A program made the position numbers and the translations under genes. The notes under the pieces were generated by a model. That model made no database searches, was not told the DNA's origin, and was given only the letters and a program-made list of their open reading frames with translations. From Aulosira sp. ZfuVER01 (lineage in GTDB: Bacteria; Cyanobacteriota; Cyanobacteriia; Cyanobacteriales; Nostocaceae), in assembly GCA_034530615.2 (NCBI GenBank), contig JAVRCV020000006.1:64001-128000 (forward strand): a DNA stretch of 64,000 nt, written 5' to 3'. Position 1 is the first letter of the stretch. Each line of letters opens with the position of its first letter. This document shows positions 1-64,000 of this stretch, in pieces.

Positions 1-90
1 ATTGCTCACAATATTCCCAGTTTTTGCAATTTGCGATCGCAGTTTCTTATGCTATATTAAGCGTAGTCGTTATGAGTTTGTATAACTGTT

Positions 91-1464
91 ATGACCAACC
101 CGACAGTAGAAAACTTGGTAATCATCGGTTCTGGGCCAGCAGGATACACAGCGGCCATCTATGCAGGGCGAGCTAACTTGAAGCCTGTTGTATTTGAAGG
201 CTTCCAAGCGGGAGGTTTGCCTGGTGGGCAACTAATGACCACGACGGAAGTAGAAAACTTTCCAGGGTTTCCTCAAGGCATTACTGGGCCGGAATTGATG
301 GATAGGATGAAGGCACAAGCAGAGCGCTGGGGGGCTGAGTTATATACAGAAGATGTGATATCAGTTGATTTGAGCCAGCGTCCTTTTACTATTCGCTCAG
401 AAGAAAGAGAAGTTAAAGCCAACAGTATTATTATTGCTACTGGTGCGACAGCCAAGCGTTTGGGTTTACCCAGCGAGCATGAATTTTGGAGTCGTGGGAT
501 TTCTGCTTGTGCAATTTGCGATGGTGCAACACCAATTTTCCACGGTGCGGAACTGGCTGTAATTGGTGCTGGGGACTCGGCTGCGGAAGAGTCAATTTAC
601 TTAACTAAGTACGGTTCTAAAGTGAATTTGCTGGTGCGCTCTGATAAAATGCGAGCTTCTAAAGCCATGCAAGACAGGGTTTTGAGCAATCCCAAAATCC
701 AGGTACATTGGAACACCGAAGCCGTGGATATCTTTGGTAACGGCCACATGGATGGAGTGAAAATTCGTAATACCAAAACTGGCGAAGAAAGCGAACTTCA
801 CGCCAAGGGCTTATTCTACGCCATTGGTCATACTCCTAATACCTCTCTATTTAAGGGACAACTAGAATTGGATGAGGTGGGTTACGTTGCTACCAAACAC
901 GGTTCTGTAGAAACCAGTGTAGAAGGAGTTTTTGCGGCTGGTGATGTGCAGGATCATGAGTTTCGTCAGGCAATTACGGCTGCGGGTACTGGCTGTATGG
1001 CGGCGATGTTGGCAGAACGCTGGTTATCTTCTAGTGGTTTGATTCAAGAATTCCATCAACAGCCAGAAACATCAGTTAATGAATTAGAACATCAGCCAGC
1101 AGCGAAAAAAACCGAAGCTGAGCAAGAAGCAGAATTTAATTTGAATGCTACGCGCCATGAGGGTGGTTATGCTTTGCGGAAACTCTTCCATGAGAGCGAT
1201 CGCCTACTTTTGGTAAAATATGTTTCTCCTGGCTGTGGCCCTTGTCATACCCTCAAGCCAATACTAAATAAAGTAGTCGATGAATTTGAGGGCAAAATTC
1301 ACTTTGTAGAAATTGACATCGACCAAGACAGAGATATTGCCGAAAATGCTGGTGTGACAGGAACGCCGACAATTCAATTGTTCAAAGATAAGGAACTTTT
1401 GAAGGAAGTTAAAGGCGTGAAGCAAAAGAGCGAGTATCGACAGTTGATTGAAAGTAGTCTGTGA
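91..1464 (+). CDS. trxB: NADPH-dependent thioredoxin reductase with fused C-terminal thioredoxin (NTRC)
   Basis: FAD motif [14 protein letters not shown] active site, NADPH motif GAGDSA, C-terminal thioredoxin domain with CGPC. Confidence 0.95.
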
Positions 1465-1623
1465 GAGACTGGGGGTTAGGGGGACAAGGGGGACAGGGAG
1501 GACAAGGAAGATAAGGGGGATATAAATAACAATTATTGCCTTTTGCTTTTTGACCATTGACTCTTTACTGTTGACCCTTGACCCTTGACTAATATAAAAG
1601 TAGCAGCCAGTCAGGTAGGTATT

Positions 1624-2208
1624 ATGTTTTCATCACCTATTTTGTTGCGAATTCCACCTTCAATGAACATGACAGACGAGCAGTTTTTTGAATTCTGTCA
1701 GGTTAATCGTGACTTACGCATTGAAAGGAACAGATTTGGAGAGATATCAGTTATGCCGCCTACTGGCTCAGAAACAGGCAATCGTAACTTTAATCTTGCT
1801 GTCCAGCTAGGAGTTTGGGCAGAACAAGATGGAACAGGTATTTGTTTTGACTCTAGTAGTGGGTTTAAGCTCTCAACAGGTGCGGAGCGATCGCCTGATG
1901 TTTCTTGGATAAAATTGCAAAGGTGGAATGCGCTATCTCAAGAACAACAGCAAAGTTTTGCACCCATCTGTCCAGATTTTGTATTAGAACTAATGTCGCC
2001 TTCTGATACTCTCAAATCTTTGCAAGAAAAAATGGCAGAATACATGAGAGAACCAGGTGTACAGTTAGGTTGGCTAATTGACCGTAAAGAGCGTAAAGTT
2101 TATATTTATCGTCCTGGTACGCCAGAAGTATGTCTGGAAAATCCCGCCACTATCAGCGCCGATCCAATTATGCCTGGATTTGTGCTCAATATGAGTAAAG
2201 TTTGGTAA
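1624..2208 (+). CDS. Uma2 family (PD-(D/E)xK-like) endonuclease
   Basis: Typical motifs MPPTGSETG, FDSSSGF, RSPDVSW, CPDFVLEL, LGWLID; ATG at 1624 preferred over the ORF start at 1585. Confidence 0.9.
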   Translation: MFSSPILLRIPPSMNMTDEQFFEFCQVNRDLRIERNRFGEISVMPPTGSETGNRNFNLAVQLGVWAEQDGTGICFDSSSGFKLSTGAERSPDVSWIKLQRWNALSQEQQQSFAPICPDFVLELMSPSDTLKSLQEKMAEYMREPGVQLGWLIDRKERKVYIYRPGTPEVCLENPATISADPIMPGFVLNMSKVW

Positions 2209-2340
2209 TCAGCGCGTGATTGAGAATATTGGAGTCACCACTATATTAATTATGTAATGCGATCGCACTTAACAAAATCCATTAATATTGCCACCGCTAT
2301 AAGCCAAAATTTTTATAGATAAGAACTTAGGTACAGGTAA

Positions 2341-3315
2341 ATGGATATCAAAAACGGCTTCATCGGCACCGTTGGCAATACACCTCTAATTCGCTTGAAC
2401 AGCTTTAGTGAAGAAACGGGGTGTGAAATTCTCGGCAAAGCAGAATTTCTTAATCCCGGTGGTTCCGTCAAAGACCGCGCTGCACTTTATATTATTGAAG
2501 ATGCAGAAAAAAAGGGCTTACTCAAACCCGGTGGTACAGTAGTTGAAGGCACAGCTGGTAATACTGGCATTGGTTTAGCCCATATTTGTAATGCCAAAGG
2601 CTACAAATGCCTAATTATCATTCCTGATACTCAGTCCCAAGAAAAAATAGACGCACTCACAACACTAGGCGCAGAAGTTCGTCCTGTTCCGGCTGTACCT
2701 TATAAAGACCCCAATAACTACGTCAAGTTATCTGGCAGAATCGCTGCTGAATTAGATAATGCTATTTGGGCGAATCAATTTGATAATTTAGCTAATCGCC
2801 ATGCTCATTACGAAACTACAGGGCCAGAAATCTGGACGCAAACAGATGGTAAAGTCGATGGTTGGGTAGCTGCAACTGGAACTGGCGGTACATTTGCTGG
2901 TGTAGCACTCTACTTGAAAGAAAAGAATCCAGCAATTAAATGTGTTGTTGCTGACCCCCTAGGTAGTGGACTTTACAGCTACATCAAAACTGGTGAAATC
3001 AAGATGGAAGGCAATTCCATCACCGAAGGTATTGGTAATAGTCGCATCACAGCGAATATGGAAGGCGCACCAGCTGATGATGCTATCCAGATAGATGATA
3101 AGGAAGCTTTGCGAGTAGTTTACCAACTGCTGAGAAAAGATGGATTGTTAATGGGTGGTTCTACAGGTATTAATGTTGGAGCAGCCGTTGCCTTAGCAAA
3201 GCAGTTAGGCCCAGGACATACTATTGTTACAATTTTGTGTGATAGTGGTTCCCGGTATCAATCGCGGATATTTAACCACGAATGGTTAGCTTCTAAAGGA
3301 CTTTCAGTAGATTAG
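2341..3315 (+). CDS. cysK: cysteine synthase (O-acetylserine sulfhydrylase)
   Basis: PLP-lysine motif NPGGSVKDR, plus TAGNTG and GTGGT. Confidence 0.92.
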
Positions 3316-3446
3316 TCAATTGTCATTGGGTATGGGGCATTGGGCATTGGGCATGGGGTATTGAGTATTTGATTATTTCTCCGCCTCCCCGCGTCCCCCC
3401 GTCTCTTTTCTTTTATCCTCTTCCTCTTCTCTGCGGTTTGTAAAAA

Positions 3447-3779
3447 ATGTCAAATACTGCTCAACCATCACACTCGCCAAGTACAGATCCAGCTTCTTTA
3501 CCAAGATGCGTGCGGGTATGTCAAAACCGCAGTTGTAAAAAACAAGGTGCAGCAGATGTCTTAGCAGCTTTTGCCGCTTTGCCTGTTCCTGATGTGATGG
3601 TTACAGCGAGTAGCTGTTTGGGACAATGTGGTAGCGGGCCGATGGTATTGGTATTACCAGAGATGGTCTGGTATAGCGGAGTTCAACCAAGTGAAGTACC
3701 TCTATTGGTAGAACAACACTTATTAGGTGCGCAAAGAGTCAAGCAGATGCTTTATTATCGGTTTCATCCCCAGGGATAA
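3447..3779 (+). CDS. thioredoxin-like (2Fe-2S) ferredoxin
   Basis: Cys pattern VCQNRSC ... CLGQCGSGPMV; ends with EQHLLG. Confidence 0.85.
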   Translation: MSNTAQPSHSPSTDPASLPRCVRVCQNRSCKKQGAADVLAAFAALPVPDVMVTASSCLGQCGSGPMVLVLPEMVWYSGVQPSEVPLLVEQHLLGAQRVKQMLYYRFHPQG

Positions 3780-3835
3780 AGCTGTTTCAAAATATATAAA
3801 CTCTGCACTCTTTGTTGACTGAAGTGAGGCATCCG

Positions 3836-4762
3836 ATGAATATTCAGCAGCTACGTCAATCATTAAAAATGAAGTGGCTGAGTTACTACGAGCAAAATCG
3901 CCCTTGGTTAGTAAAAATGCGAATCTGGGGTACTTATGATGGTCTGCGCAGGCCTTCATCTGGTTTTATTTTGGCTACTCTGTCGGTTTTAGAACCGCAG
4001 TTCGATCAAATACTTTCTTTTCTGATCGAATTAAATAATAATCCTGACCAAATAGTTACAGCATTGGGTCTTAATTTCAATCCTGACAAAGAGTTAGGTT
4101 CATTTACCAGAGAGCATTTTATAGCTCATAATCATGTTTATAACGCACCTCCAGAAGAGATTCATGATGAACAAGAACCTGTATTATTAGATACTTTTCA
4201 TCCAGAAGTAAATTCTGAATCTCCTACTAAGATCCTACATTTTGAAAAGCCTGCTACGGAACTGGTGCTGCCAAAAATACCGATACCATCGGTTACAGTA
4301 ACTCATGCAGTAGTCCGCGATCGCCAATCTGAATCATCAGTTGCAGTAGCTACTCAGGTTAATCGTGATTGTTCAACCACGATGTTACTGGACGAGAAGC
4401 CATCTGACGAAATGATACTTCAAGACCAACCTGGGCGATCGCTAACAATCCCTACTGAAGTTCCGAACAAAAGCACAATAGTAACTTCGCAAATAAACGC
4501 TGAAATTCCTCATCAAACCCAAACTCTGCTACCCTCAGCAACGGCTACGGCGCTTTCTTCCACCGACACAAATTTGAAATCGCTTGCTGTCACTATAAAG
4601 GTTCCCAGCAATAGTCAACCAATGAAGATGAAATCGCCTGATAGCCCTCATAAGGTCAAGCTTTCACGTAAAACTAATGCTCGTAGTCTAGCTTCTTGGG
4701 TCGATGAGTTTTGTCAAGGCGCTGATTGGGACCCAGCGGAATCTATTTTTATCCACTTTTGA
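3836..4762 (+). CDS. DUF5331-like cyanobacterial protein with a long low-complexity linker
   Basis: Conserved-looking N-terminus (LKMKWLSYY...RRPSSGFILATL...LGLNFNPD), S/T/P-rich middle, C-terminal SWVDEFCQG. Confidence 0.7.
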   Translation: MNIQQLRQSLKMKWLSYYEQNRPWLVKMRIWGTYDGLRRPSSGFILATLSVLEPQFDQILSFLIELNNNPDQIVTALGLNFNPDKELGSFTREHFIAHNHVYNAPPEEIHDEQEPVLLDTFHPEVNSESPTKILHFEKPATELVLPKIPIPSVTVTHAVVRDRQSESSVAVATQVNRDCSTTMLLDEKPSDEMILQDQPGRSLTIPTEVPNKSTIVTSQINAEIPHQTQTLLPSATATALSSTDTNLKSLAVTIKVPSNSQPMKMKSPDSPHKVKLSRKTNARSLASWVDEFCQGADWDPAESIFIHF

Positions 4763-4817
4763 AGCAATTTAAAGTAGTTATACCAGTTTGAAAATAAGAA
4801 TACGACAAATATATGAG

Positions 4818-4845
4818 GTAGGGGCGCAAAGCTTTGCACCCCTAC
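4818..4845. repeat. GTAG-type REP-like palindrome
   Basis: gtaggggcgcaaagctttgcacccctac; related palindromes at 9501-9525, 14467-14501 (minus strand) and 39997-40028. Confidence 0.65.
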
Positions 4846-4930
4846 AGATGATTGATGTGTAGTACAGAAAGCCGCAGGGTATTAGCCTAGCTGATAGCAA
4901 CTGCGGCTTGCTGCTTTTTAATGACTGGCT

Positions 4931-5173
4931 TTACATCTTACCGTGCTGCAATACTTGTTGAAGATGGCGGCGAATTTCTTGGGCTTGCTCCATATCAGAC
5001 TGCCGCAATTTTTGGAATAACTCTACACAGGGCTGGGAGTTAGCTTCCTGTGCGTCTTTGATGTAAGTGTCGTAAGCCTTAACTGCTTCAGCTTTGTTAT
5101 GCAACACAGTCACAAAATCGTACTCCAGGTTGCTAATCGCTTGTTGAGTTTGTCCGTTACCTGTAGTAACCAT
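4931..5173 (-). CDS. small helical, ferritin-like hypothetical protein
   Basis: 80 aa; ISNLEYDFVTVLHNK...YDTYIKDA...ELFQKL pattern. Confidence 0.7.
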   Translation of the reverse strand: MVTTGNGQTQQAISNLEYDFVTVLHNKAEAVKAYDTYIKDAQEANSQPCVELFQKLRQSDMEQAQEIRRHLQQVLQHGKM

Positions 5174-5410
5174 AAATTCATCCTCATTTAGGTTTCTAAT
5201 TAATTTCTACTCACCGTAAACGAGGTCTTCATCTTCCCAAAAGCGTAGAAAAAATTACCAAGGCTAGATTGAAGGGATGAGGGAGATGAGGGAGATGAGG
5301 GAGACAAGGAGGACAAGGGGGACAATGAAGAAATAACTAATGACTCTTAGCTCTTGCCTATTGCCTTTTACCAAATAACAAATGCCTAATGACAACTGAC
5401 GAATGACAAC

Positions 5411-5959
5411 TTATGAGAGAGGTTGATTTTCATCACAGCGGCGTGAATATTGGAATTCTAACTGGTTTTGCTTGTCTCTATTTCCTGAATAAGCAATTGG
5501 GCAAAACTTAGTATTAGCACTAATGCAATCCATGTGTGGTGTTTTGGCACATACTATCAGTAGCCCACCCAGAATGAATAATAAGCCACACATTGCTGCT
5601 GTCTGTAGAGAAGAAATTTCTAACGCACCATGAACAACTATTTCTCTGAGGACGGATACAATTGTGACTTCTACCGCTACTCCAACAGAAATACTATGCT
5701 CTTGCAGGTAAACCATGAGCAACCGAAATAGCTCTACCAAAATCAAGACAAATAGTATTTTTGCTGTGACTACTTTGTAGTCTAAAGGCTTTGTAATGGC
5801 AATAAATATGCCCCACAATTGAAGCAACATGACAGCAAATAAACCTAAACATAAGACAATTACAATTAGGTCTTGGAATGCCTCCATGTTGCGAACGATC
5901 GCATGACGATCGAACCAGCGATCGCAAAATAAAAACCGACTTTTGATGCGCTTTTGCAT
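5411..5959 (-). CDS. phosphate-starvation-inducible PsiE family membrane protein
   Basis: Four hydrophobic helices; ILFVLILVELFRLL and VSVLREI motifs. Confidence 0.8.
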   Translation of the reverse strand: MQKRIKSRFLFCDRWFDRHAIVRNMEAFQDLIVIVLCLGLFAVMLLQLWGIFIAITKPLDYKVVTAKILFVLILVELFRLLMVYLQEHSISVGVAVEVTIVSVLREIVVHGALEISSLQTAAMCGLLFILGGLLIVCAKTPHMDCISANTKFCPIAYSGNRDKQNQLEFQYSRRCDENQPLS

Positions 5960-6052
5960 GTACAATACCGTTCAGCGATTGGGATAGGTTCAGACCACAC
6001 CAGCGAGTCCACCCAATAACCCTATTGTTGCGCACTGTTAAGGGTTCGCGCC

Positions 6053-7072
6053 TCAGCGAGGTTGGTAATTTAAATTTTGTGCTTGTTGCAACAATTGCTC
6101 GGCATTTCTCGCCCATTGAGGATTACCCTGAGTTTTATATAAGTCTCTGGCATATTGAAATACTTGCGCCGCTTCTGCATACTTTTTTAATTGCATAAAA
6201 ACTAACCCTGCACCGTAATAAGCATTGGCATAGTTAGAGTTGGATGCGGCTGATTTTCGGAAGGATTCTAAGGCTTCTGTTAATTTACCTTTTTGAAACC
6301 AAATTGAACCAAGGTTGTAATGAACTTCGGGATATTTGGGATTAATTTGTAGCGCTTTACTAAAGGCATCTTTTGCTTGATCTATTTTGCCTTGTAATAG
6401 ATAAATTCTTCCTAAATGGTAAGCAGGCTCAGGTGCATTTGGGCTATATTGCATTGCTTTTTTTAAAGATGCGATCGCTTTATCCCAATCTCGTTGCTGT
6501 TCTCTGAGCAATCCTAAGTTATAGTGAGCAAAACCGAGTTTAGAATCTAGTTCTAATGCTCGTTGCAAGTAATCATTTGCTAACTGTAAATTATTACCTT
6601 CTAATAATGAGCCGCCTAAATTCGCAAAAGCGGGAGCAAAATTAGGATCGGCCTGCGTTGCTTGATAAAATGCATCTGCCGCAGGTTGTAATTCTCCAGC
6701 TTGTCTCAATGCTAGCCCTAAATTATAGTGGGCGGCTGCCAATCTTGGATCTAGTTGTGTAGCTTTTCTAAATAAAGCGATCGCATTTTGAACTCTACCC
6801 GCTTGAATTGCTTGTAAGCCTTGATTTAATAAGTCTATGGCAGGTTGAGCAGCAGTTTGTGCCAGTAAGTCTGGTGGAGAGACAGAAAGACTGGGAGAAG
6901 GGTAAATTAGGCTTTCACCAAGCAGAATCAAACTTATCAGTACAGCATAGCGGAAATAATTGTTTCGTTGCAAAATCTTCTGAATTAGGCTGAATTTACT
7001 TCTGCCCTCTGCCTCTTGCCTCCTGCCTTCTTGTACCTTCTTAGCTATATGATATTGATTGAATAATTCCAT
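6053..7072 (-). CDS. TPR repeat protein, probably exported or membrane-anchored
   Basis: About 7 TPR units (AHYNLG...A...) after a hydrophobic segment; true start uncertain. Confidence 0.85.
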   Translation of the reverse strand: MELFNQYHIAKKVQEGRRQEAEGRSKFSLIQKILQRNNYFRYAVLISLILLGESLIYPSPSLSVSPPDLLAQTAAQPAIDLLNQGLQAIQAGRVQNAIALFRKATQLDPRLAAAHYNLGLALRQAGELQPAADAFYQATQADPNFAPAFANLGGSLLEGNNLQLANDYLQRALELDSKLGFAHYNLGLLREQQRDWDKAIASLKKAMQYSPNAPEPAYHLGRIYLLQGKIDQAKDAFSKALQINPKYPEVHYNLGSIWFQKGKLTEALESFRKSAASNSNYANAYYGAGLVFMQLKKYAEAAQVFQYARDLYKTQGNPQWARNAEQLLQQAQNLNYQPR

Positions 7073-7351
7073 TGCTTTTTGTGACTGGCAACGCTTTCAG
7101 TTAATTTTTCTTCACAAACTGTTTTGAGAAATAGAGTCTTTTAACAAAAATTAAAAATTCTGTATTAAAGTTTGAGTTTATTAACTTTTATTTAACTAAA
7201 TCTTACAACAAACTACGATTTTTCATAACATCGATTAAAGGGAGGATAATAACAGGTTAAAGAGGAGATGATTCTCCTTCAGAGAACCATTTTCTATCCT
7301 TGCATACACAGGATAATGCGGTTAGTGGTGACTTACCGCAAGGGAGGTTTT

Positions 7352-9406
7352 ATGAACGAAAAAGTAAAATCGGGTTCGCGGAACGTTGCAATTGTCGGTC
7401 CTTATTTGAGTGGAAAAACAACTTTACTAGAAAGTTTGTTGTTTGTTACAGGGGCGATTTCCAGGAAAGGCAATGTGAAGGATGGTAACACAGTGGGAGA
7501 TAGTGCGAATGAATCGCGCGATCGCCACATGAGTGTAGAAGTAAGCGCGGCTAGCACTGAGTATAACGACTTGCGCTTTAACTTTATTGACTGTCCCGGC
7601 AGTGTAGAATTTGCCCAAGAAACATACAGCGCCCTCATGGGAGTCGATGCGGCAATTGTAGTTTGCGAACCCATCCGCGATCGCGTCCTCACCCTTGCTC
7701 CTCTGTTTAAATTCCTAGACGATTGGGAAATTCCCCACATCGTCTTTGTTAATAAAATGGACAGGGCAAATATTCATGTTCTCGAAACATTGCACGCCCT
7801 CAAAGCTGTTTCCAGCCGTCCCCTAGTAGCCCATCAATATCCCATCATGCAGGGGGAACAGCTAACAGGCTTTATTGATATGGTCACAGAACAAGCATAT
7901 CAATATCATGCAGGCGCACCAGCTGACCTGATTCCTTTCCCCGAAAATTTAAAAGAAGAAGAACATATTGCGCGGGCAGAAATGCTCGAAGCTTTAGCAA
8001 ATTTTGATGACCACTTATTGGAAGAACTTTTAGAAGATATCGAACCACCCCAAGAAGAAATCCTCAAGGATTTAAAAATGGAATTAGGGGCAGATTTGGT
8101 AGTGCCCGTTTTCTTTGGTGTGGCCGAACAAGATTATGGTGTCAGACCTTTATTAGAAGCTTTGGTACGCGAAGCACCAGAACCCGAAAGCACAGCAGAA
8201 CGTCGTTTAAGCAAAGCAGGCAATACCCCAATTGCTCAGGTATTGAAGACTTACTATACTCCTCAAGGTGGCAAACTCTCCCTAGTCCGTGTTTGGCAAG
8301 GTAAATTAACCGATGGTATTGTCCTCAATGGCATTCGTGCAGGTGGTATTTATCGCCTGATGGGGCAACAACAGCAATCAGTTAATGAAGTTTTAGCTGG
8401 TGAAATTGTCGCTATCAGCCGTTTAGAAGGCGTGAAAACCGGAGATATCCTCTCTACCGATTCCCCGTTGAAACAAGAATTACCCAAAGCTGAACAGTTG
8501 GAACCTGTTTACGCTCTCGCCATCACTCCCGAAAAGCGCAACGATGAAGTAAAACTTAGCAGTGCGATTACCAAACTGTTGGAAGAAGATCCTTCTTTGG
8601 CTTGGGAACAACATGGTGACACCCACGAAGTGATTCTTTGGGGACAAGGCGAAATTCATCTGCAAGTCGCTTTAGATAGACTGCGGCGGAAATATAATCT
8701 GCCGATGACAACCCACCTACCACAAGTTCCTTACAAAGAAACCATCCGTAAACCTGTAGCAGCAGTTCATGGGCGCTATAAGCACCAAAGCGGTGGACAC
8801 GGGCAATTTGGTGATGTTTTCCTCGATATCCAGCCCCTACCCCGTGGCGAAGGCTTCAACTTCCGGGAAACTATAGTTGGCGGCGTAGTTCCCAGACAGT
8901 ATATTCCTGGCGTAGAAATGGGCGTGCGGGAATTTCTGGCACACGGGCCTTTGGGCTTCCCAATTGTGGATGTGTCTGTAACCTTAACCAATGGTTCTTA
9001 CCATACTGTTGATAGTTCCGAACAAGCCTTTAAACAAGCCGCCCGGTTGGCAATGCAAACGGGGATACCCCAAGCCCAACCTACCCTCCTAGAACCGATT
9101 CTCAAAGTACAAGTAACCACACCTAGCGAATTTACCTCGAAAGCGCTGCAACTTCTCAGTGGTAGAAGAGGGCAAATTTTGGGCTATGAAGGCAGAAATG
9201 ATTGGCAAGGCTGGGATAATATTTCAGCTTATTTGCCCCAAGCCGAGATGCAAGACTTTATTGTAGAGCTGCGATCGCTCACTCTCGGTGTTGGTTCCTT
9301 CCACTGGGAATATGACCATCTGCAAGAAGTACCGGAAAAACTCGCTGAACGTGTGATTGCTGGCAATGGCAATGGCCATAGTAATGGCAACGGTAACAGC
9401 AAGTAA
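7352..9406 (+). CDS. fusA: elongation factor G-like protein (EF-G2 paralogue)
   Basis: G1 GPYLSGKT (degenerate), G3 DCPG, G4 NKMD, GQGEIHL, domain IV KHQSGGHGQFG and GSYHTVDSSE; SD GGAGG before ATG 7352. Confidence 0.9.
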   Translation: MNEKVKSGSRNVAIVGPYLSGKTTLLESLLFVTGAISRKGNVKDGNTVGDSANESRDRHMSVEVSAASTEYNDLRFNFIDCPGSVEFAQETYSALMGVDAAIVVCEPIRDRVLTLAPLFKFLDDWEIPHIVFVNKMDRANIHVLETLHALKAVSSRPLVAHQYPIMQGEQLTGFIDMVTEQAYQYHAGAPADLIPFPENLKEEEHIARAEMLEALANFDDHLLEELLEDIEPPQEEILKDLKMELGADLVVPVFFGVAEQDYGVRPLLEALVREAPEPESTAERRLSKAGNTPIAQVLKTYYTPQGGKLSLVRVWQGKLTDGIVLNGIRAGGIYRLMGQQQQSVNEVLAGEIVAISRLEGVKTGDILSTDSPLKQELPKAEQLEPVYALAITPEKRNDEVKLSSAITKLLEEDPSLAWEQHGDTHEVILWGQGEIHLQVALDRLRRKYNLPMTTHLPQVPYKETIRKPVAAVHGRYKHQSGGHGQFGDVFLDIQPLPRGEGFNFRETIVGGVVPRQYIPGVEMGVREFLAHGPLGFPIVDVSVTLTNGSYHTVDSSEQAFKQAARLAMQTGIPQAQPTLLEPILKVQVTTPSEFTSKALQLLSGRRGQILGYEGRNDWQGWDNISAYLPQAEMQDFIVELRSLTLGVGSFHWEYDHLQEVPEKLAERVIAGNGNGHSNGNGNSK

Positions 9407-9438
9407 TCTTGTTGGCATTTTGAATTAAAGTAAAATCA

Positions 9439-9470
9439 ACGCCCTGCGCTTAATTGTGCAGGGCGATTTG
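9439..9470 (+). terminator. hairpin, probable intrinsic terminator after EF-G-like gene
   Basis: cgccctgc ... gcagggcg stem followed by a T-rich tract. Confidence 0.55.
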
Positions 9471-9500
9471 TTTAATAGATTATGTTAATTCAATTTAATT

Positions 9501-9525
9501 GTAGGGTGGGCATTGCCCACCCTAT
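9501..9525. repeat. GTAG-type REP-like palindrome
   Basis: gtagggtgggcattgcccaccctat. Confidence 0.65.
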
Positions 9526-9539
9526 GCAGGTTTTGTAAT

Positions 9540-9881
9540 TCAACTACTAGGACGGACAACGCGAATCAACTTACCTATTAATGATTCTTCTTGATTAATT
9601 GTTTCATTAATTCGAGTTGCCATTCGATATCTATCAGTATCATTTGTACAAACAATAATACCCAAATGTTCGGGTGAGCTTCTATGCAGTTTGATAAAAT
9701 CTTGACGATTTAGTGTGATGACAGTTCGATTATCGCTGATTGCAAAGGCTAAAACTTCCTCATCAGGAATACCTAAATTTGCGTTACCAGCTTCCTGTAC
9801 TGTTAAAACATCATGTCCCATTGTTCGTAACAATTCACTCACTTGCTTTGGGAACATTTCATCAGCGTATAAACGCGCCAT
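9540..9881 (-). CDS. DUF5615 family PIN-like toxin
   Basis: LYADEMFP...GHDV...DEEVL...VITLNRQDF pattern. Confidence 0.85.
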   Translation of the reverse strand: MARLYADEMFPKQVSELLRTMGHDVLTVQEAGNANLGIPDEEVLAFAISDNRTVITLNRQDFIKLHRSSPEHLGIIVCTNDTDRYRMATRINETINQEESLIGKLIRVVRPSS

Positions 9882-9884
9882 GAT

Positions 9885-10211
9885 TTAAGCAGCCTCATTA
9901 GCACGGATAGCAGCTTCAATTTCTTGAGGATAAGCATCTGCATATATCCAAGCATTAACTAAATCTGCCGCGCTAATATGAGGATAATCTTGCAAAAGTT
10001 GGACTTCAGTAATTCCCAAACGACGTGCTTCAACTAATAGCCAAACTGCAATACGAGTTCCAGCGATACAAGCTTCTCCGCCACAAACACCTGGTGTTTT
10101 AGTAATACCTTTTGCCCCAATGTTGATGCTTTGGGTTAGGCTTTGGATAATTGCCGCTTTTTCTGTTGGAGGTAGTGCTAGGATTTGATTTTCGAGTTCT
10201 TGGAGAGTCAT
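9885..10211 (-). CDS. DUF433 family antitoxin
   Basis: TPGVCGGEACIAGTRIAV...LLQDYP signature; 3 bp upstream of the DUF5615 gene. Confidence 0.9.
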   Translation of the reverse strand: MTLQELENQILALPPTEKAAIIQSLTQSINIGAKGITKTPGVCGGEACIAGTRIAVWLLVEARRLGITEVQLLQDYPHISAADLVNAWIYADAYPQEIEAAIRANEAA

Positions 10212-10326
10212 ACACTAACTAGCGCAATTTGTATTGTATTTATATTGTAGCGGTAGAATTTTATTGCTTCTGTGTCAGATGTAAAGATGGGGAAAGAGCG
10301 ATCGCTTTTAATTTGAGTTACTACTA

Positions 10327-12144
10327 TTACCGTCTAAAACCAATAAGCTGCAAAAACTGTGTCACAGGTTTCATTAACTTTTGCCATTGTAATTTTATGG
10401 ATATTACTCTCTTGTTGTACCAAGCTAGGTAGTCATAAGGTTGAATTTCCATTGCTTTGTCATAGGCGGTGATCGCTTCTTCATTGCATCCTAAATTAAA
10501 TAGCGCATACCCCCGGTTGAACCAAGCTTGGCGATCATCAGGTTGAAATTCCAAGGCTTTGTCATAGCTGGCGATCGCTTCTTCACTGCGTCCTAAATTA
10601 AATAGCGCATTCCCCCGGTTGTTCCAAGATAGGTGGTCATCAGGTTTAAATTCCAAGGCTTTGTTATAGGAGGCGAGCGCTTCTTCATAGCGTCCTAAAT
10701 TAAATAGCGCATTCCCCCGGTTGTTCCAAGATAGGTGGTCATCAGGTTTAAATTCCAAGGCTTTGTTATAGGAGGCGAGCGCTTCTTCATAGCGTCCTAA
10801 ATTCCGTAGCGCAATCCCCTGGTTGTTCCAAGCATCTTGGTAATCAGGTTTAAATTCCAAGGCTTTATCAAAGGATGTGAGCGCTTCTTCATAGCGTCCT
10901 AAATCATCTAGCGCATTCCCCTGGTTTAACCAAACTAGGTGGTCATCAGGTTTAAATTCCAAGGCTTGATCATAGTTGGCGAGCGCTTCTTCATAGCGTC
11001 CTAAATTCCGTAGCGCAATCCCCCGGTTTAGCCAAGCATCTTGGTCATCAGGTTTAAATTCCAAGGCTTGATCATAGTTGGCGAGCGCTTCTTCATAGCG
11101 TCCTAAATTCCGTAGCGCAATCCCCCGGTTGTACCAAGCTAGCTGGTAATCAGGTTTAAATTCCAAGGCTTTATCAAAGGATGCAATCGCTTCTTCATAG
11201 CGTCCTAAATCATCTAGCGCATTTCCCCGGTTTAACCAAGCAACTTGGTAATCAGGTTTAAATTCCAAGGCTTTGTCAAAAGAAGCGAGCGCTTCTTCAT
11301 TGCGTCCTAAATTCCCTAGCGCAATCCCTTGGTTTAACCTAGCTTCGTGGTAATCAGGTTCAATTTCCAAGGCTTTGTCATAGTTGGCGATCGCTTCTTT
11401 ATAATTCTGTCCAGCAGATTGCAATTTTCCCAAATTAATCAGTAAATCACATTGACGAGCGGGTGTTTGATGGTCTTCTGCTATTAATTCTTGAATTACT
11501 AATATTGCTTGAGTTCTTTCTTCTGGTGTTAGGTTGAGATATTTTTCGTCATCTCCATCCTGAATAATGCGTGATGACTCTTGTTCTAAGGTTTCTGAAT
11601 CTATAGGAAATTCAAATAAACCTGAACGCCAGTCAAAAAAATCAGGCGCACGTTGAAGAAAATATTTAATTGCAAATATTGGTAGCAAGAATACAAAACA
11701 AATATTAAAGTTATCCTTAAAGCGTTCTCGCTGTTGATTGAGGTTAATTAAAACAGGCGGTACACCCTTCCAACTGTATGAATAAATATCTCTACTATTC
11801 CACCCCATTAAACTTTTGCATTCTTCATATTCATAAAATGAATGTTCTAGCCCTGTAATAAATAAACAATCTATATTTTCTTTATTAGATAATTTATCAA
11901 TTATTTCGTATAAATTATCAACTGTTTGATCAAGCCGTAAAACCTCAATATTTTTATTGTTAATATCTTCTTTGACTTTGATAATTAAATCTTCACCCTC
12001 AGCCGGAGAGCAACGGATAAATAATAAGCCAAAGCCTTCTGTAAAATTCAGTGTGCGGACTAAGGCTTGATATTCTTCATCTCTTTCTGATGAGAAATCT
12101 TTATCCCAATCAATCATAGGATATGCTCGCGTTTCACTCAACAT
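10327..12144 (-). CDS. TPR repeat protein with an N-terminal degenerate P-loop/AAA-like domain
   Basis: About 10 near-identical 34-aa TPRs; N-terminal LFITGLE...LNQQRERF...APDFFDWRSG domain; alternative start at 12117. Confidence 0.85.
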   Translation of the reverse strand: MLSETRAYPMIDWDKDFSSERDEEYQALVRTLNFTEGFGLLFIRCSPAEGEDLIIKVKEDINNKNIEVLRLDQTVDNLYEIIDKLSNKENIDCLFITGLEHSFYEYEECKSLMGWNSRDIYSYSWKGVPPVLINLNQQRERFKDNFNICFVFLLPIFAIKYFLQRAPDFFDWRSGLFEFPIDSETLEQESSRIIQDGDDEKYLNLTPEERTQAILVIQELIAEDHQTPARQCDLLINLGKLQSAGQNYKEAIANYDKALEIEPDYHEARLNQGIALGNLGRNEEALASFDKALEFKPDYQVAWLNRGNALDDLGRYEEAIASFDKALEFKPDYQLAWYNRGIALRNLGRYEEALANYDQALEFKPDDQDAWLNRGIALRNLGRYEEALANYDQALEFKPDDHLVWLNQGNALDDLGRYEEALTSFDKALEFKPDYQDAWNNQGIALRNLGRYEEALASYNKALEFKPDDHLSWNNRGNALFNLGRYEEALASYNKALEFKPDDHLSWNNRGNALFNLGRSEEAIASYDKALEFQPDDRQAWFNRGYALFNLGCNEEAITAYDKAMEIQPYDYLAWYNKRVISIKLQWQKLMKPVTQFLQLIGFRR

Positions 12145-12162
12145 GCCACAGAGATAAGCTTT

Positions 12163-12774
12163 TCACCCATTGAAATCAAAACCTCTTAATATTTTCTGAT
12201 TTATAAGTTTTGCTAGTTTAGCTTCTATACTTGCATAATTATTTGATACTTCGCGAAAAATTCTTATAACATCGCTAGACTTATTTTGAATATTTTGCAT
12301 TCCACCTTGATCAACAATATATTGCAATCTCGTGAGTAGGTTTTCAATATTATCTAGCTTTCCAAATAATTCACCTGCTTCCGATGTGTCAAGTCCTGGA
12401 AGCTCATTCAGCTTTGTCAAAACCTGGTTACGTTCGATTGGTGCTTGATTTGCAAATACTACTGTAGAACTAGGAATTACAGCTGGTGCAACCGCAGCCA
12501 ACTCAGCCATTTTATCTGCTAATGCTCTTGCAATGGCCACGGATGTTTTGATTTCCGAGTATGATAAAATTAGGGACTTAAGCTGGGGAAATCCAGAGTT
12601 TACTTTATTTTCAAGAGTAACAATTTTATCTTGAAGTTCAGTCAATTTTTTATTTGTAGTAATTTTAAAAAAACCCAATGATAAAACTGCTACTGTATTA
12701 GCAGCATTTTTAATATCTTTAATTACTTCTCTCAACGAACTTAGCAATAAAATTGCATCTTTTATCTGCATCAT
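12163..12774 (-). CDS. hypothetical alpha-helical protein
   Basis: ATG at 12774 overlaps the stop of the upstream ATPase (ATGA coupling); 203 aa; AT-rich. Confidence 0.7.
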   Translation of the reverse strand: MMQIKDAILLLSSLREVIKDIKNAANTVAVLSLGFFKITTNKKLTELQDKIVTLENKVNSGFPQLKSLILSYSEIKTSVAIARALADKMAELAAVAPAVIPSSTVVFANQAPIERNQVLTKLNELPGLDTSEAGELFGKLDNIENLLTRLQYIVDQGGMQNIQNKSSDVIRIFREVSNNYASIEAKLAKLINQKILRGFDFNG

Positions 12775-14357
12775 TTCAAGCCAATCCTCAAAGCGTATAA
12801 ATCTCGGTTTAATCTCCAATATTCAGACAAAGCGATTACTCTGCTATAAATATCACTTTCTTTATTAAGAGATTTAGCAATTCTCTCTAACATTGTATAA
12901 GCAGAGTTAGCTGTATCAGCAACTTTAGCATAATCCTGTCTTTCTATATATTGTTTATATAATTTAGCAAGATCACTTAAGCCTTTAAGTATTGTATTAT
13001 CAATTTCATCAGTGTTTTCAAAAGATTTAATTAATTCTTGATAAGCTAAAGCGTCTCGAAATTCTTTAATTCCTTTAATAACGGGATGAATATTATACCA
13101 AACTTGGCTTTCTCCTTCCACATTTAAATAACGATATTCTAAAATACAGCGATTAAATAATAACCCTCGGTACAATACATCGTTTTCTATCTCTTTAGAA
13201 AGATACACAGTTGCGAGTGCTTCCCATTCATTAGCAAAAACGGTATTTCTATAAGTATTTCGTAACTCACTAATTGAACGTTGTAAAGCTCTGGTAGGAA
13301 TTGGTAGGCTGTTAGTATATTTAATTGCTTCCTTCATTAATAATAATAAATTTCGCACATGGCCTCCACTCATGAGGCATAGCATTTCTAAAGCTTCTCG
13401 CTGCTCAAACATATCTACAATAGATAAACTAGAGTCTATCAAACTCAGACGTTTTTGCAGTATTTCTATAACTTTATTAATTCCCAGTTGATATGATTGA
13501 TTATCAGGTGTTTGCACCATTATCATCGGCAATACCTGAGTATTACCATAGATATTAGCTAGGTCTGCAGCGCGATTGGAATACAGCAAGGAAATGGGTA
13601 TTGTGTACAACAAATGACAATCTAAAGCTTTGAGTTGTTCGCTACGGTCGAGAAAAATTTGTTCGTGATTTGTGCGTCCATCTTCTTGAGGTATGGGTAC
13701 AATTCGGTCTAAGTTATCAACAATTAATACAAGTTGATAATAACCTGAAGGTAAGTGCTTTTTGGCATCTTGAATAAATTCATTTAAAGCCGCAATCAAA
13801 GTAATTGTATGGGGATTGACTCGCTCACGAATTGTTTGGCGTTGAGTAGATTCTGCTCGTAAATTTGCTGTTAAATTAGCAAATTGGGAAATCTGATCTT
13901 CTATACTTAAGCTTTCTGAAGAAACTTCAGTTAATGCTAAATCTTTTAAATCTTGCCAACGGTCTTTTAACCAATTCAACAAACTAACTGGAGAAGTGTA
14001 ATCTTTTAATACTTCTACTAAGTGGCGGGTACAAGCTAACAGAATATCAGTATATTGAGCATCTTCTGGATCGATATCTTCTTCATCAGCGGCAAAATAA
14101 ACTACAAAGCAACCTTGCTCATCTAAATATTTCTGAAGACGCAGTAATTCTGTTGATTTTCCAGCACCGCGATGACCTGCATATAGTTGAGAGGTCATCC
14201 TGTCTGAATATAAAATCTCTCTTCCTACTTCTACTAATATGTCGCCATCTCCCCGCACTTCTGTACAATCCACATAAGCGGGATCTCCTGCGGGTAAGGG
14301 GCGAAATGGGTCGAAAGCATTGTATATCCGCTTTAAAAAGGCAAAATCCTGGGCCAT
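12771..14357 (-). CDS. P-loop (AAA/STAND-like) ATPase with C-terminal extension
   Basis: Walker A GHRGAGKS, Walker B LIVDNLD, SGGHVRNLL, C-terminal WYNIHP followed by about 90 extra residues. Confidence 0.85.
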   Translation of the reverse strand: MAQDFAFLKRIYNAFDPFRPLPAGDPAYVDCTEVRGDGDILVEVGREILYSDRMTSQLYAGHRGAGKSTELLRLQKYLDEQGCFVVYFAADEEDIDPEDAQYTDILLACTRHLVEVLKDYTSPVSLLNWLKDRWQDLKDLALTEVSSESLSIEDQISQFANLTANLRAESTQRQTIRERVNPHTITLIAALNEFIQDAKKHLPSGYYQLVLIVDNLDRIVPIPQEDGRTNHEQIFLDRSEQLKALDCHLLYTIPISLLYSNRAADLANIYGNTQVLPMIMVQTPDNQSYQLGINKVIEILQKRLSLIDSSLSIVDMFEQREALEMLCLMSGGHVRNLLLLMKEAIKYTNSLPIPTRALQRSISELRNTYRNTVFANEWEALATVYLSKEIENDVLYRGLLFNRCILEYRYLNVEGESQVWYNIHPVIKGIKEFRDALAYQELIKSFENTDEIDNTILKGLSDLAKLYKQYIERQDYAKVADTANSAYTMLERIAKSLNKESDIYSRVIALSEYWRLNRDLYALRIGLK

Positions 14358-14511
14358 AAATCTCAATTTCTCAGGTTAGCGCCATATTATCGCAAACTTA
14401 CAGGGATAGATAGAAAATTAAATTGTCGGGTGTGCGATCGCTTAGATTATGCCATTGTTCACATTTTACGGTGCCGTACCCTCAGGAATAACACACTCTA
14501 CTTTAAGAATG

Positions 14512-14815
14512 AAGCTCAAAGACTCATTAACGGAGTTTTGATACTCATTAACCAAGCTCAACTACTCATTAACGGAGTTCTGATACTCATTAACGGAGTT
14601 CTGAGCCTCATTAACTAAGCTCAAAGACTCGTTAACCAAGCTCAAAGACTCATTAACCAAGCTCAAAGACTCATTAACCAAGCTCAAAGACTCGTTAACC
14701 AAGCTCAAAGACTCGTTAACCAAGCTCAAAGACTCATTAACCAAGCTCAACTACTCGTTAACCAAGCTCAAAGACTCGTTAATGGAGTTCTGATACTCGT
14801 TAATTAAGTGTTAAC
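14512..14815. repeat. 21-bp-period tandem array, 14 units: ACTCRTTAAY core plus an 11-nt variable part
   Basis: Cores start at 14522, 14543, 14564 ... 14795, exactly 21 bp apart; variable part is CAAGCTCAA(AG/CT) or GGAGTTYTGA(T/G). Confidence 0.95.
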
Positions 14816-14897
14816 TTAAACCCTAGCGAATGGAATTTACGGCTATACAATCACAGTCTGGGGAAATGGACTTGGTTAGTTTTATCGGTTATTAGTT

Positions 14898-16886
14898 ATG
14901 GGACAGAATGCAAATATAGATGCAAACTTCTTCTTGGTTTGTGGACTTGGCAACCTGGGGCAGTATTGTGTATCTGTGCTGAAAGAGTTTGGAGTGAAGG
15001 TAAATGCTATTGAAGTTGCAAATATTTCTAGATGGGAAGTTCCAGACTTACCGGATTTAGTAGACAAACTAGTCATTGGTGATTGTCGCCAACCCAAAAT
15101 ATTAGAACAGGCAGGAATTCGGCAGTGTCGGGCTATTTTGATTGTAACTAGTGATGAGCGAGTAAATATTGCCGCCGCATTTGCGGCGCGATCGCTTAAT
15201 CCGCAAATTCGCTTAGTTATTCGGTCAGCACAGGAAAATCTCAATGAATTACTCAGTCACAACCTGGGTAATTTTGTGGCTTTTGAAGCTACGCAACTAC
15301 CCGCCAAAAGCTTTGCTCTCGCAGCTTTAAGCAGTGAAACCAGAGGATTTTTCACTTTAGAAAATAGTTTGCTGCGAGTAGTTAGAGTAGCTGTAGATGT
15401 TTCCCTCCGTTGGGCTACACGTTCCCAAATTCACGAAATGAATACTGCCCACCGAAGAATTTTAGCTCATGCTAGAGCTGGAAATCCTCTACCAAAGTCA
15501 TTTTATCAATGGGAACCTAACACTCAAATTTTAAGAGGAGACACTGTTGCTTATATTGAAGTAAGCGATCGCCTTGCTAATCGTACAGCACAACCTGTTA
15601 GCAGTCTTAGGCAATTTTGGGGTGCAAGGATTGCTGGGATGAGATGGTAAAATCTGCGACACCAGCTGAGTCAGTTTTGGGCAGATAGTAGCCAAACCCG
15701 TCGCGTAGCTTTGGTGGGCGGTATTTTTATGGTGAGTTGGTTTTTATGCGGGACTTTGCTGTACAAGCTGCAATATCCCAAAATCAGCTTCCAAGATGCG
15801 CTGAATGTCTCTCTAGTTTTAAGCATCGGTGGCTACGACAACTTATTTGGACAGCTACAGCTACCTTTCGAGATTCCTTGGTGGCTGCATTTATTCAGCA
15901 TCAGTCAGACTGTAGCGGGTACAGTTTTTGTGGGTATTCTGTATGCGATTATGACTGAACGTGTCTTAGCTGCTAAATTCCAGTTTTCTCGGCGGCGTTT
16001 CCCAGTACCCAAAGCAGATCATATAGTGCTAATTGGTTTAGGAAGAGTTGGTAAGGGTGTCGCCCAGCTATTGCAAGAACTTCAGCAACCTTTGGTGGGC
16101 GTTCATGCCACTGAACTGGAAACAGATATACTCTCCACAATGCCATTAATTATTGGCAATATCAAAAATGCCCTCAGTCGAGTTAATCTTGCTACTGCTA
16201 AAAGCGTTATTGTCGTCACCGATGATGAGGTAACTAACTTAGAAATTGCATTGATGACCCGTGCTAGCAATCCCACAGCTAATTTGGTAATTCGCACCGT
16301 AGACCCCCGTTTTAGCGAGAATGTCGCCCGTCTGCTACCCTATGCTAGAGTTTTGGGCGTTTATGCTTTAGCTGCTGAAGCATTTGTGGCGGCTGCGTTT
16401 GGCGAAAATGTTCTCAATCTATTTCGCCTCAACGGCCAAACGACACTAGTAACTGAATATCAAATTGAAACTGATGATACTCTCAATGGCAAATTGCTGG
16501 CTGAGATTGCTTATGGTTATGAGATTGTGCCAATTCTCCATGCCAAAGCTAGCCAATCTACTTCTAAGTTTATGCCTTCTGATGATATCAAGCTGGCTGT
16601 AGGCGATCGCCTAGTAGTTTTAGCAACTATTGAAGGATTGCAACGAGTCGAACGGGGAGCGATCGCATCTGGGCAATTACTTGTAAGAGTTGAATCTGCG
16701 CTGTCATCAGAAGCAGCCTTTGAAGGAGCAGCGGTAATTTCGCGGATTTCTGGTTGTGATATGCATCTAGCGAGAACACTGATGAGCCAACTGCCAGGAA
16801 CTTTACAGTATCCACTCTACAAGCACCAAGCTCATCGTTTGGTAAGTGAATTGAGTAAATCTCAAGTGCAGGCTCACATAATTTAG
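14898..16886 (+). pseudogene. TrkA-N/RCK-domain potassium-channel family gene interrupted by one in-frame TAA (15648-15650)
   Basis: ORFs 14898-15650 and 15711-16886 are in the same frame and the intervening codons are open; two Rossmann motifs (CGLGNLG, IGLGRVG), two TM helices and a TrkA-C domain. Confidence 0.8.
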
Positions 16887-18100
16887 CTAATCAATCCCAA
16901 CAGGTGTAAGCCAAGTCCGATCGCTCCTCCGGCTAGCACTAACCAGGCAGAATTAATTTTGAATCGGAATACTGCGATCGCACTCAAAATTGCCACGATA
17001 ATTGTTAACCAATCTACCACTGCGGCTCGTCCTAATGTGTAGGTGACACCTGCCATTAATCCTAAAGAAGCCGCGTTCACACCATCGAGAAAGCCGCTAG
17101 CCCAAGGCGATTGACGCAATTTGGGAACCCAAGGGTTAACTACCCACACCAACACGAAAGCTGGTAAGAAAATACCGATTGTACCAGCGATCGCTCCAGC
17201 ATTTCCGGCTAATAAATAGCCAATGAATGTTGCAGTAGTGAAAACAGGCCCCGGTGTAAACTGTCCAATCGCTACTGCATCTAATAATTGCTGTGAGGTT
17301 AGCCAATGGTTGCGCTCAACCAAATCCCGTTGCAGAAATGCCAGCAAAACGTAACCACTACCATAGAGAACGCAGCCAATCTTGAGAAAGAATAAAAAGA
17401 CGCTCATCCAACTGACTGATGTAATGGCGGTGGTAGTACCAACCTGTGCCAAAATCCCTGAAAAAGGTAATAAGAATGCTCCGTTTGTCTGTCCTCTAGC
17501 TTGCCAATTCTTCACTAGCATGACGGCAATACCTAGCAAAATCAGCACCAAAATTTCATTCAATCCCGCAAAATAAGCTGCGATAGCCACCACTCCTGCG
17601 ACGATTGTTGGCAAATCTTTAGCTGCCTTTTTACCCAGATTCCACACAGCTTGCAGCACGATCGCAATAATCACAGGCTTGATACCGTAAAGCAACCATC
17701 CTACCTGGGGAACTGTCTGGTAGCGAGCATAAATTGCTGCTAGCGTCCAAACAATCAGCATCGCCGGCAGAATAAAGCAACTTCCTGCAATTAGTAAGCC
17801 ACGCCATCCGCCTCGTTCGTAGCCAATGTGAATCGCTAATTCCGTTGAGTTCGGCCCTGGAATCAAATTCGTGATTCCCAGCAGATCTAGTAGTTTCTCC
17901 CGGCTCATCCACTGACGGCGATTCACCACCTCATTGTCCATCATCGCAATGTGGGCAGCAGGGCCACCAAAGGCGATCGTCCCCAGTCGCAAAAACACCT
18001 TTGCCAGTTCTGTTAATCGCTGCTGTTGCTGTCTGGGAGTCAGAGCGTTATAGGAAACAGCTTCCGGCTCTTTTGGGATACCCTCAGCTTCTTGCGTCAC
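16883..18100 (-). CDS. chrA: chromate efflux transporter (long-chain CHR)
   Basis: LGTIAFGGPAAHI, IPGPNSTE, YGSGYVL and QFTPGP motifs in two homologous halves. Confidence 0.93.
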   Translation of the reverse strand: MTQEAEGIPKEPEAVSYNALTPRQQQQRLTELAKVFLRLGTIAFGGPAAHIAMMDNEVVNRRQWMSREKLLDLLGITNLIPGPNSTELAIHIGYERGGWRGLLIAGSCFILPAMLIVWTLAAIYARYQTVPQVGWLLYGIKPVIIAIVLQAVWNLGKKAAKDLPTIVAGVVAIAAYFAGLNEILVLILLGIAVMLVKNWQARGQTNGAFLLPFSGILAQVGTTTAITSVSWMSVFLFFLKIGCVLYGSGYVLLAFLQRDLVERNHWLTSQQLLDAVAIGQFTPGPVFTTATFIGYLLAGNAGAIAGTIGIFLPAFVLVWVVNPWVPKLRQSPWASGFLDGVNAASLGLMAGVTYTLGRAAVVDWLTIIVAILSAIAVFRFKINSAWLVLAGGAIGLGLHLLGLIS

Positions 18101-18360
18101 TGCAATTCTCCTGATTCTGTCATGACTTTGACAGAACTAATAATATCGGATTCGGTATTGACAAACGTTAACGTACCAATAAGCGATCGCATCAAAACCT
18201 CTGTTCTCTTTGTATCTCCGTGGTTCTGTGATTTTTCACCATAAAAACACAAACTATTTTTAAGTTAGTCAATCACGGGAAAATCCATCTTTCCCTATTC
18301 CCTGTTCCTCGTTCCCTTACAATTGAGTATGAAACATCAAAGCTTTTAGGCGCAAAGCTG

Positions 18361-19215
18361 GTGAACTTTTTTATTGGATGTGCAGTTTGGGCATATAAAG
18401 GATGGGTGGGCGAACTCTATCCCCAAGGTACTCGCACAACTGAGTTTCTTCCCCTTTACAGTCGGCGCTTTACGACTGTTGAAGGTAATACCACTTTCTA
18501 CGCCATCCCAAATCAAGAAACTGTCACTCGTTGGGCAACAGAAACGCCCCCAGGTTTTGAATTTTGCCTGAAATTGCCGCGAGATATCACCCATCAAGGT
18601 TTGTTGCAACCTCATATTCCCGCTGCTTTAAAATTTTTAGAGAGGATGCGTCCTTTAGGTCAACGTCTTGGCCCCTTATTTGCCCAATTACCACCAAGTT
18701 ACGCACCTACATTAATCGAAGATTTAGCTACATTTCTGGAAGCTTGGCCCCACACAGAAGTACCTCTAGCTCTAGAAGTTCGGCATCAAGATTGGTTTAA
18801 AGAACCCCATGTGAGTAATTTGACAGCGCTTTTAGAAAAGCTCAATGTCGGTAGAGTACTGTTAGATTCGCGCCCTATCTATAGTGGAGACGATGACCCG
18901 CAACTACAATCAGAACGACGCAAACCTAAATTACCAGTACAATTTAGCGTTACAGCGCCTTTTAGCCTGATTCGGTTTATCTCTCATCCAAATTTATCTG
19001 TGAATCAGCCGTTTATGGAAGAGTGGGTGACGCAGATTCAGCAGTGGTTACAGGCGGGAGTGCGAATTTATTTCTTTGTACATTGTCCGATGGAAGAGCG
19101 ATCGCCTAGCACAGCCCGTCACTTCCAAAAATTACTAGAACAGCATGGTGTAGCAGTTCCGCCTCTACCTTGGAATCATCTCGATCAACCGCCTAACCAG
19201 CTGAGTTTGTGGTGA
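18361..19215 (+). CDS. DUF72 family protein
   Basis: GCAVWAYKGW, VEGNTTFYAIP, LKLPRDITH, QLPPS and LEVRH motifs. Confidence 0.9.
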   Translation: MNFFIGCAVWAYKGWVGELYPQGTRTTEFLPLYSRRFTTVEGNTTFYAIPNQETVTRWATETPPGFEFCLKLPRDITHQGLLQPHIPAALKFLERMRPLGQRLGPLFAQLPPSYAPTLIEDLATFLEAWPHTEVPLALEVRHQDWFKEPHVSNLTALLEKLNVGRVLLDSRPIYSGDDDPQLQSERRKPKLPVQFSVTAPFSLIRFISHPNLSVNQPFMEEWVTQIQQWLQAGVRIYFFVHCPMEERSPSTARHFQKLLEQHGVAVPPLPWNHLDQPPNQLSLW

Positions 19216-19593
19216 GCGTGCTTATTTGTTTGACATCTAAACCGATCGATGCTTTTGTCAAACGCCAAATATGTACCAGCTTAACTGAACATAATCTCAC
19301 TCTCAAAATTGCAACTTATATTGAGATTTTAGTAATCCAATTCATGAGTTTTTGATATTTGTAGTATATCTAATCCTTACTATTTTCAAAAAGAGCGATA
19401 ATTGTAATTGCATAGTTTTCTAGTAAGCCTCTAGGATTTTTATCTCCTAAAAAAGAGGGGGGATAGCCCTCTTTGCGGAAGGATGATTTGGAGATATATA
19501 TTTTAAATAATAACTAACAGCAATATATCGCTTGTTAGTATAGAGAGAATTGAGGCAAGCTCTCAGGGAGCAGTTACACCAAAGGAGGTTGAG

Positions 19594-20043
19594 ATGAGTC
19601 GTCTTCTTTATGAAAGCTCATTGTCATATAAAGGATATCTCATCATTCCATTTGTTTTTGGCAAAGCCGATAATTACGAAATTTATTCATATAAATTATT
19701 GGCAGAGATTGGTCATAACAGCCAATTTCACAAAGCAGAGAATCCAGCGGAAATCTATGGCAGTAATATCAGTAATATTATTGATATTGCCAAAGAACAT
19801 ATTGACCAACACTCAGACTTTGTTAGCTACGGGGATAGTTTTAAATCTCGCTATATTTACCGCCACAACTTGATTATTGTCTGCCAACAGGAGGGTAAAT
19901 ATTTTTACGACCATTACCCACCAGAGCTATTGAATAATATTGCAGCGCCAAAATTATTCAAATCAGAATATGAATGCCTGAGTTGGATTAAACAAGGGCT
20001 GGATGGGCGGCATATACGACCACAATCAATACGGTTCGGATAG
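19594..20043 (+). CDS. conserved-looking hypothetical protein
   Basis: 149-aa ORF with a strong SD (AAGGAGG); downstream hairpin at 20066-20098. Confidence 0.75.
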   Translation: MSRLLYESSLSYKGYLIIPFVFGKADNYEIYSYKLLAEIGHNSQFHKAENPAEIYGSNISNIIDIAKEHIDQHSDFVSYGDSFKSRYIYRHNLIIVCQQEGKYFYDHYPPELLNNIAAPKLFKSEYECLSWIKQGLDGRHIRPQSIRFG

Positions 20044-20065
20044 ACACTTTTCATTGAAAGCGAAG

Positions 20066-20098
20066 GAAAACTCCATCCCCCCAGTGGGTGGAGTTTTT
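20066..20098 (+). terminator. intrinsic terminator
   Basis: gaaaactcca ... tggagttttt inverted repeat with a T-run. Confidence 0.65.
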
Positions 20099-20191
20099 CA
20101 TAATTTGCCAGTCCTGGATCTCCCGATTTTTCCGTAATCGGTTAATGTAGTAAGATAGATTATTATTTGTAGTACGCAAGGAGGAAGCAAG

Positions 20192-20290
20192 ATGACTGAG
20201 TTTGTAGCAGTCCGGGTGATATTAACCATCTCAACTCAACAGACACAAGGCACAGAGATTCTTGTTCTATCCTCCGTCTTCCAGGAATGA
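20192..20290 (+). CDS. putative 32-aa leader peptide upstream of rsgA
   Basis: AAGGAGG SD 7 nt before the ATG; MTEFVAVRVILTISTQQTQGTEILVLSSVFQE; below the length range of the supplied ORF track. Confidence 0.5.
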   Translation: MTEFVAVRVILTISTQQTQGTEILVLSSVFQE

Positions 20291-20450
20291 AATCTAGAAT
20301 TACGGACACTGACCAGCCCGCAGGGCTTTTAAAATTGAGTAATACCAAATTGGGATAGATAGTATTGTTTGAGATTTTTGGAACTGTTTGATGGTAGAGA
20401 TTTTTAATCCAAAATCACGCCACTTGCTACAACACAGGGAACAGTCGCTC

Positions 20451-20485
20451 CAAAATCTAAAATCTAAAATCCAAAATCCAAAATT
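20451..20485. repeat. STRR heptamer repeat (AAAATCY)n
   Basis: caaaatctaaaatctaaaatccaaaatccaaaatt. Confidence 0.85.
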
Positions 20486-20563
20486 AGTATAAACTCCCAT
20501 AGGGAAGTGTTCTCCTCTGTGAGGCCTTGTGCAGAACAAGTAGCACACATTGAGGAAAAATCA

Positions 20564-21625
20564 ATGAATTTGAATTGCTTAGGCTGGAGTAACTTTTTTG
20601 CTCACAGCTATGAACCATATCGCCAACAAGGATTTAGTGTTGGTAGAGTTGCTATTGAATACAAGAATATCTACACCCTCTACAGCGAACATGGAGAAAT
20701 TTCAGCTAAATTAGCAGGTAAACTCAGGCATCAAGCTGCGCAACCTCAAGACTTTCCCTCAGTTGGAGATTGGGTTGTTATCCGGGTGCGAGACTCAGAA
20801 CAGCAAGCAACTATCCACGAGATATTGCCCAGGAAAAGTAAATTTTCTCGTAAGACGGTAGGGAAGAAAACAGCAGAGCAAATCGTTGCAACCAATGTAG
20901 ACACTGTCTTTCTAGTCTCAGGACTAGATAATGATTATAATCCCAGACGAATTGAACGCTATCTAATTCTCGCTTGGGAAAGTGGAGCTAATCCAGTCAT
21001 TGTTTTAAATAAGTCTGACTTGTGTAACTCTCTAGAAAAGTTCTTGGCTGAGGTGGAAGCTATTGCCACAGGTGTACCAATAGTAGTTTTAAGTGCTACC
21101 AATAATCAAGGATTTGAGACTTTAGCATCTTACTTGCAACCAGGGCAGACGGTTGCTTTGTTAGGGTCTTCTGGTGTTGGTAAATCTACAATTACCAACC
21201 AACTCAACAGAGAAACTGTGCAAGCTGTACAATCAGTACGACAGGGTGACGATCGAGGTAGACACACTACAACCCATCGTCAGTTGATATTACTCCCCAC
21301 TGGCGGCTTAATTATCGATACCCCAGGTATGAGGGAAATCCAAATTTGGGCAGGTGACGCAGGTTTGCAAGAAACCTTTGCAGATATCGAAACCTTAGCT
21401 CAACAGTGCCGTTTCCGCGATTGCCAGCATCATAAAGAACCTGGTTGTGCAGTGCAACAGGCATTAGCAGAAGAGCTACTTGATTATTCTAGGTTTCTCA
21501 GTTACCAAAAGTTGCAAAAAGAACTTGATTACTCAGCTCGTAAACAAGATCAATTAGCACAACTAGCTGAGAAAGAACGATGGAAAAAAATCCATAAAGC
21601 TATGCGGCAGCGTAACAAGTCTTAA
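20564..21625 (+). CDS. rsgA: ribosome small subunit-dependent GTPase A (RsgA/YjeQ family)
   Basis: Circularly permuted GTPase ([22 protein letters not shown]) and zinc finger [20 protein letters not shown] before ATG 20564. Confidence 0.92.
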
Positions 21626-22061
21626 AGAGTTAAAGTTCTAATTAATACGTGACTAATGTCATATTAGTATGTATTAACACAGAAACAAAATCTTGGTATT
21701 TACCAGCTTTGGCACGGATAAACCGTGCCAAGAAGCAAAAAATTAGGTAATATATGGAAATACTCAAACGATTATCTGCTACTTACAGCAAGCAAAGCTT
21801 TTATAAATAAATAACAAGCAATTATTGTAAATTTATATTTCCGTTTTTACCCGGATCTCGGCTTTGAATCTGTTGGATTCAATAGAAACAGGGAAGTTAG
21901 AAATTGGTTTGCCTAGATTATTTTTCCAATTTGACAGCGAAATCTGTCTGCTGAACATCCAAACATGGATAGTTCTCGATCAAAAAGCTCGGATGTGGAG
22001 CTAATTTAAGCCTGCGATCGCAGAGAAACCCGATAACCCCAGCTGGAATTCAAGACCGATC

Positions 22062-25000
22062 ATGAGCCAACGATTCTCATCTGAAAACCCCCAGACAAAT
22101 GCTGGAACGACAACTGGTGTGATTGAAAATAACCAGCCAGAAATCGCTCTGTGTGACAGCGCGGGATATTCGCAGCAGGCAATTGAGTATGCTCCTGTGG
22201 CGATCGCTATATTCGATCGGGAAATGCGCTATTTAAACGTAAGTCGCAAATGGTTAAAAGAATATCACCTCAGTGATGATATTATCGGACGCTCTCACTA
22301 TGAGATATTTCCTGACGTTACATCAGAGTGGAAAGAGATTCACCAACAGTGTTTAGCAGGAGCGATCGCAGAACGTACTGAAGACCCCTATCCCCGAGCA
22401 GATGGCTCTATCGTGTGGGTAAGCTGGTCTATACGTCCTTGGCATACCGCCAGTGATGAAATCGGCGGTATTACGTTGTTTAGCGAAAACATCACTCAAC
22501 GCAAGCAAACGGAGTTAGAGCTACAAGAACGTGAAGAACAATTCCGCTTAACTTTTGAACAAGCAGCCATAGGCATTTGTCATGTAAGTTTAGATGGACG
22601 TTGGCTGCTGGTGAATCAACGCTTGTGTGACATTGTCGGGTATGAGCGTGAGGAACTCTTAGCATTGACATTTCAAGATATTACTCATCCTGATGACTTG
22701 GAAACCGATTTAGATTATATCCAGCAGCTGCTTCAAGGTATAATTCCTCGCTACACAATGGAGAAGCGATATATCCATAAGAACGGTTCGCTCGTTTGGA
22801 TTAACCTCGACGTTTCCTTGCTGCGTCAACCTTCTGGAGAACCTGTATACTTTATTTCTACAATTCAAGATATTGGCGAGCGCAAACACGCCCAAATAGC
22901 ACTTCAACAAAGTGAAGAACGTTATCGTTCGCTGATTGCTGCAACTTCTCAAATCGTCTGGACAGCGGATTCTGAAGGGCGATCGCCAGATATACCGAGT
23001 ATGAGAGCTTACACCGGACAAACTCAATCAGAGGTAGTTAATCTTGGGTGGTTGAATGCAATTCATCCCGAAGATCGGGAAAAAACAACTCAGTCTTGGG
23101 TGCAGGCAGTTCAAGCTAGAAGCTTGTATGACGTAGAATATCGCATCCGAGGTATGGATGGCAGCTATCGCTATTTCCAAGGTCGAGGTGTTCCCATTCT
23201 CAATGAAGACAGCAGCATCCGGGAGTGGATAGGTACTTGCACCGACATCCACGATCGCAAACAAGCAGAACAAGCCCTCAAACAAAACAACACCTTGTTA
23301 CGCTCGATTTTAGAAAGTACACCAGATTTTATTGTCGTTAAAGATTCTCAAGGGCATTATGTTGCCCTCAATTCCAAGGCGGCGAACTTTTTGGGACAGT
23401 CAATTGAAAACATCCTTGGCAAGAACGATTTTGAAGTGTTTCCTTCGGAAGTTGCCCATGAAATCATCGCCAAAGACTATCAAATTTTCACAACAGGCAT
23501 TACTGAGACTTATGAGGAATATCTGTCTAATGGTGACACCAATGGCACATTTCTGACGACCAAAGCTCCTTGGCGGGATGCTCATGGCAACATCCTCGGC
23601 ATCATTGCTACAACCCGAAATATTAGCGATGTTTACGACGAACTTCGCTTACGCAAACAAGCTGAACAAGCCCTCAAAGACAACAACACACTGTTACGCT
23701 CGATTTTAGAAAGTACACCAGACTTTATTGTTGTGAAAGATCTTGAGGGGTGTCATGTTGCTCTTAACTCCAATTTTGCCAAATTATTTGGCAAGCCAAT
23801 TGAGGAAATTATCGGCAAAGATGATTTTGCATTCTTTCCACCTGAGATCGCCAGTAAATTCATTGCTAAAGACCGCCAGATTGTTACCACAGGCATGAGC
23901 GAGACTTATGAGGAAGATGTCAATAATGGTGAAGCTAGGGGAACCTTCTTAACTACAAAAGCTCCTTGGCGAGATGCTCAGGGTAACATTCTCGGTATGA
24001 TTGCTATCAGCAGAAATATTAGCGATCGCAAACAAGCAGAAATCGCCCTTGCCAAAGCCAAAGAAGCAGCAGAAGCAGCGAGTTATGCCAAAAGCGAATT
24101 CCTTGCTAACATGAGCCATGAATTGCGGACTCCCCTCAACGGTATCCTGGGGTATGCCCAAATTCTTCAGCGTTCCAAACATTTGCAAGACGAAGAGCGA
24201 TCGCGTATTGATGTAATTTACCAGTGCGGTTCTCATTTGTTGACCTTAATTAATGACATTTTAGATTTGTCGAAAATTGAGGCGCAGAAAGTAGAACTGA
24301 TGCCCAGTGATTTCCATTTCCCAGCATTTTTGCAAGGCGTAGCAGAAATGTGCCGCATCCGTGCCGAACTGAAAAATATTAACTTCCAATATCAATTAGC
24401 CTCAGAATTACCTATTGGCATTCGTGCTGATGAAAAACGCTTGCGGCAAGTATTGATCAACCTTTTGAGCAATGCAATCAAATTTACCGACACAGGCAGC
24501 GTCACCTTTACAATTAGCTATGCCAGTCAAGGCAAAATTCGCTTTGAAATCCGCGATACAGGTATCGGCATTCTCCAAGATAAACTTCAAGCTATTTTTC
24601 AACCCTTTGAGCAAGCAGGAGATAGCCGCCGCCAAACCGAGGGTACGGGGTTGGGATTGGCAATCAGCCAAAGAATTGTCGAATTGATGGGCAGCACCAT
24701 TCACGTTCAAAGTGAAATGGGAGTTGGTAGTATTTTCTGGTTTGATGCCAACTTACCCGAAGCTGATGAATGGGTAAAAACATCACAAGCTGACGATAAA
24801 GGGCAAATTATTGGTATCAAAGATTGGCGTCCTAAGGTTCTTGTTGTTGATGACAAATGGGCGAATCGTTCAGTCATTGCTAACTTGCTCAGTCCCATTG
24901 GCTTTGAGATCGCAGAAGCGTTCAATGGAGAAGAGGGTTGGCAGAAAATTGCGGAATTTCAACCAGATCTTGTCCTTACCGATTTGTTGATGCCAGAACT

Positions 25001-25445
25001 TGATGGATTTGGACTGATCAAGCGCATTCGTGAATCAGATACATTTAAAGATATTGCCATTATTGTTTCTTCTGCAAGTGTGTTTGAAACCGATCAACAT
25101 CGCAGCTTGGAAGTTGGCGGAAATGATTTCCTCCCCAAACCCATACAAGCAATAGATCTCTTTCAGAAATTGCGGAAATATCTTCATCTAGAGTGGCTTT
25201 ATGAAGAACAGAAAATTACCAGCCAGCCAGAGCAAGAAAATACAAAGTTAGTTGCTCCATCGTCAGCAGAATTGGCAACTCTGTATGAGTTAGTTATGAA
25301 AGGTAACTTCAAAGGAATTATTAAACAGGCAGCATTGCTTGCAGAAATGGATGAAAAATACATTCCCTTTGCAAATAAGCTGCACCAACTGGCAAAAGGA
25401 TTTCAAGACCAAGACATTCTTGCACTTATTCAATCTTACAAATAA
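22062..25445 (+). CDS. multi-PAS hybrid sensor histidine kinase (5 PAS - HisKA - HATPase - REC)
   Basis: Repeated PAS/PAC units ending in RKQ/RKH, H-box FLANMSHELRTPLN, N/G boxes, receiver VLVVDD...TDLLMP. Confidence 0.93.
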   Translation: MSQRFSSENPQTNAGTTTGVIENNQPEIALCDSAGYSQQAIEYAPVAIAIFDREMRYLNVSRKWLKEYHLSDDIIGRSHYEIFPDVTSEWKEIHQQCLAGAIAERTEDPYPRADGSIVWVSWSIRPWHTASDEIGGITLFSENITQRKQTELELQEREEQFRLTFEQAAIGICHVSLDGRWLLVNQRLCDIVGYEREELLALTFQDITHPDDLETDLDYIQQLLQGIIPRYTMEKRYIHKNGSLVWINLDVSLLRQPSGEPVYFISTIQDIGERKHAQIALQQSEERYRSLIAATSQIVWTADSEGRSPDIPSMRAYTGQTQSEVVNLGWLNAIHPEDREKTTQSWVQAVQARSLYDVEYRIRGMDGSYRYFQGRGVPILNEDSSIREWIGTCTDIHDRKQAEQALKQNNTLLRSILESTPDFIVVKDSQGHYVALNSKAANFLGQSIENILGKNDFEVFPSEVAHEIIAKDYQIFTTGITETYEEYLSNGDTNGTFLTTKAPWRDAHGNILGIIATTRNISDVYDELRLRKQAEQALKDNNTLLRSILESTPDFIVVKDLEGCHVALNSNFAKLFGKPIEEIIGKDDFAFFPPEIASKFIAKDRQIVTTGMSETYEEDVNNGEARGTFLTTKAPWRDAQGNILGMIAISRNISDRKQAEIALAKAKEAAEAASYAKSEFLANMSHELRTPLNGILGYAQILQRSKHLQDEERSRIDVIYQCGSHLLTLINDILDLSKIEAQKVELMPSDFHFPAFLQGVAEMCRIRAELKNINFQYQLASELPIGIRADEKRLRQVLINLLSNAIKFTDTGSVTFTISYASQGKIRFEIRDTGIGILQDKLQAIFQPFEQAGDSRRQTEGTGLGLAISQRIVELMGSTIHVQSEMGVGSIFWFDANLPEADEWVKTSQADDKGQIIGIKDWRPKVLVVDDKWANRSVIANLLSPIGFEIAEAFNGEEGWQKIAEFQPDLVLTDLLMPELDGFGLIKRIRESDTFKDIAIIVSSASVFETDQHRSLEVGGNDFLPKPIQAIDLFQKLRKYLHLEWLYEEQKITSQPEQENTKLVAPSSAELATLYELVMKGNFKGIIKQAALLAEMDEKYIPFANKLHQLAKGFQDQDILALIQSYK
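23631..23651 (+). mobile_element. 21-nt small dispersed repeat inserted into a HIP1 site, in frame within the kinase
   Basis: GCGAT|gtttacgacgaacttcgctta|CGC; the paralogous PAS junction at 24022-24029 keeps an intact GCGATCGC. Confidence 0.8.
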
Positions 25446-25450
25446 AAGCT

Positions 25451-26779
25451 ATGAATCTCGTAACTGAACAAACTGCAACAGTTCTGATTGTTGATGATAA
25501 TCCTGCCAATTTAGGCGTCTTATCTGATGCCCTCGATCAAGCTGGCTTAGAAGTGTGGGTAGCAAAATCTGGGAAGGTAGCTTTAGAAAGAGTTATGTAT
25601 GCTCTACCAGATTTAATTTTGTTGGATGTGATGATGCCAGAGATGGATGGGTTTGAAACTTGTCGTCAATTAAAAGCTAATTTAGCAACCAAAGAGATTC
25701 CGGTCATCTTTATGACTGCACTTTCTGATACTGCCAACAAAGTTGAAGGTTTTGAAGTTGGCGCTGTAGACTATATCACCAAACCCTTCCAACAAGAAGA
25801 AGTTTTATCACGGATTAAATTGCACTTAAAAATGCATGATTTAGCTCAAAAATTAGAGCATAAAAATACCCTGTTGGAGCAGAAAGTTGCAGAAGTCAGC
25901 CTTGCATATAACGACCTGCAACAAATGCAAATTAAGCTGATTCAAAGTGAGAAACTATCTAGTTTAGGACAGATGGTAGCAGGAATCGCTCATGAAATTA
26001 ACAACCCTGTTAATTTTATTTATGGTAATCTCAGTCATGCCAATGAATATACTCAGGAAGTGCTGAATATTCTACGCCTTTATCAACAAGAATATCCCAA
26101 TCCTACACCACGTATTCAAACAGAACTGGAAACCACAGATTTAGAATTTATCGAAGATGACTTATTAAAACTAATCAACTCAATGAATATCGGCGCAAAA
26201 CGTATTCGGGAAATCGTGCAATCTATGCGGATTTTTTCTCGGATAGATGATATGAACATGAAACCGATGAATATCCATGAGGGTATTGATAGTACACTGA
26301 CAATTTTGAATTACCGCTTAAAAGCAAGACCAGAGCATCCTGGTATCGAAGTAGTTAAAGAATACGATGAATTGCCATTAATTGAGTGTTGTGCTGGACA
26401 AATTAATCAGGTATTTATGAATGTACTCGCTAATGCCATTGATGCATTGGATGAATACAATCAACAGCGTTCATTTGAAGAGATTCAAAAGCAACCAAGT
26501 CGCATTAAGATTCGTACCGCAACGATTGGGGATGATTGGGTCGGTATTTACATTAGTGATAATGGCCCGGGAATTTGTGAAGATGTCAAATCCAAGTTGT
26601 TTAATCCCTTCTTTACAACTAAACCTTCTGGAAAAGGAACTGGATTAGGATTATCTATCAGTCACCAGATTATTACAGAAAAGCATGGCGGTAGTCTCTC
26701 CTGTCAATCCATACCCGGAAAGGAAACAGAATTTGTAATTAAAATTCCAGTGCAACAGCGAATTCCTCAAGTTGCTTAA
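25451..26779 (+). CDS. response regulator - histidine kinase hybrid (REC-HisKA-HATPase)
   Basis: N-terminal receiver (VLIVDD, LLDVMMP), H-box GIAHEINNP, FFTTKP..GTGLGL. Confidence 0.92.
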   Translation: MNLVTEQTATVLIVDDNPANLGVLSDALDQAGLEVWVAKSGKVALERVMYALPDLILLDVMMPEMDGFETCRQLKANLATKEIPVIFMTALSDTANKVEGFEVGAVDYITKPFQQEEVLSRIKLHLKMHDLAQKLEHKNTLLEQKVAEVSLAYNDLQQMQIKLIQSEKLSSLGQMVAGIAHEINNPVNFIYGNLSHANEYTQEVLNILRLYQQEYPNPTPRIQTELETTDLEFIEDDLLKLINSMNIGAKRIREIVQSMRIFSRIDDMNMKPMNIHEGIDSTLTILNYRLKARPEHPGIEVVKEYDELPLIECCAGQINQVFMNVLANAIDALDEYNQQRSFEEIQKQPSRIKIRTATIGDDWVGIYISDNGPGICEDVKSKLFNPFFTTKPSGKGTGLGLSISHQIITEKHGGSLSCQSIPGKETEFVIKIPVQQRIPQVA

Positions 26780-26801
26780 GTTGTCATTTGTCCTCTCTTA
26801 C

Positions 26802-26835
26802 AAAGTCTGAGCAAAGAAAACTTCTGCTCAGACTT
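26802..26835 (+). terminator. intrinsic terminator
   Basis: aaagtctgagca ... tgctcagacttt inverted repeat. Confidence 0.7.
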
Positions 26836-27052
26836 TACGCTTTGTCATTTTATTATTTCCCCGCGTCTTTACGTCTCCCTTTCTCCGCATCCCCTTGTTC
26901 CCCTGCAAAAACAGCGATGGATATTTTTTTATTTGCAAGTCCCTATTATCTCGACAGATAATAATCTTGAAATTTCAAGAAAAAACTTGAGCTAAACATT
27001 TATCAGATGCTACCGTCTACAGGTGATATTGGATTTGAAGGAATTCACCAAA

Positions 27053-29086
27053 ATGAAGTGTAGGCAAAAAGTAGCTCGTGGACAAAAATCGCTGCTAAGT
27101 TTCAGCTTAATTTTTACTTTTCTTGCACCTTATTCTGCTATTAGCGCTGCACTGCCAAGAAACCCAGACAAAACTGTAAATTGCGAGATTTTAGTTGTGG
27201 GTGGTGGACTCTCTGGTGCAGCCACAGCTTATGAGGGTTTGCTAGCGGGACGAACTGTATGTTTAACAGAAATTACCGATTGGCTAGGGGGACAAATTTC
27301 TGCTCAAGGAACATCTGCATTAGACGAACGCCCAACCCAGCGGGCGCGCCAATTCTATTCTCGCGGTTACTTGGAACTGCGCGATCGCATTCAGCGCAAG
27401 TACGGTAAACTTAACCCTGGTGACTGCTGGGTAAGTGACTCTTGTTTTCTTCCCCGTGATGCCCACAACATTTTGACTCAGATGCTCAAAGATGCTGAGA
27501 AAAAGGGCAAAGGCAAGTTGCAATGGTTTGCGAATACAGCGATCAAGGATCTAGAAATTAGTAGTGATGGCAAAATCATTAATAGTGCGATCGCTATTCA
27601 ACATCAACCAGCAAAAGGCGCACCAGCCCTCAATACTTATCCTTTATCTCAAACCATTGAAGATGCCTATACATACGGCAACTCATCACGGTTTAACAAA
27701 ACTATTATCCGCTTCGTACCTAAGCAAAATTCCAAAACCGCCTCAAATTGGTATGTTGTAGACGCTAGCGAAACCGGAGAAATAATTGCCCTAGCTGATG
27801 TTCCCTACCGATTAGGTATTGATGCTCGTTCTTACCTAGAACCTTCTGCTTCTAGCCCCCAAAACGACCCCTATTGTCCTCAAGGTTTTACCTATACTTT
27901 TGCAATGGAGGCTACCAAGGAAGCACAACTCCAAACAATGCCTCCCTATTATCCTCAATACGCCCCATATTTCAGCTATGAATTGCAACGCTTGGCAAAC
28001 TTTGACTTAGTTTTCACCTACCGTCGTATATGGAGTCCCAAAAAAGGACAACCAGCAAAATTCGGGGGTGTCAATTTTACTGCTTCCACGCCTGGGGATA
28101 TCTCCATGCAGAACTGGACTTGGGGTAATGACTACCGTCCCGGAACTGCTGCCGATAATTTAATTTATACTCGCCAACAGTTAGCAAGTACTGGACAGTT
28201 GCAGCCGGGTGGCTGGATGGGGGGATTGAGAACAGACAGCCTGCGTAAAGCTGAAGAAAATGCTCTCTCTTATTACTATTGGCTAGCTGCCGGGACAACA
28301 GATTCTCAACTAGGGAACGGTGTTAAGCAACCGCAACCAAACAACCGCTTGTTAACAGGTTTAAATTCCCCAATGGGGACAGTGTCTGGACTGTCGAAAT
28401 ATCCTTATATGCGAGAAGGACGGAGGATTATTGGCCGTCCCAGTTGGGGACAACCCTCTGGCTTTGGCATCTGGGAAATTGATATTTCTCGCCGCAACTA
28501 CAATGATGAATATTACCGCAAAACCCTGCCCGCAGATATGTATAAGCAATTAAGAGCAGCACTCGCCGGTTTAGAGGCAACATCGGTAATTTCGGGGCAA
28601 ATTTCACCAGATAAAGCAATGCGGCGGACTCGTTCTACCGTTTTCCCTGACTCTATAGGTATCGGTCACTACGCTATCGACTTCCATCCCTGTATGACGA
28701 AAAGCCCTCCAGAAACACCTGGTAATACAGAACGTGCTGGTGAAAGACGCGGTGCAGGTCAAGCTTATCCCTTCCAAATCGCACTCAGGGCAATGATTCC
28801 TCAGAAAATTGACAATTTAATAGTCGGTGGTAAAAGTATTGCTACTAGTCATATTGCTGCTGCTGCCTATCGAGTACACTCTTTTGAATGGTCTGCTGGT
28901 GCGGCTGCGGGAACAGTTGCAGCTTTTGCTATCAAAAATGCTGTAGCACCCTATCAACTGGTGGATGACTTACCCAAATACGAACCGCAACTACAAGCAC
29001 TCAAACGGCTTTTGGAACAAAACGGCAATCCTACGGCTTTTCCTGATACTTCGATTTTTAACCAAAATTGGGAAGATTGGAAATAG
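27053..29086 (+). CDS. exported FAD-dependent oxidoreductase
   Basis: Signal-like N-terminus, VVGGGLSGAATA dinucleotide fold, YMREGRRIIG, GHYAIDFHP, FQIALRAMIP..IDNL. Confidence 0.85.
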   Translation: MKCRQKVARGQKSLLSFSLIFTFLAPYSAISAALPRNPDKTVNCEILVVGGGLSGAATAYEGLLAGRTVCLTEITDWLGGQISAQGTSALDERPTQRARQFYSRGYLELRDRIQRKYGKLNPGDCWVSDSCFLPRDAHNILTQMLKDAEKKGKGKLQWFANTAIKDLEISSDGKIINSAIAIQHQPAKGAPALNTYPLSQTIEDAYTYGNSSRFNKTIIRFVPKQNSKTASNWYVVDASETGEIIALADVPYRLGIDARSYLEPSASSPQNDPYCPQGFTYTFAMEATKEAQLQTMPPYYPQYAPYFSYELQRLANFDLVFTYRRIWSPKKGQPAKFGGVNFTASTPGDISMQNWTWGNDYRPGTAADNLIYTRQQLASTGQLQPGGWMGGLRTDSLRKAEENALSYYYWLAAGTTDSQLGNGVKQPQPNNRLLTGLNSPMGTVSGLSKYPYMREGRRIIGRPSWGQPSGFGIWEIDISRRNYNDEYYRKTLPADMYKQLRAALAGLEATSVISGQISPDKAMRRTRSTVFPDSIGIGHYAIDFHPCMTKSPPETPGNTERAGERRGAGQAYPFQIALRAMIPQKIDNLIVGGKSIATSHIAAAAYRVHSFEWSAGAAAGTVAAFAIKNAVAPYQLVDDLPKYEPQLQALKRLLEQNGNPTAFPDTSIFNQNWEDWK

Positions 29087-29112
29087 AACGTGAATTTTTA
29101 GACCTATACAAA

Positions 29113-29135
29113 CAAAGTCCGCTTAGGCGGACTTT
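29113..29135. terminator. bidirectional terminator between convergent genes
   Basis: caaagtccgc tta ggcggactttg. Confidence 0.65.
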
Positions 29136-29195
29136 GGTCAAAGGGGTATTTAGAAATTATGCAAAACTCACACAGCAAAGAATGTGGATTTATCA

Positions 29196-29465
29196 TTATT
29201 GATCTTGGTCATGGTGCGGATTTGCTGGGGTTTCTACTTGTAAAGTATTCCCCTGTTTTTTAACTGAAAAGTCAGATTCATTTTTGCTAGTTTGAGCCAA
29301 ACCAGCCGCCCCAGCAATTGCAGTTCCTGCAAGACCAAAACCAGCAGACCATTTTGCATCATTGGCATTGGGTGAAACTAAAACAGCAACACCAATTACA
29401 GCTCCGATACCAGCCATAAACAGAGGGGTGATAGCTCGAATAAAATCTGGGGTAAGAAATTTCAT
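29196..29465 (-). CDS. small membrane protein with two Gly/Ala-rich helices
   Basis: 89 aa with two hydrophobic segments. Confidence 0.7.
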   Translation of the reverse strand: MKFLTPDFIRAITPLFMAGIGAVIGVAVLVSPNANDAKWSAGFGLAGTAIAGAAGLAQTSKNESDFSVKKQGNTLQVETPANPHHDQDQ

Positions 29466-29646
29466 AGAAGTTCAATTATAGGTTTGATTTTTATCTAGAG
29501 TTAAATACGCACTAGCAGATTTCAATTCCAGAATGTTCTGATATTTTTACTGAAAAGATGTTTCTCTATGGAAACAAGCCACAACAGCCTCAAGCTGGCA
29601 TCACGCGGAAAATTGGCGCGATCGCTTGCTATACTTCCTCGTTAAT

Positions 29647-29660
29647 AGTACAATTGTACT
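29647..29660. promoter_or_regulatory. cyanobacterial LexA box overlapping a sigma70-type promoter on the + strand
   Basis: AGTACAATTGTACT is a perfect palindrome matching RGTACNNNDGTWCB; -35 TTGCTA (29626), 17-nt spacer, -10 TACAAT (29649). Confidence 0.6.
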
Positions 29661-29741
29661 TACAAGAGATTGCTTTCAGTATCATTTCCCCACTACCCCA
29701 GTGGGGCTTTTGTTTCCAGTAGGTAATCGAACAGATATTGA

Positions 29742-30932
29742 CTAACTTTCACCTGATGCTAACTTTTGCAGCCATCTCTGAGCTTCTGCATAAAACTTGA
29801 ATCGGCTTTCATCAGCACGAAACTCTGGAGTATGAACCATTCTTCTGCCATTTACCCACTTCGTGCCGTGGTATTTATGCAGTAATTCATGAAATAACAC
29901 AAACTCGCTAACAAACTCAGGTATCTTGGCATTATCTAGAGTCAAACTCATCACTACTCTATCTCTAGCTGGCTCATAATGTCCGAATTTACGGTAAGTA
30001 TTAATTTTGCTCCATGCAAGGCGAGGTTTAGCAAGATTTGCAGCAAAATATTCTTGGTTCAGTTTGTCAAATAAATCATCCAAGTTATAAAACTGACCTT
30101 GTGGGTTTTCTGAGATGACTTCAGCAATCAAATCAAGCATCAGCAGTATGTTGCTGTATTCTTCAGAACTGGCAAAGGAACGAATTAGTCGTGAATTATC
30201 TTGATTTTTACTAACAAGAACAGATTTGACTAATGCTTGTAAAACTTCATCTGGCGCATTGATAAACCCTTCACTTATGGAAATATGGGCAAAGGTGCTA
30301 GACTTTTTACCTTTATATAATCCTGCTAAATTAGTTAATTCAATCGTGAGTTTGAGTGAAGTTTGTTGATTTTTGTGGAGGATTTCTTGAGCGATTTGTC
30401 GTACTCTATAAGTACTTGTCATGTGAAGTTGTAAGTTTTGCTCATCTGTTAAAAACTTCATCCAAGAGTAGATTTGACGGGATGTACGAGTTAGGTTTGC
30501 TGGTGTGATTTGTTGGTTAGAACATATTTTTTCTATTGCTATGACTGTTTTGATTAAACTTTGATTTAGTTGTTCTATACCAGCAGAGTTTGGATTTGCA
30601 TTAGAAGCAAAATTAAAAATTTTTTCTAAAATATTATTTTGTTGTGCTTTGATATTTTTAATGCTGATACTCTCAATCTGTGTTTGGGTAGCTTGGTTTG
30701 AAGCGATGGGTAAATTATCCAAGTCAATACTTTTGAGAAAATAATAAGCTTCACGAGAGCGTCTTGGTAAATGATGCGGGTTAGTTTTGGCTTCAGCACA
30801 TAATCTCTCAATAGTTGCAACTGAAGTTGTAATAAATTGTTTAAATTCAGCAACCTTATGGGTTGATAACCCATTCCGCAAGTCATCTTGTACTGTTTGA
30901 GCAGTTTTTAAAATACCGCGAATTTTGATCAT
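29742..30932 (-). CDS. SprT/YgjP-like zinc metallopeptidase with a duplicated N-terminal helical module
   Basis: FVLFHELLH...HTPEF zincin motif; FDKLNQEYF. Confidence 0.8.
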   Translation of the reverse strand: MIKIRGILKTAQTVQDDLRNGLSTHKVAEFKQFITTSVATIERLCAEAKTNPHHLPRRSREAYYFLKSIDLDNLPIASNQATQTQIESISIKNIKAQQNNILEKIFNFASNANPNSAGIEQLNQSLIKTVIAIEKICSNQQITPANLTRTSRQIYSWMKFLTDEQNLQLHMTSTYRVRQIAQEILHKNQQTSLKLTIELTNLAGLYKGKKSSTFAHISISEGFINAPDEVLQALVKSVLVSKNQDNSRLIRSFASSEEYSNILLMLDLIAEVISENPQGQFYNLDDLFDKLNQEYFAANLAKPRLAWSKINTYRKFGHYEPARDRVVMSLTLDNAKIPEFVSEFVLFHELLHKYHGTKWVNGRRMVHTPEFRADESRFKFYAEAQRWLQKLASGES

Positions 30933-31168
30933 GCTGTTTTCCGTTTTTATACTGGCACAGTGTGCTGTACTGTGCTTGGTTCATCAGTCAAGCTAAAAGT
31001 TTGTAGGCGATCGCAGTTTTATGTTGCTTATGCTGCAATTTATAGCAAAATTGACCTCTTTGCCTCAATAGTAGCAATAGCAAAATGCTCGAAATGCCTG
31101 ATTACCTTTTCATTTGAGAAATTTACGCATTTATAACCGTATAAATTGATGCTTTCAATTCGGGATAA

Positions 31169-32452
31169 CTATTTAACAACAGGTAATTGAACGCTCACAA
31201 TAGTCCCTGTTAATTGCTGAGACTGAATAGATAACTTTCCACCATGAGCATTGACAATGCGTTTGGTAATAGCAAGCCCTAATCCAGTACCTTCAGGTTT
31301 TGTAGAGAAGAATGGTTGAGAAAGCTTGCAGAGGATTTCTGGTGGAATTGGATTACCCCCATTACGTATATTAATGTAAACTTCATCTTCTAGAGAAGTA
31401 TCTACTTCCCACTTAATAACATCTCCATCTCCAACCGCCTCACAAGCATTGCGGACTATGTTAATAAAAACTTGTTTAAGTTTATCCTTGTCCCCGGCAA
31501 TTTTTACCGTTGATAATGCTGATATAAATTCTATTTTCCGTTCTAGCGCTTCTGGCATTTCGCGGATTATTAGCAGCAACTCACTAATGAATTCATTTAC
31601 ATCTAATTGAGAAAGTTGTAATACCTGGGGCTTGGCATAGAGTAAAATTTCACTTAATAACCGTTCTAGACGACTAGCTTCGCTCAGTGCTAACCCTAAT
31701 CTCTCTTGAGCAGCTTCAGTCAGAATAGTTTTTTGAAAATATTTCAATCCCATAATCATGGTAGTTAAGGGATTACGAATTTCATGCACAATTATGGAAG
31801 AAAATTCTCCAATAGCTGCCAATCTTTCCTGCTCTACAAGTTTAGCTTGGGCTGCTCGTAATTCTGCTGTGCGTTTTTCTACTTCAGCTTCTAGTATTTG
31901 ATTAAATTGACACTGTTGCTGATAGAGATGATAGTGATCAATTGCTGTAGCTGCACGTTCAGCAAACAGTTCTACAATTTGAATTTCATCAGTATTAAAT
32001 TCACGTGCTTGTCGATGAAAAGAGCAAACTGTACCAAATACTTCACCTTCAGAAGTTTGCAAAGGTATCCCTAAATATGCTCGATAACCTGGTGCTGGTC
32101 TGCCATATTCTGGATTAGTAACAGCATCTTCAACAGCCAATGTTCGCTTAATTTGCATGACTGTAGCAATGAGCCGACCATGTAGTGCATAAACACGAGG
32201 TGCATCTTCAGCCATGTCAATACTACTTGCTAAAATAGTTTCAAAACCTTCTTGGCAATAGGTAACAACAGTCCAATCAACTCCTATTAATTCGCTGACT
32301 CCGCAGGCAATATTGTGCAAATAGCAGCTCAGTTCACCAGTACGATAGTTCAAAGAGGATAAAAGTTCTATGATCCGTCGCTCACGCTGCCATCTTTGGG
32401 TTTGCAACAACATTTGATCTTCACTGGCTTTGCTCATAGATGCCTGTTGCAT
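31169..32452 (-). CDS. GAF-domain sensor histidine kinase
   Basis: GAF (YLGIPL...GTVCSF...FAERAA), H-box IVHEIRNPL, FFSTKPEGTGLGL. Confidence 0.92.
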   Translation of the reverse strand: MQQASMSKASEDQMLLQTQRWQRERRIIELLSSLNYRTGELSCYLHNIACGVSELIGVDWTVVTYCQEGFETILASSIDMAEDAPRVYALHGRLIATVMQIKRTLAVEDAVTNPEYGRPAPGYRAYLGIPLQTSEGEVFGTVCSFHRQAREFNTDEIQIVELFAERAATAIDHYHLYQQQCQFNQILEAEVEKRTAELRAAQAKLVEQERLAAIGEFSSIIVHEIRNPLTTMIMGLKYFQKTILTEAAQERLGLALSEASRLERLLSEILLYAKPQVLQLSQLDVNEFISELLLIIREMPEALERKIEFISALSTVKIAGDKDKLKQVFINIVRNACEAVGDGDVIKWEVDTSLEDEVYINIRNGGNPIPPEILCKLSQPFFSTKPEGTGLGLAITKRIVNAHGGKLSIQSQQLTGTIVSVQLPVVK

Positions 32453-32881
32453 GGTTTAACAAAATAATTTCAAAAAGTTAAATAATAAATTTTCTATTCT
32501 AAATAGAAATTTAGAACATCAAGCTAGTAGCTTTTCAAGATAACTTTGATGGTTTCATCAGGTTTTTAGCTCTAAATTCAGTACTAAAATTTTGACGACG
32601 AACCTGACAAAGTTGTTATCTGCGCAGTACTAGTTTGATAGAAAGATTTTACTAGAGATATATGCGATTCGTATACAGCATAATTATGAAAATTTACTTA
32701 AATAAACTTAAATTGATGCAAGATATGCTGAAACCTTAGATTTTGCTGAGAAATGCCTAAGAAATTTCTCGACAAAATATCAGCTTTAGAGATGTAAATC
32801 TTTAGATATGCATAATTTTTTTATTCTTAATTCAAGCAACAATCAATTTAAAGCTCAAGCACAAATAAGGAATTTGTAATT

Positions 32882-33406
32882 ATGCAATTAAGACATTTAT
32901 TAATAGCAAGTACTGCATCGATATTGATGCTTGGTTGTGTTGGTCAAGTTTCTAATAGCCAAGATGTTAAAAGTTCGGGAAATGCTGTTGTTACTAAAGC
33001 ATCGACGCCAGCGACATCTTTAGCCCAGTCAACAAAAGCTCAAAACACCACTGCTATTAAGTCAGGCACATTTTTTTCTGGAGAACATACAACTAAAGGA
33101 ATAGTGCGTATTACTACCAAAGATGGCAAATCTATTCTAGAGCTTGATAAGTCATTTAAAACCTCTACCTCAGGGCCAGACTTAGTAGTAGTTTTGCATC
33201 GTTCAGATAACGTATTGGGTTCAACTCAGCCACCATCCTATTCATTGAAAAAAGGTGATTATGTGGTTCTTGCTCCCTTACAAAAATACAATGGCGCTCA
33301 AAGTTATGCCATTCCTAACAACATTAACCTAGCAGATTATAAATCAGCTGCGATTTGGTGTCGTAAGTTCAATGCTACTTTTGGTGCTGCCAAGTTGAGT
33401 GGTTGA
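32882..33406 (+). CDS. DM13 domain lipoprotein
   Basis: Lipobox LMLGC; GPDLVVVL and IWCRKFNATFGAA. Confidence 0.88.
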   Translation: MQLRHLLIASTASILMLGCVGQVSNSQDVKSSGNAVVTKASTPATSLAQSTKAQNTTAIKSGTFFSGEHTTKGIVRITTKDGKSILELDKSFKTSTSGPDLVVVLHRSDNVLGSTQPPSYSLKKGDYVVLAPLQKYNGAQSYAIPNNINLADYKSAAIWCRKFNATFGAAKLSG

Positions 33407-33581
33407 GGAATGGCAGATGGCAGATGGCAGGAGGCAGAAGGGAAGGAGGATGAGGAGACGCGAGGAAGTGAGAAATAATAAATGAAAAAAGACAAATGAT
33501 TCAACACTTTTTCAAGGTAATAGGAACAATTAAGATGCCTGGATTGAAGACTTCAGGATTAAAAATATCAGGAGAAACTTT

Positions 33582-34379
33582 ATGAAGTTAGAAGGAAAAG
33601 TTGCTTTAGTTACTGGTAGCAGTCAAGGAATTGGACAGGGAATAGTCCTACGTCTTGCTCAAGAAGGGGCGAATGTTGCGATCAACTACCGCTCTCATCC
33701 AGAAGGTGCTGAGGAAACTTTGGCTAAGGTACAGGCGGTTGGCGGTAATTGTCACATGGCGCAGTGTCCAAAATCTCAAGGTTACACTGTGAAGGCAGAT
33801 TTGGGCAGTGTTAATGAGGTACGTCAACTAATTGCCGAAAGCATTCAGCATTTTGGCAAGTTAGATATTTTGGTGAATAATGCAGGAATTGAAAAACACG
33901 CTCCTTTTTGGGAAGTTGCAGAAGCAGATTATGATGCGGTGATGAATGTCAATTTAAAAGGAGTTTTCTTTGCCACTCAAGCTTTTGTTCAACATCTAAT
34001 TGAAACTCAGCGCACTGGCAAAATTATTAATATTAGTTCGGTGCATGAAGAGTTACCATTTCCCAATTTCACGGCTTACTGTGCCAGCAAAGGCGGAATG
34101 AAAATGCTGACTCGCAACTTAGCAGTTGAATTGGGCGCTTTGGGAATAACTATTAATAATGTTGCACCAGGAGCCATAGAAACTCCTATTAATACTAAAC
34201 TGTTAAACAATCCAGAAAAATTGGGGGCACTGTTACAAAATATTCCGCTTGGTCGTTTGGGTCAACCACAAGATGTTGCTTCCTTAGTGGCATTCTTAGC
34301 TTCTGCTGATGCTGACTACATCACAGGTAGCACGTTCTTTGTGGATGGTGGATTGTTGTGGAACTATCAAGAACAGTAG
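33582..34379 (+). CDS. SDR family oxidoreductase (glucose 1-dehydrogenase-like)
   Basis: TGSSQGIG, NNAG, SSVHE, YCASK, PGAIETPIN. Confidence 0.92.
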   Translation: MKLEGKVALVTGSSQGIGQGIVLRLAQEGANVAINYRSHPEGAEETLAKVQAVGGNCHMAQCPKSQGYTVKADLGSVNEVRQLIAESIQHFGKLDILVNNAGIEKHAPFWEVAEADYDAVMNVNLKGVFFATQAFVQHLIETQRTGKIINISSVHEELPFPNFTAYCASKGGMKMLTRNLAVELGALGITINNVAPGAIETPINTKLLNNPEKLGALLQNIPLGRLGQPQDVASLVAFLASADADYITGSTFFVDGGLLWNYQEQ

Positions 34380-34392
34380 GGGGAAGAAAACT

Positions 34393-35106
34393 ATGTTAGA
34401 TTCATCTCTATTTATTCCAGTTATCCTGGGTACTCCCCGTAAAGGACGCCAAAGTGAATATGTTGCGAAGTTTATTGTTGAACAGGTTGCCGTACGCGAT
34501 CGCTTACATACCGAACTGATAGATATTAGAAATATAGCGATCGCAACTGATGATGCAGGTGAATCGATCAAAGATCCTCAGTTTGCTGCAACTATGGAAC
34601 GGGCTGATGGATTAATTATTGTTGCACCAGAATACAATCATGGCTATCCTGGTTTGCTCAAGCACGTACTTGATACCTGTCTCAAAGAATACATCCATAA
34701 AGCTGTGGGATTGTGCGGTGTCTCAGCAGGGCCTTTTGGTGGTACAAGGGTTATCCAAAACTTATTACCTGTAATGCGGGAGTTAGGGCTAGTCACAATT
34801 TTTTATGACCTCAACTTTGGCGATGTTCAGAAATTATTTGATGAGTCAGGTAATTTAATCGATAAACCAACCTACATTCGCCGTATGCAAAGGTTTATGG
34901 ACGAGTTAGTTTGGATGTCCACAGTCTTAAAATATGGGCGGGAAGTAGTCAGCTTAGAGAAGCAAGATAATAACCAAGTTAATCTTCATGCCAACAAGCC
35001 TTGTCCGGAGATGGCTACGCGCATGGGTGTAGATGCAATGGAGACTGTACTGCAAGTTGGGCTATGTACTCAGACTGGCAAGGTGGAAGCTACTCCGCTT
35101 AGTTGA
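34393..35106 (+). CDS. NADPH-dependent FMN reductase
   Basis: GTPRKGRQS, PEYNHGYPGLLKHVLD, SAGPFGG. Confidence 0.88.
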   Translation: MLDSSLFIPVILGTPRKGRQSEYVAKFIVEQVAVRDRLHTELIDIRNIAIATDDAGESIKDPQFAATMERADGLIIVAPEYNHGYPGLLKHVLDTCLKEYIHKAVGLCGVSAGPFGGTRVIQNLLPVMRELGLVTIFYDLNFGDVQKLFDESGNLIDKPTYIRRMQRFMDELVWMSTVLKYGREVVSLEKQDNNQVNLHANKPCPEMATRMGVDAMETVLQVGLCTQTGKVEATPLS

Positions 35107-35163
35107 GCTTTGATTTTGAAACGCAGAGGTGCGCAGAGTTTTAATGAATGAGAGGTAATTAAA

Positions 35164-35661
35164 ATGACAGTCAATCTACAAGGAGTAGTGCAGCAACCAG
35201 GGCAAGGTTCTTCCTATTGGGTGCTGGGAGATTTGTACACTTTTAAGGCAGTGGGTGAAGATACTGGCAAAGCTTATGCTTTAGTTGAGATTACCGTGCA
35301 ACCACAGAGTGGTACACCACCCCATATTCATAATCACGAAAACGAATCTTTTTATATTCAAGAGGGAGAGTTGGAATTTCAGCTTGATGAGCAGATAGTT
35401 GTAGCGACTCCTGGCACTTTTCTCCATTCTCCCAAAGGTCAACTCCACAGGTTTACAAATGTCAGTACAGAACCAGCAAAATTATTGTGTTGGATAACAC
35501 CAGCAGGATTAGAGACATTTTTCATAGAAGTAGGTGTGCCAGCAGGAGAGATAACGCAGTCACCAACGGTTAGCCCCGCGGATATCGAAAAAGTCATAGC
35601 AGCAGCCCCAAGATATGGACTGGAGATTATTCCTCCACCAAGTGAAACGCCCGCAGGCTAG
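35164..35661 (+). CDS. cupin domain protein (quercetin 2,3-dioxygenase-like)
   Basis: PPHIHNHENESFYIQEG and PKGQLHRF cupin motifs. Confidence 0.88.
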   Translation: MTVNLQGVVQQPGQGSSYWVLGDLYTFKAVGEDTGKAYALVEITVQPQSGTPPHIHNHENESFYIQEGELEFQLDEQIVVATPGTFLHSPKGQLHRFTNVSTEPAKLLCWITPAGLETFFIEVGVPAGEITQSPTVSPADIEKVIAAAPRYGLEIIPPPSETPAG

Positions 35662-35756
35662 AAGCTCTACCATGACTCACATTTTTGCCTCATCCCGCCC
35701 ACAACAGAAGGCTAATATTAGCTAATGACTAAGACACATCATACCCATGTGTCTTA

Positions 35757-35878
35757 TCATGTCCGTTCAAACGGCCGTCATTGCGATCGGAGGGAAGCAA
35801 TCTCAAAAACCCCGCGATTTCGTCGTTCCACTGGGTTTCACTCGCAATGACATATTAAGGGTAATTTGCTGGACATCA
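35757..35878. mobile_element. palindromic MITE/RPE-like element
   Basis: Inner inverted repeat gtcattgcga (35777) / tcgcaatgac (35842); outer atgtcc / ggacat pair. Confidence 0.6.
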
Positions 35879-36111
35879 TATCAAGCACTAAAACCAAGCG
35901 CAGCAAAGGCACAAATGCGTGTCTCTGCTTTGGGAACTTATTGCCACCAAGCTACTCAAATTTATTGTTGGCACTAATTACTGGCTAGCTGCGTCACTTA
36001 GCTGACTCAGCTATATCTGCATCAGTTTTTCTAATGCAATAATTTAGTGTTTGTATTGTGTGGAATGTTATAAATTAACGTCCTCTATTCAGCATAAATA
36101 TTTAGGCAGTA

Positions 36112-38337
36112 ATGGCAACTCTGTTTCATCTCAAAACTATACGGGTTAACGCTTGGTTAGCCAACTTAACATCCATAGTGAAATTGCCTTTGGTGCGTCC
36201 AAGTTGGCGGTTAATTAAGCGCCTGCTCCCATTTCTGTTTGCGATATCATTTGCTACAGTTTTACTGCTGGAAAACCTTACCCCTGCAACGGCTCAACTA
36301 TCCCAGCTACCTCCTCAAGAAATTCGCGGAGTTTGGCTAACTAATAATGATTTTGATATTTTGAGCGATCGCTCTAAACTCCAAGATGCAATTGGGCAAC
36401 TGCGCCGACTGAACTTTAACACTATTTATCCTGTAGTTTGGAATGATGGTTATCCAAAATATCCTAGTGCAGTAGCAAAACAAGCAGGTATTCCTTTTTT
36501 CTTCAAAGGTAAAGAAGGCCACGACATAATTGCAGACATCGTTACTCAAGCCCGTGGTCAAGGAGTACTCGCCATACCTTGGTTTGAGTTTGGTTTTATG
36601 GCTCCCCTCACTTCAGAACTAGCATCAAACCATCCAGATTGGCTGACGCAAAAGCAGGATGGAACCCAAACTTCGATTAGTGCTGCGGGTGAGGTAGCTT
36701 GGCTGAATCCCTTTCACCCAGAAGTGCAAAAGTTTATTACCGATCTCGTCTTAGAAATCATCACCCAATATAACGCTGATGGGATTCAATTTGACGACCA
36801 CATGAGCTTACCGTTTGAATTTGGTTACGACAAGTACACAATTAATTTGTATACTCAAGAAACTGGTAGCCCTCCTCCGCCCAATCCTCACGCCCAAGCA
36901 TGGAAGCAATGGCGAACTGATAAAATCACAGCTTTTATGGTTCAGCTCAACCAAGCTGTGAAAGCCCGAAAACCCAACGCAATTTTCTCTGTTTCTCCCA
37001 ATTACTACGACTTTGCTTACAAATATCAACTCCAAGACTGGCTGAACTGGGTGCGGTTGGGCGTTGTAGACGAGCTTGTTGTCCAACTTTACCGTAACGA
37101 TCTGGACAGTTTTTACAGTAAACTTACAAGCCCAGAAATTATAGAGACACAACAATTAATACCGACTGGTATCGGTATTATGGCAGGGTTGAGAAATCGC
37201 CCAGTTTCTATGCAACAAATTCAGTCTCAAGTACGGGCGGCTAAACAACGCGGTTTAGGTGCCACCTTTTTCTACTACGAAAGCCTTTGGGATTATGCAC
37301 CAGAATCAGTCGCACAGCGACAAGCTGGATTTCTAGAACTTTTTGCTAATCCTGCTGTGCGCGATCCTTCCCAATTTACAGCCCGTAAGCCCAGTTTTAA
37401 TACCATATCAGTTCCTTTATATCTAAAAGGTTCCATTGGTCAACGGGTGCGAGGCTATTTTATGGAGGTAGCCATAGCAGGTGGTCAGCCAAAACGTTTA
37501 TTAATGGATACAGGCTCATCTGGGTTGAGAGTTCCTCAAGAATTTTTAGGTAATGCTCCCATCAAAAGAACTGGTCAAATTATCAAGGAAGTTTTAAATG
37601 ATGGTACTGTCCTGGAAGGAGAGTTAGTTTACACTACTATGCAGATTGGTCTCATCGCCACAGAAGAACCTGTTCCTGTGCAAGTCGTGACTAGTCGCCA
37701 ATGTATTCCCCAAAAACCTAATTGCTCTGCAAAAAGTAGTACATCATTCTCCGGTATTATCGGTGTCAACTATTCTGAAAAAGCTCTTCCCTATAACCCA
37801 TTACGAAAACTACCAGGAAATATCAGTAACGGATTTATCGTGACTGGTAATGGCGGTAGTAAAAATAACGGTAGCCTAATTCTCGGTTTAACAACAAATA
37901 ATCGAGATGGTTTCAAGATGGTTTCCTTAAGTCAACAACCTGCGATTAGTGATATACCCGGTAATCGGTGGGACTCCAGAGTTAACGGAGTTTGTTTAAC
38001 TATTTCTGGGAGTTCTATGAAAAATACCTGTAACGGTAAAATAGTCGCTGATACAGGAACAAGCAGTGGTTTTACTGAAGTTAAGTCTGCTTCGCTGATG
38101 GGTAAACTCAAACCAGGAAGATTACGGACAGAAAATGCTGTGAAGGTGTCAATTCCTGGGGTTTTTGACTATAATTTGGCACCGGGAAATCGTGACGGCT
38201 TTAATTTGTGGAACATCAGTATCTCTGCAAAAGCGGACAATCCTGTGGTTGTGAATAGTGGGATTGCATTTTTTGACAAATACGATGTACTGTTTGACCC
38301 AGTGAATGGACAACAGGGTTTTCGCAGCCGTAGGTGA
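36112..38337 (+). CDS. GHL10 (DUF187/YddW-like) glycoside hydrolase fused to a pepsin-like aspartic protease domain
   Basis: EIRGVWL, PWFEFG, WLNPFHPEVQ, DGIQFDDH; C-terminal part has two DTG motifs, GIIGV and FFDKYDVLFD..NGQQGF. Confidence 0.8.
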   Translation: MATLFHLKTIRVNAWLANLTSIVKLPLVRPSWRLIKRLLPFLFAISFATVLLLENLTPATAQLSQLPPQEIRGVWLTNNDFDILSDRSKLQDAIGQLRRLNFNTIYPVVWNDGYPKYPSAVAKQAGIPFFFKGKEGHDIIADIVTQARGQGVLAIPWFEFGFMAPLTSELASNHPDWLTQKQDGTQTSISAAGEVAWLNPFHPEVQKFITDLVLEIITQYNADGIQFDDHMSLPFEFGYDKYTINLYTQETGSPPPPNPHAQAWKQWRTDKITAFMVQLNQAVKARKPNAIFSVSPNYYDFAYKYQLQDWLNWVRLGVVDELVVQLYRNDLDSFYSKLTSPEIIETQQLIPTGIGIMAGLRNRPVSMQQIQSQVRAAKQRGLGATFFYYESLWDYAPESVAQRQAGFLELFANPAVRDPSQFTARKPSFNTISVPLYLKGSIGQRVRGYFMEVAIAGGQPKRLLMDTGSSGLRVPQEFLGNAPIKRTGQIIKEVLNDGTVLEGELVYTTMQIGLIATEEPVPVQVVTSRQCIPQKPNCSAKSSTSFSGIIGVNYSEKALPYNPLRKLPGNISNGFIVTGNGGSKNNGSLILGLTTNNRDGFKMVSLSQQPAISDIPGNRWDSRVNGVCLTISGSSMKNTCNGKIVADTGTSSGFTEVKSASLMGKLKPGRLRTENAVKVSIPGVFDYNLAPGNRDGFNLWNISISAKADNPVVVNSGIAFFDKYDVLFDPVNGQQGFRSRR

Positions 38338-38399
38338 AAAATCTTTGCTGCATCTGCGCCAGCAAAAAGCTCTCAAATAGGCAGTGATACAATTATCTC

Positions 38400-38672
38400 A
38401 TGCAGTTTGAGTGGAGCGAGAACAAAGCGGCAAGCAAACTCTCAAAGCATGGGGTCTCATTTGAGGAAGCCAAAACTGTTTTTGACGATCCTTTTTATGT
38501 TGATTTCTACGATCCAGATCATTCTGAAGATGAGGAGCGATACCTTATTGTTGGAGAGTCAAATCGAGGGCGATTGCTGATTGTGTCATATACCGAAAGA
38601 GGAAATTCAATTCGCCTCATTAGTGCTAGAGAAGTGACACGAACCGAGCGACAAGTCTATGAAGAAGGATAA
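38400..38672 (+). CDS. brnT: BrnT family toxin
   Basis: FEW...K...KHGVSFEEA...EERY...IRLISAR signature. Confidence 0.92.
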   Translation: MQFEWSENKAASKLSKHGVSFEEAKTVFDDPFYVDFYDPDHSEDEERYLIVGESNRGRLLIVSYTERGNSIRLISAREVTRTERQVYEEG

Positions 38673-38931
38673 ATCAAAAATGGAAGATGAGCTACGAGCA
38701 GAGTATGACTTGAAAAGCTTACGAGTCAGAAGATTAGGCTCTGGAAGAAAAAGTTTTGGTGGAACTACTGTGCGCTTAGAACCTGATGTTGCACAGATGT
38801 TTCCCAGTGCTGATGCAGTTAATGAAGCGTTATGATTTCTGATCAGAGTGATGCGAGATAATCAAGCATTTGCTCCCATCGCTCAGGCTAACAAGTTGTT
38901 AGAGCAGACTGACGAAAGTCCTCAGGGCTAA
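38659..38931 (+). pseudogene. BrnT-cognate antitoxin with premature stop at 38833-38835
   Basis: EDELRAEYD...VRLEPDVAQMFPSADAVNEAL*FLIR; TGA falls where Arg (CGA) is expected and the frame stays open to 38931. Confidence 0.78.
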
Positions 38932-39071
38932 GTCTAAGCTTGTTTTTTTATAGTGCGATCGCTCTGGGTTTACTTGAAGAAAAAGGCTACTGCGATCGCA
39001 AAAAAACCTGGAATATGCAATTAACTATAAAATCAAACTAGGTTTATCACAAGAATGCGAGCAATTCTGCT

Positions 39072-39613
39072 ATGAAGACGTTGGCTAAATGGTCTGTAGA
39101 CGACTATCATCGCATGATTGAGGCAGGCATTCTGCGCGGTCGTCATGTGGAATTGCTAGCAGGCGAAATTGTCGAGATGAGTCCAGAAACGCCAATTCAT
39201 TACACCACAGCAAAACGAGGTGCAAAATATTTAGAAGAATTGCTGTCAGGTAAAGCTGATGTTCGTTTCGATGGCCCAATTACACTATCCAACTCCGAAC
39301 CAGAACCTGATATTGCAATTGTTCGACTTCCAGAATTAACCTATAGCGATCGCCATCCTGCACCTGCTGATATATTCTGGATTGTGGAAGTTGCCAACAC
39401 TAGCTTAAAAAAAGACTTGGATCTCAAAGCAGCGATTTATGCAACGGCTGGAATTCCGGAATATTGGGTTTTAGACTTATCTACCAAGCAAATGATTGTG
39501 TTCAGAAACCCTCAACCTGGTAAGTACACTGAAGAATATACTATTGCGTCAGAAGGATTACACCACTAGCTTTCCCAGAAGTTTCAGTTTCTGTAAATGG
39601 GCTTTTCTCCTGA
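39072..39613 (+). pseudogene. Uma2 family endonuclease with a frameshift near 39555
   Basis: WSVDDYHRMIEAG, SEPEPDI, GIPEYWV; the family C-terminus ITPLAFPEVSVSV continues in the -1 frame (39557-39613). Confidence 0.8.
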
Positions 39614-39894
39614 GAGGATGCGATCGCACTATCGCTTAGAGTTGACTTGAAGAGAACAGGTAGTGCGATCGCCCACGTCTCATCTTTCAAACCATCTGCG
39701 ACTGTTACATCCCAATCACTATCAACTTCAGCAGATGCTTGTCGGTAAGCTTCCTCTAGTTCCCGGTTACGTAGCAATTCTAATGCTTCTTCAATCACTT
39801 GAGAACGAGATTTACATCCTTTATTCAGCTTGTAATTTTCGATAAACGCCACTAAAGACGGTGGTAGAGAAATGGATAGTTTTTCGACATTCAT
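39541..39894 (-). CDS. CopG/RHH antitoxin (MazE-like); natural stop lost, reads through; cognate toxin deleted
   Basis: KLSISLP...SRSQVIEEAL...LEEAY...WDVTVADGLKDETW; family-like sequence ends at about 39673, at a HIP1 site. Confidence 0.78.
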   Translation of the reverse strand: MNVEKLSISLPPSLVAFIENYKLNKGCKSRSQVIEEALELLRNRELEEAYRQASAEVDSDWDVTVADGLKDETWAIALPVLFKSTLSDSAIASSQEKSPFTETETSGKASGVILLTQ

Positions 39895-39904
39895 ATTCTT
39901 ACCT

Positions 39905-39932
39905 ATTAGTAGCAAAAATAATTCCTACTAAT
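39905..39932. promoter_or_regulatory. inverted repeat, probable autoregulatory operator of the RHH antitoxin
   Basis: attagtag-N12-ctactaat directly upstream of ATG 39894. Confidence 0.5.
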
Positions 39933-40149
39933 ATAGTAGCTAAATTTTGAATCGCAAAAGTGCGATCGCATAACAAGGGCAAATATCGCTTCTCCTGTAG
40001 GGTGCGTTGTCGCAAAATGCAACGCACCATTAATGACAAAGCATTTTATTACTTACAAGTGTCTAGCTACTTCCTATTAACTTTTATCAAGTTCGATAAC
40101 TTTAAGCGTATTTTGTTAACGTCCCGCATATAACCAGGAGATGCGATCG

Positions 40150-40526
40150 CTACCAATTGATTACCGCTAAAAACGTCACCTTGGCAAATTCCCGATCCGC
40201 AGTTACCAAACTTGCTGAATTTAGGATTGCCATTGCTGCAATTACTGCATCAGGTAATTTCAACCGATACTGCTGCCGAAGTTCAATGATTTTTTCAATC
40301 AACATTACATTACGCACTGTCAAGTCAACAACCTCCACTCGCTGAAGAAACTGTTGAAAAAGCAGGCGATCGGCTTGATTCAATCCAGGAAACGCCAGAA
40401 ATTCGATTTGGCTTATAACAGAAATCCCTATCCAATAGCATTTTGCAGTAGTTGAATGAGTTGAGAATTTCCTTGAAGTAGAGCTACAATCGCATTCGTA
40501 TCCAAGAGGTAGCGATTACCACTCAT
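40150..40526 (-). pseudogene. vapC: VapC/PIN toxin with a 1-nt frameshift near 40436
   Basis: MSGNRYLLDTNAI in one frame; WIGISVISQIEFL...LKLPDAVIAA...LVTADREF in another. Confidence 0.85.
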
Positions 40527-40740
40527 TCCGTAGAGTCCTTTGCATCGCTACCGCATTTCCTTGCCAAGTTAACCGTCCTACCAAGTCAGCAAAATCATAC
40601 TTGGGTTTCTGGTTCTCGTCTGAAGCAACCGGATTTAAAACAACTACTATATCTACTTCAACCGCAGGTAACTGAGTTGGAATGTTCAAATGCAAATACC
40701 CTGATTCATCGGTTTTCGTCGTTAGTTTTAGAACTTCCAT
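40516..40740 (-). CDS. putative VapB-type antitoxin
   Basis: Short ORF ending QRTLRNEW and overlapping the PIN gene start. Confidence 0.7.
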   Translation of the reverse strand: MEVLKLTTKTDESGYLHLNIPTQLPAVEVDIVVVLNPVASDENQKPKYDFADLVGRLTWQGNAVAMQRTLRNEW

Positions 40741-40874
40741 TACCAAATAAATTACTAAAGCTGATTTTATTTTATATCTACTTTCTATCAAAATTTTAGG
40801 GATGGTTTCGCAACCACCCCTATATTCCCCTCTTATTTAGAATTTACTTGTAGCACCCTTAGTGAAAAATATAA

Positions 40875-42488
40875 TTACTCAGAAATATTAACCAAACTAT
40901 CAACTGGAGAAGCGGCCAATGTGGGAGCTTGAAATAGACGTGAGTAGAGACTTGATGGTTGCTGGTGAGCAACAACTGGTAGAACTTCGCGTGCATGAGC
41001 AGCTAATTCTACTGCCTTCACATCGTAAGTTTGGGTGATTAACTTTGGATAGAAGCCAATACCGATGATGGGAACCAACAGACAAGCTGTAATAAACAGT
41101 TCGCGGGGTTTAACATCAGGGATGAATTTATCGAGATGTAACTCTTCGCTTTGCTTACCGTAAAACACTTGACGCAACATCGACAGTAAGTAAATCGGAG
41201 TCAAAATTACACCCACTGCTGAGAGTAGTACAACTACAATCTTGAAGCTAGAACTGTAAACATCACTGCTAGCGATACCCAAGAACACCATCAATTCACC
41301 AACAAAGCCACTCATTCCTGGTAAAGCTAGAGAAGCCATTGAACCGGCTGTAAACAGCGCGAAGGTGCGGGGCATTACCTTACCCATACCGCCCATCTTA
41401 TCCATCATCAAGGTGTGGGTACGTTCGTAAGTCACACCAGACAAGAAGAACAAGCTAGCAGCAATTAAACCGTGAGAAACCATCTGGAGGACAGCGCCGC
41501 TAAGTCCAATTTCTGTGTAAGACGCAATCCCAATCAACACAAACCCCATGTGGGCAATTGAAGAGTAAGCCAAACGACGTTTGAGGTTTGTTTGAGCAAA
41601 GGCGCAACAAGCACCGTAGACAATATTCACTACACCCAAGATTGCCAACACAGGGGCAAAGGTAACATGGGCATTAGGTAACATTTCAATGTTGAAACGG
41701 ATTAGTGCATAACCACCCATTTTCAGCAACACACCAGCCAAAATCATGGAACCAGGTGCAGATGCTTCACCGTGGGCATCAGGTAGCCAAGTATGTAGAG
41801 GGAAGATTGGCAATTTAACGCCAAAGGCAATTAAGAATCCGGCGTAAACTAATAATTCAAATGCTTTGGGATAATTCTTCATTCCTAGAGTCGCCATGTC
41901 GAAGCTGACGGTATCTCCAGAGAATGCCATTGCAAAACCAGCTACCAGAATAAATATTGATGCGGCAGCAGTATAGATAATAAACTTAGTTGCAGCGTAG
42001 CGGCGGTTTTGTCCACCCCAAATCGAAATCAGCAAGTACACAGGTACTAACTCGATTTCCCACATTAAGAAGAACAATAGTAGATCCTGGGCCATAAACA
42101 CGCCAAGCTGGGCGCTGTACATCACCAGCATCAATCCATAAAATAAACGCGGCTTGTTGGTTACTTTCCAAGCCGCGAATATTGCTAGGGTGTTAATTAA
42201 GCCGGTCAGTAACACTAGAGGCATTGATAAACCATCAACTGCTACAGACCAATTCAAACCTAACTGTGGTACCCAAGAATATTTTTCTACAAGTTGGAAG
42301 GTTGAATTGTGGAAGTCGTAGTTATGCCAAAAGGCATAAATCATTAGGGCAAAGTCTGCTATTGCTACTCCCAAACCATACCAGCGAACGGTTTTACCTT
42401 CTTTGTCGGGAATCAGCGGGATGGCTAGAGATGCCATCAGCGGCAAGAGAATTATGGCCGTTAGCCAAGGAACTTCAATAGTGTTCAT
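40875..42488 (-). CDS. ndhD: NAD(P)H-quinone oxidoreductase subunit 4 (NdhD, probably NdhD2-type)
   Basis: [49 protein letters not shown]. Confidence 0.95.
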
Positions 42489-42938
42489 CACTTTGTTACG
42501 AACTGTTTACAATCTGCTTTTAATTGCAGTATATTAACGAATTTGTACTTTTGTAAACGTAATTTATCCCTAGGATGGCAAATCTTAAGATTTAGATAGT
42601 GATAAATACTCATCATTTTTACCGTCCACAATTCTAATTGTAAAGTTTTGCAACGTCAATGTGGGTTGAATATTTCTTTTGGTCTGAGATAAAAATCTCG
42701 GTTAAGCTCTATAAGCCAATAAAAAAGGCGGCTAATGCCACCAATTGACGCTAAATTTTTTCTGCAAGAATTTGGGTATTATGTGTGGTGAGTGCTTACT
42801 CGCAATATTATTAAGGGGATAAAAGCAGAGGGCAGTGGTTCGACTTCACGGCAGTTGAGCGTAGTCGAAACTCAACAACGGGGCAATGGCAGAAGGAAAG
42901 AATTTACTGATTAAATCTCCCGCTTCGTTGTTATCCCA

Positions 42939-43050
42939 CCAGAGAATCAATTCTCTGGCTAATAGGTCAACTCTACTAAAGTAGACTAAGCCGCATATTT
43001 CAGTCCACTTGAGTGGACTTAAGCTATTAGCCCTGCACTTCAGTTTAGGG
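42939..43050. mobile_element. multi-hairpin MITE-like dispersed element
   Basis: Hairpins ccagagaatcaattctctgg, tctactaaagtaga and agtccacttgagtggact; enclosing gctaatag / ctattagc pair. Confidence 0.6.
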
Positions 43051-43096
43051 AAGGATAATTGGCAGCACGATATTTTGACTATTAGAAAAATGCAGG

Positions 43097-43606
43097 TTAA
43101 ACGATGCGATTGACAATTGTCCATACATCCCCATCCGATCGCACATGGGGAACGGAGATAGTCTTGAACCCGGTAATGAAAGGCTTGTAATAAACTTGCC
43201 AATAGAGGGGACTTAACTCATCGGCGCAAGACTTCAGCAGGCGGATTTCGGTTGCAAGTTCTCCAGCTAGTTGATTAATGCGTTGAGCATGAATCTGAGC
43301 CGCGCTTCTAGCTTCTTCTAGCTGCTGCTGTAGGGTAAGTTGTTTGGATTCAATTTGCCAACGTGCTAACTCAGCTTGTTTTTGTTGTAGTTGAACTTCT
43401 AAAGCCGCGATCGCATCATCAATTCCTTTGAGTTCTACAGCTAATTGGGGATTTTCCCTAGCAAAGCGACGGTAAGCTTCAGCTATGGCGATGGGTGAAT
43501 CATTCTGACTCGACACTACATTATTAATATTGAGAGCAGCACGTTCTTGCTTGAGAGCCTGAACTTGTTGGCGAAGCGCTGCTATTTCTGCTTGAATCTG
43601 CTGCAT
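43097..43606 (-). CDS. coiled-coil hypothetical protein
   Basis: Q/E/A/L-rich heptads with a short aromatic C-terminal segment; follows thrB by 9 bp. Confidence 0.75.
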   Translation of the reverse strand: MQQIQAEIAALRQQVQALKQERAALNINNVVSSQNDSPIAIAEAYRRFARENPQLAVELKGIDDAIAALEVQLQQKQAELARWQIESKQLTLQQQLEEARSAAQIHAQRINQLAGELATEIRLLKSCADELSPLYWQVYYKPFITGFKTISVPHVRSDGDVWTIVNRIV

Positions 43607-43615
43607 AATTCCTGT

Positions 43616-44539
43616 TTATCCTTGTTTGGTGCTTCTTGCGCCTTGGTTATCCAGAGAAAGCGATCGCACAACAGCTGTAATTCCTTCTTCTTGCCAAGCA
43701 GTTCGCATCGCCGCTTCTACAGATTGGGAATGTTCTACATCCGCTAAAGCCAACAGTGTCGGCCCTGCGCCACTAATTACCATGCCATAAGCACCAGCTG
43801 CCACAGCCGCCATATTCACGGCATCGTAACCAGAAATCAAAGCTTTGCGATAGGGCTGATGTAACTTATCTTGTAAAGCTGTCTTTAACCATTCTCCCTT
43901 ACCAGTTGCCAAGCCCCGCAACAATAAACCCAAGTGAGCAGTATTGAAAATTGCATCAGTACGACTTACCTCAGTTGGGAGAACTCGCCGCGCCTCTGCC
44001 GTTGAAAGTTCAAAATCAGGAATCGCTACCACTGGGACAACATTTTCCTGCCAAGGTACATCACAAATTTCCCAACCTGCGCCACTGCTAGCCGCCAGAC
44101 GACATCCGCCTAATAAAGCGGGAACGACATTATCAGGATGTCCTTCCATTGAGATCGCTAATTCCATCACTTGCAACTGCGAGAGAGGTTCTCCAGCCAG
44201 TTGATTAGCCGCAACTAATCCACCCACAATTGCTGTAGCTGAACTCCCCAAACCCCTCGCCAATGGCACACCTAGCTGAATCTCAATTTTTACGCTTGGT
44301 GGTACCTGCTCTATATATTGATAGAGCTTCACAAACGCCTGATAGAGTAGATTGCTCTCATCAGTTTGTACCCCTTCAGCTTCTTCACCTGTGACATGAA
44401 TAATTAACCCGCCTTCATCTAAGCGAGTAAACTGAAACTTGTTGTATAGCGTTAAAGCTGCACCGATGCAGTCAAAACCAGGCCCCAAATTAGCAGTGGT
44501 GGCGGGAACAGTAACAGTTACACCAGAAACAACAGACAT
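43616..44539 (-). CDS. thrB: homoserine kinase
   Basis: VPATTANLGPGFD, PLARGLGSSA, EGHPDN, DKLHQPYR, ISGAGPT. Confidence 0.96.
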   Translation of the reverse strand: MSVVSGVTVTVPATTANLGPGFDCIGAALTLYNKFQFTRLDEGGLIIHVTGEEAEGVQTDESNLLYQAFVKLYQYIEQVPPSVKIEIQLGVPLARGLGSSATAIVGGLVAANQLAGEPLSQLQVMELAISMEGHPDNVVPALLGGCRLAASSGAGWEICDVPWQENVVPVVAIPDFELSTAEARRVLPTEVSRTDAIFNTAHLGLLLRGLATGKGEWLKTALQDKLHQPYRKALISGYDAVNMAAVAAGAYGMVISGAGPTLLALADVEHSQSVEAAMRTAWQEEGITAVVRSLSLDNQGARSTKQG

Positions 44540-44653
44540 CTGCAAATCTCACTAATCAATCAACCAGCATCCCATGTAAATGTCATTTTTTGCCATTGCT
44601 CATTTGTTATTTCTCCCTGATTGGCACAATATTTTAAGTTTTGCGTTGGGGAT

Positions 44654-44962
44654 GCGTAGGCGTAGCCCGTCGTAGCAGCGGCTTCCGCTGATCTGTTAGG
44701 GCAGCGTAAAGCCTACGGCATAGCTACTCTTCCAAAACGCCTTTGACGAACGCTTAGAGCAACGCAGGAGCGTCACTTTTCAAGACAGCCATTCACGCCA
44801 GGTTTTGGCACAACCAAGGATGAAAATATTAATCCTTCCTTCTGCCCTTCGGGTGAGGCTCCTTCGTCGCTAACGCCAGTCGCTCATGGGGGTTTCCCCC
44901 ATGACCGCGCTGGCTCACCTCCTGCCTTCTGCCTCCTGCCTTATTTTCAAGCTAGACATCGC
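44654..44962. mobile_element. nested cluster of small dispersed repeats and STRRs
   Basis: The element gcgtaggcgtagcccgtcgtag...acatcgc is split by about 280 bp containing further palindromes and (CTGCCTY)n. Confidence 0.6.
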
Positions 44963-44983
44963 ATCTTCCCCTGATGCAAAATT

Positions 44984-46801
44984 CTACTGTGCTTTCCTAA
45001 ACCACTCGCTAATTCCATCAGCTAGCACTTTTGCCATTTTCTTCTGTTGTTCTGGGTTCACTACCTGCTCAAATTCTTTAGGATTACTCATAAAACCTAA
45101 TTCCAGCAACACCGATGGTGCAGCAGTGGGACGTGTCAGCGCTAGGTTATCCCAAAATACACCATAGGAAGGTCTGCCTAGGTTTTTGACCACATAGTTG
45201 TGCAAAAATAATGCTAGGCTGTGGGCTTGGGTGTTATACCAAAAAGCTGCAAATCCCTTGATTCTTTCCGCATCACCATCATCGGGTAGGGAGTTGTGAT
45301 GAATAGAAAGCGCGATCGCAGGTTCTTCTTTACTAATAATTGCCTGCCGTTCTACTAAGGATACATCTTTATCATCTTCCCGGGTTAATACCACCGTTGC
45401 CCCACGTTTCACCAACTCATCCCGCAGCAACTTAGATACGACCAAGTTGACATCTTTTTCTAAATAGCCAGTTGGGCCACTGGCACCTGATTCTTTACCC
45501 CCATGTCCGGGATCTAGTAAAATCCTGATACCGGATAAAGGTTTGCGTGTTTTGTCTTTGATTGCAGGCGGATGACGCAAAGCTAAGACCAGGCTCGTAC
45601 CTTCGTATCTCAGCTGATATCCCCACTGTTGAGATTTTTTGAGATTAAAGGTGTATTTAACCTGTCCGGGAGCCACTTGTTGCCAATCTAGGCGAGAAAT
45701 TAGGGGACTATCATCCGTGCGAACAATATCTGTTTGGGCGGTGGTGTTGTAAAGTGTGAGGCTGAAAGAATTAGTGCTTTGTTGTACGCTTACAGGAACG
45801 GGAACTTCTAGCGGGAAAACAATCTCTGTGGCGCTAGGAAGTTGTCGATAACCGACACTGCGGATGATTGTGCGTGGTGAAATAGCATCTGGTAAAATTT
45901 GGGTTTCTTTACTATTAATCCAAGCACCATAATCTAGACGTAACCATTCACCTTCTTTCCCTGTGACTGTGGCTCTGGTTCCTTTGGGTAGTGGTGTGAG
46001 TCGAGAATGGTCAGTACTTGGGCCAGTGCGAGCAACGCCTGAGTCTGCTGTTACTTCTACAACTGGTAAATTTGCAGGTCTAAGAATTTGGATTTTGCCA
46101 GTACCAGACTGAGTTACAGTCTGACCATTAAGTGTCAGTCTAAATTCTGGTATACCCAAATCAATATTTTTGCCGGAATCTGGAGTGACAGCACCGGAAA
46201 TTATATTGGTACTGTTAGTTGAAGAATCAGGCTGTTGTGCTACGGTGCAACCCTCATACCTTCCTGCGATAGACTGGTTAGCAGGTTGATTTTTTCCCGT
46301 TAAGGCTGCCAAATTACTTGGTAGTTGTGCCTTGATGGGTTGGGGTGCAAGAGCAATAGTTTGATTAGCCAGGTTAACAGCAACACTGGCGTTAGAGGGT
46401 GCGATCGCGCTAAAACAAATCAATTCCCCTGGTAGTCTGGCAATGTCAGCTGCTGGCGTAAGAGAATCTTTGGCAAAGGCTAAACCTTTTGGTAGCTGAG
46501 TCTGAGTGGTAAGTCTTGTCACCTTAATCTGAAGTTCTTGATTTTGGTGGCGCACAGTAAACAAATTATCTCCCAATTGCAAGGGAAAACTTGGCGCAAA
46601 ATGACCAGCCTTGCTGCGGGTAACTGGCTTACCATTAACTAACACCTGACCATCTGATGGTGCAGTACCCAGAAAAAAGATTTTTTCCGCACTTGTTTGG
46701 TAGTTTGTCTTGGGAAAAACAACTACAAGAGATGAATCTGCCAATGCTACTGAGGAGGTGACAACAAGGCTTAATAATACTAGTCCTATGAGTTTTTTCA
46801 C
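44984..46801 (-). CDS. N-acetylmuramoyl-L-alanine amidase (Amidase_3) with an SH3-like domain
   Basis: Signal peptide; ILLDPGHGG, LEKDVNL, LSIHHN, VLLELGF. Confidence 0.92.
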   Translation of the reverse strand: MKKLIGLVLLSLVVTSSVALADSSLVVVFPKTNYQTSAEKIFFLGTAPSDGQVLVNGKPVTRSKAGHFAPSFPLQLGDNLFTVRHQNQELQIKVTRLTTQTQLPKGLAFAKDSLTPAADIARLPGELICFSAIAPSNASVAVNLANQTIALAPQPIKAQLPSNLAALTGKNQPANQSIAGRYEGCTVAQQPDSSTNSTNIISGAVTPDSGKNIDLGIPEFRLTLNGQTVTQSGTGKIQILRPANLPVVEVTADSGVARTGPSTDHSRLTPLPKGTRATVTGKEGEWLRLDYGAWINSKETQILPDAISPRTIIRSVGYRQLPSATEIVFPLEVPVPVSVQQSTNSFSLTLYNTTAQTDIVRTDDSPLISRLDWQQVAPGQVKYTFNLKKSQQWGYQLRYEGTSLVLALRHPPAIKDKTRKPLSGIRILLDPGHGGKESGASGPTGYLEKDVNLVVSKLLRDELVKRGATVVLTREDDKDVSLVERQAIISKEEPAIALSIHHNSLPDDGDAERIKGFAAFWYNTQAHSLALFLHNYVVKNLGRPSYGVFWDNLALTRPTAAPSVLLELGFMSNPKEFEQVVNPEQQKKMAKVLADGISEWFRKAQ

Positions 46802-46982
46802 AGCGAGATCACAGAAGATTTCACATTAGTTACTGTGGCACAATGACCAAGAAAGGATGAAGGCTAAAGGCTAAAGGATGAAGGTTAAAGAATCTTTGCC
46901 CTTGATATTCCCACAGGGTAGGTTTAAATTTCATACTTTATACTTCATACTTCATATTTCAGATGACGGGATGTATTTTTAG

Positions 46983-48890
<1,908 letters not shown>

Positions 48891-49002
48891 TGTAAGCTGA
48901 CAACAGTAATTTAAAATTCACAGTTAACAGTAGCTTTTTTGTGCTTTAAATTGTGAATTTTTATAAAGGAACAGTGACATCACGGGGACTTGAGGAGATT
49001 TT

Positions 49003-49425
49003 GTGGCGTACTGGGTGAAAATCCTTTACGAGAGGAAAAAATACGTAGTCAATTTCGACCGTATTAATGCCTTTTGTTATGAACAAAACGGCAGAGTAAC
49101 CTTTTGGCTACCCGATTCTGCTATTCCAATTGTGATTAACCCACAAAGTAACCCGCAAGATTATCAAAAAATTTTGAAATACATAGAACGTGTGACAGGT
49201 TTGGAACTAGATGATGCCTATTGGGTGAAAATTATTTATGAAAACAACGAATATGTAATTAACCTGACTTGCATCAGTTCCTTTTGCCAAGAATCTAACG
49301 GCAGGATAACTTTTTGGTTACCTGATGGTACTATTCCCATCGTCATCAATCCTGTAAGTAATCCAGAGTCTTATCAAAAAGTTTTGCAATATGTCCAAAA
49401 AGCGACAGGGTATTCGTTGTCTTAA
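49003..49425 (+). CDS. hypothetical protein made of two tandem ~70-aa repeats
   Basis: AYWVKI.YE...FC.E.NGR.TFWLPD..IPIVINP.SNP..YQK occurs twice. Confidence 0.8.
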   Translation: MAYWVKILYERKKYVVNFDRINAFCYEQNGRVTFWLPDSAIPIVINPQSNPQDYQKILKYIERVTGLELDDAYWVKIIYENNEYVINLTCISSFCQESNGRITFWLPDGTIPIVINPVSNPESYQKVLQYVQKATGYSLS

Positions 49426-49521
49426 ATGGTAAGGCAGGAGGTAGAGGGCAGAGGGATTAGGGGGACGCGGAGAATGACAAAGGACAAATGCCTGATGCCC
49501 CATGCCCAATACCTATTAATT

Positions 49522-49920
49522 CTAGGTGCTTGGAGTATTGCTGTTGTGGGTTGATTCTTTTGCACCAGCTTTTAAACGGCTAGCAATGCTTTTGCGGATG
49601 CGATCGCCTTTACGCACACCACCTGCCATCTCATATTCGTAGCTGTCTTTGCCGTATTTCACAGCAACTCCCAGTAGCATGTAAGTAGAGAGATCGCCCA
49701 AGGTTTTCTCTAATTCTTTAATCTCGCTTTTGTAAGCCTCAACCACGCACACAGCAGTATTATAAGACTGGATTTTACTGCGCAATTTTTCGATTATTTG
49801 TATCATATTTTCCAAGTTCCGATTATTCCCAAAATCTATGTTGGGATCAATCGCCTGGAGTCCGTAGGTTCTTAATACAGCTTTTTCTAAAACACGTGAT
49901 TTCTGTTTTTGACGAGGCAT
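49522..49920 (-). CDS. basic coiled-coil hypothetical protein (KYGKDSxEYEMAGG-type C-terminus)
   Basis: 132-aa ORF, basic at both ends, helical centre. Confidence 0.75.
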   Translation of the reverse strand: MPRQKQKSRVLEKAVLRTYGLQAIDPNIDFGNNRNLENMIQIIEKLRSKIQSYNTAVCVVEAYKSEIKELEKTLGDLSTYMLLGVAVKYGKDSYEYEMAGGVRKGDRIRKSIASRLKAGAKESTHNSNTPST

Positions 49921-50062
49921 GGGTGTATCCCTTGTATAGTATTTTAAAGCTAGCTTGCCTTAGCGAAGGTGCATTTCGGTTCAGCAATATTCGCAAATAA
50001 TTGCAATTTTTATAAAAATTAATTTAAGTCATTTTACGAATGTCAATTTAAGTTGGGGGTGC

Positions 50063-50125
50063 GAAGTAACAACAAAACTTGTTGTCCTAACGACAGAGGT
50101 TACGGAAGTAACGACAGCTTCTTTA
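50063..50125. repeat. three-unit 21-bp-period mini-array with a TAACRACA core
   Basis: taacaaca 50067, taacgaca 50088, taacgaca 50109. Confidence 0.6.
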
Positions 50126-50194
50126 TAAGCGCGATCGCACTTTGCCGGAAACTATAAATACTGCGTCCCTTTATCTTCTCGTCCCCATGTCTTC

Positions 50195-53100
50195 TTACCG
50201 CCACCATCGCCCTACATCCACAACCCCATGCGCAATTTCTGCCATTGTCGCTTCACCACCCAACGCAAAGATAACTGGAAACAACGCCTTGATATCTGGT
50301 AGCAAGATAGGGCGAGTGTGAAGGGACAGCTCGTGCAGGACATCTCGCCAGAAGGGGAAAATGTCCCCAGACAGTATTTGTGAACAACCGGAAGCTAATG
50401 CTATCAGGACTTGGACACGAGACTCCTCAGACTCAATTGCCCTAGCAGTGGAGAGTGCTTCTTTTAACAACTCTGGTGGTAGTTTCTCAGCTAATGCTAT
50501 CAGGAGTTCGGCGCGAGACTTCTCATGCTCAATTGCACTAGTAGTGGTGAGTGCTTCTTTTAATAACTCTGGTAGTTTCTTGGCTAATGCTATCAGGACT
50601 TGGGCACGATCGCTATCATTCTGAATTTCTCTGGCGGCGGTAAGTACTTCTTTTAACAACTCTGGTGGTAGTTTCTCGGCTAATGCACTCAGGACTTGGG
50701 CGCGATTCCACTCAGACTCAATCATCCTGGCGGTGGAGAGTACTTCTAGTAATAACTCTGGTGGTAGTTTCTCGGCTAATGCACTCAGGACTTGGGCGCG
50801 ATACTTCTCATCCTGAATTTCTCTGGCGGCGGTAAGTACTTCTTTTAACACCTCTGATGGTAGTCTCTCGCCTAATGCTATCAAGAACTCGGCGCGATAA
50901 TAATCATCCTCAATTACCTTAATGGCAGAGAGTACTTCTTTTAACAACTCTGGTAGTCTCTCGCCTAATGCTATTAAGAACTCGGTGCGATTGCCGTCGT
51001 ACTCAATTGCCTGAATGGCGGAGATTACTTCTTTTAAAAACTCTGGTCGTAGTTTCTTGGCTAATGCGATTAGGACTTGGGCGCGATAATTATCATACTC
51101 AATCGCCATAGCAGTGGTGAGTGCTTCTTTTAACAACTCTAGTGGTAATTTATCGGCTATTTCACTCAGGGCTTCGGTGCGATTCCACTCAGACTCAATC
51201 GCCTTCACGGCAGTAAGCGCCTCTGGCAATAATTCAGGTAGTTTCTCGCCCAATGCTATCAGGACTTGGGCACGATAGCTATCATTCTGAATTTCTCTGG
51301 CGGCGGTGAGTGCTTCTTTTAACAACTCTGGTGGTAGTTTCGCAGCTAATGCTATCAAGGCATTGGCGCGAGACTTATCATCCTGAATTGCCTTAGCGGC
51401 AGTGAGTGCTTCTTTTAACAACTCTGGTGGTAGTTTTGCAGCTAATGCTATCAAAGCTTTGGCGCGAGACTTATCATCCTGAATTGTCATAGCAGTGGTG
51501 AGTGCTTCTTTTAACAACTCTGGCGGTAGTTTCTCGGCTATTTCACTCAGGCTACGGCCGCGATACCACTCATCTTGAATCGCCCTAGCAGTGATGAGTG
51601 CATCTGGCATCAACTCTGGCGGTAGTTTTTCGGTTAATGCACTCAAGACATCGACGCGAGACTTCTCATCCTGAATCGTGTTCACGGCGGTGAGTACTTC
51701 TTTTAACAACTCTGGTTTTAGTTTCTCGGCTAATGCAATCAGGACATCGGCACGATACCCCTCATCCTGAATTGCCATAGCAGTGATGAGTGCTGCTTTT
51801 AACAATTCTGGTGGTAGTTTTTTGACTAATGCAATCAGGACATCGGCACGATGCCCCTCATCCTGAATTGCCATAGCAGTGGTGAGTGCTGCTTTTAACA
51901 ACTCTGGTGCTAGTTTTTTGACTAATGCTTTTAGAGCCTCGGCGCGATACCACTCATTCTGAATCGCCTGAATGGCGGAAAGTACTTCTAGCAACAACTC
52001 TGGTGGTAATTTCTCGGCTAAGGCAATCAAGGCATTGGTGCGAGACTCCTCATCTTGAATTGCCTGAATGGCGGAGAGTACTTCTAGCAACAACTCTGAT
52101 GGTAGTTTCTGGGCTAATGCTATCAAGGCATCGGCGCGAGGCTTCTCATCCTGAATCGCTCTAGCAACAGTGAGCGCTTCTGTTAACAACTGTGGTGGTA
52201 GTTTCTCGGCTAATGCACTTAGAGTAGGGGTGCGATAATACTCATTCTGGATCGATCCAGCACAGGCTAGTGCTGCTTCTAACAATTCTGGTGGTAGTTT
52301 CTTGGCTAGTGCAATTAGCGCATTGGTGCGATCGCTATCAGGGTAAATCACCGTAGCAGTGGTGAGTGCTTCTGGCCACAACTCTGGCAGCTTCTCGGCT
52401 AATGCACTCAGAGCTTTGGCTCGTTGAGCTTTAGACTCAAGTGCTCTAGCAGTGGTGAGCGCTTCTTTTAACAACTCTGGCGGTAGTTTCTCTGCTAATA
52501 CTATCAGTGCAAGGGCGCGATAGAACTCGATTTGAATCGCCGTAGCAGTGGTGAGTGTTTCTGTCCACAACTCTGGCAATTTCTCGGCTAATACAATCAG
52601 GACTTCGGCGCGATACTGCTCATCCTGAATCGCCCTAGCAGCAGTGAGTGCTTCTTTTAACAACTCTGGCGGTAGTTTCTCAACTAATTTACTCAGGGCA
52701 TTGGCGCGCTTGCCCTCATACTGAATCGCACTGACGTTGTTGAGTGTTTCTGTCCACAACTCTGGCTGTTTCTCGGCTAATGCAATTAGTGCTAGAGCGC
52801 GATCGCTATCATCCTGAATTGCCCTAGCGTCAGTGAGTGCTTCTGGACAAAACTCTGGTAGTTTCTGGATTAATGCACTCAGAGCTTTGGCTCGATACTC
52901 CTCATACTCAATCACCCTGGCAATAGAGAGTGCTTCTTTTAACAACTCTGGTGGTAGTTTCTCGGCTAATGCTATCAAGGCATCAGCGCGAACATAATCA
53001 ATCTCAATCGCCTTGGCGGCGGAGAGTGCTTCTTTTAATAACTCTGATGGTAGTTGCTTGGCTAATGCTATTAAGGCATTGGCGCGATCGCTCTCATCCG

Positions 53101-55237
53101 GTATTGCCTTGGCGATGGTAAGTGCTTCTTTCCACAACTCTGGTGGTAATTTCTCAGCTAATACACTCAACGCATTGGCGCGATAGTAGTCATTCCTAAC
53201 TGCCATAGAGGCGGTGAGTGCTTCTGTCCACAACTCTGGTAGTTTCTCGGCTAATGCTATCAGTGCAGGAGCGCGATCGCTATCATCCTGAATTGCCCTA
53301 GCGGTAGTGACTGCTTCAGAAAGTACTAGTTTCTCTAAATTGGCTGGCAAATAGTTGACTAACTCAACAACAGTTTCTACTTTCTCCTTTGGTTCTGGTT
53401 TTTGCAGGGCGTAAGCTAATCCCTGTTCAGGAGTCCAGATTTTATTTTTGACTAACGCCACCAGCATTTTGGCAGGTAAATTAGCTGCCAAACTATTCAA
53501 GGAAGCTGTAATCAAAGCATAGCGACACTGCAAACCTACCACTTGAGGCAGTGTTGATTCACTCCAACTCGCTTCAGCTAATTCCCAAGCACGAAAAATA
53601 TCTGTGATGTAACCTCCAGTTTGTCCCACTTTCTCCCGCGCTTCATGCCAGCCATTGCTTCCTGTTAGCGATTCCTCCCACAATAAAGAGTGAATTTCTT
53701 CTACCCGTTCAGCCTTTTCTAAATGCCAAACTAAATTTTGATGAATGTAACCATCATTAGCTAAGGTATGCCAGAGGTTGTTTTGCGTCTTTTGTTGATA
53801 GCGTTCTAGCAGTTGGCTGTGTGCAGCAATTAATTCCAAACCCATCCCTACAGGAGGAGATTTAGTTAAGCGATTACGAGCGACATCATGTAATAAGTCA
53901 TGTAACCTGTAGCCTCTCCACTCGACACCCCCAACAAATACAGGTGCATCAGATTGAAGTAAGGCATCATTCCAAAGTAGCTCTAAACATTCATTAGCTT
54001 CATCCTGGGATTTCATCTCCCATAATGTCACGGCCATTGGTGCGGCTATGGTGACATCTTCTGGTAACACTCCCAACCAAATAAAATTTTCCCAGGCTTG
54101 TTGGTCGTAGTCTTGTAAAGCTTTCAGGCTTAAATTAAAAGTTGCTTCTAAAGAATTTTCTTGACGCGGCCCGTATAAGACTTTTAAATTTGCAACCTCT
54201 TGTTTCAAAGCGGTTTCCAGCTTCTCCCATGTAATTCCCCATTTGACTCTGGCTGCTACTAAATTCAGAGCAATGGGCAGGTATCCTACAGTTTCGGCTA
54301 CTCTCAAAGCCTCTGGTTTTTCTACTTCTGTGATTTCTCGTTCTAAAGACTTAGAAAGTAATTCCAGCGATTCTGCTGGCGTCATCAAATTCAATTTCTG
54401 CAAATAAGCACCAACGCTATCAGCCACATCAGCCCGCCGCGAAGTAATTAATAGCTGCGATTGGGAACCTGCTACCATAAAGGGTTTAACTTTATCTGGT
54501 TCCCAAGCATCATCAACTACTAATAAAACTGTTTTATCATGTAGCAAACTTCGCAAATGTGTTGAAGTTCCCTCTACATTCACAGCACGAAATTCGTAGT
54601 CTCCCAAGGCTTGCACCCAGCTACTTAGTAGGGCAAGAATATCTGGTTCTTGTCCTAAAGTTGCCCAAAGCACACCACCAGAAAAACGTTTTTGGATATC
54701 CTCATCATGGGCAAGGGCTGTAATTAAAGTTGTCTTACCTATGCCACCTAAACCGTGAATTGCACTGATGAGCAACGCACCAGCAGCAGATGTATTTGCC
54801 AGTAGACGAGCTTTGATTTCTACAGTAACTTGTGGGCGATCGACAAAATTAGCAGGTAAACTCGGTGCTTGAAAAGGTCTGTCAATTGGGCGACGATAAT
54901 TAATAGTCAGGCTGCCTTCTACTCGACCGACAATAATATTGTTGTCACCCTTGATATTTTGCACGACATTTTCGTTACCGGAAATTGTTTGTGCAAACTC
55001 AGGCTGAATATGGGGATTTAAACTAGTTACAGCAGCTTCATCCTTTTCTGCGTTACCTAAAATTGGTTGTTTAACCTGAGACGGAATCTGAGGATTTAAA
55101 TTAGTTTTAGCAACTTCATTTCTCAGTAGATGTTGCTGACGTTTTAATCTTCGACGCTTCCCTTTTAAAAAGCCAGCTAACTTAGATAAAAAAAGTCTTA
55201 TCCGCTTCCATAACCTTCTCAGGCTGATTTTTTGCAC
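50195..55237 (-). CDS. NLR-like STAND NTPase: putative amyloid motif - NB-ARC - about 30 helical 31/32-aa repeats
   Basis: GLGGIGKT, LLVVDDAW, LLITSR, GYLPIAL, LHDLL; repeats of type LPPELLKEALTAARAIQDxxxRAxxLIALAEK. Confidence 0.92.
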   Translation of the reverse strand: MQKISLRRLWKRIRLFLSKLAGFLKGKRRRLKRQQHLLRNEVAKTNLNPQIPSQVKQPILGNAEKDEAAVTSLNPHIQPEFAQTISGNENVVQNIKGDNNIIVGRVEGSLTINYRRPIDRPFQAPSLPANFVDRPQVTVEIKARLLANTSAAGALLISAIHGLGGIGKTTLITALAHDEDIQKRFSGGVLWATLGQEPDILALLSSWVQALGDYEFRAVNVEGTSTHLRSLLHDKTVLLVVDDAWEPDKVKPFMVAGSQSQLLITSRRADVADSVGAYLQKLNLMTPAESLELLSKSLEREITEVEKPEALRVAETVGYLPIALNLVAARVKWGITWEKLETALKQEVANLKVLYGPRQENSLEATFNLSLKALQDYDQQAWENFIWLGVLPEDVTIAAPMAVTLWEMKSQDEANECLELLWNDALLQSDAPVFVGGVEWRGYRLHDLLHDVARNRLTKSPPVGMGLELIAAHSQLLERYQQKTQNNLWHTLANDGYIHQNLVWHLEKAERVEEIHSLLWEESLTGSNGWHEAREKVGQTGGYITDIFRAWELAEASWSESTLPQVVGLQCRYALITASLNSLAANLPAKMLVALVKNKIWTPEQGLAYALQKPEPKEKVETVVELVNYLPANLEKLVLSEAVTTARAIQDDSDRAPALIALAEKLPELWTEALTASMAVRNDYYRANALSVLAEKLPPELWKEALTIAKAIPDESDRANALIALAKQLPSELLKEALSAAKAIEIDYVRADALIALAEKLPPELLKEALSIARVIEYEEYRAKALSALIQKLPEFCPEALTDARAIQDDSDRALALIALAEKQPELWTETLNNVSAIQYEGKRANALSKLVEKLPPELLKEALTAARAIQDEQYRAEVLIVLAEKLPELWTETLTTATAIQIEFYRALALIVLAEKLPPELLKEALTTARALESKAQRAKALSALAEKLPELWPEALTTATVIYPDSDRTNALIALAKKLPPELLEAALACAGSIQNEYYRTPTLSALAEKLPPQLLTEALTVARAIQDEKPRADALIALAQKLPSELLLEVLSAIQAIQDEESRTNALIALAEKLPPELLLEVLSAIQAIQNEWYRAEALKALVKKLAPELLKAALTTAMAIQDEGHRADVLIALVKKLPPELLKAALITAMAIQDEGYRADVLIALAEKLKPELLKEVLTAVNTIQDEKSRVDVLSALTEKLPPELMPDALITARAIQDEWYRGRSLSEIAEKLPPELLKEALTTAMTIQDDKSRAKALIALAAKLPPELLKEALTAAKAIQDDKSRANALIALAAKLPPELLKEALTAAREIQNDSYRAQVLIALGEKLPELLPEALTAVKAIESEWNRTEALSEIADKLPLELLKEALTTAMAIEYDNYRAQVLIALAKKLRPEFLKEVISAIQAIEYDGNRTEFLIALGERLPELLKEVLSAIKVIEDDYYRAEFLIALGERLPSEVLKEVLTAAREIQDEKYRAQVLSALAEKLPPELLLEVLSTARMIESEWNRAQVLSALAEKLPPELLKEVLTAAREIQNDSDRAQVLIALAKKLPELLKEALTTTSAIEHEKSRAELLIALAEKLPPELLKEALSTARAIESEESRVQVLIALASGCSQILSGDIFPFWRDVLHELSLHTRPILLPDIKALFPVIFALGGEATMAEIAHGVVDVGRWWR

Positions 55238-55269
55238 TGTGTTAACTCCCCAATATTCTGCCTCTTTAA

Positions 55270-55719
55270 CTAATTGATAGTTACATGATCTCCTGCTCTA
55301 GCAATAGACTTATTACCATCACCCGCAATATTCTGCACTTGGTTCTCATTGCCAGAGATTGTTTGATTAAAGCTATTCACAACTTTAGAAATTGTGTCTG
55401 CATCTTCCTGCATTAAACGAGCAATTTCCGCAGCTAAATTTTTATCTTCATCGAGTAATTTCTTGAGTTGTTTCTGGAGTGTTTCCTTGGCATCTGCATC
55501 ATCAGGAGAACTTGCCAACTCTTCTGCTGCACCTTTCGCCATTGGCTTGGCTTCTACCTTTGGTTGCAACTTACTCCACAAAGATTTAGCCTTTTCCCAG
55601 TCATTAGCGCCCAAGCTTTCACCCAGTTTCTTACCAGCTTCTTCGGCTGCTGTCTGTCCTACTTTGAGCAAGTACGGTAAAAATGGGGTTAAGAAAGTAG
55701 TTAAAGTTACTATATCCAT
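55270..55719 (-). CDS. Bell/HeLo-like small effector protein with a C-terminal putative amyloid signalling motif
   Basis: Hydrophobic N-terminal helix (LTTFLTPFLPYLL), helical body (WEKAKSLWSKL...PDD...L..QL.KLL.ED..LA.EI), C-terminal 33-aa motif shared with the NLR. Confidence 0.8.
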   Translation of the reverse strand: MDIVTLTTFLTPFLPYLLKVGQTAAEEAGKKLGESLGANDWEKAKSLWSKLQPKVEAKPMAKGAAEELASSPDDADAKETLQKQLKKLLDEDKNLAAEIARLMQEDADTISKVVNSFNQTISGNENQVQNIAGDGNKSIARAGDHVTIN

Positions 55720-55887
55720 TTGTTTACTCCGATTGTAAAGACGTAGAATACTGGTCAATTACCACAAATGACTCTGTATTAACATCTAAAGAATCAGGGG
55801 TCAAACTCAGGGGAAATACTTAATATGGTCGCCTAGTTTGGCGATCGCTACCTCTGTTACGTACTAGTAAATGCGATCGCCTACTCA

Positions 55888-56436
55888 TTACTCACCAGCA
55901 AAGAAAGCAAACTCCGATTTAATATTCCAACGCCTACCGTCGTGAATTAATAAAGTCAACTTGTCGGCAGTAAACTCAAAATGTAACTGCCGATTTTCAA
56001 ATTCTGGCCAAGCTGCTTTAAAGTTCTGTCGCGTTAAGTCCCGAAAAGCCACTGTCATGTGGGGTGCAAAGGGGCGAGTTTTGCCAACTTTGTCTACAAT
56101 GCCCAAACTTGCTTCTACATACGCCATTAAATCTGCTTGCAGAGTCAACAGTTCTTGGCTTCTCACCACATCTATATATATGACGCGGGGGGCAAAGGCA
56201 GCAAACCCACTCAGCGTAACGGGTAGTGGTTTTTGTTCGCTAGCAAACTCCCTAATAGATGCTTCTAGCCGTGACACATCGCTATTTGCCCATTCAAAAG
56301 GCGGTTGCAGCGTAATGTGAGGCGGAGACTTTTGCGCATGACTGCTGGCGTAGTTGTCAGCAAAGTACTGCTTGATTTGATTAGCGTAATCTTGAATGTC
56401 TTGCGGTGGTAGTAGGGCAATAAAAAAGCGGCTCAT
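55888..56436 (-). CDS. 2H phosphoesterase / 2'-5' RNA ligase family protein
   Basis: Two HxT motifs: PPHITL and APHMTV. Confidence 0.88.
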   Translation of the reverse strand: MSRFFIALLPPQDIQDYANQIKQYFADNYASSHAQKSPPHITLQPPFEWANSDVSRLEASIREFASEQKPLPVTLSGFAAFAPRVIYIDVVRSQELLTLQADLMAYVEASLGIVDKVGKTRPFAPHMTVAFRDLTRQNFKAAWPEFENRQLHFEFTADKLTLLIHDGRRWNIKSEFAFFAGE

Positions 56437-56547
56437 TCAATTTTGGATTTTAGATTTTGGATTTTAAATTAAGATTGAGCAGCAAAGGCTGGTAGGAAGA
56501 TATTACAACTAGATGACGATGGAAAAATTCTAGAGGTTGAAAGTTAA

Positions 56548-56814
56548 ATGCCTTGGTTTGTAAAGATTGAAGCAGGTAAAGTGGATAAACCTACCTTTGA
56601 CCAATACGTAGCCGCCCATAAAGCTTACGTTCAGGATTTGATTACTAAAGGACACAAAGCCAGAACAGGATACTGGGCAGAATTCGGAGGCGGGATGATG
56701 CTGTTTGAGGCAAAATCGATGGACGAAGCCCAAGCAATTGTAGCCCTTGACCCATTGGTACAAAACGGTTGTGTGAATTATCAGCTACACGAATGGCGAA
56801 TTGTAGTGGAATAA
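56548..56814 (+). CDS. YciI family protein
   Basis: VAAHKAY...GGGMMLFEA...DPL pattern. Confidence 0.85.
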   Translation: MPWFVKIEAGKVDKPTFDQYVAAHKAYVQDLITKGHKARTGYWAEFGGGMMLFEAKSMDEAQAIVALDPLVQNGCVNYQLHEWRIVVE

Positions 56815-56850
56815 CACCAATTACTGAATTTTAGTGTTATTCTATTAATA

Positions 56851-56946
56851 GACCTGGACCTATGCGACTTCAACGCCCAAATCTTGTCAGGACCGGAAGG
56901 TAGCAGCAATACGGGATGCTTGTGGTAGGCGTAGAATCCGGGTCGC
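56851..56946 (+). ncRNA. ffs: signal recognition particle RNA (4.5S)
   Basis: Domain IV signature TCAGGACCGGAAGGTAGCAG; terminal pairing gacctgga / tccgggtc. Confidence 0.95.
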
Positions 56947-56972
56947 CCTATTTGTAGGAGCGTTCAGCAGCA

Positions 56973-57359
56973 ATGCCTGGTTTTGGAGATATTGTTCAAA
57001 AAGCTTTTTACCTCGGTGTTGGATTAGCTTCTTACGCGGGTGAGAAAGCAGGGGGAAAACTAGCCGAACTGCGATCGCAAGTCCAAAAACTGGCAGATGA
57101 AATGGTGGCAAAGGGCGAAATGACAACGGATGAAGCCCGTCGCTTTGTCGAAGATATGATGAAGCAAGCTCAACAGCCCCAATCATCTGGTGCAGCTACA
57201 GACAAAACACCGCCTGCTGAACCTCGCCGCATCGAAATTTTAGAGGAAGATGAAGAGCCAACGGCTAAAGATTCTTCAAGCGATGATGATGTAGATGGAT
57301 TGCGTGCCCAAGTGCTAGAACTACAAGAAGAGTTAAAACGGCTGCAACGTGATGAGTAG
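56973..57359 (+). CDS. phasin-like protein
   Basis: KAFYLGVGLA...DEMVAKGEMTTDEARRFV. Confidence 0.75.
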   Translation: MPGFGDIVQKAFYLGVGLASYAGEKAGGKLAELRSQVQKLADEMVAKGEMTTDEARRFVEDMMKQAQQPQSSGAATDKTPPAEPRRIEILEEDEEPTAKDSSSDDDVDGLRAQVLELQEELKRLQRDE

Positions 57360-57490
57360 CCAATAACAGCAATTTAGCAAAAGCACAAAACACAGTAAAT
57401 TTTTGAATATACTTTGTTTAGGATCTACCTAGTACTTCCAGCCAGGTCACACTGAGCGCTCTATTTATAGCCAGTAAAGGCGTCAAGTTT

Positions 57491-57886
57491 ATGGACAAGT
57501 GGCAGAAAGATTTGATTGACATCATTGAGACTGTGGCTGTTGAAGTAGAACACTTTTTCTTAGGAATGAGTGACATGGTAGACGCTTTTTTAGAACTGAC
57601 AGAAGAAATTACTGAGCAGGTACACACTACAATTGCCACTGAAGTTGACCAGTATTTACACGACCTAGCCGAACCAATGATGGAGGTTTACTGGGAACTA
57701 GAAGACGTAGTAGGAGATGTAGATCCGGGTTTTCCTTATCCAGTTGAACCCACACCAGATAAAAACCCCGCCTGCGTTGGTTGCACTAACTACCACGGTC
57801 AAGTATATGGTGGTAATTTGTTAGTTTGTGCCATGCATCCCCACGGCTGGGATGATAGTAATTGTCCAGACTGGGAACAGGAGTAG
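57491..57886 (+). CDS. acidic hypothetical protein with a C-terminal Cys/His (Zn-binding-like) motif
   Basis: CVGCTNYHG...LVCAMHP...CPDW. Confidence 0.75.
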   Translation: MDKWQKDLIDIIETVAVEVEHFFLGMSDMVDAFLELTEEITEQVHTTIATEVDQYLHDLAEPMMEVYWELEDVVGDVDPGFPYPVEPTPDKNPACVGCTNYHGQVYGGNLLVCAMHPHGWDDSNCPDWEQE

Positions 57887-57945
57887 GGCAAGGGAAGCAG
57901 AGACGCGGGGATGGCTAGACGCGGAGACGCGGAGAATGGCATATA

Positions 57946-57980
57946 ACAAATGACAAATGACAAATGACAAATGACAAATG
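57946..57980. repeat. STRR (ACAAATG)x5
   Basis: Five exact heptamers; the last supplies the queF ATG. Confidence 0.9.
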
Positions 57981-58376
57981 ACAACTGACACCAAAGAAAT
58001 AAAGTATGGCGAACGTGAGATTGCGGAAGGGCAATTAATTACCTTTCCGAATCCGCGTGTGGGTAGGCGATATGACATTAGCATTACTTTGCCGGAGTTT
58101 ACCTGTAAATGTCCGTTTTCCGGCTATCCAGATTTTGCGACGATTTATATTAGCTACGTACCTGATGAGCGTGTAGTGGAATTAAAGGCACTCAAGCTTT
58201 ACATTAACAGTTACCGCGATCGCTATATTTCTCACGAAGAGTCGGCTAATCAAATTCTCGATGATTTTGTCGCCGCTTGCGATCCCCTAGAAGCAACGGT
58301 AAAGGCAGATTTTACTCCCCGTGGTAATGTGCATACAGTAGTAGAAGTGCGGCATCACAAGCCAGCGAATCAGTAA
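57978..58376 (+). CDS. queF: preQ1 synthase (7-cyano-7-deazaguanine reductase)
   Basis: PEFTCKCPFSGYPDFA, ELKALKLY, SHEE, FTPRGN. Confidence 0.95.
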   Translation: MTTDTKEIKYGEREIAEGQLITFPNPRVGRRYDISITLPEFTCKCPFSGYPDFATIYISYVPDERVVELKALKLYINSYRDRYISHEESANQILDDFVAACDPLEATVKADFTPRGNVHTVVEVRHHKPANQ

Positions 58377-58382
58377 TATCGT

Positions 58383-59435
58383 TTACTTAGAAATTCCTTT
58401 GGACGCAGACTGCACCTGAACTACAACTGTTGGAGAAAGAGGAATATATCCTAGTTCTTTACTCGATTTTTGTCCTTCAGTCACAGCCCAGTCAATAAAC
58501 TTTTTTAGTTCTTGGGCTTTGACTGGGTTTTGATATTGTTTATAAGTTAGCAGCCAAGTGTAAGTAACGATAGGATAAGATTGCTTGCCTGTGGGATCGC
58601 TAATAAAACTAATCAAGCTATTAGCAGGTAATTTGACTGCTTCTAAGGTTCTCGCCACCGACTCTGGTGTGGGGATAATGTAATTACCAGATTTATTTTC
58701 CAAAGCAGCCACAGGTAGTTTATTAGTGGTAGCGTAAACATACTCCACATAGCCAATAGCTCCTGGGATTTGTTGAATTTGGGCGGTAACACCTTCATTC
58801 CCCTTAGCACCAATTCCCACTGGCCATTGTATAGATCTACCAGCCCCGACTTTACTTTTCCATTCGGGATTGACAGCACTTAGATGTTCTGTAAAAACGC
58901 TGGTTGTACCACTTCCATCAGATCTGTGTACAACCTTAATTGCTAAATTAGGTAAATTTACACCTGGATTAGCTACAGCTATTTGAGGATCGTTCCAATT
59001 CGTAATTTTTCCTAAAAAGATACCTGTGTAGACTTGGCGTGATAATTTTAGCACCGTTGGTATTTCTGGAAGATTGTAAGCTAGCACTATCGACCCAGCA
59101 GTCATGGGTAAAGCGATTACTCCTCTTTTTACCTTCGCCGCTTGTTCATGTGTAATTCCTACATCACTAGCGGCGAAGTCCACAGTACCATCGATGAGTT
59201 GTTGTACTCCTACACTGCTTCCTAGAGATTGATAGTTAATTTCTACATTGGGATTTCGTTGGTTGTAATCTGCAATCCAGCGCTGGTATAAAGGTGCAGG
59301 AAAACTTGCTCCAGCACCAATCAGAGAAACAGTCTTGATGGTTGTAGAATCAGCAGCACAGGAAGCAATACTCAACGAGACAGCGATTAGAGGTAGAAAG
59401 TAAGGCAATCGCTTAAATTTAAGTTGAGTAGTCAT
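58383..59435 (-). CDS. pstS: phosphate ABC transporter substrate-binding lipoprotein
   Basis: Lipobox SIASC, GAGASFPAPLY, VDFAASD, HRSDGSGTT, KGNEGV, YPIVTYTW; no pstCAB next to it. Confidence 0.93.
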   Translation of the reverse strand: MTTQLKFKRLPYFLPLIAVSLSIASCAADSTTIKTVSLIGAGASFPAPLYQRWIADYNQRNPNVEINYQSLGSSVGVQQLIDGTVDFAASDVGITHEQAAKVKRGVIALPMTAGSIVLAYNLPEIPTVLKLSRQVYTGIFLGKITNWNDPQIAVANPGVNLPNLAIKVVHRSDGSGTTSVFTEHLSAVNPEWKSKVGAGRSIQWPVGIGAKGNEGVTAQIQQIPGAIGYVEYVYATTNKLPVAALENKSGNYIIPTPESVARTLEAVKLPANSLISFISDPTGKQSYPIVTYTWLLTYKQYQNPVKAQELKKFIDWAVTEGQKSSKELGYIPLSPTVVVQVQSASKGISK

Positions 59436-59579
59436 ACCAATCTTGAGTTCCAATGTTTAATTAATAGCCCTGGCAATTCTCCAGGCTGTATCTGTACTGA
59501 TGAAAAAGGAAATTTTATTCAAGAAATTTGTTAGCTATATATTGTGACGATAATTTTACTCAAAAGCAATCTATAAATT

Positions 59580-60989
59580 TCATAAATTAGATGCTAGAGA
59601 GCCTGTAGGTTTAGTATCATTGCCATCTTCTAAGGGATTACTCAACTTATCTAAAATTTCCAAAACTTGCTGTTCAAAAGCAACTTGGGCGCGATTAGTT
59701 TTACCACCAACAAAAAGGCGATCGCCTTTTTGCAATGCCCAAATTTGTGAGTGAGAAAAGTAACTCATCACCACACCCAACATTAATAAAGCAAATCCTG
59801 TGTACACAATTGGTATACCGGGATCGGCTTTAATTTGTAAGCCAGTGCTGCCAATTAATTCGACAATTTTTAGCCTTACCCCATTAACTTGAGTAGCCAT
59901 TCCCGCACGCACAGTATCAATCAACTTACCCGTGGCATCGTAAATTAATACCATACCTTGTAAGTCTTTAGCTATTAAAGAAACGCCTTCACTTAAATCT
60001 GGTTTTGTGGGAATCCAAGTACCCCAAATGCGCCCTTGTCCATTGGTGTCCAATGGTGCCATTGGCAATTGGAAAATGGGGCTGTTATTAAATTTAACGC
60101 GAACACCTGAAAGTCCCCAATCAGTTTGATAGAAAGTGACGCCATGATAACGCAGAGGTTGATTAACAAAAATCTTTTTGTGGTCAACTTCCTGTCCCTG
60201 ATTATTTAAGACAGACATATCTGAATAAAACTGGTCGATTCCACCACTAGGGGTATAGTCAATCCAAAATCGATTAACTCTTACAGACCAATCTTTAGGA
60301 ACTTGAGATAAGGCTAAAGGCCCCGCATCGATAATATTTTTTACCTGAAATGTATCGCCGCTGGGAACCATTTCTTGAGCAACAAAACCAGTCATCGCTC
60401 CCCAAATTCCTCCTAAAAGAATTGTGACGATACCGATATGAACGATAATCGGGCCGATGCGTCCAACTATTCCTTTACGGGCGTAGAGAATATCGTTTTT
60501 TTCTTGAAAAATCTTATAACGCTGCTTTTTTAATATTTGAGTAAGCGTACTCAAGGAACCAGTATCTAGTTCTGCACTCAAAGCTAATTTTTGAAATTGT
60601 CGCGGTTCATCGTAATATTTCCATCTTTGGGCAGCTTTTAAAGCTGGGAGTTGGCGAGTAAAAGTACAAGCAGTCAAACTAGTACCAAATAACACCAGCA
60701 AACTAAGAAACCACCAAGTCCGATATACATGATCTAATCCGACTACTTGAATCACCTTCCAACTCAGGAAGCCAAATAAGGCTGGATGTTCTGGGTAGTT
60801 AGCTTGATAAAATGCCGGTGACTGACCTTGTTCGATGACAGTACCGCTAACGCTAAATAAGGCAATTAATAGTAAAAGTGCGATCGCTAACCGTAAATCT
60901 GTAAGTACAGGTAAAAACTCTCGTCGCAAGAAGCGCCCAAGTAATGACCACCAACTTGATTCTGTGGTCGTTGAATTTTCTGTTGTCAT
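59580..60989 (-). CDS. ccs1: cytochrome c biogenesis protein Ccs1/CcsB (ResB-like)
   Basis: [50 protein letters not shown]. Confidence 0.93.
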
Positions 60990-60992
60990 TGC

Positions 60993-61733
60993 TCAAAAAC
61001 TTCCAAAGGGAATGCGCGAAATTAAGGAAAACACACCAAAGCCTACCAACAACACACCGCTAACTGGATTAATCCAACCAGACCAACGACGCAATTCCAA
61101 CAGCTTTTTAATTGCAGCTGTAAAAGTACCTGCCAAAATTAATGGTGCTACATAGCCTACTGTGTAAGCAATTAGCAAAATAGCCCCTAAAATTAAGTCT
61201 TGGGTATTCGCCACCCAACCCAGCAAGCTAGCTAAAACTGGGGTACTACAAGGTGAAGCAACTAAGCCAAAAGTCAAGCCAATAGAGTAGGAACGCACTC
61301 CTGGCGGTAAATCTTGCGAAATCCAATTAGTTTCGCCCAAGGAAGGAAATTGTAGAGGTAATGCTTCCAGTAGGTTTAACCCCATGAGAATGGCGATAAT
61401 GCTGACAATAATCGGTAAACCCATTCCCACTTGACCGTAAACTTTGCCCACAAAAGCTGCTATTACTCCCAATCCTGCTAACGTGGTTGCTAATCCCAGC
61501 GCGAACCAAGTTGATTGGGCTGCTGCTTGCAGACGGCTTTTCGCTTCATAGCCACCGATATAGCCAATGGTAATTGGCAGCATAGAAAGCATACAGGGCG
61601 TCAGGCTCGTAAGTAGACCAGCCGCAAAAATAATGCCAATACTCACCACGCTGAGATGTCCCAATTGGTTAGAGACAAGGGTATTGGCAAATTGTTCTAG
61701 TTTGTACAGTTGGATTTGCAAAGTCTCAAGCAT
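60993..61733 (-). CDS. ccdA: cytochrome c biogenesis thiol-disulfide transporter CcdA
   Basis: LTSLTPCMLSMLP and ASPCSTPVL motifs; six TM helices. Confidence 0.93.
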   Translation of the reverse strand: MLETLQIQLYKLEQFANTLVSNQLGHLSVVSIGIIFAAGLLTSLTPCMLSMLPITIGYIGGYEAKSRLQAAAQSTWFALGLATTLAGLGVIAAFVGKVYGQVGMGLPIIVSIIAILMGLNLLEALPLQFPSLGETNWISQDLPPGVRSYSIGLTFGLVASPCSTPVLASLLGWVANTQDLILGAILLIAYTVGYVAPLILAGTFTAAIKKLLELRRWSGWINPVSGVLLVGFGVFSLISRIPFGSF

Positions 61734-62010
61734 GGGGCAGTATGACAAGGAAATGCTTACTATGCTTGAATTTTAGCTTAGTTTGGGACTTTGGGTGGGA
61801 GTCAGAGGCGAAGGCGATCGCTTCTTTGGGATGTATTCTACTCTGCCATAAAAATCTCTGTTGCTTATTTCTCAGTGCCTCTGTGGTTTAAAATTTTTGA
61901 CCACGGAGAACCGAAGACACAAAGGTAAAAAGGTTTTCATCCGTCTTAACGTATCCGGCCTAATGAATACAAATGCAAAATATGAATAAAATCAGCATCT
62001 AAATATAAAT

Positions 62011-62754
62011 TCAAGCTGTGAGTAAACTTTGTTTAGTGTGTGTTGCCTGAACAAAAGCCTGAAAAATCCTTTGATGATTGGGGTCGTTAGCTGATAGTTC
62101 CGGATGCCATTGCACGCCAATAGCCCAAGGATGATGTTCGTGTTCCACGGCTTCAATTACCTGGTCTTCTAAAGCATGAGCAACCACGCGCCATCCAGGA
62201 GGCACTTTGTGTACTGCTTGATGATGCCAAGAAACTACAGATATCAGAGAATTTTCTACACATTTAGCTAAACGACTTTCTACATTTATCTTGACCATGT
62301 GTTCGGCTGGTAAACGTCTCCCAGGTTCAGGATCTATACGATGTAATACTGATGTACCATACACTTCTGGGACATGGGGAATGAGAGTCCCGCCAGAAGC
62401 GACGATGAGAATTTGCAAACCCCGGCAAATACCTAACACAGGTAAATCATGCTCAAGGGCAAAGCTGGCTAGTTTTAGTTCAAAAGCATCGCGATCGCCA
62501 TCTACAGAATAAATGCTAGGGTGGTCACAACCGTTGTACCAAACAGGATTAATATCTCCACCACCAGAGATAATCAAGCCATCTAGCGGTTCTACAAGCC
62601 TCGCAGGCTCGCTTTCTCCCGGTGGTAATAATATGGGAGTACCACCTGCCGCACGAACAGAATCTATGTAAGCACTGGGCAGAGAAAATGGTAATGTATC
62701 TTTACGGCCATAAGTTGTAATCCCAATCAAGGCATTTCGTGATTTTTTACTCAT
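62011..62754 (-). CDS. gamma-glutamyl-gamma-aminobutyrate hydrolase family (peptidase C26)
   Basis: SGGGDI, LGICRGLQ nucleophile elbow, HHQAV, GVQWHPE. Confidence 0.9.
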   Translation of the reverse strand: MSKKSRNALIGITTYGRKDTLPFSLPSAYIDSVRAAGGTPILLPPGESEPARLVEPLDGLIISGGGDINPVWYNGCDHPSIYSVDGDRDAFELKLASFALEHDLPVLGICRGLQILIVASGGTLIPHVPEVYGTSVLHRIDPEPGRRLPAEHMVKINVESRLAKCVENSLISVVSWHHQAVHKVPPGWRVVAHALEDQVIEAVEHEHHPWAIGVQWHPELSANDPNHQRIFQAFVQATHTKQSLLTA

Positions 62755-63072
62755 AGTTTTTCTTTGCTCCCAAGGTTTTTAAAGTTTGGATTTGTAATTG
62801 TGTGAGCTTAACCACATCTGTTATATCCATACCTTCATTGACTGTGGGAGATTTCCGTGGTTTTTTCAATTCTGCTGTTTCTCTATACCAATGCATAATT
62901 ATGTAGTCTTAAATGCTATATCTTTTTAAAGTGTGCCCATCTGCACTAAAAGGCGATAGCTCCAATGGTTAAATCTAGAGCATGGTATAATAAAACACAT
63001 TAATTCATTAACCATCAGTTATCTTACCCCTACCTATCAGCACAATTAATCAGGGGATCGCTTGCTGTATTG

Positions 63073-63090
63073 TTCACATTTTGTTACAAA
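63073..63090 (+). promoter_or_regulatory. HLR1-like (RpaB) direct repeat
   Basis: TTCACATT-tt-GTTACAAA compared with KTTACAWW-N2-KTTACAWW: one mismatch; about 30 bp before the ATG. Confidence 0.35.
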
Positions 63091-63121
63091 AGTACAAAGA
63101 ACTTCTAGAGACCAAAACCTC

Positions 63122-63916
63122 ATGTTCGGCGGACTTACTGGTTTAACAGATTCTAAAGGCACAGACTGGGGAGAGCGAATGCTCAACACAGTCGCTAGCC
63201 AAACGATTCGCCACCTGTTTACCCAAAGCGAGTCAGTAGAAGTCTTTGTGCGCTGCTATCCCTCCAGCAAACTGTTGCAAGGCAGCATTGATAGTTTCAA
63301 AATGAGTGGACGTGGCTTAGTCATCCGTAGAGATTTTGCGGTAGAGGAGATGTCCTTTGAAACGGATGCAGTGGCTATTGATTTCAGCTCGGTTTTAGGT
63401 GGCAAATTAACTCTCAAACAACCCACCCAAGCGATCGCCCAAGTAATATTATCAGAAGCTGGTATTAATCAGGCTTTTAATGCTGAACTGGTAAGAAAGC
63501 GTTTAGTTAACCTTTCTCTACCTGCTTTAACTGCTTTATCCGGTGGTAAACCAGTCTCTTTCCCAGAAATTCAGGTACAACTATTACCAGAAAGTCGCCT
63601 ACGGATTTTGGCAAAGGCAGATTTAGATAATGGCGAACTTGTACCCCTGAGTATGGTTGTCAGCCTAGCTGTGGAACGGCGGCGACGGGTTTCTTTCCAA
63701 AACCCTCAAATTGAACTTGACTCTGTACCAGAAGCACAACGGGAAATCTCACGGACTTTGAGTTTAGCCTTGGTAGAAATTTTAGATAATATGGTCGATT
63801 TGGATCGCTTTGACCTAGATGGGGTAAAAATGCGACTCAACCGTTTAGAAACTGAAGGTCAAAAATTAATTTTCAGTGGATATGCTGAAATTGAGCGTAT
63901 ACCTAGTACTTCTTGA
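63122..63916 (+). CDS. DUF2993 (LmeA-like) domain protein
   Basis: KLLQGSIDSF...ILSEAGINQAFN pattern typical of cyanobacterial DUF2993 proteins. Confidence 0.8.
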   Translation: MFGGLTGLTDSKGTDWGERMLNTVASQTIRHLFTQSESVEVFVRCYPSSKLLQGSIDSFKMSGRGLVIRRDFAVEEMSFETDAVAIDFSSVLGGKLTLKQPTQAIAQVILSEAGINQAFNAELVRKRLVNLSLPALTALSGGKPVSFPEIQVQLLPESRLRILAKADLDNGELVPLSMVVSLAVERRRRVSFQNPQIELDSVPEAQREISRTLSLALVEILDNMVDLDRFDLDGVKMRLNRLETEGQKLIFSGYAEIERIPSTS

Positions 63917-64000
63917 TATCGTAGATTAACGTGTATAAATAGAGCGACTTCTTGCTTTGTTAGGCGCAAAAAACCCAAAGTTGTTCTTAGCGCCTAACCT

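Follow-up and report, generated by a model that had tools for sequence, protein, structure and literature searches.

Two adjacent genes of Aulosira sp. ZfuVER01 encode proteins that have a 33-residue segment in common, one copy at the C terminus of a small protein and the other ahead of the NB-ARC domain of a very large one. Does this segment carry a signal from an NLR-type receptor to a small effector? We analyzed the genes in a window of 64,000 nucleotides (nt), to which all positions refer. We consider it probable that the two genes make up an NLR signalosome of the Bell/BASS type.

Table 1. Features of the effector-receptor locus, with window positions. Class A is the motif family described in the text.
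Feature	Position	Strand	Basis or remark
Effector gene, 149 aa, ATG start	55270..55719	-	ORF list; stop codon included
Effector N-terminal hydrophobic helix, residues 1-19 (MDIVTLTTFLTPFLPYLLK)	55663..55719	-	Modelled helix 3-17
Effector-side motif, residues 117-149	55273..55371	-	BLASTP; pN/pS 0.37 across 17 loci
Intergenic spacer, 32 nt, between collinear genes	55238..55269	-	Read from sequence
NLR-like receptor gene, 1680 aa, GTG start	50195..55237	-	ORF list, sequence, Pfam
Cationic amphipathic stretch, receptor residues 2-36	55130..55234	-	In 12/17 class-A receptors
Fast-evolving linker, receptor residues 37-80	54998..55129	-	pN/pS 0.90
Receptor-side motif, residues 81-113	54899..54997	-	BLASTP; pN/pS 0.41 across 17 loci
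NB-ARC, receptor residues 141-350	54188..54817	-	PF00931, E 2.6e-22, 79.7 bits vs cut-off 23.5
APAF-1-type helical domain, receptor residues 471-520	53678..53827	-	PF17908, E 2.1e-06, 28.1 bits vs cut-off 22.8
About 30 tandem 96-nt (32- or 31-aa) repeats	50394..53317	-	TRF 30.7 copies, 72% match
Candidate third-component gene, 132 aa	49522..49920	-	274 nt after receptor, same strand

The short spacer between the genes is a common trait: it measures 28 to 34 nt in 12 of the 17 related class-A loci with a called downstream ORF. The receptor GTG is the first start after an in-frame TAG. For the effector we chose ATG 55719 and ruled out TTG 55758 because 32 of 35 aligned homologues begin at, or within one residue of, a conserved M-D/N; the exceptions are one later start (P0013) and two longer leaders (P0029 and P0033). 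The neighbors of the pair (CTP synthase, YCII, QueF, and a PBP-like protein) are housekeeping genes, and no defence island surrounds it. A scan of 49400-56600 for sigma-70 promoters and terminators gave fewer sites than shuffled sequences and none usefully placed; for a cyanobacterium such a scan is uninformative.

BLASTP of the effector against the receptor returned one gapless match, residues 117-149 to 81-113, with 20 of 33 residues identical (E 2e-10). This is the alignment that the first-pass annotation had described, and its coordinates (55273-55371 and 54899-54997) were exact. The similarity could in principle be a by-product of low complexity, recent duplication, or gene conversion, with no signaling role. 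N, Q, and G abound in both segments, and such tails score moderately across classes (the median for non-cognate combinations within a class is 57), but the E value of 2e-10 was obtained with composition adjustment. At the DNA level the two sides agree at 61 of 99 bases, and the codons differ at 11 of the 20 identical residues, including, as first noted, all six of ISGNEN (ATC/ATT, TCT/TCC, GGC/GGT, AAT/AAC, GAG/GAA, and AAC/AAT). By the Nei-Gojobori method, differences were found at 17 of 22 synonymous sites, which is near saturation, and at 21 of 77 non-synonymous sites; the two copies therefore diverged long ago with the peptide kept, which rules out recent copying and bears out the earlier claim of selection on the peptide. 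Across 17 loci the pN/pS of the motif was about 0.4 on both sides (0.35 on the receptor side when 12 loci were used), against 0.90 in the adjoining receptor linker. In addition, the class of the tail and that of the receptor N terminus switch together across phyla, as described below. These results contradict the by-product reading, which we rejected and to which we assign next to no probability.

Is the peptide of the amyloid-signaling kind? In the accessible text of Dyrka 2020, BASS motifs are described as rich in Q/N/G/V/I, poor in K/P/L, and prone to beta structure. The window motif has this composition: Q, N, G, V, and I make up 20 of 33 residues on the effector side and 22 of 33 on the receptor side, and the counts of K, P, and L are 1, 0, 0 and 1, 0, 1, respectively, with no proline in either copy. 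Beta propensity was judged from the alternating pattern and from a beta hydrophobic moment of 0.43 to 0.48 at residues 94-117. The 10-residue pseudo-repeat that had been proposed, Q-x-I-x-G-[ND]-x-N, occurs twice on each side (QTISGNEN/QNIAGDGN and QTISGNEN/QNIKGDNN); the third segment of the motif is degenerate. In the receptor the motif ends 27 residues before the NB-ARC domain (residues 141-350), in keeping with the placement given originally. A point against the amyloid-signaling reading is that the last ten residues of the window effector deviate at near-invariant positions, with A142 where at least 90% of sequences have V and V146 where at least 90% have A.

In the monomer model the effector tail has a pLDDT below 50. 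Complex predictions with two copies each of receptor residues 72-120 and effector residues 108-149, made with two custom alignments (A3 and A4), scored 0.23 and 0.20 against a mark of 0.32 and were run without controls. Neither protein matched the Pfam models RHIM, HET-s_218-289, NACHT_sigma, or Ses_B at an E value of ≤0.1, a search in which HMMER may miss short, weak matches. The core of RHIM motifs is I/V-Q-I/V-G, and this core is absent from the window motif. A scan of IMG/VR for phage decoys with the motif alignment gave 51 pattern matches, of which tblastn confirmed 0, and a search of 50,697 phage records with the effector, also by tblastn, gave no match.

A different function for the same segment would be that of a homotypic adaptor, the "effector-associated domain" (EAD) kind, which would bring the effector to the receptor oligomer in stoichiometric amounts, for example by beta-strand pairing, with no self-propagating amyloid. 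As presented in the available portion of Kaur 2020 (PMC7159879), EADs are small paired domains in adjacent genes that interact homotypically, and EAD10 (PF19954) has a mixed alpha+beta fold; like the window motif, these are short modules paired between an NTPase and an adjacent effector. The tail of one relative of the effector matched EAD10 above the cut-off (P0044; E 2.4e-06, 27.9 bits versus 24.1) and that of another matched below it (P0047; E 4.2e-04), but both relatives have a tail class other than the window's, and neither window protein, the effector tail included, matched EAD10 at an E value of ≤0.1. The side-specific consensus described below fits a heterotypic interface as well as it fits templating. 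Against an adaptor stand the properties of the motif itself: it is a Pro-free stretch of 33 residues rich in Q, N, and G, its turns are of the 10-residue G-[ND]-x-N kind, and the monomer model leaves it disordered, all of which is typical of BASS and HRAM motifs. In the reports accessible to us, the motifs of that kind that were tested (BASS1, BASS3, and BASS11) always formed fibrils and prions. EADs differ also in context, being found mainly in vWA-MoxR and GAP1 systems, and the available part of PMC7159879 does not read them as amyloids. We regard an adaptor without amyloid as unlikely. The EAD and BASS descriptions may, moreover, name the same objects.

The amyloid-signaling reading calls for an effector of the Bell type. 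According to the accessible text of Dyrka 2020 (bioRxiv 10.1101/2020.01.06.895854), the Bell domain is all-alpha, about 100 aa long, in a protein of roughly 120 to 140 aa, and is recognized by a hydrophobic N-terminal helix in which position 2 or 3 is acidic. The window effector (149 aa) is predicted by AlphaFold2 to be all-helical, with seven helices over residues 3-121 and an unstructured tail (mean pLDDT 77.6; block means of 76 to 91 over residues 1-120). The model thus agrees with the helical fold and the hydrophobic first helix that had been anticipated. The N terminus reads MDIVTLTTFLTPFLPYLL, with Asp at position 2. An alignment of 36 effector sequences shows no variation at P12, L14, P15, and L17, and D2, F9, and L10 are kept in at least 90% of them. 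By analogy with known effectors, this helix is a candidate membrane-attacking element.

Homology gives the same assignment: a published Bell-side protein, BAY13571.1, is identical to effector residues 50-149, the C-terminal 100 aa, at 87 of 100 positions, a count made by eye and with the archetype ONI86675.1 outside the comparison. Among 162 candidates we found 71 homologues of 81 to 261 aa, mostly 135 to 150 aa; the family occurs in Cyanobacteria, Chloroflexota, and Actinomycetota and is absent from Pfam, NCBIfam, and PADLOC. Structural searches with the model gave no match in the PDB at an E value of ≤1e-3 (Foldseek) and a best Z of 4.2 (2au5_A), with 0 chains at a Z of ≥5, in the wide VIA-align search. 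HeLo, MLKL, and Bab were absent from these lists, an absence that excludes none of them, and the sole match of the effector sequence among solved structures was a designed coiled coil (E 1.5). Bell models vary widely in topology, according to the available text of Ibarlosa 2024 (bioRxiv 10.1101/2024.11.07.622273).

The receptor consists, from N to C terminus, of the cationic stretch, the linker, the motif, NB-ARC, the helical domain, about 30 repeats, and a C-terminal cap. An NB-ARC or NACHT domain followed by superstructure-forming repeats defines an NLR/STAND NTPase, and this receptor has that plan. The 28 aligned repeats all have E5, R23, and L27 and differ most at positions 15, 19, 21, 22, and 25. 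A six-repeat model has 12 helices and a pLDDT of 95; 11 of the 16 other rows of its alignment were informative, MAFFT having aligned overlapping windows by identity rather than by register. The best Foldseek rows for this model were HEAT/ARM proteins (PP2A PR65, TMq 0.68; Spiral2, TMq 0.73), at E values of 1.3e-3 or weaker. The repeats are thus predicted to form a HEAT/ARM-like alpha-solenoid, presumably the sensor. No Pfam repeat family matched the repeats, and PADLOC has no family for the receptor. In a protein-cluster atlas the clusters nearest to the repeat region were unnamed cyanobacterial and Chloroflexota ones; TPR-named clusters scored 0.76 to 0.81, which we take as a lead only. The linker is overlapped by a tandem duplication (78 nt x 1.9, at 54973-55119; TRF), also seen in orthologues, the upstream copy of which consists of degenerate linker and the first motif arch.

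The arrangement that the first-pass annotation had recognized, an adjacent NB-ARC protein and a shared motif at the effector C terminus and ahead of the NOD, is thus present, with the genes collinear and repeats at the receptor C terminus, and the same short motif at the effector C terminus and at the N terminus of an adjacent collinear NLR is what defines a BASS pair. The data support assigning the pair to the Bell/BASS-NLR layout that Dyrka et al. 2020 described.

We then compared loci. The window motif belongs to a discrete family, class A, with 19 loci. Both motifs were found in 17 of the 19; the receptor start (L003) and a contig end (L016) precluded the rest. A class-A profile gave at least 37.6 bits to each of the 36 class-A tails and N termini, among them three receptor motifs that had not gone into building it, and no more than 24 bits to any other tail. 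Each side has its own consensus, ..GRVGGDATIN in effectors and ..GRVEGSLTIN in receptors. The nearest relatives of class A are cyanobacterial tails of the form IQQ-V-S/T-G-x-x-N-Q-x-I-G, one of them in the published cluster C01.

The tails are modular. The same family of effector N-domains bears several distinct tail classes, at least five or six tags, and the effector tail and receptor N terminus change class together across phyla. For 53 loci in which an ORF lies downstream of a short effector, the scores of cognate tails and N termini added up to 3449, against 2003 +/- 116 when partners were permuted, and exceeded the maximum of 10,000 permutations (2432). At 39 of the 53 loci the cognate score lay above the 99th percentile of the 1816 scores for non-cognate combinations across classes; in most of the 14 without a cognate match the gap is long or the partner call is doubtful. 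Within class A there was no cognate preference: the cognate receptor ranked from 1 to 16 among 53 (window, 1; L017, 2; most, 5 to 16). The expected co-variation of motifs within pairs therefore stood at the level of classes (53 loci, 10,000 permutations) and failed inside class A. Two differently tagged pairs are present in the Aulosira sp. ZfuVER01 genome. Among 150 other genomes of the same family, 48 have the Bell domain and 7 have a class-A-grade match, as do 0 of 4 genomes of the same genus. Flanking genes vary between loci, and relatives were found on 3 cyanobacterial plasmids. Such a patchy distribution is usual for accessory immune genes.

Neither the layout, which is known from filamentous bacteria, nor the pair is new. 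Supplementary file 1 of PMC8086366 lists BAY13571.1 and BAY13572.1 in its Bellside_ and NLRside_class_not_assigned sets, which hold the Bell/NLR neighbor pairs of Dyrka 2020 missed by the BASS1-10 profiles, and BAY13572.1 has the receptor motif at 30 of 31 residues. This orthologous pair, filed as "other BASS, class not assigned," matches ours in effector family, receptor N terminus (basic stretch and motif), gene order, and occurrence in filamentous cyanobacteria; there is no difference in kind, and it is another strain's copy. The annotation had supposed that the class is known and the motif perhaps uncatalogued, which was nearly right: the class is known and the orthologous pair is already listed, but the motif belongs to none of BASS1-10, an assignment made through the orthologue and from the file names and text of PMC8086366. 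Class A is like BASS1-10 in motif length class, composition, position, and pairing logic. The Bell family of the window also bears tails that match the published clusters C09 and Ccya03/Cnlr26, which, judging from cluster sizes, we infer to be BASS6, BASS9, and BASS10. The published listing gives the pair only, with no named motif family, 19-locus spread, or side-specific consensus, and it describes no N-terminal extension or HEAT-like sensor. What we add is the discrete 19-locus family with its consensus, the conserved cationic amphipathic receptor N terminus, the roughly 30 HEAT-like 32-aa repeats, and a co-travelling 131-aa gene. The published work counted receptors defined by TPR or WD repeats; the window receptor appears HEAT-like. 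The ten BASS families had been joined by BASS11 as of 2025, according to the accessible part of PMC12261475. We found no later BASS family that names the class-A motif in the open literature, which leaves out subscription journals and the final version of Dyrka 2020.

In its general plan the pair resembles HET-S/NWD2 of Podospora anserina (HRAM), which also consists of an effector with an N-terminal helical domain and a C-terminal motif and an adjacent NLR with one motif copy, with pseudo-repeats in the motif; in HET-S the helical domain targets the membrane and the motif forms prions. We detected no relation to it in sequence or fold. The pseudo-repeat period is 10 in the window versus 21, about 80 residues precede the window receptor motif instead of its being at the extreme N terminus, and NB-ARC with HEAT-like repeats takes the place of NACHT with WD repeats. 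Bab/Agp, an antiphage pair of E. coli (BASS11), is similar in that its effector is small and helical, helix 1 is hydrophobic, and the C-terminal amyloid motif recurs in the adjacent sensor gene. It differs in motif family, host lineage, and globular domain, which is about 80 aa ("Babybell") compared to about 116 aa in the window; Bab and the window effector model gave no structural match in a library that may lack the Bab structure.

How might the pair act? By analogy with BASS1, BASS3, BASS11 (Bab/Agp), and HET-S/NWD2, the receptor would stay inactive until a ligand reaches its repeat solenoid and would then oligomerize through NB-ARC, crowding the N-terminal motifs into a stacked beta-arch (cross-beta) nucleus. 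This nucleus would template the same fold on the disordered effector tail, and the refolding would free the hydrophobic helix 1 buried in the helical bundle; the helix would then attack the membrane, kill the cell, and so protect the remaining filament. Prion behavior and fibrils are reported for BASS1 and BASS3 in the available text of Dyrka 2020 (bioRxiv 10.1101/2020.01.06.895854). Bab/Agp, with a helix-1-cupping effector fold, is an abortive-infection system and, within the available text of Ibarlosa 2024 (bioRxiv 10.1101/2024.11.07.622273), the one case in which killing of infected bacteria by such a pair has been proved in vivo. In the open literature we found no experiment on the class-A motif and no in vivo test of a cyanobacterial pair.

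The trigger of the same machinery could instead be something other than phage: developmental or stress cell death, or recognition of self and non-self within or between filaments. To our knowledge, allorecognition is the only demonstrated role of the fungal archetype. No defence genes adjoin the window pair, the genome has 28 NB-ARC matches at an E value of ≤0.001, 25 of which exceed the Pfam cut-off, and the variable repeat positions (15, 19, 21, 22, and 25) speak for diversification of a sensor surface, not for the identity of its ligand. On the other side, the sole bacterial amyloid pair tested in vivo, Bab/Agp, acts in abortive infection, as far as the accessible reports go, and immune genes typically show a patchy distribution such as this one (7 of 150 genomes in the family). 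We therefore hold a non-phage trigger to be quite improbable, and an immune, abortive-infection role would remain the likelier use of the Bell/BASS-type signalosome.

By itself the pair alters the general picture little: amyloid-type NLR signaling is confirmed to be common and modular in filamentous cyanobacteria. With one effector domain wired to several tags, parallel, insulated death signals are possible. Class A is compact, well populated, and unnamed, with a clear side-specific consensus, which makes it well suited to probing the limits of mismatch in amyloid templating.

A more specific version of the Bell/BASS reading, which we offer tentatively and think rather doubtful as a whole, is that class A would be a BASS family still without a name, its 33 residues forming a serpentine of three turns in which two 10-residue arches have the pattern Q-x-I-x-G-[ND]-x-N. 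To it would be added a regulatory layer new to amyloid-signaling NLRs, the cationic N-terminal helix of the receptor tethering it to the membrane or masking the motif until activation, and a third component of 131 aa. The helical hydrophobic moment of receptor residues 7-24 is 0.63, and their net charge is +6. Over residues 2-36 pN/pS was 0.42 in 12 loci, and this stretch is therefore translated and constrained. In one Fischerella locus a double zinc ribbon takes its place. This extra conserved element is a lead, whether to a membrane anchor, a mask, or another role. The possible third component, the gene at 49522..49920, encodes a product with no significant Pfam family. Its homologue adjoins 10 of 18 related class-A loci and 0 of 62 other loci; it lies 5' of the effector in 9 and 3' of the receptor, as in the window, in 1.

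Two collinear minus-strand ORFs, the effector gene and then the receptor gene, fill the interval from 50195 to 55719, and the receptor begins at its earliest available start codon, a GTG located 32 nt past the effector stop. The effector's 33 C-terminal residues aligned without gaps to receptor residues 81 to 113, with 20/33 identities (BLASTP; E = 2e-10), exactly as the first-pass annotation had described, codons of ISGNEN included. Recent DNA duplication or gene conversion as the source of the shared motif is ruled out because 61/99 bases agree between the two sides, codons differ at 11 of the 20 identical residues (all six of ISGNEN among them), and synonymous differences occurred at 17/22 sites versus 21/77 for nonsynonymous differences. 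The same values bear out the earlier claim that selection acts on the peptide. The motif can be read as four short strands (QTIS, VVQNI, IIVGRV, and LTIN) separated by turns of G-[ND]-x-N or EGS, a pattern that would suit a serpentine layer.

Features of the window pair, its neighbors, and related genes elsewhere in the genome
Feature	Location	Strand	Remarks
Effector gene, 149 aa	55719..55270	-	ORF, ATG start
Receptor gene, 1680 aa	55237..50195	-	ORF, GTG start
78-nt tandem duplication	54973-55119	-	1.9 copies, 78% match; overlaps receptor linker; repeat search
NB-ARC domain	receptor residues 141-350	-	E 2.6e-22
APAF-1-type helical domain	receptor residues 471-520	-	Pfam match
Tandem repeats, 96-nt unit	50394-53317	-	30.7 copies; repeat search
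Receptor C-terminal cap, ~65 aa (..FPFWRDVLHELSL...VGRWWR)	50198-50389; residues ~1617-1680	-	After last repeat
132-aa gene	49522-49920	-	Relatives: L002-L011 ~5160-5740 (+), L072 10980-11348 (+)
140-aa ORF	49003-49425	+	Two mutually repeating halves: AYWVKI.YE...Y.VN...I..FC.E.NGR.TFWLPD..IPIVINP.SNP..YQK.L.Y...TG
Second Bell/NLR pair	contig 3, 72575-74632 (locus L082; L100 10562-13408)		Own-genome match
1308-aa receptor	contig 8, 30822-34748 (L096 4823-8749 +)		N-terminal EAD4 domain (E 1.3e-36) and NB-ARC

The Bell domain and ten families of BASS (the amyloid signaling sequences of bacteria) were defined from the same layout as that of the window pair; prion behavior and fibrils were reported for BASS1 and BASS3, and 44 further conserved pairs belonged to none of the ten (Dyrka et al. 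2020, bioRxiv). Those further pairs were distributed as "other BASS" (Dyrka et al. 2021, PMC8086366), and supplementary file 1 of that paper places BAY13571.1 in Bellside_class_not_assigned and BAY13572.1 in NLRside_class_not_assigned. By our count, BAY13571.1 is identical to the window effector at 87/100 positions (residues 50 to 149); BAY13572.1 has the same basic N-terminal stretch as the window receptor, and its motif differs at 1/31 positions. An orthologous pair is therefore already recorded in these published files, yet it is unnamed and undescribed there. The first-pass annotation had taken the system class as known and the motif as possibly uncatalogued; the class is indeed known and the motif has no name, but the pair's orthologue was already listed. 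Ten BASS families were still counted in 2025 (PMC12261475), and the E. coli abortive-infection pair Bab/Agp has been designated BASS11 (Ibarlosa et al. 2024, bioRxiv 10.1101/2024.11.07.622273). From their set sizes, we infer that the clusters C09, Ccya03, and Cnlr26, which correspond to other tail classes on the window's Bell family, are BASS6, BASS9, and BASS10. Comparable paired modules have been described as effector-associated domains (Kaur et al. 2020, PMC7159879); the EAD10 model was matched by the tails of two effector relatives, and the window effector tail gave no EAD10 match at E ≤ 0.1.

The effector matched no family in Pfam, NCBIfam, or PADLOC; 71 homologues were found among 162 candidates. 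An AlphaFold2 model built from 64 sequences predicted a helix bundle over residues 3 to 121 (block pLDDT means, 76 to 91), in agreement with the helical-bundle fold proposed earlier, and a tail that is unstructured from residue 123 on. The N terminus, MDIVTLTTFLTPFLPYLL, is the most conserved part of the protein and agrees with the Bell signature as published (Dyrka et al. 2020, bioRxiv), in which the first helix is hydrophobic and position 2 or 3 is acidic. Searches of solved structures returned nothing resembling the model and gave no link to the HeLo, MLKL, or Bab domain.

A genome scan with one genome per species gave 155 relatives. Among the best 80 of these 155 loci, the effector N-domain was common to Cyanobacteria, Chloroflexota, and a few Actinomycetota, and this one N-domain family carried distinct classes of C-terminal tails. 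For the 53 loci (including the window) in which the effector was short and a downstream ORF was called, we aligned each effector's last 45 residues to the N-terminal 170 residues of all downstream proteins. The summed score of cognate partners was 3449 versus 2003 ± 116 for permuted partners (maximum, 2432; 10,000 permutations), and 39 of the 53 cognates scored above 44, the 99th percentile of 1816 cross-class noncognate comparisons. Most of the 14 loci under that percentile had gaps of 83 to 498 nt or a downstream gene that was clearly different; the automatic partner call is therefore doubtful for them. These scores show that the tail class and the receptor N-terminus class switch together, as expected of a signaling tag. 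At some Chloroflexota and cyanobacterial loci (L020, L021, and L068, also L031, L049, L064, and L069), the Bell-type N-domain stands at the start of a long ORF (312 to 1029 aa) and not in a short protein; the fused form is known but rare (Dyrka et al. 2020).

The window's tag class, class A, comprised 19 loci (L001 to L017, L072, and the window) from Nostocales plus one Oscillatoria record, and both motifs were readable in 17 of them. Every class A tail and N terminus, including three left-out receptor motifs, scored at least 37.6 bits against the class A profile, and non-class A sequences scored at most 24 bits; the nearest of the latter tails were cyanobacterial IQQ-V-S/T-G-x-x-N-Q-x-I-G motifs. 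Both sides of the motif are under purifying selection (pN/pS, 0.37 for the effector and 0.41 for the receptor; 0.20 for the adjacent Bell domain). Within class A, cognate partners were no more alike than noncognate ones, with cognate ranks from 1 (the window) to 16; L017, the most divergent locus, ranked 2. Thus, the anticipated covariation of the motif in related pairs was found between tag classes but not inside class A. The consensus is side specific, ..GDGNKxIGRVGGDATIN in effectors and ..GDNNIxVGRVEGSLTIN in receptors. In its last ten residues, the window effector tail stands apart: A142 and V146 take the place of V and A, respectively, which at least 90% of 23 sequences carry there.

The receptor motif is not N-terminal; in 12/17 class A receptors a conserved stretch of ∼35 residues (pN/pS, 0.42) lies before it. 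Within this stretch, residues 7 to 24 show a net charge of +6 and a helical hydrophobic moment of 0.63. The linker behind this basic stretch (residues 37 to 80) is almost neutral (pN/pS, 0.90). It is overlapped by the 78-nt tandem duplication. The upstream copy (..NLNPQIPSQVKQPILGNAEKD..) repeats, in decayed form, the segment running into the motif (..SLNPHIQPEFAQTISGNENVV..), first arch included; the duplication is visible in receptor orthologues, too. In a Fischerella locus (L014, 4218-4817, +), a double zinc ribbon (Pfam DZR; E = 4.2e-14) replaces the basic stretch before the class A tag, and in a Rivularia locus (L013, 6450-8000, +), the tag stands on a different, non-NB-ARC STAND-like NTPase (weak nSTAND3/NACHT matches). 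Judged from these two loci, the receptor N terminus is modular as well.

The receptor repeats, with units of 32 or 31 aa, matched no Pfam family. Across 28 aligned units, E5, R23, and L27 were invariant, and most variation fell at positions 15, 19, 21, 22, and 25. A six-repeat segment was modeled as twelve helices (pLDDT, 95), and its best Foldseek rows were HEAT and ARM proteins (TMq, ≤0.73, with E values of only ∼1e-3). The region is thus a predicted HEAT-like solenoid, in contrast to the TPR or WD repeats that define NLR-like architectures in the published Bell/BASS survey (Dyrka et al. 2020). Conservation of the C-terminal cap extends to the L004 orthologue; the cap had no family match. 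Complete class A receptor ORFs ranged from 471 to 1680 aa (e.g., 471 in L006, 728 in L005, 1106 in L004, 1581 in L011, and 1680 in the window), which suggests changes in repeat number, although metagenome bins, where collapsed repeats or frameshifts are likely, make up most of these records.

The published Bell/BASS mechanism is the best-supported reading of the pair, with each biochemical step carried over from other motif families. Ligand binding by the solenoid would cause NB-ARC oligomerization, upon which the N-terminal motifs would nucleate into a stacked beta-arch fold. This fold would template the effector tail and release helix 1, leading to membrane damage and cell death. The window analysis itself shows the architecture and the evolutionary coupling. 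The first-pass finding was real and correctly read. The window pair is an instance of a known system with an orthologue already listed; what makes it of interest is the tag family without a name and the additional N-terminal element of the receptor, rather than the class of system.

In the 8.03-Mb genome, 28 NB-ARC matches reached E ≤ 0.001, and 25 of these passed the Pfam cutoff; the window's Bell family had three matches. The tag of the second pair, on contig 3, differs from class A and is BASS9/10-like (...AYDNSSVKQVGKIEANEVSF); the receptor there is an 814-aa NB-ARC/TPR protein with a matching tag at its N terminus. Because the contig 3 Bell frame is without its first 22 residues, i.e., the hydrophobic helix, this effector may be decayed. 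The Bell domain was present in 48 of 150 other genomes from the same family and a class A-grade match in only 7 of the 150; none of four genomes of the same genus had such a match. Flanks differed from locus to locus, and relatives occurred on three cyanobacterial plasmids. Searches of phage records for the effector (tblastn; 50,697 records) and of IMG/VR viral contigs for the tag found neither.

The 140-aa ORF matched no Pfam family over its cutoff. A gene of 131 to 132 aa adjoins the class A pair in 10/18 related loci and 0/62 other loci, upstream of the effector in nine of the ten and downstream of the receptor, as in the window, in one. Its family has 214 clusters, nearly all Nostocales among the names listed. 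It has 14 matches in the genome, five of them within ∼2 kb of contig ends; three of the 14 adjoin NB-ARC genes (on contigs 6, 3, and 8), and one adjoins caspase/FGE-sulfatase genes. The C-terminal region of the contig 8 receptor has a weak Pfam match to RhoGAP, in a below-threshold stretch, as do the window repeats, which hints at a related repeat region in that protein. A paralogue of the 132-aa gene lies ∼430 nt after this receptor.
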